The position numbers and the translations under genes are program-made. A stretch of 64,000 bases of DNA from Adineta vaga (lineage: Eukaryota > Animalia > Rotifera). The notes beneath the pieces were generated by a model. It was given only the letters and a program-made list of their open reading frames with translations. It had not been told where the DNA came from and did not search any database. Every line of letters starts with the position of its first letter. The first letter of the stretch is position 1. The stretch covers positions 5,890,001 through 5,954,000 of the forward strand of contig CP075493.1 in assembly GCA_021613535.1 (NCBI GenBank). The letters are read 5' to 3'. This document shows positions 1 through 64,000 of this stretch, piece by piece.

Positions 1-809
1 TCCCCATGCAAGACGTTTTGCTGTAACTGATATATTCGCATCATCCGCAATATAAACTGGACTTTTACCACCACATTCTAATACAACTGGTATCAGTCTT
101 TCGGCTACTGTTTTCGATACAATTTTACCAACCATTGTTGAACCAGTATAAAATACATGATCAATATTGCCATTAAGTAGCGCCTGTGTTTGATCAATAG
201 CACCAAGTACAACACGAATACAAGATGTATCGAGATAACGTTCAATCATAGTTGCTATAGCTGCAGCTGAATTTGGTGCTAATTCTGATGGCTTGACAAT
301 AGCACAATTTCCAGCAGAAATTGCACCAATTAACGGTGATAATGTTAATAAAAATGGATAATTCCATGCACCAATAATTAAACAAATACCATAAGGTTCA
401 GGATGAACATATTTATCCATAGTTGCAAATGCCAATGAATCTGATCGAGCTTCATCTTTTACCCATTCATCGATATGATTCAGAATATGATTACATTCAT
501 TTCGAATCTATATTGAATAGCAAGAAGTAGATAACAAATAAATTCGTTGAATCAAGAAATGTCTAGAAAACTACTTACAACACCACAATCGAATAGATAC
601 GTTTCAGTACTTGGACGAGAAAAATCGGTATGTGCTGCTGAAGCAAAAAATTCTTTCTGTTCATCGCACATTTTATATAATTGTTCAAGTTGTTTTTTAC
701 GCCATGCTACTGATTTCGTTTTACCAGATTTAAACGAATCACGAAGATCTTTAAAGATACCTTCTATACTAGATACTGGCGTGTCAGTCATTTTTGTTTT
801 TGTCGACAT
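1..809 (-). CDS. ALDH3: Aldehyde dehydrogenase, ALDH3 (fatty aldehyde dehydrogenase) family; 3' part runs off the left edge
   Basis: Exon 1 is MSTKTKM...WRKKQLEQL...YLFDCGV. After a short intron the frame reads EPYGICLIIGAWNYPFLLTLSPLIGAISAGNCAIVKPSELAP...FYTGSTMVGK...LECGGKSP...AKRLAWG, which are hallmark ALDH3 motifs. Confidence 0.93.
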
Positions 810-1144
810 GTCAAGCTTGATTGCCTTGTTTTTTGATTACTCAGGTAAAAAAAGAGAACAAATTTATCTTCAATGTTCGCCTCGGCAAACAACGAAAGTT
901 ATACTCAAATACAGAATGAATAGGTTGTAATTGTTATCTTCATTCGTTTTTCCATGTCGCTTAAGCATAAAACAAGTTGAAGATCAACAGAAAAGATGTC
1001 GCACACAACTGACTGAATGAAGGAATTCACATTTTCTTATGTAAAACAACGAGTAATATTATTGCTAAAGATTTGTATACAGAAAAAAAAGAGAAATCAT
1101 TCGAAATAATAATTTTAAAAAAAACAACATTAAAGAAATATTTC

Positions 1145-4100
1145 CTATGATGATTTTTCAATTCGATGTTGGTCATCGAAACGATGATCATGAAGTTCCT
1201 GTCGACAAAGATCATATTCTTCTTTAGTTTGAAAGATATGTGCATGAAATGGTGAACCATATACATGTTCACCACTCCATTTAACTGATACAATATAATC
1301 TCCATGTTCAGTTGGATTATATCGACAAACAATTGTACGATCTTGCAAATGTTCACGTTGCATTTCGACACGAAAAGCACCTTTTGGACCACGAACTTTG
1401 ACTGTTAATTGTCCAGCACCTATACAAAAAGAAAGATTTCAGTTTGTAAATGAAAATAAAAGATTAGATTCCTATTCTTTACCTGCTCCTTTTGTTTCAC
1501 AGACGAAATGAGAGTGAAATGTTGATAGAACTCCATGTTCAATGCCTGGCCCATATACACGTACTTTATCTAAATATTTATTCAATTTCTTCGAAAATGT
1601 TTCTACGGCAATCATTGTATACATACTTGCATCAAGTGGACCGCTCACTTTAATCGTATATGGACTTCCTGATACATGCATTCCATTGTATTTAATCGTT
1701 AATAAATGTTTTCCAGTTTCTTCAGGTTTAATATATAATGAAAATGTACCATCACGATGATCAAATAATCTACAAATTGCTTTCTTATTCATTCCTTGAC
1801 AGTACACTGTTAATTCTCCTGGATCTGTTGTTCGTGTATCAATAAGACATGTTGATTCCTTCTCTACAATACCTACACGTAAACCATCACCTGAACAAAC
1901 GACTCGTGATGATGCATGATTATTCGTCACATTCGGTAAAACATTGACTTTAAATGGTGATCCACGAATTTGTCGTTCTGCCCATAATATATTCAATAGA
2001 TAAATACCTGTAAAATATTTGAGACAGAGACATGAAGAATTTACTATGATATGAATTATAGTTTTACCTGCTATTGTTGCTTTATAAGAACAAATGAAAA
2101 TATTTCGATTCTTTTCAATTTGTCGTATTCGAACATCAATATCCATTTGTTTTCCAGTTAATCGAACAGTTAATTGATTTGAACTTTGAACTGGTGCTCG
2201 TGAAGCATCAATAAAAAATTCAACTTCTTCATTCACTCGTGCTTCATATGAACCACGACCATAGATTCCTACTCGTAATGGTTCAGAACTAGCCGTTATT
2301 GCAATGATTTGTATAGGCATGTTTGGCAATAATTTTGCAGCATGTGTGATAGTCATATCATATTCACCATCTCGTCTAGCCGTAAAAGTTAGAGTAGATA
2401 ATGGACCTTGTTGATCAATACGCAATGGCATACAATTACTATTTACACCTCGAACATCAGCTTTCAAAATGCCTTCACAAAAAAACAACAAATTAATTTT
2501 GAGAATAAGGCGTTAACGAAAGACTTCTTTACCTGGTCCAGCTAGAGATGTATCAAAAGAAATCTTCTTTTCTTCATTTGTAATAACATGCATACAACTT
2601 TGTGCCTCAAATAATGCTTGCCATCCGCCAACAATTCGAATACGATCTATAGAGGGGGAAAAAACAATAGTTAACATCATATTTTTCATTTTTAGAAATA
2701 ATCAAACCTGGATTTGTAACAATCGCTTTAAATGGACTGTTAATAATATGTTTTCCATTCCATTTTATAATTATACTAAGAAAACCAACTTCAATGGGTT
2801 GATAAGTAACTTTAACTAATGTATTATTCATTCGATGAACAGTTGGATGAATAATTGAATTCGGACCTAATGTGAACAGAAAAATACAACTGATTCGATC
2901 AAATGAAATGCTCTTTTACCTTCCATATAAACTTGTAGATCACCTTGCATTTCATTAGTATTAATCAAAAATGTCGTTTCTTTTTCTTGTATAGCATGAT
3001 GTATTCCATCGCCATAGGCCGTTATGATACGTGCATTATTAACAGTTATTTTCATTGGTGTACCTATTTTATTTAATAAGAATACAATTGAAATTTTCTA
3101 TCAGCTATATTCTACCTGGCACAATATCTGAACCAAATTTTGCATTTAAAGTATGTATACCAGCTTCAATAGGTGTAAAACGTACCTTTGTCACCTTCGT
3201 TGTATCGTCAATCTCGCAAGGAACTAATCAAATCAAATGTCAAATATATATATTTCAATTTCAGAAGTAGACAAATCTGATCCTTACCAATTATATCTGA
3301 TGGTGAAGTAATTGAAACTTCAAGTGGTACATTGCCAGCATTATCCATATTAATTTCAAAAGTACTTTCTACGCCAACAAACATTTCTTTTGGCATTGTA
3401 CCAAATCGTACTTGTGATGGATCATAAACTTCTGTAAATAATGGACTACCTTGAATAGGTACATTACCAAAGACAATATCAATACGATGTTGACCTGAGA
3501 AAGACAAGTAGAATTTCATTGTTGTTGTGGTTTTCTAAACATTTTCTGTTACTTACCAACTTTCTTTGGTGTAAATTCACCCATATAATCTCCATTTGCT
3601 TGTGGAAATAATTTAACATTAACTGATTCACCTTTTGGACCTATGTGACAAAAGATGATCGGTTAAACGCACCGATGAATACAAAAAAAAACTTATTATT
3701 TCTCATACCAACAACTAATGAGCCACAAATAGCATGTAATAGTCGTCGATTTGGATCAAATAAGTTTAATATCTGTTTATCAATTAAACTTCGTAGAGCA
3801 TTGATAACTTGTTCATTAGTTGGGATTTGTGGTGGTGTAATTTCAAATAATTGAAACAATACCATTGCATGTCCTAATAAAATAAAAAAAGATTAACATA
3901 TTTTAATTACTTCAGTCTGGTATGAACAAAATTATAGTCTACAAACCATTTTCTTCATCCAATGTCAAATTTCGAATACGTTCTTGAGTCAATCTCAATC
4001 GAGCTGTAAGAAGTATTGTTAACGAAGTAACAAAAATTTGTGATGGAAATTGTAATAATTGTTCATACGGTTCAAGTAATTGAAATGAGATTACTTGTCC

Positions 4101-7100
4101 TAGATCAGTACGATTACCTGTTGAAAGATCTAAATTGAAAAAATAAACACAACGATTTATATCAACTGTAATCTTAACAAATCGACTTACTATAAACTTT
4201 AGATTTGATTGCTCCACGTTGTCCATGACAATGAACGCGAAAGATACCAAGATCACTCAAACGTAAACGATGGAAACATTTACCAGTGACTTGAACAACA
4301 TCTGATCGATCAATACGAATGGAAAATGGAGAGCCTTGAAAAAGAGATCAAAATCAAATTTGATCTGAATTTCGATTAGTTTCATACCTGTGATGGGTTT
4401 ATCACGATTAGAAATATTAACTAAATAGAAACCTGGTTCTTTTGGTGTGAAATTAATACGTATAAGATTGTCATTGATAATTGTCATTGTGGATGGAATT
4501 TCAACACTATCAAGAAGAACAACAGCTCGAATTTGCGAATTCGATGTTGATTTTGTATGAACTGAAATAATGTCAATAGAATGATTTGGGAAGATTTTTC
4601 TCTTCATTTAATTTACTTTGTATTACACATGGTGTATTCGTTAAACCGGAAAGAAGATGTTTATCATTAGAATCTTTGACTTGAATTAAATAGGGCGTAC
4701 CTAAGCAAAAAAGTAAATGATCATTTTATATCATTGCAATATTCAATATTTCGCCTACTCATAATCGGTGTTCCATTGCAAAGAAGATGTATATTATGTG
4801 TACCAACAACATAGGGACGAAATTTAAGATGCCAAATATGTGTATCTTTTGTTTGTACAAGTTTACATGGGATTGAGATTTCATTGCAGGATATTTGACC
4901 ACGTATATCGGGCTTTTCAGTGATAACTAAAATGCAAAGGGAAACTGTAGTTAAATTGAATGATTTCGAGAAAAATATACTACTTTCAAGACATATATCA
5001 TCTCCAACGCGAGGTATATCATTTGGTTCGATTTTATGTATATGAACAAGAGGAAATGTGGATAAGGTAGAGGGTGGGATGGGTGGTGGTAATAAGGAAT
5101 AGACATCTGTATCAATTGTTTTGCCTTGTATAAGTTGATTATTGAATAATAAACGAAGTTGATATCGACCAGGTTCACTTGGAATATATTGAATAAGATA
5201 TTCATGACTATTTAATTCATGTACATGACATCGACAGACTATTGTTGATGTTTGAGGTTTAATTAATTCTGCTTTCAATTGTCCTTGACCAGCTTGACTT
5301 GTATTTACTAGAGAATATACTGATAGTTAATACGATTTCGAATACAAACTAAAGAAATACCTTTGTATGCTACAGTCGTTCGTACAACAACAGGTTCTTG
5401 ATGTTCAGCAATGATTGATATTGCATGAATATCATATACATTTACATCAAATGGCGTACCTAAAATAAATACATTGTTTTTCTACAGTTTCTCACAACAA
5501 GACTATTTCAAATGTCATCAATGTAAACCCGATCATTCTATCTCTGTGTTAAGCGCTTCGAAAATGAAACCCTGTTTATGTTGTCGTCTTTCTTGATCAT
5601 TGATCAATTCATTTGTTTCGAAAGAAATCGAAATGATCAAAAGACAATCGTATATCAATTTGTTTCTGTTAGAAAATAAGATAGACAAATTCTCATCTAA
5701 TGTCAGTGAATAAACATTGTTTCTAAGCTGATTGTCATATCTTCAAAACAATGACGGAATAATCATTAATTGATAAAGATGACAAATCAGACACAGCTAG
5801 ATAAGAGGAGAGAAAGAAAAAAGGTGAGAAATCATTGGTTGTCAAGACATTTCTAACGAATCTTATTTCCTATATAATCATTCTATTTCGAATATATCAC
5901 AACAGAATTTCGATGAAAACGATGTCAACAGAAAAACAACGTCAACAACAAAGTCCATATGATTATTCAGTAAAACGATTATTATCTCAAGAAACAAGTA
6001 CAAATTCAACAGGTTTGATGAAATATACAATATATTGAGAAAAAAAGAAGTAATCGTCTATTTGTCTAGAACGATCGAGTGTTCTTCTATGTCCACCACC
6101 GAAAAATCGTGCTCGTCGTGCTCGAACTTATTTCGATGATCGATCTATTCAAGTTCTTGAACATGCATTCTTACAAGAACAATATCCTGATATACATCGT
6201 CGCGAACAATTATCGAATGAAATCGGCACAAGTGAAGCACGTGTACAAGTAAATGAAATGAAAGATTTGTTTGAAAATACATGATATATTTTTCAATTCA
6301 GGTATGGTTTCAAAATAAACGATCACGTTGTCGAAAACGTTTAATCAATAAAACAATGGCGAATGAAAATGATATTGAAAATGATGAAACAAGTACGAAA
6401 TCAGCTCATGAAACTTCATTTGAAGATTTACAAACACGTACACCGATGAGATCGATCCCGTCATCAAATATCTTACCATTTACACCAACTCCTATTCAGT
6501 CTGTTTTGGCTACACATTTTCCTTTTTTTCTTCAGCATTTCTATTAAAACCTTTTTTCTTTCTTCTCTCTCTCTCTTTGTTCTTTGTGTGTATATATATA
6601 TTATACATAATAAAAAGTGTATCCTACCGTTTATAGGTATGTTCTTATAGGCCATATAGATTCGATACATTCCCACTTTCACTGGTAAGATAGAAACGAG
6701 AAGTCGATTGGCAGATAATAGTTGAAGTTTATAAGGTATTTTCAAAGGTTTCAATGGATCAAATACCATGATAAAGAATTTTCCTTGATTAACTTTATCA
6801 ATATTACCTAAGATAAATAATGAAATGTGTGATAAATTCGATAGAAACGATTGTTGACTTACAGATAAAATGACATTTGTTAATGGGTTGAAAATGATTG
6901 AATGGCTCAAGTTGAACAGCATCAGGATTGTAAACTGGGAATATGTATGGACAATCTAGGAAGAGAATGTAGTGAAATGACCTTATCTGATAAAGAATAC
7001 AAATATCGTACCTAACATAGGTTGTCCCATATAATTCTTTAAGATAATTAAATAATCGCCTTCAAAAGTTGGCCGAAACTTGAGTAGAAACTTATCATCA

Positions 7101-10100
7101 TTTCTACGTGCGGCTTGCAAAGGTATTTTCATGGTATCTTTTGTGATATTTACATATACAACATGTGGTAGATCGACTATTTATCAAAATTAAAAATAAG
7201 TCAATATTTATTTGATGAAAATAACTTACTTATAAGATGTACATCATCATTAACAACTGGATACGCACGTTGTAAAACGATTTTGAATGGATATCGTCGT
7301 GGATCTATTAAAAGATGTAACGTTAGAGACGAAGAAAATGCTGAATATATTACTCACCGAATACAATATCAATTGGTTCTCCTCGATCAAATTTTTCTTT
7401 TAATAATTGAAATCGTTGTATTTCGGTGTCCGTTAATTGTGTATGTTGTGTTTTTGATTGATGTAGATCTTCTTTTTTAGTAGACACTTGATTACATTCT
7501 TCGATAATTGATGAATCTTTGGGTGGTACTGGCGTTTCAATCGATTTTGATGGGAAAGATTGTAGTCCATGAGATTTTTCTTGTTGTTGTGCAAATAGTA
7601 TTAATTCATGTTTTGAATAAATCGAACGTCCACGTTGTTCTGTTTCAGGTAAACGAGCTGGTTTTCCTACCGATACTATTAATATGCAAATTAAATTATA
7701 TCAAGATAAATTATCTAAATTGTCAATACATACGTTCATCAACATTTTCAGTAAAGACTTGTAAGGTTGTTTCAAGTACCGATATTCTATTGAATAAAAT
7801 AGATATCGAATGTAAACCTAAGAAAGTGTACACATATAGAAAAGAATAGAAATAAGAATATATTCTCTCATTTACCTGAAACAATCGGTTCAAATTGAAC
7901 AACAATTTGATGATTTGATTGTTTCTGAACGGTAATAGGTAAAGATCGATTATCTGGATCTATGAATAGGCAATGAACAAATTGTTAATTCGAGTAAAAG
8001 CTTGTTCAAGAAAGAAAGAAAACCTTTAATGATTATTTTTAACGATCCTTTTCCAGCTAGTGTTGGATCAATGAGAAAAGAATGCGTCTTATTTTGATAG
8101 ACTTTTGTAGGAAAATTCATTATTTGAATTGATGATGGATCAAATGCATGAACAATCAATGGACTACCACTAATCGATTCAGTTCCTTTTAATACATGAA
8201 TTTTAACAGATCCTATTAGAAATAATTCAAATAAAAATATTCATTTTAACAAGATATTCATCCAAGAAACATACCAATAATGAGTGGTTCATATGAAATA
8301 GATTTTCGACCATCCGGTAAGTATTCAATTTTACAAGGAATTTTTTCTTCATTAGCATCTAATCAATGATAAAAAAAAAGAGAATATTATAAATGAAACC
8401 CAATTATTTTTACCATAAATAACAATTTTGAATTTATCATCTGGATCTTTCAATGTAAATTTCGATGTTATACGAACACCAGGATCGATTAAATCAGTTA
8501 CATCAAGTACTTCGATTTTCGGAAGTGGTTCATCAGCTAAGATTGGCGATTCTGAACGGCCATTTGGCGTCACTTGAGTAATATTTTCTTTTTCTATTAA
8601 TGGTTGCTGTTGTTGTTGCTTACGTGCAATCGAAATCGATGATGAGTTTTCTGTTACTTCAGTTATAACTGGTAATTCTCGCTGTGAAGATGACGAATCT
8701 GATATACCATCGTTACTTGTATTTTGATTTAGTAGTAATTTATCATTAGGTGCAGGTGTTGCCACAGGTGATAATGGAACATAATCATCATCGAAAGCAA
8801 AGATAGGTAATAAAGCAAAACTATCACTTTCATCATTTGTAATACGTATCCAATGAGTTCCTTGAATGAGAAAGATGAATTTGAAAAATTTTCAAAATCA
8901 AATTTTGATTGTACTCACCAACACGAACTGGTGAAAGAGATATTTTCAATTCACCATTTTCATTTTTCGCATGTTTAAATGGTATGGGTTTATCAAATGG
9001 ATCTATGAAATTTGTAGGGGAAAAAAACGGAACATGTCTAGTTTGCATATTTAGTTGAAAATCATTTATTACCAGTAATCGTGATATCTAATTTATTATC
9101 ATTATCAACAACACCTTGAAATGTATGTTCAAGTACTTCTTTAACTTGAACACGAAGTACAGGATCAAATGTATTTTTCGCTCGAAATGCCATAACACGA
9201 ATAGGACAAATATCCAGAAGATTATTTTGTGTACGAATGAATACTTCATGTACTTCTAAACAGTAGAAAGAAAAACTATTCCTTTAACATTCAAATCTCT
9301 TTATTTTTCAGTGTATTATCATAATTAAGAAGAAATTAGTTTGATCTCGTACCAGTTCTAACAGGAATATATTCAATAACAAGATCTTTATTTAAATTTC
9401 GATAAAATGCTGCTGGAATTGTATGTGCCAATGGATCTAAACATTCAAAACAAAACAAATCTTTTCGATAAAATCGATTGCTTTCTTTTCATATAAAACC
9501 TTTAACAATGACATTAACATCTTCAGCAATCATTTTACTTTGATCAACAATAATTCTTGTTATATCTTCTACACCTCCATTTCTTAGTATATCAATTTCT
9601 TCAGCTACACAATGAATATCAAATAACTGTTCATTACTATCAGTCGTAACACTTAATTGATAATAATCTAGAAAGTAATATTTTGTAATACAATAAGTTT
9701 AAAAAAATCCTTTTTTTTCTTCCTATCAATGTCAATCTTACCGATGTCAGTTAAGGTAAAATATATTTTCCATTCAGATATATCTTTTTCAATGTCAATA
9801 GGAAATTCATCACCATTAGAACCTAGAATAAAAAAAGAAACGTATAAATTAAGATATAAAGATGAATGTGAGATGATCTTACATCTTAATTGAACTTTCA
9901 TATCATCACCTTTACAATTAATTGAAATGAAATTAGGCACATTTGGATGAACAATACGTTCACCATAAGCATTTCGTTCATATTCTAATGGTAAAATATC
10001 CATTGAAGCAAGAACTAATTGAGAATCATCAAGATCAGTTTGTAGGGAATATATGCCTGCTTTAACTGGTTCAAATTCAATACGCCAACGAGCACCTGAA

Positions 10101-13100
10101 TCTTGAATTCGTGTATGTTTAATAACAATCTCATCGGGATCTAATGAAGAAAATGTATTTTGAGAAGAAAACCTTTTCTTATCATTTCATCGAACATACC
10201 AATAACGAATAGATTAAAATCTTCATAAATATCTGTTAATGTTGATTCACATATTAACCAAGCTACTTCGCCTACTTTTGTACCTTCCAGTTGTCCACCA
10301 ATGAGAAATTCATGATCACCATCGTCTTCTTCACCTTCATCTTCATCGTCTTTCTCCTCTACATCCTCTGCTTCTTCATCTTCGTCTTTATTCTCCGAAA
10401 TACTTTTATCACTTGAAGATCGATCATGAACATTCATCAAAAACGGACTACCTTCAATAGGAGTTCCATTGAATGCAATAACAATCGAATGAACTCCTCG
10501 ATTTTCAGGTATAAAAGCAATATCAAATTTTCTCGCTTGAACACTTTTTAATTCAGCTGGTAACGTTCGTCGTCCATCACTGATTGTCACTTCTAAATGA
10601 CCCTCGCCAGCACCATGTGTATCAACAGAAAATATCGATGGAATATCAACAAATCCATCAGTAATTGAACTAACACGTATTCTATTTACATTACAAATAT
10701 CAACATGATATGTTGAGATTAATTTTTCATCATAAGTTATTGTGACTGTATGTTGACGTGCAATATTTGGTAGAAATGATATTTCGTAATGTTTCTTATC
10801 ATTTGATCTTGATGTCATTGTATGAGAAACAATACGTCCAGATTGAGTTTCTATAATAGCAATTGAAAGAAGATTAATATCAGCGACATCGACTAAAATA
10901 ATACAGAATTCGAAAATATTTTAAATGAACTTATAAGATTAACATTGAACTTACCAGTAAAAGTTATCGGTTGACCAACAATACCCGAAGATATTGGTGA
11001 GACACGAACTTGTTCACAATCAGTTCTTACAGGTACAGTTAATGTTCGTACTAAAAGAAGACATTACATCTTCTGCTAGTCAAAATTCCATTTCCAAACT
11101 TACTATTCGTTTCTCCATTGAATGTTATCTGTATGCTACATTCATCTGATGTTTCAGGTATAAATGAAATTTCATAAACAGATTTTGAAATTCTTGTTTG
11201 TTCATGCGTTAATTTATTTCCATTCTGTTTTATTTTGACTGATAATAGACCATTTCCAACCTCTGTTGTATTAACTAAAAGAAAAATAATTCAAATCAAA
11301 CAGCATGATAATTTTCATATAGAGAAAATTAATTTTACTTGTAAATTTACACGGTTGATGAGTGACAGCAAGTGGTAAATCACTGACACGTAGTTTACTT
11401 ATATCATAAATTTGACAATTTAATTTCGTTATAATTAGTTTTTTTTCTTCATCATGATAAAATCTTATCTCATGATCACCGATTTCCGTTGGCACAAAAC
11501 CGATCGTATATAATTTTGCTGCTAATTTTTCCACTTTACTTTTGAATTTCTTTCCTGAAGGCGTGACAATTTCAACTTGAATATTTGGATTAAACATTGA
11601 ATGTGTTTTCGGTTTAATTACTAATGATGTACGTTTATTAATCGGTGCATATTCATAATTTTCAAATGTTAATTCACTTGAAAATACATTACAAATAAAT
11701 GGTGATCCTATTTAATAAAAAAAAATAATAACAGAACTAATGCGTATAATTAATCAAAATAGTATTGTTTTGTTTTTTCTTACCATGAATATGAATGCCA
11801 TTAAGTTTAATTCGTACATAATGTGCACAAGGTTTATCTGGAAGAAAATTCACACGAAAACGAGCACCACCTTCATTTTGAACATAATTTGGAATATTTT
11901 TTCCATCTCGTGATATGGCAATTTCTAAATTTCCAGCACCTGAATCTGTTGCATCAACTAAAAAGAAAAATACGAAGTTTGCTAATTGAAATTAAAATTC
12001 GATTTTATTTACTAATAAATGATGTCGGTGTACCGACAGTTGTTGATGGTGGGAAATCAAACGTTTTGATTTTGTTTATGTCATATGATTGTGACGTAAA
12101 TGGACTACCATCAATAGGTATGTCATCATGTAGAACATCAATACGAAATTCACCTAGGTGAAATAATTAACTTTCAAACAAGAATAATTGAGACGATGGT
12201 CAACTCACCAACACGGTCTGGTGTATAAGTAACTTCATATCGATTTGGATCGATCTTTGTTGTAATACACGATATTAAATGATCATTTGGTCCTAGAAAA
12301 TATATCCATTCGAATCTCTAAAATCTTAACGCTTAGATCTTCACTTACGTATAAAGTTAGTAGAAAGAAAAATAGATTAGATATTAATTAAATCTATCAC
12401 CAAAATAAGCAATCGAGTATATATCAAACCTTTTATCGAACATTTCAATTTTCCAACATCATCATTTTGTGTTACAACAGTAAATGACGTTGGAATATTA
12501 ATGGGAATTGAACCAAGGCCTTTTCCCATCGCTATCACACGTTGATTTTCCATAACATTCACAGGAAAGGGACTTCCTAGGAAAAAAAACAACAACTTGT
12601 TTTTTTCAATATAATTAATATTTTTAAATCTCATTTCTTCTTCTTCTTCTTCTTCTACAAAATCTTATTAACAAAAACTACCTGGAGATGTTCGAGAGCA
12701 AATTGATGTTTTATGAAGAGCAAACATACAAATAACTTCTTCATACAAATTAAAAAGTGAAATTTTTCCGCTCGACTATTCTATCATTCACGTTTTCTTC
12801 ACCTCTCTCTCTCTCTCTTGTTCTCTCTGCCTCTCTTTCTCTCGCTCAGTTATGTTGATGCGCTTGAAAGAACTACATTTATGTTCATTTGCGCTTTTTT
12901 CGTTTTGCTTCGCCCGTCTTTATATTACTATGCATATATGCAACAAAATTTAATGATGGTACATTTCTTGACATAATGAAACAAGTAAAAAAAGGCAAAA
13001 CGTGCAAGCAAACTAGTAATCTTTTCGAGCTAATTGTTTGTTTTAAAAAGCCATTGACAATGTTGTTACGAGGTATCAAACGAATTATATGTAATATTAA

Positions 13101-15717
13101 CTATATCGAGATAAGATAAAGGTGAAAAAAGAAAGAAGGAAAGAGAGGTGTAACCTTGTCAATCTCAAGTATGTATATTAGATGATCACACACACGCTCG
13201 CGCGCGCACGCTCTTATCGATGTGTGACAAAAAAAATAGTAAAGTAGCTTCATTTAATTCGTTTTTTTTTCTCTAATGAAAAATATGTAAGTTACCCGGT
13301 ACAAGTTCGCCATTGAATAAGATATTGCAATGATGTATGACCGCTTTTTGTGGAAGAAATTGAACTTCATAGCAACTTTTACCAATTGGATTAATATCAT
13401 TGGGAATATTTTGACCAGAATAATTTACACTTATTTCAAGACTACCTTCACCTGCCATTGATGCATCGACTAGTATAGACAGATGACATATGTATCAGAT
13501 AAGCATTTTTTTCTTTCATTCGTGACTTACTTCGAAATTTCGTTGGCTTTCCTATTGCACTATCATTCGTTATTGGTGTAACAATAACTCTTTTTGGATC
13601 ATAACATTTTGCATAGAATGGACTTGCGAGTATGATTTTTCCATTTAATTTTACATGAATTCTGTAAGTTCCAATTTCTGTCGGTGTCCAATCTACTCGT
13701 AGTCCAGCAATAGTTAATAATGCTGATGGATTGATCGATTCGCCTTGAGGTGAAAATATTGTCACATCGCTATTTGATGAAGCACCTTGTGCTGCATCGA
13801 TAGTAAACCAAGTTTGTGCACCGAGTAATACTTGATTAAGACCAGGTCCATGGATTTTAATATCATCCGATGTAATCACTTGACATTCTTTTGGAAAACC
13901 TAAAATAATAATAATAATAATAATAATACTGTATTACTTTAATTGATTTGTTTTGTCTTCCTACCAGGAATATCATGTCCATTGAATTTGATCGAAAGTT
14001 TATGAAGATTATTCGAGGTGGGAAGAAATGTAAAATGAAATTTTGATTTGCCCAAAGGTTTGACTCGATTTGGTACTTGTCCATTATTAATAGCAACTTC
14101 TAATTGTCCCTCGCCAGCTTTTAATGCATCAATAGTAAATTCAGCTAGCTGATTAAAAATAATAAAACGTGGTATTTCCGAGACTATTATACGATTTGTA
14201 TCGTATGATTGAAGTATAAACGGCGAACCATATATCTCCATTTTTCGACTCGATCGTACATCTACACGATGCAAACCTGATCAAGGAAAAAAAACATATA
14301 GATGGTAAGAAGTGAAAGTCAGACAGATGTTATGTTTTTTTTCTATTCATGGTCTTTGCATCCGATCTATATCGCGCATCTTTTTCTGAAGGTAAGTTTA
14401 TATGCATATCAAATGATACAAAACGAAAGACATACTATTACAATATACATATATATATATATATAGACATTACAAAAAGAAGAAACCTGTACATGTACCT
14501 CTTTGATTTGATTTGTTCCTATCATAAATATACGTTGTCTTCTATCAATAAATGAACGTAACAAAAAAATTAATTTCGATTTCTTTCAGTTTAGTTTGAA
14601 TTAACTATTAAACCTTGTCAAGTGTATGTATATTTAAAAACTTCGTACATAATCGATGACCTCCTATGGTCACTAGTTTCTTTTTTCTTTTTTTTATGAA
14701 TATCAATTGACACGTTGATTAGTTATCTATTCACTCACCGATTTCATTCAACATATAGTCAATACGTGTCTTATTCGTGTTCAGTTGTGAACGTTGAAAC
14801 GAAACAGAACGACTTGATGGCGCTTGAAAGATGAAAGAAATCATAAAAGAACAATAACGAGGAATAGTTTTTTTTTCTCATCAATCAAATCATTTCGTAT
14901 TTTACCAGTTATGTTAATGTCAAATGATAATGATTGATTACAAATATCAAACGAAGCTGGATGTCCAATATGTATATTTGTCAAATGATTTGATACGATA
15001 ACTTGTTCCAAATCTTTGATATGACAAGAGAATGGACTACCTGAAAGTAAAAGAAATAACCGATCGATTAAGATTTCAAATCTAATCTAATCTAATCTAT
15101 CTAATTACCTGGTATCGCTAATCCATTAAATCGAATGTCAATTTTATGCAAACCACACTGTCGTGGTAGAAAGCTTACATCAAATTGAGATGTTCCATAT
15201 GAAAGAGCATTGCATAAAACTTGTCCATCTTGTACAAATACTTCCAGTTGTCCAATACCAGCTTTGATTGTATCAATATTAAAACGAACAAGTTGATTGA
15301 TATAACCATCATTTAAATTTGATACATTAACTTGATTTCTATCAAAAACATTGATTTTAAATGGATATTTATTAACAGGTTTTTCCGCAAGATAAACCAT
15401 CATTTGCATTTCACCGATTTCATATGGAATATAATATACCATCCATATTCCATCACCTTGATTGATCACTTCAATCAAATCGGAACGTTCTGATGGTTGT
15501 ATGACGATTTTAATTTCGTCCGTTGGATTATAAGATGAACGTGCATCGATGATAAATGATGTTTGAACATCAACTTGAGCCTGATGTAGACCATCACCGA
15601 AAATATTAATCGGCTGATCACCTTAATAATGGATTAGAAAGGAAAACAAGATATGATTTGTCTACTTCTAATCCTGAGAATATTTGACTTACGAATATTT
15701 AAACGTCGAATAAACAT
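1145..15717 (-). CDS. Large multi-exon filamin-repeat protein, jitterbug/FLN-2-like; no calponin-homology actin-binding domain seen
   Basis: Dozens of exons encode filamin Ig repeats (G.G.L.V.I...YxP...G.Y.I.I.F.G..I.GSPF). The C-terminal KVRVYGPGIEHGVLSTFHSHFVCETKGAGAGQLTVKVRGPKGAFRVEMQRE...GSPF resembles Drosophila Jbug. The putative first exon MFIRRLNI|gtaagt (ATG at 15717) splices in phase to DQPINIFGDGLHQA. The stop is at 1145. Confidence 0.88.
5913..6547 (+). CDS. Divergent Q50 paired-like (PRD-class) homeobox gene, 3 exons, nested antisense in a filamin intron
   Basis: The spliced homeodomain is RARRARTYFDDRSIQVLEHAFLQEQYPDIHRREQLSNEIGTSEARVQ|VWFQNKRSRCRKR, with an intron between residues 46 and 47 as is typical of PRD genes. 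There is an N-terminal eh1-like YSVKRLL and an AATAAA at 6609-6614. Confidence 0.9.
12682..12727 (-). CDS. Putative alternative first exon of the filamin gene (MFALHKTSICSRTSP), from an internal promoter
   Basis: ATG at 12727, then 46 nt ending in a phase-1 donor (CCAG|gtagtt) compatible with the acceptor of the GSPFPVNV exon. It lies in an enlarged intron, just downstream of a GA-repeat tract (12802-12845). Confidence 0.55.
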
Positions 15718-16336
15718 ATTTGCTCAATCATGATCACCAAAATAATAATCGACCAAATGTTCAATATGAATTTTGTTCAAGACGAGACAAAATGTATAAA
15801 ATAAAGATGCACATCGTAAAAACGTTTATTTCATTTGACATGTTCGTCAGTCTGTCTCAACAACTATAATTATATGCTTGTCATATTACATTATATATCG
15901 GAGATTTATACATGGGGACGTACATCATTGTTAAGACAAAAAAAAGAAAAAGAAGAAGAAGAAAGTTACTGACCATGAATCGATTTGAACAAAAAAGGCG
16001 ATCATTGAACGGATAGAGTCTATACATCGTTTGTTCTTCACTATCACCTTGTCGTCTAGACAAATCAACACGATTTTCTTTTCCAGATAAATCATTAGTT
16101 ACATTTCAAATCAATACAGATTTCATAGACAATTTGTAGCAATTCAATTTCATTGAAAAACTATTGATTTTAATTTGATTCTATGTATATTTGTTCTTTA
16201 CAAATATATGAATTGATTCATCATGTCCTTGATTATGATGTTAGTAATCGATCTCCTATCTTTTACTTCATCTTATTTCGTGTTGTTAAATTAAAAATCA
16301 AATACTAATGTACATTTCATTTCAAATCATACTCAA

Positions 16337-16813
16337 ATGACGAACATGCCACCATCTTATAGTAAGTTTTTCGTTTTGCTTAGTGAAATTTTTCATACAT
16401 ATATATATATATATCGACTCGCTAATTAGCTGAAGAAACTCATCAATCATCTTCATCCTCAGATTATACGAAAAAACTAGATTCAAATGTTTCGATGCAA
16501 GAATCGCAAAAAATTCCAATTGTTGCACCATCGGGTACTAGTCCAATGCCATGTATATGTCCATACTGTCGTCAAGCAATTATCACACGAGTGGAAAAAA
16601 CAAATGGTTTAGTTGTTTGGCTTGCTTCAGCTGGTATTTGTCTTCTAGGTTGTGCATTAGGCTGTTGTTTAATACCATTTTTTATTGATGGTATCAAAGT
16701 ATGTAATTAAGATAAAATAGATTCATTTCATATCAACTCGTTGTTTTCGTTAGGATACAACACATTATTGCCCAAATTGTCAACGTGTGATTGGACAAAA
16801 CAAAAAATTATAG
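16337..16813 (+). CDS. LITAF: LITAF/CDIP1-family zinc-binding membrane protein, 3 exons
   Basis: MTNMPPSY|TEETH...CPYCRQAIITRVEKTNGLVVWLASAGICLLGCALGCCLIPFFIDGIK|DTTHYCPNCQRVIGQNKKL*. It has the PPxY motif, CxxC, hydrophobic stretch and HxCxxC of the family. Confidence 0.93.
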
Positions 16814-17715
16814 TTTGTCCATTTTCTTGATCTTTATCTCTACAAACTTATTGACATGTTACCTATTTTATTTCATAATCATATGCTTTTATCTTATATA
16901 AAAAAAAAGAGTGTCTGATCTACATCATAGATTTTGATGACAACTTTATCGTTCAGTCAAATATATATCAAAACCACTAATCTCCACTCGATTGAACACG
17001 TGAGATAACAGTTTTTTCATACATCATTTTGATAAAGAGTACAATCAAAAGGAATATATATATATGTAGATCGTACCATACAGAACATTAATTTTCTAAT
17101 AATAGACAATTTCGTTTTCAATTTCAACATAGACTAATTATAGTTTCTTGCCAATATACATACACAATTATCAATATATAGAGTAAATACATCAAGATTA
17201 AAAAATTAATTAGTGAAAATATTTCGAATAAAAAATTCTTAATATAGATCACTTCAAAAGTAATAGTCATTGAAACAATATCAAAGAAGTCTAGATTATA
17301 AAGAGATCTTTTCAACTTTAAATTGCCTTTTATCAATGATTGCACACAGACGAAATTTATCGAATCATTTGCAATGTAACGGATGACATGTTTCATAGAA
17401 GATAAAAGAAAAGTCCGATCATGTAAACTAACGTGTTCACTAAGCAGCTCATATACATAATTCAGTAGTCAAAAAATGGAAAATATACAAATAATATTGA
17501 AATAGAAGTGACTATTCTATTTTCTTTCATATATTCACATTCTTTAATTGAAACTATGAAGAAAAAAAACTCCCACTAACAGCTTTTTGCCTGCCATAGG
17601 AGAAAACAAATACTCCCGACATCATATTGTCTCACTTCGTATACTTTTCTTTAATTTTAACTGTTGACAAGAATTATTAGGCCGTTCGTAAAAGTCAGGT
17701 TAGTAGAGAGAGAAT

Positions 17716-18564
17716 ATGTTAATCGTACGGAAAGAATCGATTCGATCTTTAATATCTATATTCATCATATCAATTCTTATTGGAATACAGACGTATTCTC
17801 ATCGTTCAATTCTCTATATTTTCATTACAAATAATAGTTCAAGTTATTCGTTTACTATCGATTTCTATCCTAATATTGCTGTTTTGATTGAATTTCGTGA
17901 AACTGATCGAATCGTTAGTGTTATTCATAATATTAATCAACATATACCATCGACATGGCCTATTCAAATATTTCATGGTAAAGAAAATGAAAATTTTATT
18001 CGAAATTCTACTCTAAAATCCTTGATTACATCTGGTAAAGTATTTCTTACTTCGATTGATTCTTTTGATAATAAATTGAAAATCAATACTTTATTAACCG
18101 ATATGAATTTTTGGAAACAAGTTCGTGGTGAAAAAATTCTTTTTTTTCAAACTGATTCCATCATGTGTTCCAATTCTCCACATTCAATAACTGATTATCT
18201 TCAATATGATTATATTGGTGCTCCATGGGATCCAACGGGCTTTCCATTTAATAAAACATATCTTGTTGGAAATGGCGGATTTTCTCTACGTAATCGTCAG
18301 AAAATTTTAACATTACTTACCATCTTTCCCTACCAATCATTTCTACCTGAAGACGTTTGGTTTGCACAAAATTTTCATCGTGTTAATGCATCTATTGCTC
18401 CAGTGAAGGTTGCAAAGACATTTTCTGTTGAATCAATGTTCTATGAACGACCTGTTGGTGTACATCGATTTCCTTGGAATTGTAAGATTCGAAAAAAACT
18501 AAGTGAAACATGTCCAGAATCACTATTGCTTCTACCAATTAAAGGATGTTTAGGAAATGTATAA
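17716..18564 (+). CDS. DUF5672-domain protein (glycosyltransferase-like), intronless, with N-terminal membrane anchor
   Basis: 282-aa ORF with FWKQVRGEKILFFQTDS, YDYIGAPW, VGNGGFSLR, EDVWF and FSVE motifs characteristic of DUF5672, plus a hydrophobic N-terminus. Confidence 0.82.
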   Translation: MLIVRKESIRSLISIFIISILIGIQTYSHRSILYIFITNNSSSYSFTIDFYPNIAVLIEFRETDRIVSVIHNINQHIPSTWPIQIFHGKENENFIRNSTLKSLITSGKVFLTSIDSFDNKLKINTLLTDMNFWKQVRGEKILFFQTDSIMCSNSPHSITDYLQYDYIGAPWDPTGFPFNKTYLVGNGGFSLRNRQKILTLLTIFPYQSFLPEDVWFAQNFHRVNASIAPVKVAKTFSVESMFYERPVGVHRFPWNCKIRKKLSETCPESLLLLPIKGCLGNV

Positions 18565-18762
18565 ATAGTTCTGTATATGTTTTACATTTACAAATAATAT
18601 ATTTAAAAGTATTCAATCGAATGACATATGCCGTTGTCATATATGTAAAATTAAAAATAAATATGAACATCATTATTCATCTGGTGAAGTCATTTCTTCT
18701 TGGATTACAAGGATTAATAAACATATAAAATCGATTGTACATATGTCATGCCGAAGTTAAAA

Positions 18763-19260
18763 TTAAGGACCCCTCCCACTCAAAACAAAAGTCAATTTTC
18801 GTCAAAAATTTCACAATTGAGATAACTAGATGAAAAGATAGCCTGTTTTCAGATCTTTCAGATGTGATAAAACCGTTTTTTGGCTAAGAATTTTGACGAT
18901 TTTCATAATTAGTTGCTTGAAAAAAATGTTGTTCTTTTTTTCTCAGTTTAGGTATGTTCTATAAATTTTATTTAGTTTTTGTTAGAGAGAACATGTCAAA
19001 ATGTATGGCACGACAGAATCACTTTTTAAAATTAAGCCGTATTTTCTTTACATGCATATACACTTATGTAATTAGACTCCCGTTTTGTCGCCTTTTTTTA
19101 GTCATTGCATTTGTCATCCTCTTCTTCGCTACTAAGAAGAAGAATTTTAAAAAAGTCACTCTGTAGTGTCCTGTATCGTGATGTGCTCTTTCTAACAAAA
19201 AATAAATGAAATGTATAGCACAAGCCTGGACTAAGATTCGGTTTTGAATGAAGGAGACCC
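18763..19260. mobile_element. Possible decayed non-autonomous DNA transposon (MITE-like)
   Basis: TTAA followed by GGACCCCTCCCACTCAAAAC (18767-18786). 19241-19260 matches its reverse complement at 13/20 positions, and all mismatches are transitions. There is an internal imperfect inverted repeat (TCGTCAAAAATT / AATTTTGACGA). No right-hand TSD. Confidence 0.3.
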
Positions 19261-21366
19261 CGATCGATTTAGTATATTCGTTCGAATGAATTTGAAACTT
19301 TTAGAGTATGATTTAAAACGAAGTCAAGTACCACCTCTTCATCAGGTGAACTTGCATATGAATTTGATTTCAATCAATGTCCGAATGATTTCCTAGATAA
19401 ACAAAAGCAATATATGCTAATGATTTAATCTTGACGAAAGCTAATAAATTTTCTCTCCTCTTCTTTCCCTTGTTCATTCGACAAGAGAAAATGAGATGAT
19501 GACGCGATGGATAGCGTGATGACCGCTGGCAGGCATATGCATAAAAATGATGAATCTGTCAGTAAAATTGAGTAGACAAAAAAAAGAAGATTTTCGAGTA
19601 AAATTCAATTGATACTGTTGATCAAAAGTATGATTGGCAACAAGCTGTGCATTGTTTTTGTTCTTTGATAAAAATAACGAGAAGAAAAACAATTGTTTTC
19701 TTGAGACAATCAATCTTTAATTACTGACTTTTTGATAAAAAAAAATCGACGGTAGTCGAATATATGTAAAATAGAAAGAAACAAAAGTTGATTAGGTACA
19801 GAAAGAACAAAGAATAATTGTGTTTGTTTTTTACCAAAGAAAAACTGACATATTCACAGAACTAATTAGAAATAACCTGTATATTGCGTAAGTAATATCG
19901 AAAAAAAAATTGGATAGGTCAAGGCATTATGTATATTGATGATAGACAAGCGATGAAGATAGAGCTTTTCAGCAATTGTTTCCTTTATATATGTATGTAT
20001 GTATGTATATTGTAGGGTAGAACGAAAGCGAGTTATTTCCGACGTATATAATCGATCCCCGAGGGTACTGGTCAGTGATTTAAGTGGAATATTCCAAGCT
20101 GAAAGTATGTAGTAGTCGGATGATGTTGAAAAAAAAAAGTTAATGTCCGTTTTGTTTGTCAAGAGGATAGGTTATTTGTCTTATGAAGGAAACATTCTTG
20201 TATATAGTTGTCGAGAAAAGGCTTTGTTCATTTTTCTCTTCTTACTTTCTTTTGTGTTTAATATCGCAGTGAAATCATGTGTCAAAAACTAGATAGATAG
20301 ATGAATGAATTGCTTGTCAGTTTTTCTCTTCTCTCTCTGTGTCTTGCAATAAGATATGTGTCTACTGGCTCTGTCAAACTCTTCGATGACGAAAAAGGTT
20401 GCATCACTATTGTGAATCGACAATATTAATGACAGTTTTCTTTTTGTCTGATGATCTGGTGTTTATTTTAGATGATAATCAAAATGTAAGAGATACAATA
20501 AGACTTTTCTTTTTGTTTTATTATACACGCTGAGATAATATCTTTCAAGTGCATTGACCGTATTAAGAAATAACAGACATTACCTACTGTGTCATTCGTT
20601 TTCTTTAGCAAAAGAAAAACTCATCATCAGTGTGCTTGACATGCTTTTATTCATTAAATTCTCATTGTTTTTCACCAATTGAGTTCAAAACAAAAATTCA
20701 TCATATTTAACTTTGAGGTGCATATATATATATACAAACATATATATATTCCGTTCTTTTACATTACTATGATAGCCAAGAAGAAGAAGAGGAGAGAAGA
20801 GAGAAGAAGAAGACGACAGCAAGAGAAAAATAATGATGATGAACACAACCGACAAAAGAAGAGATGTGCATTATTATTATTATTATGGTTCCCTATTGTT
20901 ATACAGTAGACATACGACGTTATACTATCAAACTTCAGTGAATAAATATACATAAAAAAGAAGAAGAAGACGAAGAAGTGAGTTTATGATTACCCAAATC
21001 GATCTTTGACTTACGATGATGATGATAACAAATAAAATATGTCAGGGTCCTTTTTTTTTATCTTCTAATATAACATAACATATCAGAATCTAATAAGCAT
21101 GAAGGTCCATATTACCACATATTTCATCTCATTTTCTTGCGAGAATAAATTATTTTAGAATGAAATATAACATAGCATTTTTCCACCTGTATGCTTCAAT
21201 GCTTTTGTTGATATTAAAGAAGCCTTGTCAAGTGTGCATATGCATGGTCAGTTAGAGTTGGATAGAATGTAATTGAATGTTTATTGTAAAGAAACATATT
21301 CAATCTATCGTGATTAGGCTATGTCTGACCATTGTCTCTTTCCAGTTTTTTTTTATTCTTTCAGAA

Positions 21367-24300
21367 ATGCCACTAAGCCTACTTATACAGTTGCTCATAA
21401 TCTATTCAATTTTATGTAAGTATAGATAATTAAAACATAAAAAAAACGATGATATTCAATCATATCATGTTTTTCTATTTAGATTTGTCATCGGGTGAAA
21501 ATCAATTCTATCGAATTCAACCTCATGATATATCTGCTATAATTGGTTCGAATATTACTATTCCATGTGTAATTGCTTTACCTCATGGAGATGTACAATG
21601 GACAAAAGATGGTCTGGCATTAGGTAAGTTATCAAAGATACACAACGAAGGGTCGAATTCATTTAATAATCTATTCATGTTTTTTTTTAGGTTATGATCG
21701 TCAACTACCTGCTTTTCCATCATGGTCAATCACTGGTGATGAAACTCAAGGAGAATACAATTTTTTTATACAATCATTAAAATTAGAAGATGAAGGCATT
21801 TTTGCTTGTGAAGTTTCACCTTATAAAGATGCACCAGCATTGAAACAGGTTGCACATATTAGATCACTTATACAACCACAACGTGTACAAGTCAACAATC
21901 AACCTTTGTGGAATGAAACGTCAATGGTTATGATTAGATATGATGAAACTATTCATCAAATCAATTGTGAAGTTGATGCAGCACGACCAGCAGCTCATAT
22001 TAAATGGTTTAATGAAACAGGTCATGAATATCCAGCTACTTCGCGAACATATACTCAAAGTAAATAGAACGAGATAAACAGTTATTAAACCTTTTTCCTA
22101 TGATATAGGTCGTATTTATTCAACAACCAGTACTTTAACTCTTATTCCATCATTATCATTGAATAATCAACGTTTTACATGTCGTGTTCACCATGAAACA
22201 CTACTTGGAAAAATGGATAAACTTTATACAACTGTTGAAATTCAAATTACTTCTCCACCAACTATTCCTACTATTGAAGGCTATACATCAACATATTTGT
22301 TACTAAATGGTTCGTATTTAACATTATCATGTTCATCATATGGTGGAAATCCATTTGGTAAATTATCATGGTATCGATTAGACAATGAAAATAAACGATT
22401 AGATCTTATTGATAATTCATCAATTATATATTCTCAACAAAATATGACTGTAAATAACATATCAATGATCATTACACCTTCAGATAATAATGTGACATTT
22501 TCATGTCACGTATCAAATGAATATCTTTCTTCATTAGGACAAACATTACAGACAGATCTAACTTTGCAAGTTGCTTGTAAGTTATCAAATGAGATATCTT
22601 AAGACAAAAGATTTCCTCTTACTTTATTTTAGTTGGTCCATCATCAGTATATATTCGTAATAATAATAATAATAATGTTACTACATTAATCGAAGGAACT
22701 CCACGACAATTTCAATGTCGAACATCATCATCCAATCCTCGACCGATTGTATCTTGGAAATTAAATGGACAGGCACTTTCGCCTGATATAGATCCTTTAG
22801 AAGAATCCGGAGAATTTTCTGGAACAACTATACAAATAACCAAAACACTTGGTCTCGATAAATCATTGAAAGAATATCATCAAAAAATTCTATCATGTGA
22901 AGCACGAAATCCCGAAACAGGTCATATTGTTACAGATGCAACTCAGTTAAATATTCTCTGTTCGTAATCATTATTCGAATTATTTGTTAGATTTTCTATT
23001 GAATCAAACTTTTAGATGATGCAATTAGTATTGAAATGCATGGAATATCTCAGAATAAATTAATCAAATCGGGAGATACAGTTACAGCCGAATGTATTCT
23101 AACGGGTGGACATCCTTTAGGAAAAATTATTTGGTATAAAGGTATTTAACTAACTTATATATATATATGTTCTTTTTCAAATCATCGATATTTCGTTTTC
23201 AGGTGGAGAATTACTTCATTCAGAATATATAATGGAATCAACTGGAAATTATGCAATAAGTCGTATACAATTTATTGCTTCATCTTCTGATAATAATATT
23301 CCTCTCACATGTAAAGGACAAGTTGAAAATTTTCCACAAAAATTTGCTTCATTCGTTCTCAATGTTACTTGTAAGTCATTGATATTATTTTGAAATTGTT
23401 AGAAATATGAATGTGTTCTAGTTCTTCCTGCGGAAATAACCATTCTTGGAAATGAACTTTTATCGAATTTATCAATAAATAATGATAGTCCACGTGAATT
23501 TGAATGTCAAGCTTCATTATCAAATCCTCCAGTTCAATTGAAAATAACTCGTCAATCAAATGATGGACAAAAATATGCAGATGTTCAATATAAATCTTTG
23601 AATTCAGATCCAACTGGAATTAATTCAATTAAATTCATGGTTTGTTTTTCTAAACTATTCGTTTGTTTATTTGATAAATCTCGAAATATTTCTAGTTACC
23701 ACATATCGATCGTTCTCTTCATGGAAATCTTTTAACATGTGAAGCAATCTTAAATATCAATCCTGCACCTCTTACAAAACAAGTTACTTATGTACTCAAT
23801 GTAAATCGTATGTGAACTATTCATTGATTGATCTATTTGTTAATTGAAATTCTTGTTTTTAAGATAAACCTTATTTTCGTGATTTTTATACATTGATTGA
23901 AGTAAAAGAAAATCAATCATTCAATAGCACGTTAGAAGCAAATGGTTATCCAATGCCTATTACTTATCAATGGTTTCATCCATCGGGAAGACAATTAATG
24001 AATGATCAAATGAATATCTTTGTTAATCAAGGACAATTAGCTTTAACAAATATTCAACGAAATGATGCTGGTAGTTATCGTTGTGTTGCATCAAATCTAG
24101 TTGGAAGTACGGAAGTTAATTTTACATTGAATGTTCTCTATGGACCAATTATTACACGAACACAAGGATATTCTTTAACAGAAGCTTTAATGCCAGGTTC
24201 TTCAGCAATACTTCTATGTGTTGTTAATAGCAATCCAATGAATATCAGTACTACACGTTGGTTTAGAGATAATCAAGAAATTTCCTATGATCAATGGGAA

Positions 24301-25866
24301 AAACGAATTCGAGATAATGAAGTATCATTAATACGAAAATCTGTTCAACGAGAAGATGCAGGATTATATTTATGTGAAATAGACAACCAATTAGGAAGTA
24401 GCCGTGCAACAGTGCCATTAGTCATTCAATGTAATGATTGATATATTTCATGTTGGTTAATTCTGAAGGAATTTTCTTTTAAATATCACTTTAGATGCAC
24501 CTGAGATTGATCGATCGGATCCAAGTTATAACAAAGCTGCAGCTGATGCTGATCATTTATTAACAGCAGAACTTCACTGTTATATATCGGCAATACCAAA
24601 ACCTACTGTTGTTTGGATGAAGGTTAGTGAATTCTAAAAATGAAATTTCATTTCGAAAAAACGATTTCCTTTTTTCTTTTAGAATAATCTTGTCCTATCG
24701 TCATCAAAATATCAAACGAAATTTCAAGAACGAATTCTGAATTCGTCATTTTCAACAAATCTAACATTCGAGGCAATTCTCTCTATAGCAAATGTGACTA
24801 AATCAGATTATGGTATCTATCAATGTAAAGTAGAAAATAAATTAGGAATTGATATCACAGAAATAATATTAACTGGCCTTAGTAAGTTCTTATTTTGTTC
24901 GATTGAATTCATATATATTTCGTATAATTTAGCCATTCCGGATCCTCCTAATCAAGTTCGAATAGTTAATGCCTCACATTCATCAATATTAATCAGCTGG
25001 ATGCCTGGCTTTGATGGTGGATCTCCTCAAACATTTCAACTTCGTTATCGTCTATCAACAGAAACTCGTTATGTATATGTTTTCATTCCTCCAAATATTC
25101 AATCATATGATTTGAAAAATCTTCGACTTGGAAGTGAATATCATTTAAGTCTTCGTTCAAATAATTCTCATCATTTAAGTGAATGGACTGAGGATATTAT
25201 TCAATCAACATCATCTTATATTCCAACATCGCTATTTCATACATCAGAAATGTTTCCCTTGAAATATTCGTATACATTTCTAATTATTATTGCTCTTATT
25301 GGTTTACTAATTATCTTTATTAATGTTATTCTAATCTCGTTTTTTCTTGTTAAACGACGTCGTGCGAATGTAACTAGTGATAATTCTTCTACAACAGGTA
25401 CAAATGAAACAGAAACAAATACGGTTGATATATTTCAACCAATTCCATCCAATTTCTTTTTATCACAACCACCACAAATAACAAATACTTATCAAAAATA
25501 TGAAGATGATGATATTCAACGACCATTTGTTTCTTCCTATTCAACAGCAAATACATCCAATCAAAGTAAATTCTATTCTTAAATCTCTCTCTCTCTCTCT
25601 TTCTCTTATTCTATAATCGATTTTCATTATTTAGATAGCAATTCACCTACATATGGTGTCATCAGAGTAATTTCTATTGAGAAAATCATCTTCATACAAT
25701 ATATTTTATTTTATTTTAGAAGGATCGTTTGTCGACATATGATAATTTCCGTACGCATCAATTTTATCCTTCCAGTATTGAAAATAATCATCATATTAGT
25801 TATCGAAGTTTTCGAGATGGTACAAGTAGTTCTACGATATGCATGAATGTGTTCGAGCAGAATTAG
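21367..25866 (+). CDS. Nephrin/Sns/SYG-2-like cell adhesion protein (signal peptide, ~9 Ig domains, FN3, TM, cytoplasmic tail)
   Basis: Signal exon MPLSLLIQLLIIYSIL. Ig1 is ITIPCV...VQWTKDGLALGYDR...GEYNFFIQSLKLEDEGIFACEV, followed by successive Ig domains. The FN3 reads PDPP...SWMPGFDGGSPQTFQLRY and the TM reads FLIIIALIGLLIIFINVILISFFLV then KRRR. The last exon is uncertain (end 25866 to ~25950). Confidence 0.88.
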
Positions 25867-26049
25867 TTTAATTGACGCCATTCGACAGTGATCAGGAAAG
25901 ATATTATTGACATGTGCTGTTTTTCTTCTCTCTTTATTTTTACATAAATAAAATTATCGTATTAAATGTGTTATTGAAAGATTGAATTCATTCTTCGTGT
26001 AAATCAATATTTTAGTTTTTTTTTATTAGAAGTAAAGAAATTCATGACT

Positions 26050-26467
26050 CCATATCGAGGTTTACCGCAAATTTTCTTTGAACAACATGCACTTTTTCCG
26101 GGAAAAGAAAGTTGAATACAAGTGACAACAGCAGCATTACATCGACCGCATGCACCAACTGGAAAACAACAATTACTAAATGATTCTATTGTATAAGATT
26201 AAGATAACATACATGGTTTCAACCAACTTGCCACGTGTTATCAGCTATGTTTTTTTATAGCAAGCATCATGAATATCACACATTTTTCTTTTGGTCCACA
26301 ACTAGAAACAGCTTTGGAGCAAATTTTGTTGGAAGATCACATCCATGTCGATCGCGTTTCTCTCGTCGAATAGGTGTCATATCTTCTGAGTCTTCAACAT
26401 CAGAACATCCAACAAAAACGATCAAAGCAATGGAAATAATAGTTAAAATATGAATCAAGAAATTCAA
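26050..26467 (-). pseudogene. Frameshifted secreted cysteine-rich phospholipase A2-like gene (CCxxHDxCY)
   Basis: Signal peptide and REKR furin site. Across shifting frames it then reads GCDLPTK/ICSKAVSSCGPKEKC/CDIHDACYKK/HS, then TGA TAA, then ASWLKP, a GT-AG intron, and FGACGRCNAAVVTCIQLSFPGKSACCSKKICGKPR. The start codon reads TTG. Confidence 0.6.
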
Positions 26468-28541
26468 TTTTCTAATCGGTAAACTTATTGACTGATATAG
26501 TCCCCCAATAGTACAAGATGAAAAAACATCTATCTATTACTATATAATAGGATTCGATCAGAATAGTGAGAAAAAAACAACAGCTGTATTGAATCTTCAT
26601 TACATTTTAACTCATCTGCTATTTGATCTCATAATGTTTGAATATAATATACATATTTTTTTTTTTTGTATTATTTATGAGCCTATTTTAGAGTGCATTC
26701 GAAATTCAATACAAAAGTTACAACTGTATCTCATCGAGGATTATATTAGATTTAATGTCTTTCAGATTGTAAACAAATGAAAATATGGATGAGATTAATT
26801 GGAATGTAAGTAGTTATTCTTGAAGAAATAATTATCAAGATGATCTACTCACATATCATTAACGAATCACCTAAATGATCATCATTCTACCCATGTTCGA
26901 AAATGATATATATATATATGTATGTATCAATATCGATCTTCTTGCATGATTAGCTTTGTCAATAAATGAAATAGCTAGAAGGAAGATAGTTATATTTTAA
27001 GATAATAAGTATATTGATTGTATCGTAGAATTCATCCGAATAAAGACAACAAATATTTGTAAAGAAACCTTGTAGTTTTCGCACCAATCAAGTAGAATAA
27101 TTATCTTAAATTGAAATGATTTCTTTTTTCAAAAAAAGAAATAATCTATCTATCAAAGAATGTTGGTATATAATAAGTAGATTTCGAAGACAAATAAGAT
27201 CAATCATAGGAATCTTTGATGCATTTAACGAGTTTTTCTTTCTCCTTTTAGGATTGTCAATCACAAGTTCGACAAGATAATATCTTGTTTAATATGTACA
27301 AACAGTTGTTATTGTTTCATTTACAAGAAATGACGACTATCAATCTACTACATACATATACCAAAAAAAGAAAAGGATTTGATCGTTGAAATCTAATCTA
27401 ATCTAAACTTAACTTTTATTATCAGAGAAAAGAAAAATTCATCTTTTCTTTCTCGTTTTATATTGTATATATAACCCTGTTTGAGGTTATCATCTTTCTC
27501 ATTATGTTATATTTTTTTTATTTCTACCAACTGTGCATGTCGACGACGAATCCAAGAAATCATTGATGATAGATCGAATGACTTTGAACTTGCTAACTGT
27601 CATAGTTCACTATAAAAAATGATTAGAAAACGAGTCTAAGAAAACTAACTAGTGAATCTACTTATAGGAAAAAAAAATATACAGACCAAATGCTTAATCA
27701 ATTGCCTTGGTCTATCTTGTTCGTTTTTCCAATTATAACTTCTCATAATTGCATGTGTTATTCGACGTCTCAGATAGAACGCGATCTATCAACAGAATAA
27801 CCTTGACTATATAAATGTTCTTCTCTCATACATTTACTCCTGTTGATTGTACGATAGACATCTAATCTCAATAACATGTATATACATATGCACATCTTGA
27901 GATGAAAAAGAAAAGCTCAGATCTCCAATAAATATAAAGCGTATTCATTATGGAATAAACAATTATTGATTGAATCGAATATGTACATTGTAAATGTAGC
28001 AAATTACATGCAATCATAAATATCCCTTAGGTACGAATCTTTACATCATTCGCTTCTATTCGTAATAAAGAATACACAAGTGTTAAAATATATTCTTTAA
28101 AAACAAACGAATTGTACAAATCGTGTTTCTTTGATTGATTCTCTCTAATAAATGACAGATCATTTTGTCTTCTCATCTCCTTTACTCGACTGTAGGAGCA
28201 ATAAAAGACGAACGAGGGAAAGAAAACGAGAGTATAAAAAGTCTAGCATACTGTTCTCAATCGACACAGCAACCGTTTTCCTAAGCTTATTTATCATTCT
28301 TAGATATACGCCTGCTCCGTCAATGTTTCTCCTTTTCTCCCCCTCTCCCTCTCTCTCGTTCTTGCGTTTCGTATACATATCATCTATTAGGTATACATAA
28401 TGATAGGAAAAAAAGCCAAGAAAGAGAAAATCGATTCTTTTTTGCTTTCTGATTAGAATTATATAAGAACAGGAAATGCTGGTGTATGTCGAATGAAATA
28501 TTTGCATTCTAATTGAAAACAAAAATTATCAAGTTCAATGA

Positions 28542-31500
28542 ATGAGCGGTGAGAAGAAACGTTCTCGATGGCGTCGTGCTTTACCATTACGTGAAGAAAA
28601 ACGTCAAATCAATTCTAAATCTTCTACAACAACAACAAAAACACAAGAAGAAAAACATTCGGAAAATATTCGACGTAAATGGTATAAAAAATCGAAGGAT
28701 AACAATGATGATATTGATAATAATGATGACGACGATGATATTGATGAAGATATTCGATTATCAATATTGTTACCTCATGAAACAATTTCCGAAAAAATCG
28801 ATCGTGTTATTAGAAAAATTGATGCGTGGACAAATGAAACATCAACAACGAGAACAAGAACAACAACGACTAATCATAATAATACGACAATTAAACAAGA
28901 AACATCTTTCAATCAAACAGCAAAACCATTATTTAATTATGATCAAATTCATCGAAGACAATATCCACCAACTCATTCGAAACCTGCTTATACATCAATA
29001 ATTAATACATTTCGTCGACGTTGTTCATCATCGACATATAGTGATCAATCCATGAATAAAATACAAAAAATATCAACTCATCGACCATATTCAATGACAT
29101 TTATCGATGAACCATTACCGATGACAACTTTACATGATCATAAATCTTTTTATGAAAGACCAGTACAATCAATGAAAACATTTCATCGACAAAGTTCACT
29201 CGAACCGAATCGTTATCAACATTCATATCGATCGATCTATAATTCTTATCAAAATCCTACAACATTCTCATCCATGTATGGATCCGATTTCTTCTATCCG
29301 CCAACGTCCGAACAAGAACAACATGATTATGATAATTTAACATTTACGGAAAATTCCTCTCGTCACCATTACGAACCATTTCCAACAATTCTTCTCGATT
29401 GTCAACGTTGTAATCAAAGTGTCGAACGAACATCATTACGTGATATATCATGTCAAGTACCATCCGATGAAGAAATCTATCAAGCTATTCCAATTCAACA
29501 ACGAAAAACTTCGCGATCCTCACCTGTGTATGTTTCACCACAATCATCACCAAAACTTTGCCATCCACCATTAGCAGATACTCTATTAGCTCCATATCAT
29601 TCACATCGAAAAAATTCACAATCATCGTATGCAAATATACATCATCGTTCAAGATCAGTGCCATCTTCCTCGCCAACATTATCAGCAAATGAAAGTCAAC
29701 TACCATGTTTATTACCTTCATTAAGTCCGTTACCTCTCACTTCAGATTCAAATCTAGAACCGTCAACAAGTACACTCCTTCGTTCGATTAAAACTTCGAT
29801 CTATGCAATGAAAAAACGTCTCAAAGATATTCGACGTTTGTCGGAATGGGTATGTACACATGTTTGTTGTCGATAACAACTATTAATGTGATTAAGAGAG
29901 AGAGAGAGAGAGAGCAAAATATATATATATATATACAGAAATAACTAGATAACAAAAAACGAGGAAAAAACAACAACATCTGTTGCCCAGTTTCTGCACA
30001 CTTGCATCATTATCATTATTTTGTCAAGTCACTCGACATTTTTTAAGAGAGCAACGAAGAAAAAAACCCTTGTCTACAATCGATAATGTTTCATTATTTC
30101 TATGCACATCGTTTTATTAAGGTAAAGTATATCTATTTTGATATACTTATTTTTAATTGTATACGTGTATAGACGAAGATAAGTAAGTTTTCCTTTTAGA
30201 AATCTTCATTATGTTAAGTATCTTCGATAAAAATAGTAACATTAAATGATGAAATTAAAACGAGACAGCTCGTTATTATTTCATTGATATATAAATATAT
30301 TAATTTTTTTGGTAGTCAGTTATTATTTATTGTTGAGAACAGGCGAAACCTCGAATTACTTCAACCTGGTGAGTATGCTATTAGATACTCGAACGTCATT
30401 TTTTCCCTAATTATTTTCCAAATGTCAATCGGAAGAATGAATGCCTATTAGATTCCGATTAGTTACTGTTTATAGAATATTTCTATTTAACACATCACAA
30501 ATTATCCATCATTTTTGACAATAACAGGTTAATCTCGTTCATCTACAGCTCATTATCTATTGCCAAAAGGTAGCATGAAAACTTCGTTTTTAGTATTATA
30601 TTTATGAAAATACTTTCACTATAATAACTTACAAAAACGTTTTTTTCTCTCTCTATATATTTATATGTAAACAATCGACAAAGGAAAGTTCCTTAGGGAA
30701 AGAAACTGAATAGGTTAAGAAGAACTAACTGCTGTTGTTTATCTAAGTAAACGATCTTTAACATAATTACAATTGCTATTATTCTAATCAGACTTTTGTT
30801 TTTTTCGCATTGACAATTGAAAGAAAGAAAGAAAGAAAGAAAGAAAACGGAACTTTTGAAATATTGTCTATCGTCATAGGTCTTCTTCTTGGATAAACTT
30901 CTCTTTGAATTCAGCTCATTGAACAGATCGATTAGCACTCTTTGCGTGCTTACTTTTCGATTGAATTAGTTAGATATGCGTGTTTGCGTGTATGTCTTGT
31001 TGATCATCGTCATCATCATTGTCGTCGTTCGTTTTTGTCGATGAAAACCTACTTCAACCGGCGACTCCTTTTGTCTTTGAACAAGAACAAAAACAAGATT
31101 TTTTTAGTCCTAGAAAAGAATGTTTTTCCTCTTTAATTTGTGTATCCCTGTGGCCAGGTTTTCCTTTTTCTTTCATCATTCATCGGAACATAATGACTGT
31201 GACCGAGTCTATGTGCATGTGAGAATAAACAAGCGAGTAAGAGAAAAAAAAATCGATGACAATGGAGAACGAAAGCAAGAGAAAGAAAAAAAAAAGAAAA
31301 CCATGATCAAATAGCACATAGACAGATACTTAGATAGCTGTATAAGCAAAATAACTGAACCATATCTGATTAGAATAACAACGCAAATAATGAGAGAAAA
31401 TTAACTTGAATTGCAAGAGATTTCGTTGTTGATTCTCTTCAATGTATTGTCGTTTAATTAACTGAAAAACAAAAGTTCCTTCAAAAAAAAAACTTTTTAC

Positions 31501-34500
31501 TAACTATGGAAAAAGAAGAAAATATGAAAATATAAATTAAGAATAATCGTTGTGATTAACGTAATGATGTCATTGTTTTGATGATAGGAGTAGGAGTAGT
31601 CGTCGTAGAATGTCGAAGAAGAAAAAAAGAAGGACGACTACTACTACAAACATCAACATCATTGAATCCCGTGCGTCGTCATCGTCGACGACAACGCACA
31701 CACTAACATATGCATTTGCACAAGCGACACTGAGAGAGAGAGAGGGAGAGGGAGAGATAGGAAGGGAGAGAGAGATAGATAGAGAGAGAGAATAGTAGAA
31801 GAGTATTATTTAATAAATAATCGTCGATGCTGATTTCATTTTTTCTCCTTCGCCACACAAAACGTCTTGTAACATACACGAATGTCAAAAATGATGTTCA
31901 CTTGACTGGACAGATAAATAGATAACATTTTAGTTTTTCATTTCCATCAATTTCTCCATCCATATAGATCTTCCATTTTGTCGACGAGAATTTTTTCATT
32001 TCTTCTTGAATCGATCAGATTTGACTTACTAGATAGAATTTCTATCTAATGGAATTCTGGCGTAAATTAAAATTACGATGGGTAATTATTCCTCTTGAAC
32101 TAATCACTAATAAAATCATTGATAGAAAAATTTCTTAAATCTTATGTCATGTTTCATCTTTATTTCTTTTGTCAATTATAGGACTCCAATGTGACAATTG
32201 TCATAGACGATTATACTGCACGTAGCTCACAAGAACTAACTGTAAGTAAAGGACAACATGTACGCATAATTCAAAAGCAACTACTTAACGCACCTGATTG
32301 GTGTCTTATACGTGTCTTAAATGATCAACATCAACAAAATCATTCAAATTTATCTTCATTGGGTGCGTCATCGATAACGATTACAAATACTATACCGGAT
32401 TTATCCTTATCATTACCGTCCAAATACAATGAAGGACTTGTTCCAACAGCAATACTTAAATTAACAAAATCATCTTCAACAAATCTTCAACTACCACCAC
32501 CATTAACTCTTCCAATAATTACAAATAAAACTGATCAAGGTAATTTTAGTCGTGTTTTCTCAAGTGGAATTTACAATTAGTTGGATCATTAGTTTTCTCT
32601 TTAATCAAATCTTGAATAGAATTATTCGACAATCAAACTATTATTCTCTTTGGAGAATAAACAACATTTGAAATTGAGAAATGATCCTATGAGAGATCGA
32701 TTCTAGCATATTAAAACTTCGTTAGCGAGTGGGAGGAAAAAGCCTCACATGCAAGCATAGAAAATTTATTTGACATATATATCGTGATAAAAGCTAAGTT
32801 TATACTCATCGAAAAATGATTGTCCTAGTCATACGCATGTCACTATGTCTAAAAGTTAAAAGAAATGTTCTTCTCTATTTATCTTGTTTTGATTCATTTT
32901 CAAAGTTTATTTAGGATTAAGTTATTTGGAGATGATAATAATAGTCGTATCGAAATAAGAGTGTTATTAAGCAACAAAATTAGCTGTTTGAATTTCCTAT
33001 CATTTCTGAAGATTATATGTTGATGATAGTAGTTAATTGTTTAGAAATGTTCCTAAATCTATCAACGAAATAGAGGGCAAAAGAAAGAATGGTTCTGTAA
33101 CGAAGAGAATTTCTCGTTAATCTTTTTGAGAACAAAAAAGAAGATGCTTCGCTTTCATAAACTCTACGATCAATATACTGTTTATATTCCGGTAGAATTC
33201 ATCGGAGGTTAAATGTAACATAATGATTATCATTGTGTAGAAAATCCAATTGATGAAAGACTTTCTCTTATGATTAAATCTTTGTTGCTAGACTAGCTTT
33301 ATTAGACAATTTTCTCTGCTTCTTTTGATGCAGAAGATAAATTGATTTGTTATTACTGTCTATCTATATCGTCCAATAATCATTGAATTATTTGAATATA
33401 ATTGCACTTTATCGTATGATTAATGATACTCAGACGTTGTTCTAGTTTATTTCGAGAATCTTTCAAATTTTGTCCGAGAACTAGGCAAAAGAAAACCTAC
33501 TATATACATTTCTTCAATATATAACAGAATATACACATAATAATGAAGTATTTTAGTGTCTATTTCAACTGTAAATGTAAGAGATCTTGATTGATCATGC
33601 TTTGAAATTGATTCATTTATAATTTATGAGTAACTTTCACCCGTTCGTAGTTAATAAAGCAAAGTCTTTTTTTCTTCTTCTTCTATAAATATCCAGGCCT
33701 TTTAATGTAATTCTGTGTATTATTGTTAATTCAAATCGATCCTACATTAAACTAAGGTCATGTCAAGTTATATCTGTACAGATAGATTGTATTAGAGAAA
33801 ACACAAATAAAATATTCTTATTTATATATTCTAACTAATGAAAAATTACTTTTACATTCTTTTTTGTTTTGTAATCTAGATGAACTTTCCAGTAAAATCG
33901 ATGAATCACAACATCGATCATCACCTTCATCTAATATTCAACTCAATAAACGCAAATCTAGTTTTCGGTAAATATTTTCTTTCTTCATCAATCAAACAAT
34001 TCATTTATTATTTATTCAAGACGAATTCTTAAAAATCCTGTTCGACGTCTTAGTTTAAAAGATAATAATATGAATAAAGACACGAAATCAGCAAGTCCTA
34101 CATTTATAATGACTACTCCAATAGCTACGTTTTCTGAAGAAAACGATCATAGCACTCCTGTTCATAGACGACCACCATTACCATTTAATTCAACAAATTC
34201 CAGAAAAGTGAAAGTAAGTACACAAAAACAAATCACATTTGAATTGCTTTCTAAACATACTTTGCTTGTCTTATTTGTTTTTTCAAGGCATTTACATTTG
34301 CAAATACAGAAGATTTGACGTCATTTCCTGATACGACGGTATGTTATCTTTTGTTTTCTTCAATGAGATCATTTCCGAGTATGAAGAAATTTGCAATTAG
34401 TTTTTGTGTTCGATTATCTCTAGAAGTAAATGACGAGATTTTTTTTATCCATGCATTTACTTTCATTAGCATAGAAATAACACTTCGCTTTTTCATTTCT

Positions 34501-37500
34501 TCTATCTATTACATAATCTTCTACGCTACATAGATAGATACATTATACATGAACATAGAACGAGAGCAAAAAATAGGATAACAGTAATGTAATGCGTATA
34601 TGTATAGATCTGTTACGTCGTCATCATTCTCATCATATTCTTTCGTATGACTCCTAACTACTGTCCTCATCTTATCGATAGATATACGCCTTCTTTGTAT
34701 AGTAATTTCATCTGAATGATCATTTCTATACATTGAATATAAGTTTTGAAAAAAGAAAAAGATGCCTAGTCTTCCATGGACGAAAAAAAATCGATTAACA
34801 TCATCGAAGAAACAGAATAGTCAAGATAATGTAAGTTTCATCGTTTTTCTTTTGAAAATAATGAAAAAATCTATACAGATCATATTCTCATCGTAAATTA
34901 TACATACATGAGATATTTCAATTCTTATTTTCATTCGATTTTCTCTTAGAATTCTTTGAGTAAATCAATTGATAACGATGGTCTGAATGGTTTTTACAAA
35001 ATGACAGATTCATCTTCATTATTATTATCATCATCATCATCATCATCCAATGTTGTATCAATCATTTCTACAATAGATAATCGAGAAACGGATTGTAGTG
35101 AAATACCACTATCTTTTGATATACAATCACAACTTAAATTATCGAATGCTGAAGATCTTCTTTCTTCAGCAGCTGTAAGTAATCAGATTTTCGTTAGTTC
35201 GATGTCACATCTTTTCTATTCATATAAAGATCAGGTGACGTCAAAGAAAAATAGTAACATGTAGCATCGAACCTCGACTTTTATTAGTAGTACGAGTAAC
35301 AACAAGAGTAGTTGCCCTTTACTGTTTCTTCTTCTTCTTCTTTTTCTTCTTCTTAGTTTTATTTCTATGTATAATATAGTGCTAAACAATGCTGGCCGTT
35401 ATCTCAACACATCCATTATATACTTATGTAAAGAAGGCAACTGTAGGATAGTGTCGTTAATCAGAAGCAAAAACTAGAATTCTTTTAGTATATGTTTGTA
35501 TGTCATCAATGTTCAAATATAAACATACACATTTTTTTTTCGAGGTTCATTAATCATAGTCTTAGAAAGAACAAGAACAAGAAAAAAATCAAGATAATGA
35601 CACAATTGCTTATATCAAGCTAAAGAATAACAACATATTGTCGTTCAGTGTGCGAACGAGAATTTCTTTCGTCATCTAATTGCTTTGCTTGTTGCTGATA
35701 CTTCATTAGTTGGCAACAAGCGAATGTCTGCGCATGATCTAGCTACTCTATGTATGTATGTATATATATATACACACACTAAAATATAAAGAAGAATATA
35801 TGCGTAAGCAAAAAGCAGTAGAGAAACGACAACGAGCGCGTTCGTTTCGGAATAATCGCCGTAATACTATTAGACGACCGAACGAGGCTAAACAACACAG
35901 AGCAAGACGATGGTGCTTGTATTTTCTTTCTTCTTCCTTTTCTTGAGTTTTTTTCCATTTCTCCATTTCTTACTGTCTTGTGTCTACTGTCGACGTCTTT
36001 TATGACATTTTTGTTTAATGGAAAGACAACGACGAGAATTGTGCTAACACTAACAACATCTTTCAGTAATCCGACGTGCACTTTGTTCTTGAGCGTCTGT
36101 CTTTCAACTCAGCAGAAGTCTATTAAATAGAAATAGTCGTCACTACGGAGATCAATACTGTTGTTAGAAAATTGGTCAGTACACTCGCCCTGGATTCATC
36201 ATCCAGAAGCAATAGTGGAGACCTTTCATCACGTTTACGAAAATTGCGTACAGCACCATTAACACCGATTAGTCCAATTGATGATAATTCAGTCATTGCA
36301 CGACTTGTTCAACATGTTGTAAGAATTGAACTGATTTATTTTTCTATAAGCAATAAAAAAATCATGATCTATATATTCATATTTGTTTTTCTATATCTTT
36401 AGGCACCAATCAATGTTGTATCTGCCCTTTCAGCAAGTGATTTTCACATCCCAACTGCCTTTTCAATAAATTCACCACCTGCCGATGAAACTTCATCAAT
36501 GAGTATACCTTCATCATCAACAATAACTGTGATTTCAAATGATAGTCAAAGTGAACCAAACGATGAAATATCTTATAATGATATTGATCAATCGACTCTA
36601 TCGTCATTTACAATAAATGATGAACCAATTGATGATCGAACAAAATATGGTGAAAAAAGAAGGTAAAACAACAACGAAATCATCTGTATCAATATAATAA
36701 ATATAATATTTCATAGGCATAATATTGTTGAATTAATTGAAACAGAAAAAGAATATGTTAAAGATCTAGCTTTAGTTGTCGAAGTAAGGTTGAGATATTG
36801 TATTTTTATATATTATTGATGTCGATTTTCTTCATAGGGTTATATGAATATTCTTGAAAATGATAAAGAAATTAAAAAGCCGGCGGGTTTGACTGGTCGA
36901 GAACGTGTTGTTTTCGGTAATGTACAAAGAATTTATGAATTTCATCGCGAGTAAGTCGAGTGATCTTCTTCGTCATTATATATATATATATATATATATA
37001 TTAATGAATTTTTCTTCTAGCACATTTCTTCCTCAACTTGAACAATGCATTGAAAATCCTAATATTCTCGGTCGATTATTTACCGTGAGTATCGTTCATA
37101 TCGGATATATTGAATTAAATTTTTTTTTTATGTCTTTAGACAAATCGATTTAGTCCATATGTTCGATATTGTGAAAATAAACCACGTTCGGAATATATCG
37201 TTTCGGAACATCATGATTATTTTGAAGTAAGTCTTTGTGTATCAGATAAAAAAAGATCATTAGAAAATGATTCCCTTAAGACAATTAAAACGCATCTGGT
37301 CGAAATAACTGAAAGGAGAAAATGTACTAATGACAAATAGTTATTTATATAACAAGACGGAGAAGAAGAAAAAAAAAACGAATTAGAATCGAAGAAAAGT
37401 CAAAGTCATGATCGTTCGTCGACTTTGCTTTCTTTTTCTTTGTTGAACTATGAAGAAAAATTTCCGCTCAAGACAGAAAAAACAATTTTCAGAAGATTAA

Positions 37501-40009
37501 TTATTCTCTTCAAAAACACGAGTTCTTTCCTTTTTCCGGAAGAAAATTTATGACTTATATTGAATAGAAATAAGCACGAACAGACTCACTCCAGGCCCTA
37601 AATGATTAGAATTCTTCTTCGAATGACAATAAATAGATCAGAATGTGTTGATCAAATTTTACTTCAGGGAAAAATTAGTATCCAGCAGGTTCTTTATTGA
37701 CTTCTATCAATGCTTGAAAAACGAGGGAAAGATAGTTTTCATCTAGTATCAACACAGCGAGACAATCTCGATATAATTAACAACACATGTAATCCAAAGA
37801 AATTGTTTTGATTGAGAAGTTGATACTCTATTACTAAATAGATAAATATGACCTTGTTGTATACTTTATAGGAAGTTCGTAAAAAGCTCGGTCAAAAATT
37901 ACTTGTTTCGGATTTATTAATTAAACCTGTACAACGTATAATGCGTTATCAATTATTATTAAAAGAAATTCTTAAATCAACGGAACGTATGGGAGATGAA
38001 CCACGTGCTATACGTAGTGCACTACAAGTCATGATTGAAGTTCCACAACAAGCGAATGATATGATGAATGTTGGTCGTATAAAAGATCTTCCAACAAATG
38101 TACATCAATTAGGTGAACTGAAATTACAAGATATGCTTTTAGTTAGTGAACCAATTACATCTAAAGATACGAAAGATGCCGAGAAAAAATTGAAAGATCG
38201 ACGAGTATTTCTGTTTCAACAATCCATGATATTTTGTGATGAGATACCTGCAAAAGATAAATATTCAAGTCCAAATTATATCTATAAATATGAACTTAAA
38301 GTAAACAAAGAATCTTTTCGTCTTTCGTTCTAATTGATCGTCTGGTTTTTTTAGATTAATAAATTACAACATAAAGAATTTAAACGTAATAAAGAATTAT
38401 GTCAATTTACATTAGTAGAAGTCGACGCAGGAAATATACGTCGAGTTATTTGTCAATGTAAAGATGATGAACAATATGAATTATGGGTTACTAATGTAAA
38501 TAAGGTGCTTCAACGTCAGATGGATCTTATCATAGGTAATTAATTCAGTCAACGTTGTCGTTTTTTTTTCTCTTCAAGAAAGAAGCTTTTATTAATCGAT
38601 AGAATTAGATACGCGAAGTATTTCTATGAATGTTAATAATTTGACTACTGTTATCGACATTGACGAATTCAATGAGAAAACATCTTGGCTAAGAAGAACT
38701 CATCTATCATACATTTGTGCTTATTATTTTCTCATCTGAAAATGTTCTATTAGACAGAAATTAATGTTTGTTTTCTTCGTTTTCTTTTCTAGCTCTAACT
38801 AATCCAACAGCTGCTCTACAAAAAGAGTAAGTATCCGGATAATCTTCTACATCTAATTAGTATATTCTCTTCTCTTCCACTAGTCCTCGTTCTAAATAAA
38901 AGATAATTATAAATATTAAAAAAAAAACAACTCATACTAAAAGTACATATAAATAGACCACAAAGAAAAGAAAGCAGAAAAAGTTCCATCGATTGAGTAA
39001 GATCAATGAATGAAAACTTTCGTTTGTTTCTGTGTATATTATATTATTTAAATTCATTGCATCATTATTATATCCAAGCTTGTGAATTTTGTTTCGCATG
39101 TGTTGATTTCTTTTCTTTTCTTTTTTGTCTTTAAAAGCTACCTATCTAGTTTTATGTTGTGTATGTCTAAATATCAATCTTAGGTTATTAACATGGGAAA
39201 TACCTGAATGGAGACAATCAGGTCGTCGACAATTTACATCGAATGATGCTCCTGTTATTGTATCATCTCATTCGAATATTTGAAATGAATATAGTTTTTG
39301 AAGAAGAAAAAAAGCAAGGATAAGATAGATTAATAGCTCGCTTTTGTGCCATTAAAAACTGAGCTTTGATATGCGCTGCTCAATTATTCTAATCATTAAA
39401 ATAACGAATTGTTTATTTTTTTCCTTTGTTTTGATAATAGTTTTATTTTTTCATTTTAGGCAAGATTCGCCCATGTTATTGTTTACACCTTCACCTCGAA
39501 ATCCAATGAAAAAGTCCATGTCTGATCGTTCAAGTACATTTTCTGAAACATCAACTTCATTGAATATAAGAAAACCTATAGAAAATCCTCCAAAGAAAAC
39601 TTCTCTATCATTTAATTTATTTGATTCGATTCTATCACGTACAATATCAAAACCTTTAGCCATACATACGACAAAGAAAAAATCACCAACAAATTCACCA
39701 TCAACATCATGTCCACAAACATCGATAGAAATGCCTGAACAAGTTCGATGTACATGTAATTATAATGCAATTAAAGATGATGAAATCTGTGTACATAAAG
39801 GAGATTATGTTCAAATTATAACGACTAGTCAAGATAATCGATACTTTGTTCGTCATCAAATTCATCGAACATCATCAAGTATTCAAGGTTGGTTACCAGC
39901 TTTCGTTCTTGGACGTAAAAATCCTCATACAAATTTGACGAATACAAATCTTTCTCCAGGAGCATTACCATGTTCATCTCGTTCTGCGAATAGTCTTAAT
40001 AATGTATGA
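28542..40009 (+). CDS. Trio/Kalirin/UNC-73 GEF2-type RhoGEF (SH3-DH-PH-SH3) with alternative first and last exons
   Basis: SH3: VIDDYTARSSQELTVSKGQHV...WCLIR...EGLVP. DH: ELIETEKEYVKDL...FGNVQRIYEFH...YCENKPRSEYIV...DLLIKPVQRIMRYQLLLKEILK. PH: GELKLQD...RRVFLFQQSMIF. After the PH comes ALTNPTAALQ, similar to the Gq-binding ALxxPI helix of Trio/p63RhoGEF. Second SH3: NYNAIKDDEICVHKGDYVQI...QGWLP. Confidence 0.88.
31731..31791. repeat. Imperfect (GA)n microsatellite upstream of an alternative RhoGEF first exon
   Basis: gagagagagagagggagagggagagataggaagggagagagagatagatagagagagaga is seen directly. Confidence 0.8.
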
Positions 40010-40551
40010 AAAAAATGTGTTTACATAACACGGAAACGAATCTTTCTACTTACGCAGCAATCAAATCTATTCTCTCTCTCTCTCTCTCTTTCTTTTCGCA
40101 ATTGATTTTTCCTGTGTGTGTGTGTGTGTGTTTGTCTATGTGTACTTTTTTTTGTCATTTTGCAAAAAAAAACAACGATGTATATGGATGTCATTGTGTG
40201 TGGTTTTCTTTTTCTTTTCATCGCTCCGTACTCTTTAACACAGCTCATACAAATCTGTTGTTTGATTTCTCTGTTATTTTTGTTCCGACTAAATTTCAAT
40301 GATGATCGATTAAAATATAAGATTGAATGAAAACAAACGAACGAGATTTCATGACCTTGATATATCCAGGCAAAAACGAATGATATCAATTCATACATTT
40401 GTTTTTCTTATCCTATAGACTTTTGATATACATGTATACATATATCAAATCATCATCGTCGTCGACCTCGATTTGATTATCAGATAAAAATCATTCGTTC
40501 GAGTCGAAAAACGATAGTATATCGAATTTAGATATTTTAGATAACGTCATC

Positions 40552-41394
40552 ATGTTTGCTGCCGTAATTCTTTTTGCCATTGCATTGGGTTATGTTCATT
40601 CTCAAACTGTTCTGACTCTTCCACCATTACCATATGCATACAATGAACTTGAACCTGTTCTTTCTGAACATTTAATGCGATTACATCATGATAAACATTT
40701 TTTTACCTATACAAATAAAACAAATTTCGTTCTTAAAACAATGCTTAAGGATGCTCAAAATGCTGATATTTTGAAAGATATCGTTAATCAACCCATTGAA
40801 GTTATTCTTACACGATTAGGTGAATTACCTACTAATTATTCATTATCGATTCGACACAATGGTGGTGGTTATGTAAATCACAAACTATTCTTTTCATTAT
40901 TAAAAAAACCAACAGCTACAGTAGCAGAAAATAAACCAACCGGACCATTATTTGAAGCTTTGGAAAAAAGTTTTGGTTCATTTGAAAAATTTCGTGATTT
41001 ATTCTCTGCAGCTTCAGTGAATCTTTTTGGTTCCGGTTGGGTTTGGCTTTATATTGATGCACGAACAAAAACTCTCGTTTTAAATTTTACTGCCAATCAA
41101 GATAATCCGTAAGTAGCCAAAGTTTTAATCGTAATACATAAATCGTCGTTATTTTCTTCTAGAATTATGTTTGATAAAAATCATTTCGTAATTATGGGCA
41201 TTGATCTTTGGGAACATGGTTCGTCTTTTTATGATTGAAATTAATAAATGAACTAAATCGTTTGTCTTTTAGCTTATTACCCAGTTTATGAAAATCGTCG
41301 AGTTGAATATGTCGAAAACTTCTGGCGACTTGTCAATTGGTCTGTTGTTGGTGAACGTTATATTGAAAGTCAATCTAGACGAAGTGATTTATAA
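40552..41394 (+). CDS. Fe/Mn superoxide dismutase, bacterial SodA (Mn)-like, with signal peptide; 3 exons
   Basis: LPPLPYAYNELEP...LHHDKH...HNGGGYVNHKLFF...FGSGWVWL...TANQDNP|IMF...GIDLWEH|AYY...NRRVEYVENFWRLVNW. All four metal ligands are present. The N-terminus is MFAAVILFAIALGYVHS and the C-terminus is RSDL. Confidence 0.93.
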
Positions 41395-41514
41395 ATGAAC
41401 AGATTGATGATTTTTTTGTTTTCTTTTTTTGTTTTCTAAGTGAGAGAAAGGATATCTTAGTAGGCGTTTGTTTTTTAGAAAAATAAAAATAAAAATAAAC
41501 AATTTCTTTTCTTT

Positions 41515-43221
41515 TTATTGAGAGAGAAGCATCAGTTCAAGGAAATTGATGAAAATTTCATGGCCATCAACAGATAATTCAATTTGATAACCTGAAAATT
41601 TTGGAAATATTAATGCTGTCATTGTATATTTTCCATCGTTAATAAACAATTCAACGGAACATCGATCAACGATTAATTGTAGTTTAAGTTTACCAGTTGT
41701 TAATGTTTCATCATCTAAAATCATATTGAAATGAAGAGAATAAGATGCATGAAAATCAACAAGTCCAGAATTTGATCGATCGAATTCAATTTGATTCTTT
41801 TCACCTATATAATTGATTTGAGTGTATTCACTTTTATTGAAATTTTGTCGAAGATTTAAATGAATATTAGTTGCTTTTGTGATATTATGAAATTCGCTAT
41901 TAAACATATAAACATCGCGTGAAATATTCAATAAAATATTCGAGGATAATTTTTGACGATAAAATGTAATGAATCGTTTCGAATAGGAATAAAGTTCATG
42001 AACGGGTATCTGTCGTAGATGATACATATTTGTAAATGAATTCCAATCAAGTTGTAATTGACGAGGTATGGTCATTTGTCCTCGCCATAATGGCGCTGTT
42101 GGTAAATCACGAGCATATTTCCAATTATTCATCCAAGAGATAAGTATTTGTCGATTATCATATCGTGGAACATTATGAAAGGTTATTCCAGCATAAAAAT
42201 CTGATCCATAATCAAGCCAATTGATTGTTGATGATGATTGTAGATTACGAAATGTAATACCATCGAATGTACCAATAAAATATTGCATACCCGATCCACC
42301 GGCTGGTGCACCATTTTGTACTGATACAATCAGAATCCATAAACTAGTTTGATTTTTTAATGTTGTTTGAGGAAACTCAATAAAATCTGGACATTCCCAA
42401 GTACCACCATGTGAACCATCGGTAAAACCAAAACGAGATATTAATGACCAATGAATCAGATCAACAGATCGATAGAATTGAATATGATTACCACCTGTCA
42501 GAACAAGAATCCAAGAAGCAGTTGGACTATGAAACGAAACTTTAGGATCACGAAATGGACGACGAACGATTTTATCACTAAATCGATCAGCAGTTGAAAC
42601 ATTGTTATATAATGGAATGATTGGATTCGATGAATATTTCGTCCATGTACGTCCTGAAAACGATCAATCTCGAACATATAGTTTAATAAAGAAACATATT
42701 CTTACCTCGATCAAGACTATATGCCATATGTTGTTCTTGCCATCTTTGTTTTTGCCATGTATAAATAGCAATCATCGGATGTATATTGGAATTCTTTTGT
42801 AAACCAGAAATATTCTTCCAATCAATTACAACAGATCCTGACCATATACCAACGATATCATCTTCAGGTTCTATTGCAATAGGTAATTCAGTCCATGTTA
42901 TTAAATCTCGACTAATTGAATGACCCCAATGCATATTAATCGCCATTGGTGCAAGAGGATAATGTTGATAGAACATATGCCATTCATCATGGTAATAAAC
43001 AAGTCCATTGGGATCATTTATCCAGTTTTTACTTGGTGAAAAATGAACTAATGGACGATATTGGTATACAGATATACTATTGTTCAACTATAAGAAATGT
43101 ATGTATATAACCGATAACCAATTAGATTATCTTACACTTTCTAGATCATTAGAAGACAATGCAATCGATGAACTAAATAAAAATAGATATATATATATAT
43201 AAGCGATATAATGGTAAACAT
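41515..43221 (-). CDS. GH32 beta-fructofuranosidase / levanase (SacC-like), 3 exons; the signal-peptide exon contains an (AT)7 tract
   Basis: WINDPNG, WGHSISRDL, WSGSVV, FRDPKV, WECPD, QYFIGTFDG, DYGSDFYAG and WMNNWKYA motifs, with a C-terminal beta-sandwich (LIVDRCSVELFINDG). Confidence 0.9.
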
Positions 43222-44912
43222 ATATATTTACTTTCGTGTTTTATAATGAGTCGTCGCAAATCTCAGTATAAAAATAGTAATACAAAGGCCAATCAATTTA
43301 CCAATTGTTGCTGATGATAAATTATCGATCATATATTTATAATTATGAATCATGACGAACAATCTCTAATACAGAACAATCTACTAATCGTTATTTTTTA
43401 TTAAAAAGAAAATAAGCAATTACGAAAATAAGTCGTTGTATTCTCCTAAAAATATACAGAACCAATTGCCTGATCATCGCGACTAAACGTGCGAGTATAT
43501 CTCGTCGAATGCTCAGGTCAAAGTACCGTGTAGAACAGAAAAAACACATACGATACGGATGACCAAGTTATTCGTCGTCTTCCTCGGTCATAGACTAACG
43601 ACAAAGCGTACGTGAAAATAACGTCGAGACGTATAATCTTTAGCTATGTCATCTGTTCAAAAAAAAAAGGATTTCAAGAAAATCAAATTATTACACGTAC
43701 TTGAAGAAATTACCAGTCGATATGAATAAATAAAACAGAAATATTCATTGCAAAGATCGTTTTTCTTTTGTTTCTATGACAGATGAGAAAAGAAAATATA
43801 TTTGAGTTAGCACTTATATAAATGTTTCTTTCTACTTCAAATTTTCTTTTAATATACATTTTTAAAAGTAACTTTTTTTTACTTCGGATAGAAACAAATG
43901 TGATATTCGCTTTTCAAATCCAAAGTCAACCAAATAATCTTCTAGATTTTCCAGTTTTCTATTTTAAATAAATCTATATTCTGTGACAAAGATGTCGCTA
44001 GTTAAAAGTAAATTGAATAAAATTAATTGAATTTATTTACACTGTAATACAAAAAACAATAATCAAATCACGATGAAAATATTTGATATATGATTATTAA
44101 ATTTGTCTTCTTTTAAAAATCAAAGAATCCTATATGATAGGTTCATTTATCTTGTTATTTCCTTTGTGTTTTTGTTCTAAAAACTATCGTGTATACAATG
44201 GTACTAAACCAAGTCAATATCAGTAAGTCAACTAGTCATTCAAGAAATTTATCGATCTTAATGTACTTTTTCTTTTCAAATTAGAAGTTAAATTTAATTA
44301 TATAGATAGTTTTTTCTTTCCATTGGATTTTAATCTTACCTAAAAGCTGTTTTTTCCTCGTTATTCGATGCATAAAATATCATTTCTGGTTATTTATTTA
44401 AATCATATTATTTCTATCGGTATATGGAAGTACTTTTTGTTCTCGTCAGTTATATATATATAGATGCTATATTTGCAGTCGTTCATTCCAGTCAATCAAC
44501 TTAACAAGAACGATAGTACGTTTTTTTCGATCAATCAATAGTTTTAATCATTCTCGTGTCATCATATGATTAATTAGTTAGTTTTATATTTCCATAAATT
44601 CAATAATCATAATACCTACTACTGATTGTATTGAACTATAAAGAAAATAAGATTATTCGGGAGAAAAATGTTCTTTTCATTAGTAGAGCAATAATCTATA
44701 AATAGACATTTTAAAATTATTCGATGTTATTTCCTTTTATACTAAGAATAGTTACAGGAAAAGCAATTCTTGAATCCATATTTCTATCCTACATTATTAT
44801 TTCGTATGATTTTGTTGAGTTCTAGTTGATTCTTCTTACAAGTTAACTTGATATTCATATATAAGGTTTCTTTTAGATTTGTTTTCTTTTTTTCTGATAA
44901 AAATTTTTGAGA

Positions 44913-45866
44913 ATGCGTGAGTATAAAATAGTCGTACTTGGTAGTGGTGGTGTTGGTAAATCAGCATTGACAGTGCAATTCGTTCAAGGATTATTCGTTG
45001 AAAAATATGATCCAACAGTAGGAAAATCTTTCATAACAAACTATTTGATAAGTTTGTCTTCTCTCTTCTCAATAGATTGAAGATAGTTATCGAAAACAAG
45101 TCGAAGTTGATGGACAACAATGTATGCTGTAAGTTTTCTTTCGTTAAACAAATATCACTCGTCATGGGTTTGAAATTTTATTCTAGTGAGATTTTGGATA
45201 CTGCTGGAACGGTAAATACCTTTACTATTTCTTTCATTTGATAGAACTTATGTTTTCTAGGAACAATTCACTGCAATGAGAGATTTATATATGAAAAATG
45301 GTCAAGGTTTTGTTCTTGTTTATTCAATAACTGCTCAATCAACATATAATGATTTGGTTGATTTACGTGATACAATTCTCAAAGTAAAAGATACAGCTGA
45401 TGTAAGTAATATTGACTTGTTTCATTTGAGATTAGTTTTTTTGTTCTATGAAATTGTTTTGATAGGTACCAATGGTTTTAGTGGGTAATAAATGTGATCT
45501 TGATGATGAACGTGTTGTTGGAAAAGAAGTTGGTCAAATCTTAGCAAGAAATTGGGGTTCAACATTTCTTGAAACATCAGCGAAACAAAAGATTAATGTG
45601 AATGAAGTAAGACAATTCGTTTGTTTTTGTTTTATTTAATTTGAAAGAAATCAAATTTTATTTAGATATTTTTTGATCTTGTTCGTCAAATAAATAAACG
45701 AGCTCCAGTTAATAAAGATAAAAAAAGTAAAAGTAAAAATTCAAATCAAAGTGCAAATCCAAATCCATCTGTATCAAGTGGAAAATCTGGTGTTGATGGT
45801 TTACATCTGGATTCATCACATCCAACATCAAATGGAAATAAACAAAGCTGTTGTGTAGTTCTATAA
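44913..45866 (+). CDS. RAP1: Rap1 small GTPase, 6 exons
   Basis: [26 protein letters not shown]...YDPT|IEDSYRKQ...DTAGT|[17 protein letters not shown]...GNKCDL...ETSAK. Thr at position 61 marks Rap. The protein ends in the CAAX sequence CCVVL. Confidence 0.96.
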
Positions 45867-46627
45867 AATCTCAATATATATATATATATATGTATACATA
45901 AAGATCTACTGCTTTCTTTTATCATCTGGCAATCATATTCTCAAGTCATTTTACTTTACTATCGGACTTATTATTATTATTTTTTTTCTCCTTTTGGTGT
46001 CTGTTCGTTTTTCTTATCTGTCTAGTCAAAACATGAAAAATTTTTGTTTACATCTGATTGATCGTATATATTAAGATAAAAAAAAAGAAGAAGAGAAGGA
46101 ATCATTTTAGAAAACAAAAATAATCTTACCGATATTGCTCAATATGAGACTAAATCTAGAAATGAAATCAGTATTGAATTCTTTCGTTTGTTTTTCTTTT
46201 TTGGTCTTATTCTATCATTGTTTGTTCTTTCATTTCTCTTTGAAATTTCGCTACCGTTATACAATGCATACACATATCTATCTATTCATTATTTTTTTTC
46301 TCTTTGTATGTAGATGAAATCAAAAAACGATATTATAATAAAAAGAGCTTTACCGGATTTCATACATTTACATGACAAAATCAATGTGATGACAAACCAA
46401 GATGTACTTTGATATTTACAATTAGCTAACATTTCTCAGATATATTCCAGATATACTTGAAATAATTAGCTTATAGTATCTTATAAACATTCCAAATAAT
46501 AGAGAAAAGAATCTCTATATCGATTTCTATAAGAAATCTTTTCTCTTTCATAGCGCGATTTAATATTTGATGTTTTATTTATAGATTTAGAAATAGAAAG
46601 AAACTATGTACAAAATTGATAGGATTG

Positions 46628-49600
46628 TTAAACATGATTTCGACTTCGATCATCAGCATCAACAATACGAAATGCTTCGAGAAATTCATTAAAATCAATA
46701 ACACCATTCTTATCAAGATCAATACTCGCTGCTAGATCCATGATTTGTTTTTCATCAAATATAGATCCATTATGGTTGCCAAGAAAAACACAGACATCAG
46801 TAAATTCTTGCATGGAAATAACACCTACACAATAAAATCCTATTGGAACAGAAGAATTTCAAAATTTTTCTATCTACCCGAATTATCTTGATCAATTGCT
46901 CGAAAGACCGTTTCCAATAGATCTTTATTACGATAGATGGCTTGACATAAACTTTCTCGTCTCTTAAAAAGGACATAAATGTTAACTTGAATTCAAATGA
47001 GAAAATTATTTTTACTGTAGTCAATTGAGAATTAAATATACATTGTAATTCTTGGAAACGAAATGTTGTTTCATATAGAACAGATCCATCGGGATCAATA
47101 TCCACAAGACGTGATTTTAATGTTCGCCAAGGTAATTTTAAATCAAGAACATGAGTGACTATATCACACCATTCATTCAATGATATACGGCCTAGATGGA
47201 AGTATGTTTTAACGCATTTTAATCGCGTCTGCATCATAAAAACTGAATATTTTCCTACGCACATCATCTCTTAATGGAAGATTAATAATCAAAAGAGGAT
47301 TTTCTCTGACAAATTCAAGGTCTTTTCTTTACGTTAAATGAGTAATTGAATACACGTCTACGGTTGTCAATTAATAGAAAAAAGAAAAAAAGAAATTGTC
47401 TTTTATGATTTCATTATGAATGTTCTTATATTACTCTTCTCATTTGATACTATCTAACTTTACAAATCTCGTTATTTCAATTTAAAAATTGGACATTCAT
47501 TTCCGTTTGCAGATGTGATATATTCAGTAGGATCATGCAATCCATTCTTTTGACTTTTTCCACCCTCGGAATTTGTCAATTAGTGAACATAATTGTTAAT
47601 AATATCTTACCAGTTCGTTTCGGATCTATAAGTTGAAATTCTTTCATTAAACGACTTTTATTTGCACTGAATTTTTCCAAAAGATTTCTTAATGCTTGTT
47701 CTTCAACATAGGATACTCTAGAAATACAAAAATAAATTTTAAACAAGATATTTTTTTTCTCCCTTTAACAAACCTTTCCCAAAGTGTCAATGGTTTTATT
47801 GTCGTTTTCGTGGCCATAAATTGTACAATAGATGGTGGTTGATTTTTGGATATTTTAACATAAGCACCTCGATTACTACCTGCGGCATAGTAATTCGATG
47901 CTGAAAAGATTGTTAGCACCTATGACAAACGATAATCGATTAAAATATTAAAGTCAAATAAAAACCAACCTTTTTATCATGACAATAATCGAATCCTTCT
48001 TCTTTACATTCATGTGATCGAATTATTAAACTCCAATTATGTTTTTCTAGGATTTTTTGAGTTATATCTGGTCCCCAATAACATCCACCACCACGATATG
48101 TATTTGCTTCACAACCATTTGCTTGTTTCGGATCACTCCACAATAAATCTAACATTTGTCTCCATTCAAGTAATTGTTCATTCGATAGACCATCAATTTG
48201 ATATTGTTCATCATTTTCTGGAATGATAAAATTCGGACTTAAAACTGAAATATACTGAAAAGAAAAAGAAATAATCAAAGAAATTTGCCTTTCAAAACAA
48301 ACTTTATTTCGTTTAATTTGATTGATTTTATTTAAATCTGTTATATCACTAATACCACCATGAGTGACAAATATATGATCATCAATTAAACTTGCAACAG
48401 GCATCCAACTGTAGATATTTTCAAATAGATGTAAAAGTTTCGTCGATTGAGATTTATATTTACGAATGATTTCTTTCATAAAACCATATCTAAAATGAAG
48501 AATAAGATTCGAAATCGATCCTATATTAATTATATACCTTAAATTTAAAACATGATCCTCATGATTACCACGATTTAAATAAACATTATTTGGATAGACA
48601 ATAAATGCAACACTAATTAGAAGAAATAATTCAATACTTTGTGGTCCACGATCAACGATATCACCATTGAATATATAAGGATTTTCATTCGATGGTAAAC
48701 CATTCTAGATCAGATTAGATCGTATAATTACCTGTAGAAATAAAAGGTCCTTGAACTTACTTTATGGAAGATCAACATTAAATCCGATAGATTACCATGT
48801 AAATCACCTACAACTGTGACACATGTTGATTGATGTGTTGAAACGATATTTACATTTGGTAAACGTTTAAGAATTTTACGAACTTCATGTAATATTAATA
48901 GAACATAACGTGCATGAAGAGACTTGAAAGAAAAAAGAATAAGAAAATTATCTCAAGCGAAAAACAATCTTAGTTTACTTCTCCTCGTTGTAAAGCAAGA
49001 GTTAATGATTCGAATTGTTCTTTATTAATCGGAAGTTGAATATGTGGTCCTTTATATGATGATTCAACAAAAACTGTATCTGGTCCAGTTGTATTAACTA
49101 ATTCAATATCTTCAGCTAAGAAACATATATACATATATACAAAGTGAAAGGATTTATTTAAAGAAAAATCATTACCTGAACTTGATAAACTGGAAGTACG
49201 CCGTAGAACTTTTGCAACAACAAGTGCATCACGAGGATTTTTTGTTACAGCTTGCATAAGATCCAGAAAAAAGTTATAGAGCTATTATAAACTCATGAAA
49301 TAGATCATTGAAAGAAATAGAATAAGTTTATTGATTACTTTCAGTTGATCTTGTTCTCCGGCATATTCAATATTTTGATAGATTGTCCAAGCTGCTTTTC
49401 GACGTATTTCAAATCGTGCTTGTCGCCGTCGAAACCATGATTGAATAATAACAACAGCAGCTAAAGCTATGAATAGAATAATCAAGACATGCTGTTTCTT
49501 GTCAAGAACAGTAGAATAATTCTTACTAAGATCAGATTTTTTATGCTTTCCTTTAATTTTTGAATGATGTTGGGGTTGAGATTGAACTTGTGGTGCTTGA

Positions 49601-49671
49601 ATTGGTACAATACTTCGATGAGGTTTAGTTGTTGATGGACAACAAAAACATATCCAACGTTCAGAGAACAT
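46628..49671 (-). CDS. PPEF: Ser/Thr protein phosphatase with IQ motif and EF-hands (PPEF/rdgC)
   Basis: IQ motif [39 protein letters not shown] motifs GDLHG, GDIVDRG, NRGNHE, HGG, RSHE and FSASNYY. EF hands include [13 protein letters not shown]. Confidence 0.93.
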
Positions 49672-49890
49672 CGTTTTCTTTTTTCAATTCAACATAGTTT
49701 CTGAAATCAAATTCTATATCTATCTAGTAGAAAGAAAGTCTACACAAATGTTGCATGTCTTCTTTTTGCGCTCGCTCTCTCTCCCTCTATTTGAATCTAT
49801 TACCTATAATCTTCTTCCAGTTGCTTCCTTTTTCTCCGTTTTTTCTTCTTCTCTTATCTATCACATTTCTTTTGGTAGCGTCATTCTCAT

Positions 49891-49915
49891 CTTCTTCTTC
49901 TTCTTCTTCTTCTTC
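49891..49915. repeat. (TTC)n microsatellite in the PPEF upstream/5' region
   Basis: cttcttcttcttcttcttcttcttc is seen directly. Confidence 0.8.
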
Positions 49916-51049
49916 TTTCGAGCTCTTTTCCCATTTCTTACAGGTTTTTCTCACACTTATGGAAAGGGTTATGTATGCATGAATAAATATCATATATAAA
50001 TTTACTCCCGCTAAAAGTTTTCAATAAAAGACACGACTCGTTTTTTGTCTTCTCGTCTTACGTTTATTACTAGTATTGTGATTGGTTGTCCATCGGATTA
50101 ACCTTCACACGAAATGTATGAGTAGGAAATCGTAATTGATCATAATTAAAAATATTTGTCAGTAAAATAGGATTAATTCAAAAAACAACAAAATATCATT
50201 AATGGAGAAATCTTTGATGTTTTATTCACTTGAATTACGTTAAGTTATGATCAATACTGAAGATATAGAGAGAATTCTATCGACTTATTTGATAATCTTT
50301 GTTTACGAATAAAGGCAATCTATATGAAGAATTGTTATTTTTTGATGCAACTAGATAGAAAAAAAGTCATGATTAGGTATGATGAGTATAGAATGAAATA
50401 TTCTTCCTGTGTTCTTTTTTAATAATTCCAATGACGTCAAAAGAGAAGTATTCGGTTTGCTTTAATAATTACATGCAATTATGCATAGATACCTCTCTAT
50501 AATATGGACATCAACGTCACTGTCGCTTCTTTCGGTTTTTCTTTAATATATTCATGTTCAATTTCATGTGAGGAAATCAAATCATAGATACTGCTTGCCA
50601 CATATTCTTGTACTTTTATGCGACTATAGAATATCATTATTCTAGAGTATGACATTGCATGATTTCTTTGCAAAGGCGATCGAGATTAGAGAGTTGAAGA
50701 ATAAAAAAAACAGCTTGTTTGCTCTATACACAAAATCTAATCTTCTCAGAAGGCGTGTGAAAGATTATTTTAATCACACGATCGACATCGTTGTTTTTCG
50801 ACAAAATATCACGTTGTGTGATTTGTTCATATAAGATCTTTAACTAAAAATAGTTTATGAATCGTATCATATGTCCAGAAGTGTAAGGTCAAATAGAAAA
50901 GAAAGCTTCAAATGTTATTGACATATTAGTTGTAGTGTATATTTTATCATGAACTACGTATTTATATATATTTGTAATGGTAATTAATCTTTCATTTATT
51001 GGAATTAAAATATCGAAAGAGAAGAAAAGAAAATATCTGATTAAAAGAA

Positions 51050-52461
51050 TTATACATCAAAATATGCTTGGATAGCCCAATGATCTGAACAAAAACGTTT
51101 GATGGATGCTAATTTTTCCAGACCTTCTAGTTCGAAATAGACTGGTTTAAATTGAATTGTCTCTTGATTTGATGAACGATAATAGAGACGATCAAATCGT
51201 GCTCGTGGTCGATAGTTATCTGATGGATAATATATATTTGTATTTCGATTCATATCCCATGTATATGTACATTCTTTACGTTTACCAGTTTCAATCCAAA
51301 GATCACAAATACCTAATGGAACGTTGCCTGCTTTTTGCAACTAAAAACAAATATTTCTATGAATATTCTCTAATTAACCGAAAAAAAGAAATCTTACTTC
51401 TTTCTCACGTATATTCAAATCACCACCAAATAAAACGACTCGATTTGCAGGTGCATCAATCATAGATTTAAAACATAGTTTTAATTGTTCAATACGTTCT
51501 TTACTTGCCAATTCTTCTGTACCACTCTCATGATGTGATGTCATTAAATCAATTTCAATCGAATTCTTGTATGTCGTCTATATTTGAAGAAGACAAAGAC
51601 ATTTGAAATATTCTCAAAAATGATTATATTTACATGAACAATGAGGAGATTTCGTTCCATATTTGTTCCTGGATATTTGATAATTTCTGAATTTTGTACT
51701 TGAAATAATTTACGACGAACCAATATCACAACAAAGTATCCTTCAGTATTTCCTAAAGGAATCAAATTACTTTCAATAAGAGATACAATAAAAACGAACC
51801 TGCATATGAGTCATATTCAGGTAAATGATTGCGAATTAAATCAAAAGCGATTGGAATAACTTCTTGAAGAAACACAGCATCAGGTTCTTCACTAGCAAAG
51901 AGAAAGACTTATATGTAGAGATAACTTTTAACAAGAACAAACTATTACCGTTTAATAATATCTACAACACCATGTGTACGTGTTTCAATAGTATTTTCTT
52001 GTTCATCAAGTCCATCGATATTCCATGAAAGTAATTTAAATCGTGTTTTAGTTTTTATTGTTTGAGCATCCATGGGCAATGTCATTGATGTGATATCTTC
52101 TACTTTCGTTCGTTTTGTATTATTTTCGCTTGAATGAAAAATAAATAAATAAATAAATAAATAATCACTTTTATTCCAAATATCGAACTAACATTGTTGC
52201 TTTTTCTACTTTGACTTTAGTTTGTTTCTTCGATGGCTTGGATTTAGATGGTATAGAATTTTGATATGCACTAATTGCACGTTGAAGATTCCATTCATTC
52301 TTTTGTAGCATCATCATTGCTAATCCAGTATCTGTACTTGTGACTGCAGCAAATTCTTTACATGCTGCTAATGCTTCTGCACCACTTAATGGACATTCAA
52401 TGCCATCATCATCGTCTTCACTAGTTGAATTTGATCGATGATGTTTTAGTACTGTAGTCAT
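51050..52461 (-). CDS. TDP2: Tyrosyl-DNA phosphodiesterase 2 (UBA-like + EEP domain)
   Basis: UBA-like CKEFAAVTSTDTGLAMMMLQKNEWNLQRAISAY. EEP motifs LLSWNIDGLD, VFLQEV, TSHHES, FGGDLNIRE, YTWD, RFDRLY and SDHWAI. Confidence 0.93.
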
Positions 52462-53932
52462 TGTTGAATTGAAAATGAAATGAAAAGAGAAAATGTTTGT
52501 CCATTATATATATATATATGTCGGAACGGAATGGATTTCCAAACCAATAATATTCAGCATGTCGATGACTAGCGACCTCGTTTGGTTTATTAGCTAGATT
52601 GTATCTGCGAATATGATGAAAACGAAAATATTGAGAATAGAATAGAAAAAGTGAACATAAATCTCGTGATCATGACGACACATATTTCGTATTTTTATAT
52701 TCAATTGTTTCTAATTATATTATTATGTTCAATGGAGATGAAAAGACGCTTAGTCATTGAGAGAGAAGCAGGTAGGTAGCTGACCTCATAGAACTGTCAG
52801 AAACGATAACTCCAATAATTTCCGTATGCAAAATCATCTCATTTGTTCTCTTTGATTGATATCATATATTCTTGACATGGCATAGATTCACTTAAATAGA
52901 AGATATTCAATGCATGGAGAAGATATGATTCTTTAGGATGAAAACAGATCAACTTTATAATAAATTTCAAAAACTTGTACTCAGATCTTGTACAGTATAA
53001 ATTGTATCTACAGCAGTTGTTGACTCTCGGAAACACATGAATGGCTAGTATCTTCTATTTTCGAATTCAACCATGACAAATGAGTAATTACATCGAAAAG
53101 TTCACTATCATCGCATTCTGACAGTTTTCCTAGGCCTAAAAACAATATTCGAAATAATAATCTATATTGTAAGATATTATATTACGAAATACTCAAAATG
53201 ACTTAGTTTTGCTAAAGATTTCTCGAGATTTGAAAAGGAGGAATTTAAATATGATCAGGAAAGACTACATTTTTTAGCTAACAACAATTTTTGATCTACC
53301 TCAAAACATGTTATTGTAATGTTTACAATGGTTTTTCATCACCTGTTCGATAATCAAAGCAAGGTGTTGACGTTAAACAACAGGTGGCATGTTTGTAAAG
53401 AGCAATTTAATGCTAAATTGCATGTGGAATGAAATGACGAAGGTAAGGTTAAGTGCACAACCACATTATTTTTATTACACGAATAGCTAGGTACTGCAGT
53501 AGTTTGACCTAAATGTCTCATAATGTAAAAGTGGGAATAAATGTTATCAATTATATGTATTTCTGCATAGTGAACAAGGTAAATGATGTTATCAGAAATA
53601 TTTTACTTTCTCTCTCTTGGTTTTTGTTAGACGACGAATGAAAGTTGTGCATAATCTTTCATCCTGAAATCTTGATTTTAATTATCTTAGAAAATAAATA
53701 AAGTTAAAATCGTCTTTTCTTGTGAGAGCTTGTATACAAATTGAATGTCAGAGGCGAGTCTCGCACTATTTCCATATCGCGTTTCGATCAAGTTTTCCTG
53801 TACCCGATCGTTCATGAAATAATCGTGAAACAAAATAAGAACTTTTCATGCATATTTCGAGAAAGAAAGTGAGACTAAAATTCATATTTATCACGATTGA
53901 TAAAACAAAAAAAGAACAAATACAATTATTAT

Positions 53933-56540
53933 TTAACTACTACAGAAAGGTGTGAGTAAAATGAGATTAGAGCTGACTTCTGTAATTGGTGTTTCTTCAT
54001 AAGGTTTATCTTCCATATATAATGTTACCGACTTGTAATTGGACACTTTTGTTGTAGTGGCACTACTACTTACAGGTGCACTGACGGTAAATGTGAAGAT
54101 AGAATTTGTTATGTTGGTTCTATTTTCATAGAACATATTGGAAACCGTTAGTTGATCTGTAATATTATTGGAACTAGCAATTTCATAGGGTAAAATACAT
54201 AGTTCAGATGTATTCAATAATTTCAATGTATCTGTTATGCATAATGTAACATTCAGAGTAGTTGATGCTCGATTATAGATAGTAAACGTCATATTGAGAC
54301 TGCTATTACCAGTTATAATGTACGGTTGATTGATAATATCAATTTTGATTGTAGTAGGGGAAATGATTTGTGTCGTTTGATGTTGAAATTTGTTACCATT
54401 GCTAAGATTAATCATAGTTAACATTCGAAAATCAACATCAGGCACTTGAATTGGTGTTATGAAACCATTTTTTCCAAATGTTGTTGCTTGAAGTTCATTG
54501 ATAACAACACCAAGATTATTTATTAACTTAACTGAACCATTTCGAATATCTGCAGGTAAATCTTCACATACAGTAAGTAGAACAAGATCTGTCTGATTGA
54601 TTAATGGTGCATCTTTTAATGGCATATATTCAATAGCTTCTCTGTTATGTATTTCACATAATTTTGTTGTACAAGAAAGTGAACTATCACTACTTAGTTC
54701 AATATTATGCTTATCTTTATAATATGAACGAAGTTTCCATGTACTTGCTGTCACATTCTCTATCTTATATAATCGAAAAAAATTAGTCGAAGCTATAAGT
54801 GTTGGTGTAATAAGATTTTCCTTTGAATCAATAAGTTCAATAGAACCGGATAAATTTCTAGTTGAACTAATATCAATATTTAATGTAGTCGTTGTTTCAT
54901 CTACTTCGAATGTTAAATTGGTTGGTCCCGCTAAATTGATTGTAAGTAAAGATTGAGCTCGTTCTAAACGACGCATGACATAGTCTGCAGTGGCATTTGC
55001 ATCCCTTGATTGAATTCCAATGGTGAATCCACCAGTGGCCGAAGCCAAATCACGTCCATCGGACCCATCAAGTACTTCTTCACTAACAACTGTGGAAGAA
55101 AGTTGACGTTTTCGTCGACCATAGTATCCATAATTAACATAAAAAGAGTAAACACGAGCATCCAAGTCAAATGCTTTGTTAAGTACTTGACTTCTTAGGA
55201 AGGCATCTTTTGCTGGAGCATCCGTAAATGTGAATACACTAGATTCACGTTCACAGACACTTAATGCTGCATCTAATCCATGATAGTATAATTCAGGTAA
55301 ATCACCACCACCATTAGCTGTCAGTGCAGAAATAGCATCAATCAATACCTAGAATATACAAGACGTGAACTAAATCAACTCAATGAACTGTTCAAACCTG
55401 TGGGTCTGTTGTAATGAGAAGTGGTCCAAATTCAGGATCATTGAATGGAGATAAAATATAAGTTTTTGGACGAAGTATTGCAGAATCACCAGTTGTACTT
55501 TGTACAATTCGAATAGCCATTTGTTTGACGAGTTCAATATATGGAGACATACTACCTGTTGTATCAATTGCAATAGCAAGACTAGTAGTATCAAAGCCAA
55601 GAAAATGTCCAAATTTAGTATCACCCACTTTTCCCCATAGTTTAGATAGACTTTGTTTTGTTGCTTGGTAGGCAACTTGAGCTGCATCATAATGATACTT
55701 TGTTCCATGATCAGAAGTTGTGTCATCTTTGTTAATACCATAACCAACGGCTTCTTCATCTGTTGTTTTATCTTTCGAACCACCATGACTACATTTGCCT
55801 TTTGGTTTACTTGCAAGACCTGTCAGACCAAAATAACCACTGGTTAACCAACCATTTTCAATTATTTCAGGTAAGATATTATTCGTTGCACAACTTGCAT
55901 CAGTACAATTACTACATGTTGCCATGCTCTTAGGAGCATATTTACCAAGCGCAGTACCACTACCAATATTTGCATTCGTTTCACGTCGTCCAAGTTCAAT
56001 CCAATTTGAATGTGCATAAAAATCCTGCATTGTATGCATAGCTTCGCCGAATGAATTTCGTGCACCGTACATACTGTCTGCCTCCAAGTTCGTCTCAGCT
56101 GCATTTAATCGCATGGCTACCAATCCTGATCCTGCTGTAAAACTTTCACTATCGAAATGTGCTCGTTCGCTATAAAACTCTCTGCCATCAATAAAGACGT
56201 TTCCAGTGCAAATAGCATAAACAGCTGAACGAAATGTACTACTTATGTGAAGTCGTTTAACTTCGTTGTTAATCGTTTTAAAATCTGCTTTTACATTGGG
56301 ACAAACACCTGTCGAACTTCCAATACCATCTAATCCGATAGCGTCATGAACAGCTATCAAATAATCAGCTGCAATTCGTAGAAGTGCACATTCAGTTATG
56401 GCATAATGTGATGTACCACGCGATGACGTTCCTGTACTCGTCAAGGGAACAAATCCACCCCATCCAGCAGTAAAACATTCTCCATGACGAATCACTATTG
56501 CTATCCAGATAACAATAATATTCAATAAGTATAGCTTCAT
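53933..56540 (-). CDS. VWA7: VWA7-like secreted protein (Het-C-like N-terminal domain + VWA + Ig-like region)
   Basis: Signal peptide; HFDSESF, HTMQDFYAHSNWIELG and KPKGKCSHGG; MIDAS IDTTGSM; PFNDPEFGP|; GGGDLPE; FTDAPAKD; LASATGG. One certain intron. A possible extra last exon lies at 53874-53812. Confidence 0.85.
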
Positions 56541-57108
56541 TTATTCAATTCGATTGAATTTTGAATTGGAATAATTCTGTTCTTTTTCTTACAAACAGTC
56601 TTCTCAAATTGACAAGTCGTATGAACGACGAATGGCCTATACCTTTAATATTTATACCCTCTTATTTTATAGCAAATAAAAAGGATAGCAAAACTGGAAG
56701 GACAAAATAGTCAGATACTTGACTCATATGAGTACAAGAGACATGTTTTTGAATGTAAATTTTATGAAAACTATTTGACGTCATACACCTTTATTGACTA
56801 GTCATGCATCGTCAATTATTTATAATCAATGGCGAAGAGAAGATACGCATCAATATCTTGATCAGAATAAGGAAGTGATATTCATCAAACTGTCATCTTC
56901 TTTTTGTCACATAAACAAAGTTTTGGTATTATCAAAATCATATAATATTTTAAAAATCATGCACAAACGAATAATCATGAACTAAATTCATTGCTACTTA
57001 ATTGTATTGCGCGAAATCAACTGTAAACATAATATTATAAATATTCTTCTATTCATAACGTCTTTCTAATATTTGTGAAAATGTTTATGTATACAAGGTG
57101 AGTAGTTC

Positions 57109-57746
57109 ATGACTTCTCGATTTTATATCCATTTAACTTCATCAACTAGTTTGGCATCAATCTGTATCATTACTGCTGGTCTACTTGGTCTGATAGTAAC
57201 TATCGTTCCTTCTCTCATACCAATATTTTTAAAAGAAGATCGATCACCATACTATGGTAAATAATTATCATGTCCTTTCTTGTTTATTCTTTTACTTGAA
57301 ATTGGTCTGTAGGAAGTATGCCATTTAGTGCAAGTTATCAATTAAGTAATGGAACTGTTTCCATTGGATCTCTTTCTGATAGTCAACGTACTCATATTCA
57401 CACTCAAGTAGTTAGAAAATTTGAAGTAATCATGATCTGTGTATCTATGATTTTAGTTATCAAATATTGCCATTAAAACAGTGGATATTAGTATAAGTTC
57501 AGCAACGATTATCAGTCCGACACAATCAAAACAGTAGGATTAGTTCTTTCTATCTTTACTCTGATAAAAGCACTTTTTCATATTCTCGATAGTACATTGG
57601 TTCGTCGTCAAACAAGTTCACAACAAATACTTCAACTGAATGGAATTGTTCATGCTCGCGAAGGATGTTTGAGAAAATGTTTAGTTGATTTTGTCAAACA
57701 ATTCAAATCATCTCTTTGCACAATATCATTGACATTAACACAATGA
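57109..57746 (+). CDS. Small type-II membrane protein of unknown function, 4 exons (missed by the ORF track)
   Basis: Four exons join in frame through three ~50-60 nt GT-AG introns: MTSRFY...ICIITAGLLGLIVTIVPSLIPIFLKEDRSPYY|GSMPF...HTQ|LSNIA...QSK|HTLVRRQ...GCLRKCLVDFVKQFKSSLCTISLTLTQ*. Confidence 0.65.
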
Positions 57747-57817
57747 ACATAACAACAAAACATGTTTTTTTTTAGCGGGATTTCTATTTTTTTCTCTTTC
57801 AATACTATTATTTTCAT

Positions 57818-58712
57818 ATGTTTCCAATAAAATCCGACGTAGGTATATCCTCTGAAACTTCGATTAATATCGAATATAAATATGAAAAAGATGATATTCG
57901 ACAATATCGTGCGATAGAGATTGCTAATGAACTAACATTCATCAATCAAAACTTATTACGACGTATTAAACCAGAAGAATTACTCAATCTTGCTTTTTTA
58001 TCTACAGAAAAGGTTCGTTAAGGGAAGATTCAATTCTACTCATTCGATATTTTTTTTGATAAATAGAAAATTCTTGCACCAAATATAACAACGATGCTTG
58101 AATTTTATGAACGAACAATTCTCCTATTTGCTACACAAATATTAAGACATCAAACAGATAAACAACGTGCATCTGTGATCATTCATTTGTTTTCGGTAGA
58201 ATAAAACAGACATTATAAAATCTTGTGTGTAATTATCAACTTCGCTTAGGTTATACAACAATTATATATAAAAAATCATGATATACATAGTATTCGTATT
58301 ATCTTAGCAACATTTGATCATCCATCTGTGTTTCGATTACGTGAAACATGGAGAATTTTTCGACGAGAAAATCCGAATTTTTACACGTAAAGAATACGTT
58401 TCCCAATAGAAAAATCTCGATAATTCTGATTTTAGAGCATTCAAATATCTTTGGAATGTTCTCAGTCAAGAGAATAATTGGTCTGACTATCGTTTATGGT
58501 TGGAAGAAAAATTCATTAAAGATTGTTCAAAGAAAAAACAACCTATGTTACTATTTATCGGTTATTTATTATCCAAGATGATTACAGATCATTATCGATA
58601 TTATCAAATCTTTCCTACGCATTCAGACAAGGAAATTTCATCACGTATTCATCAAACTCTTGTTGAATATATAAAATCATCTCCAAAACAGGTTTTATTG
58701 ATAAAAAAATAA
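57818..58712 (+). CDS. Divergent stand-alone RasGEF (CDC25) domain protein, 4 exons
   Basis: EIANELTFINQNLLRRIKPEELL...K|KILAPNITTMLEFYERTILLFATQILR...RASVIIH...SVFRLRETW...NWSDYR...PMLLFIGYLL follows the CDC25 domain pattern. Confidence 0.75.
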
Positions 58713-58731
58713 GCAATCATTGAAATCTAAT

Positions 58732-60485
58732 TTAATAATCTCGATATCGACGCATAAAATAAAAAAATGTAAAACCCATGATTGCACTCACAAGTAGGAA
58801 AAATGAACATAAAAATACGAAACCACCAAATTCGCCTTTAGTTAATAAACGTGCTGGACGATATTCTGGTTCTAAATAATTCGTTTGATTAATCATATAA
58901 CCTAATGTCCAACCGATTTCATTATTATCAATTGTTTTAATAATATGAAAATTCTTTAAATTACCATCATTCATTCCATAACCATATTCAAATAAAGTCC
59001 AATGATACATTGAATTAAAACATAATACTACAAATTATTAAAACAAAAACAAAAATATCATCGAAAGAAATCTTACATGATCGATATTTATCTGGTTTTG
59101 AAACATCCGACCATGGTTGTTGACATATTCCTTTCATTGCTGTTTTGATTTGAGTAAGATTTGTTGTATTAAAATCATAGTTTCCATCTTTATTTGGTAA
59201 TAAAGTAACATTTTGAGCAAGATTATTAAATGTTGAATACCAAGCTGAAATAGCAATGAATTTAAGTGATGATTCAATTGGTTTTGGTTGATAGACATTA
59301 TCAAAACTACAAGTTGTAAAAGTACATTCAGATGTATTAAAACGTTGTTGTATATTTACAACACATTCATTATAGTTTCCTGTCCCTCTAGAAGGAATAA
59401 AAGTAAAGATTTTGAAGAATAGAGAAAAACAAAAACAAATTCTACATGAATGTAAAATACGATGTTTCATTGAATTGTGGTAATGGTGCCGATCGATTTC
59501 GAACGCAAGGTAATGCAAAAATATCATTATATGTAAAATTTTGTTCAAAACCATTTTGTAAACATGGATCATAAATAATTTCCGATCCACCTGCTTTATT
59601 GATTATCTGACCAAGATAAACATAACGAAATTGTTCAGCACCATTACATAAATATGAATGTGAATAAATATCATATTCAGTATCAAATAAACTCATATTA
59701 AAACGATCATATGTCGCATTCGGTGAATAAAAACTCAATTGTGTACTAGCACCTTTGATAAAAACAACAAAGTACAGATGTATCTGAATTAAAGATCAAA
59801 TAACTATTTAAATATACCTCCCATATCTGTTACACCATATGTTTGTGATGGAATATTATTAATAAATAATTCTTCCAGAAGAATATTTGTTGATATCCAG
59901 CCGGATAAACCTTCTTCAGCGCCACTAATAATTCGAACTTGTTGTTCGGGTGCTTTAAAAAGAAGATCAAGGGAACTGAAATATGTACGTGTTCCGTTCA
60001 ATAATGCATTCGTATACGTCGCATTTTTCATTTCAAAGAGACGAAGACCAGCTGTAGCACCAAGAAAAATAAGTGCGCGATTTTTACGAGTAGACGGTAT
60101 AACATCTATACAAGTCATCATTGCTGAGTTAAAATAGGACTTGATATTTTCCTCAGTTGGATCGCTGATCGATGTAATTGCACCGGTAGGACTACACGAT
60201 TTAATTTGAGTAACACGAGATGTCAATCCAAGTCCATTGGATTTATCTGCTGGCCAACTAAACAGAAAAAAACGGTAGTTTTACATAGACGAACGAGAAT
60301 ATCCTTTACGTATAGACAAAAATTTTTGAATGTGTAGAACCAGCATCGATAACAACTGCATAATCTTGAAATGGTGATAATTTCGTTTGCCAAAGAACAA
60401 TCAATGTGATTAAACCAGCAATGGAAAGAGCACCAAGAATGAGTGCTACAGGACAAAGAAGTTTTATTCGTGTCGGTATCACCAT
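58732..60485 (-). CDS. ENTPD: Ectonucleoside triphosphate diphosphohydrolase (CD39/GDA1 apyrase), two TM helices
   Basis: Apyrase conserved regions VIDAGSTHS, GATAGLR, SGAEEG, DMGGAS and IGWTLGYM, with N- and C-terminal TM segments. Confidence 0.93.
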
Positions 60486-61561
60486 TTCATCGATTTGATT
60501 TTATCTGCAAGAATAAAATTTTTATGTTTAATGATTCAATAATAAAGACACAGAAAAAAAAACGATTTCTTTCCATGAGCAAACTAACAAGTATATATTA
60601 ATCTCGATAGATTATAAGTAAGATGAAACCTAATACAATATTTATCCTATAATGGATATCTGTATTTATCACCAAAATATCTTTCATTCTGTTTTCACTT
60701 CGAACATATTGACTGAAATTTTCATAATAAATACTTTTGACATTTAAATTAAAGAAGTGTATAATCCATTGATCTAATTTGAAATCATCATTATTGGAAA
60801 TTGAATACTTAATGTCGATGATTGATATACAGTATATTACAACATATTAATGATGGAAAGAGGAGAGACATGTTTCTTGTAATGTACATTTAATAGACGT
60901 GTATTTTATGTTGATTATTTCTTACTTAAAAGGTCATTGAAGTTTTTATATAAAGACCATGAATGATTTATCGAACCTATCAAGATTGACGAGAAACAAT
61001 TCTAATATGGTTGAGAATTTTTGTTTAGAAAAAAAACTCACAGTGAGTAAAAACGTTTACTGAGTATATCAAAAAACGAAACTGCGAGTGAAGATAAGAT
61101 AGAAATATGAAATGATATAGACGATATATAAAACTTTAGTCTGAGATTAGAAAAGTCAACTATTCGTCATTGATAGATACGAATTGAACTTAAGTCGAAT
61201 TGTAACTCAATGTAAATCTGCGCGATTTTTGATGATTAGATTCCAGATCTAATTAAACAACTAAACACGATAGATGGCGTTAGTTGATAATTATTTTCTA
61301 CTTTATTTTGAAAATCTATTCTAATCGATTTGTAGATCTATTTTCTCAATAATGAAATTCTTTTGACAAAATCTTAACAAACTTTTCAAATATCTAACAA
61401 TTAATTGATTATTAAAATGAACCAATCAACTATCTTTACTTCTTTGTTCACTATTCCATCAGAACAGCAAAGAGAGCAGAGAGACAGAAAAAAAATCGAA
61501 ATCGTTTCAAACACGTTTTCTTTCTGATGAATATATACTAGTCATTCATTCCAGTAATATT

Positions 61562-63191
61562 ATGCTTGATAATTTAACAATCGATGAACAATCTACAAGT
61601 AAAAGAAATCTTTCTTTGATTCGAAATAGATAATATGATCAGTTCTTATAGATCGTCGATCGATTCGATCATGTCGTTTATCAATTGTAAAATCGAAACC
61701 AACACTTGAAAAGAAAGTAGAAGAATCTATTCCCGATGAGAATGTTATTGAAGAAGAAGATCCACCTGATACATTACAAATAGGTGATATTTTTTGGGTT
61801 CGTGTCGTTGGTAATCCATGGTGGCCAGCGTTGATTTACGGTAAAAAGAAATTTTGATTCATTAAATTATACGAACTAAAAACTTTTATAATTCAGGTGC
61901 ATACTATGAAAATAATATTCATACAAAAGTTATTAAAACCGCTCGTCGAAAAAAAAAACGTATGAATATTTTTCTTTTCATCCATTTCTTTCAAGAAAAT
62001 GCTATTATTTTAGGTGTTTATTTTGTTTATTTTTTCGGTCCTGATTTTGAATATACGTGGACACATGCTAATTTTCTCATACCATATGCTGGTCTTGATG
62101 ATTTCATTCGACAAGCAGAAACATCTGTACAAAATGTTCGTTGTGTTTTGTTTTTTTCTTCGAAATTAGAATATTGATTTTTCTTTTTCTTAAGGCAACA
62201 AGCAAAATTGAACAAGAAACGTTAGCAAATCGTTTTGAATTAAAAGTTTCAGGAAACAAACGCATAGATTGGTAAAATTATCCAATAAATTACGATTGAT
62301 ATATCTTGATTTATTTAACTATTGATTAGGGATAAAGCAATTCAAGAAGCAAATGAAGCATTGAAATTATCTCGAGAAGAACGTGTACAAAATTTCGAAG
62401 AAATATTAAAGAAGATTTTAAAGAACTCAAAAGGTAAAAATAATTGAATTATGATCAAATTAAACATTGATCTATTTAGAAAATAAATCAATTAAACGAA
62501 GACATACTACTGTAACAACACGGCAACCAGTAAATTTATAAAAATTTCATTAGATTAAAAACAAATCTTTGTTGTTCTTATGTTTAGAGAAGAACATTAT
62601 CACCATCTGGAAATAAAACAACAAATCGTTCATCAGTAAAACGACAAAAAACAAGCATGACGGTAATTCATCGTTCTTGATAATAGAAGCTATCCTACCA
62701 TTGTCAAATACCTGAGATATATCGAAGAATAAGAAAGTCTCACATGAGAAATTTTAGCAATTGATTTCTTTCTTTTTCAGTCATTATCATCATCAACAAC
62801 TTTATTACATATTGGTTTACCCACATTAACAAAACGTGAAGAAAAACGTCTTATTAATGATCTTCTTACTCATACCAAAGCTGAAAATCTAACATTAAAT
62901 GAAGCTCAATCATTTGCTTGTCAATTAGCTCGAGATATTATTAAAGAAAATTCACATTATGATATGTCCTGTGTACAAATTGAATGGTTCTATGGTAAAT
63001 TTCTTTTCCTAAACAATCTATTCTTTCATCTATGTCATCTTCTAAATCGTCTAGATTTTCTTCTCAATCATCCGGAAATTGTTTCAAAATATTCTCATTG
63101 GTTTAATGAAGATATTCAACCAATTATGGATGATTCAATTTATTTCAAACAATGTCAAATACGAGATATGATTATGAATTCAAAAGATTAG
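61562..63191 (+). CDS. PWWP-domain protein 1 (NSD-PWWP-like, no SET domain) with a C-terminal CENP-B/pogo-type HTH-like domain
   Basis: IGDIFWVRVVGNPWWPALIY|G...VYFVYFFGPDFEYTW...W|DKAIQEANEALKLSREER. The last two exons encode GLPTLTKREEKRLI...WFY|DFLLNHPEI. Confidence 0.82.
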
Positions 63192-63302
63192 TTTCTCATT
63201 TTTCTTATTTTGTGTGTAAATTGTATAACAATAAAATTTCTATTTTCTTTTTCTTATGGCTAATGTTATACGGAAATAAACAATCAATCTATATTCTTGT
63301 AG

Positions 63303-64000
63303 ATGACAAATTCAATAGATAAATGTACAATAAAAAAGAACTATTATGAAGAATCAATGAATGTACCATCATGTTTAGATAGAAATCAATTGAAACGAAA
63401 ACAATTTGTTGATAATGATATATCACAATCATCAATTTTTGATATTTTGGGAAATGAATTTCAAATTGGAGATATTCTTTGGGCAAAATTACCTGGATTT
63501 TCATGGTAAATAATTGGTTGATTTTCAATAAAGAATGAATTTACTTGTATCTTTAGGTGGCCAACATTTGTTTATGGTAAAAATCTATTGGAATAGATGA
63601 TGTCGAAGATTTCTATTTTAATCTAGGTTGTTTTTATGATGATGGAAATTATGTTAAAGTCATATGTAAGTGATTTCCTGAATGAAATTATATTCAATTG
63701 TTTGAATACTTTATAGCAAAACCTGGATTACCGATTAAAAAGCAATATTTCGTCTATTGTTTTGGTTCTCATTTCAAAGTATGAGAATAAATCTGATTGA
63801 TGGATTGAATGTATGTATGTTGATCAATTTTTTAGCATGCATGGGTTCACGAAACATATCTTCATCGATATGAAGGTTTAGAAGAATTTGTTAGATATTC
63901 CGAACATCAAGTTGAACAGGTAAGGATGTTTGCTTAGTGATGTATTGTCTCTAGGATGAACTTTTTCAGGCATCATCAAAACGAACTGAAGAAAAACTAC
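63303..64000 (+). CDS. PWWP-domain protein 2, tandem paralog; runs off the right edge
   Basis: IGDILWAKLPGFSW|WPTFVY|GCFYDDG...YFVYCFGSHFK|HAWVHE...YEGLEEFVR...EQ|ASSK is collinear with paralog 1. Confidence 0.85.

What the first reader, a model, noticed from the sequence alone, without database searches (positions are those of the whole stretch)
40552..41394. Bacterial SodA-type Mn-SOD apparently retargeted to the secretory pathway or ER lumen
Seen: a hydrophobic signal peptide (MFAAVILFAIALGYVHS-Q) instead of a basic mitochondrial transit peptide, four N-glycosylation sequons (NKT, NYS, NFT, NWS), a C-terminal KDEL-like RSDL, two spliceosomal introns and intact metal ligands. Known: FGSGWxWL, TANQDxP and the helical insert (NQPIEVILTRLGELP, like E. 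coli SodA NLPVEELITKLDQLP) are bacterial SodA features, whereas animal SOD2 has QGSGWGWL and NQDPL. GGG plus NQD indicates Mn specificity, and the animal extracellular SOD is normally Cu/Zn. Inference: a horizontally acquired Mn-SOD domesticated as an ER-resident or secreted antioxidant glycoprotein, a compartment/enzyme pairing that is not standard in animals and may matter for desiccation or radiation tolerance.
Basis: partly seen in the sequence, partly recalled or inferred. Interest (0 to 1): 0.78.

Follow-up and report, generated by a model that had tools for sequence, protein, structure and literature searches.

The report
Rotifer ER-type manganese superoxide dismutase
A bdelloid rotifer has a spliced, well-expressed manganese-type antioxidant enzyme gene whose product is predicted to enter and partly stay in the endoplasmic reticulum; it likely belongs to an old group of such enzymes shared by invertebrates, fungi and protists, not to a gene newly taken from bacteria.

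Summary
This is Adineta vaga I4U23_001880 (FUN_003320), a 244-aa Fe/Mn-SOD with two 54-nt introns spliced in RNA-type contigs, intact metal ligands, a signal-peptide-like N-terminus and a C-terminal RSDL. 41 of 42 complete bdelloid homologs end in [DE]L, against 1 of 118 prokaryote-type SODs. Only one of the four sequons (N178) is well conserved.

An ER-predicted MnSOD is already described in aquatic animals (SOD2X, 2022), and the A. vaga genes were already called putative prokaryotic transfers with non-mitochondrial location (2020). The same signal-peptide plus KDEL-like design turned up here in chytrids, Naegleria, Rhizaria and a thraustochytrid. Nearly all share an insert that prokaryotic SODs lack. 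In the best tree the bdelloid clade sits among eukaryotic ER-type SODs (94/88 against prokaryotes), beside unnamed non-animal members (92/83) and outside animal SOD2X (100/99). AU tests reject neither vertical descent (p 0.20) nor a bacterial sister (p 0.13).

Verdict: a likely ER-lumen Mn-SOD of a wide eukaryotic group. Location, activity and origin are untested or unresolved.

The parts
40552..41108 (+). Exon 1: signal peptide, Sod_Fe_N domain and first half of Sod_Fe_C
   Evidence: covered by RNA-type contigs from 40570
40552..40602 (+). Predicted signal peptide, 17 aa, likely cleaved before Q18
   Evidence: hydropathy; conserved in 84 of 100 Met-starting homologs; cleavage site inferred from the small-residue -3/-1 rule
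40684..40710 (+). H45 (metal ligand) to Y53 (outer-sphere tyrosine); residue 50 is F where prokaryotic, animal and protist rows mostly have H
40723..40830 (+). N58-P93 segment with the insert typical of eukaryotic ER-type SODs (33-35 aa in bdelloids, median 31 in other ER-types, median 25 in prokaryote-type)
40861..40881 (+). GGG motif and H110 (metal ligand)
41083..41091 (+). N178-F-T, the one well-conserved N-glycosylation sequon
   Evidence: 93 of 100 homologs
41098..41100 (+). Q183, Mn-type active-site glutamine of the NQD motif
   Evidence: 101 of 101 homologs
41109..41162 (+). Intron 1, 54 nt, GT-AG
   Evidence: spliced in contigs; 47 of 98 homolog ORFs end at this position
41163..41218 (+). 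Exon 2 with ligands D200 (41203-41205) and H204 (41215-41217)
41219..41272 (+). Intron 2, 54 nt, GT-AG
41273..41394 (+). Exon 3, end of Sod_Fe_C, C-terminal helix and stop
41380..41391 (+). C-terminal RSDL, KDEL-like putative ER-retrieval signal
   Evidence: 41 of 42 complete homologs end in [DE]L, 39 of 42 with R or H at -4

Best explanation
This spliced and transcribed A. vaga gene encodes a likely active manganese superoxide dismutase that is predicted to enter the ER by a cleaved signal peptide and to be partly held there by its RSDL tail, and it likely descends from an old eukaryotic ER-type Mn-SOD group rather than from a fresh bacterial transfer. Steps: (1) transcription and splicing, shown. 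(2) Entry into the ER and cleavage before Q18, inferred from sequence and conservation. (3) SodA-like fold, predicted. Mn binding by H45/H110/D200/H204 with Y53/Q183, and dimer formation, are inferred from family knowledge. (4) Glycosylation, most likely at N178, inferred. (5) KDEL-receptor retrieval, inferred and probably leaky, because Asp at -2 is a weaker signal than Glu, so some enzyme may be secreted as with MANF (RTDL). (6) Function: converting superoxide to H2O2 in the ER/Golgi lumen, inferred. The gene was present before the sampled bdelloids split and is kept as two copies in A. vaga. Whether bdelloids inherited it as a diverged SOD2X or took it from a microbial eukaryote is unresolved; I lean about 50:35 to the second, leaving 15 for a separate bacterial origin.
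For: Splicing. Expression: the gene is FUN_003320 by its neighbours, levanase and kalirin, at TPM 249-532. Fold: mean pLDDT 92, pTM 0.87, with low confidence only in the N-terminal 20 residues and the last four; best Foldseek hits are bacterial MnSODs, target TM about 0.93. Tail: 41/42 end in [DE]L against 1/118 controls. The same design occurs in named non-animals: Naegleria KDEL, Boothiomyces KDEL, Synchytrium HDEL, Nonionella, Lapot, Hondaea, and in animal SOD2X, where 42/49 end in [DE][LF]. Shared insert: N58-P93 is at least 29 aa in 35/35 bdelloid, 47/49 animal and 57/58 non-animal ER-type rows, against 2/116 prokaryote-type. In separately fetched loci, 9 of 85 parsed have the long segment and all 9 have a hydrophobic leader and an xEL/xEV tail (about four distinct sequences); none of the other 76 ends in [DE]L. 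Tree of the catalytic core only, 48 rows: eukaryotic side against prokaryotes 94/88, bdelloids with seven non-animal ER-type rows 92/83; an 80-row quick tree agrees (96 and 94). Holding all ER-type rows together gives a likelihood 1.8 higher than the free tree. A Didymodactylos homolog falls in the bdelloid clade at 100/99.
Against: No localisation, activity or metal data. RSDL does not match the Prosite ER motif, and only 2/42 bdelloid tails do; in human reporter tests -2 strongly favours Glu (PMC2140024). The best single identities of the core are still to prokaryote-type rows (48.7%, against 47.3% for non-animal ER-type and 42.6% for SOD2X). AU tests reject neither alternative origin (p 0.20 and 0.13). 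The bootstrap had not settled (0.944) and neither key branch is starred. Two plastid-type rows and, in the 80-row tree, one row I had labelled bacterial fall on the eukaryotic side. The bdelloid insert is about 4 aa longer than in other ER-types, so a separate origin of the insert is possible. RNA contigs do not cover the first six codons.
Confidence: 0.7

Rival explanations
1. Origin rival A: an ordinary vertically inherited animal SOD2X that diverged fast in rotifers.
For: Same architecture as SOD2X. AU p 0.20 against the careful tree, and a likelihood 2.6 higher than the poorer quick tree. Not flagged as HGT in the published A. vaga table. No second, animal-type SOD2X named as a rotifer protein appeared among the best 120. 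GC3 of 0.15 matches neighbouring genes.
Against: It falls outside the 100/99 SOD2X clade. It has 0% of the animal state at 8 of 10 SOD2X-diagnostic columns. It lacks the N-terminal extension and the WW...HDEL end of SOD2X. It scores lowest on the animal profile (210 bits, against 254 and 227).
Confidence: 0.35
2. Origin rival B: a bacterial SodA acquired by an early bdelloid, which gained its signal peptide, introns and RSDL on its own.
For: Best BLAST and PDB hits are bacterial. The highest pairwise identity is to prokaryote-type rows. It was called putative prokaryotic HGT in PMC7730656. The next gene is an HGT-flagged levanase. AU p 0.13.
Against: It carries the eukaryote-type insert. The mature start (Gln then x-L-x-LPPLPY) matches protist ER-SODs. 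Both ML trees place it away from prokaryotes. No prokaryotic genome hit exceeded 42% identity among 15 loci. Animal SOD2X also has bacterial SODs as its next-best hits, so best-hit logic does not show transfer.
Confidence: 0.15
3. Location rival: the enzyme is mainly secreted (gut, body fluid or surface mucus) and RSDL retrieves it only weakly.
For: Asp at -2 in 36 of 42 tails. The RTDL protein MANF is both ER-held and secreted (PMC4731063 abstract). PMC7730656 predicted cytoplasmic or extracellular/membrane location. One A. steineri paralog has lost the tail (P0087).
Against: The tail keeps a fixed length and an [RH]-x-[DE]-L pattern across the clade, which is hard to explain without selection for receptor binding. 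The RTDL protein ARMET localised to the ER, although it stayed there without the motif.
Confidence: 0.25

Closest known systems
SOD2X, ER/secretory MnSOD of aquatic animals (Hewitt and Degnan 2022, PMC9524095; Vullien et al., PMC11721785)
   Same: Signal peptide, Sod_Fe_N plus Sod_Fe_C, SodA-like core, N58-P93 insert, KDEL-like tail. My animal set includes their Branchiostoma and Capitella sequences.
   Different: Outside the SOD2X clade in ML trees; FGSGW instead of FGSGY; no N-terminal extension; tail [RH]xDL rather than HDEL; a conserved N178 sequon. Rotifers are not mentioned in the main text of either paper.
Non-animal signal-peptide + KDEL-like Fe/Mn-SODs (Naegleria, chytrids, Rhizaria, Hondaea, many unnamed)
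   Same: Same architecture, same mature start, same insert; nearest rows in both trees; best-scoring profile for 35 of 35 bdelloid rows.
   Different: Nearest rows are unnamed, support is moderate, the bdelloid insert is about 4 aa longer, and the tail has Asp at -2 more often. I found no paper naming this as one group.
Bacterial SodA-type MnSOD (Geobacillus 6pro, Bacillus 2rcv, E. coli 1vew)
   Same: Fold, ligands, GGG and NQD motifs; about 39-41% identity.
   Different: No signal peptide of this kind, no xxDL tail, segment N58-P93 about 10 aa shorter, no introns.
Mitochondrial SOD2 of animals
   Same: Same superfamily and metal ligands.
   Different: Scores 136 bits against 174 for bacterial SodA; QGSGWGWL/NQDPL motifs absent here; uncharged hydrophobic leader instead of a transit peptide.
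Arabidopsis MSD2, apoplastic Mn-SOD (bioRxiv 10.1101/2021.12.01.470564, search listing only)
   Same: A Mn-SOD reported outside mitochondria, in the apoplast.
   Different: Not compared by sequence here; relationship untested.

Membership tests
Fe/Mn superoxide dismutase (PF00081 + PF02777) | Both domains above the Pfam cut-off | tested here: met
   67 and 47.6 bits in exon 1, 29.5 in exon 3
Fe/Mn superoxide dismutase (PF00081 + PF02777) | His/His/Asp/His ligands, DxWEHAYY, gateway Tyr | tested here: met
   H45, H110, D200, H204, Y53
Fe/Mn superoxide dismutase (PF00081 + PF02777) | Superoxide dismutase activity | not testable with these tools
   needs an assay
Mn-specific, SodA-type | GGG motif with the Gln supplied by the C-terminal NQD (rule recalled from SOD literature) | tested here: met
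   GGG in 35/35, Q183 in 101/101; top fold hits are MnSODs. Cambialistic behaviour is not excluded.
Animal SOD2X | Signal peptide and predicted ER/secretory location | tested here: met
   heuristic only; DeepLoc and SignalP not available
Animal SOD2X | Nested within the strongly supported metazoan SOD2X clade | tested here: not met
   SOD2X is 100/99 without bdelloids; 8 of 10 diagnostic residues absent
Animal SOD2X | Orthology as a diverged sister to SOD2X | tested here: inconclusive
   AU p 0.20, log-likelihood 16.2 lower
Mitochondrial SOD2 | Basic transit peptide and SOD2 motifs | tested here: not met
Mitochondrial SOD2 | Grouping with animal SOD2 in a tree | not tested
   no full-length animal SOD2 was among the stored proteins; only two SOD2-like fragments served as outgroup
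Bacteria-to-bdelloid HGT gene | Nested among bacterial sequences | tested here: not met
   a sister position is not rejected (AU p 0.13)
Bacteria-to-bdelloid HGT gene | Integrated in the animal genome, not contamination | tested here: met
   introns spliced, kalirin neighbour, 18-Mb contig, host-like GC3
KDEL-receptor client | Prosite [KRHQSA]-[DENQ]-E-L | tested here: not met
   RSDL; 2 of 42 bdelloid tails match. Many non-Prosite motifs work, and the RTDL protein is ER-located.
KDEL-receptor client | Retrieval shown by deleting the tail | not testable with these tools
   needs a localisation experiment

The most novel reading that the evidence does not exclude
Eukaryotes have an ancient ER-lumen Mn-SOD group spanning Opisthokonta, Discoba and Sar, of which animal SOD2X is one branch, so SOD2X is not an animal invention. 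Bdelloids hold a copy taken from a microbial eukaryote in place of SOD2X, and its two copies are the highly expressed, radiation-responsive Fe/Mn-SODs of A. vaga that protect the ER proteome.
Probability: 0.25. Interest if true: 0.65.

Novelty: new variant of a known kind. Interest (0 to 1): 0.42.

Why it matters
The ER lumen is not usually credited with its own superoxide dismutase (recalled), and my searches found no biochemical test of any SOD2X. If the reading holds, an ER Mn-SOD is an old eukaryotic feature that vertebrates lost, which changes the published view that Sod2X arose in the last common ancestor of animals (PMC11721785). It would also reassign a highly expressed A. vaga SOD, and probably the X-ray-induced FUN_017932, from 'bacterial HGT' or a generic MnSOD to the secretory pathway. 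A. vaga is culturable and radiation-resistant, so it is a practical place to test the compartment and role.

Tried and rejected
No whole genome is held for this window, so synteny and the presence of other SODs could not be checked directly. 'Four glycans': rejected as a family trait; only N178 is conserved and N55 partly. Contamination: rejected (introns, neighbours, GC3). Mitochondrial SOD2: rejected on leader and motifs. The FastTree run (159 rows) and the AU tests against the quick tree (p 0.56 and 0.46) were superseded, because the quick tree was 13.5 log-likelihood units below the careful one. The 80-row careful search did not finish. The profile test is biased: the non-animal profile is broad (held-out prokaryote and animal rows also score second-best on it) and was partly gathered with a bdelloid query, so it shows only that bdelloids fit neither the animal nor the prokaryotic profile. 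The non-animal ER-type set was chosen by its tail, so tail counts within it are circular; the insert and the tree are not. Genome and metagenome scans gave no closer relative than 42% and 47%. Lack of contig cover at 40552-40569 is not taken as evidence. ESM Atlas top clusters were mostly eukaryotic (Arthropoda, Rotifera, Chlorophyta, Ascomycota, Haptophyta) and were used as leads only. No complex prediction was run, since the homodimer is textbook. Earlier-findings look-ups were empty.

Full report
Observation. The window is AT-rich animal DNA with short introns. The finding is a three-exon gene on the + strand: 40552-41108, 41163-41218, 41273-41394, 244 aa, the same sequence as Adineta vaga I4U23_001880 on an 18-Mb contig. 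It lies between the end of a kalirin-like gene and a GH32 gene. The same neighbours flank FUN_003320 in a published table, which gives TPM 249-532, log2 fold change +0.35 in spaceflight (FDR 5e-5), bacterial best hits and no HGT flag. Each intron is skipped in contigs of 6 of the 8 runs laid, and one contig runs from 40584 through RSDL-stop. The first six codons are not covered by any listed RNA-type contig.

Catalytic part. Both Pfam domains pass their cut-offs. H45, H110, D200, H204, Y53 and Q183 align with the conserved positions of solved MnSODs and are near-invariant in bdelloid homologs. The model has mean pLDDT 92, with low confidence only at the two ends, and matches bacterial MnSODs best. 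GGG plus NQD points to Mn (rule recalled). Activity is untested.

Targeting signals. Among 103 bdelloid-clade rows, 84 of 100 that start with Met pass a crude signal-peptide rule and have almost no basic residues. 41 of 42 with a complete C-terminus end in [DE]L, against 1 of 118 short prokaryote-type SODs. Position -4 is R or H in 39 of 42 and -2 is D in 36. RSDL is not a Prosite match. In human reporter tests any residue but Pro works at -3, Asp works less well than Glu at -2, and the RTDL protein ARMET/MANF is in the ER (PMC2140024, passages) yet is also secreted (PMC4731063, abstract). I therefore infer leaky retrieval. Of the four sequons only N178 is well kept (93/100); N55 is 43/99, N226 9/53 and N95 1/99.

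What is already known. Hewitt and Degnan (PMC9524095; passages, section 5 and supplement rows) described SOD2X, a predominantly ER-predicted MnSOD of aquatic animals. Vullien et al. (PMC11721785; passages) kept the name, listed many losses including vertebrates, and placed its origin in the last common ancestor of animals. Neither main text mentions rotifers. Lyall et al. (PMC7730656; passages and section 2.2) already reported two pairs of putatively prokaryote-derived, non-mitochondrial Mn-SODs in A. vaga, and extracellular or membrane Mn-SODs in several algae. So both the compartment pairing and the HGT idea are in print as predictions.

What is added here. A search of 50%-identity representatives returned many non-bdelloid Fe/Mn-SODs with a hydrophobic leader and a KDEL-like tail. 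Named ones are amphioxus, a sponge, Naegleria lovaniensis, two chytrids, Nonionella and Lapot and Hondaea, that is Opisthokonta, Discoba and Sar. A Branchiostoma query gave about 50 animal SOD2X rows, with none named as a rotifer among the best 120; the set includes sequences used by Hewitt and Degnan. The segment N58-P93 is 33-35 aa in 35/35 bdelloid rows, at least 29 aa in 47/49 animal and 57/58 non-animal ER-type rows, and at most 26 aa in 114/116 prokaryote-type rows. In 85 parsed of 95 separately fetched loci, the 9 with the long segment (about four distinct sequences) all have a leader and an xEL/xEV tail. Paper searches for this wider group or for ER retention of the bdelloid enzyme found nothing on point; the library lacks most subscription journals.

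Origin. Trees used only the catalytic core, without leader or tail. The careful tree (48 rows chosen from the 80; LG+C20 PMSF; bootstrap not settled) separates 12 prokaryote-type rows from the 36 others at 94/88, holds animal SOD2X at 100/99 and bdelloids at 100/99, and joins bdelloids to seven unnamed or organism-less ER-type rows at 92/83. AU tests against it: bdelloids plus animals 16.2 lower, p 0.20; bdelloids plus prokaryotes 20.4 lower, p 0.13; all ER-type together 1.8 higher, p 0.55. Bdelloids lack the animal state at 8 of 10 SOD2X-diagnostic columns. Their best single identity is still to prokaryote-type rows (48.7% against 47.3% and 42.6%), which explains BLAST-based HGT calls. The balance favours membership of a eukaryotic ER-type group (about 0.85), with transfer from a microbial eukaryote slightly ahead of vertical descent. 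Neither is shown. The gene is old in bdelloids: Didymodactylos, Rotaria and Adineta all have it, and intron 1 is conserved.

Stress link. A. vaga has a second copy, I4U23_019274 (68% identical over exon 1, tail RADL). Two gene pairs listed in a supplement (FUN003208/018056 and FUN003353/017887) put the partner of FUN_003320 near id 17925 by interpolation. This is close to FUN_017932, the Fe/Mn-SOD reported as constitutively high and over-expressed after X-rays in hydrated animals (PMC10809525, passages). The match is an inference: that paper's Additional file 2 was too large to read, and the PMC12220480 table is cut at 7,614 rows. No desiccation induction of this gene was seen in what I read.

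Verdict. A real, expressed gene; likely an ER-lumen Mn-SOD that works like SOD2X but does not nest in the animal SOD2X clade. New variant of a known kind. Interest 0.42, mostly for the wider eukaryotic group and the testable compartment, not for a new bacterial acquisition.

Noticed in passing
window 41515-43087 (-): GH32 levanase-like gene directly downstream and convergent; flagged as HGT in the published table (FUN_003319, best hits Bacillus, TPM about 5-6).
   Followed up: partly
window 40535-40551 (+): A TTTTAG ends 11 nt before the ATG; it could be a trans-splice or intron acceptor. RNA-type contigs of three runs start at 40570, which may be an allele bubble.
   Followed up: no
window 40699-40701 (+), residue 50: A His conserved in 86-98% of other groups is Phe here and in 62 of 99 bdelloid rows; effect on activity unknown. 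Residue 208 is Pro in most bdelloids where others have Leu.
   Followed up: partly
P0057 (I4U23_019274): Second A. vaga copy with RADL tail; probably FUN_017932, the X-ray-induced Fe/Mn-SOD, by gene-id interpolation.
   Followed up: partly
P0087: An Adineta steineri paralog has an extended C-terminus without the xxDL tail, a candidate fully secreted form.
   Followed up: no
P0222, P0229, P0234: Three 790-855 aa unnamed proteins with an N-terminal Fe/Mn-SOD domain and a long C-terminal part; they form one clade.
   Followed up: no
P0403-P0427: A large group of unnamed leader-bearing SODs with KAEL-like tails, some ending in EEV, EEM or EEI.
   Followed up: partly
window 53936-56540 (-): Long ORFs of a secreted-looking protein with a vWA-like stretch and higher GC (0.38); label from reading only.
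   Followed up: no
window 1148-15622 (-): Many exons of a filamin-like repeat protein; label from reading only.
   Followed up: no
window 17707-18561 (+): A 285-aa single ORF resembling a glycosyltransferase-like domain; not searched.
   Followed up: no
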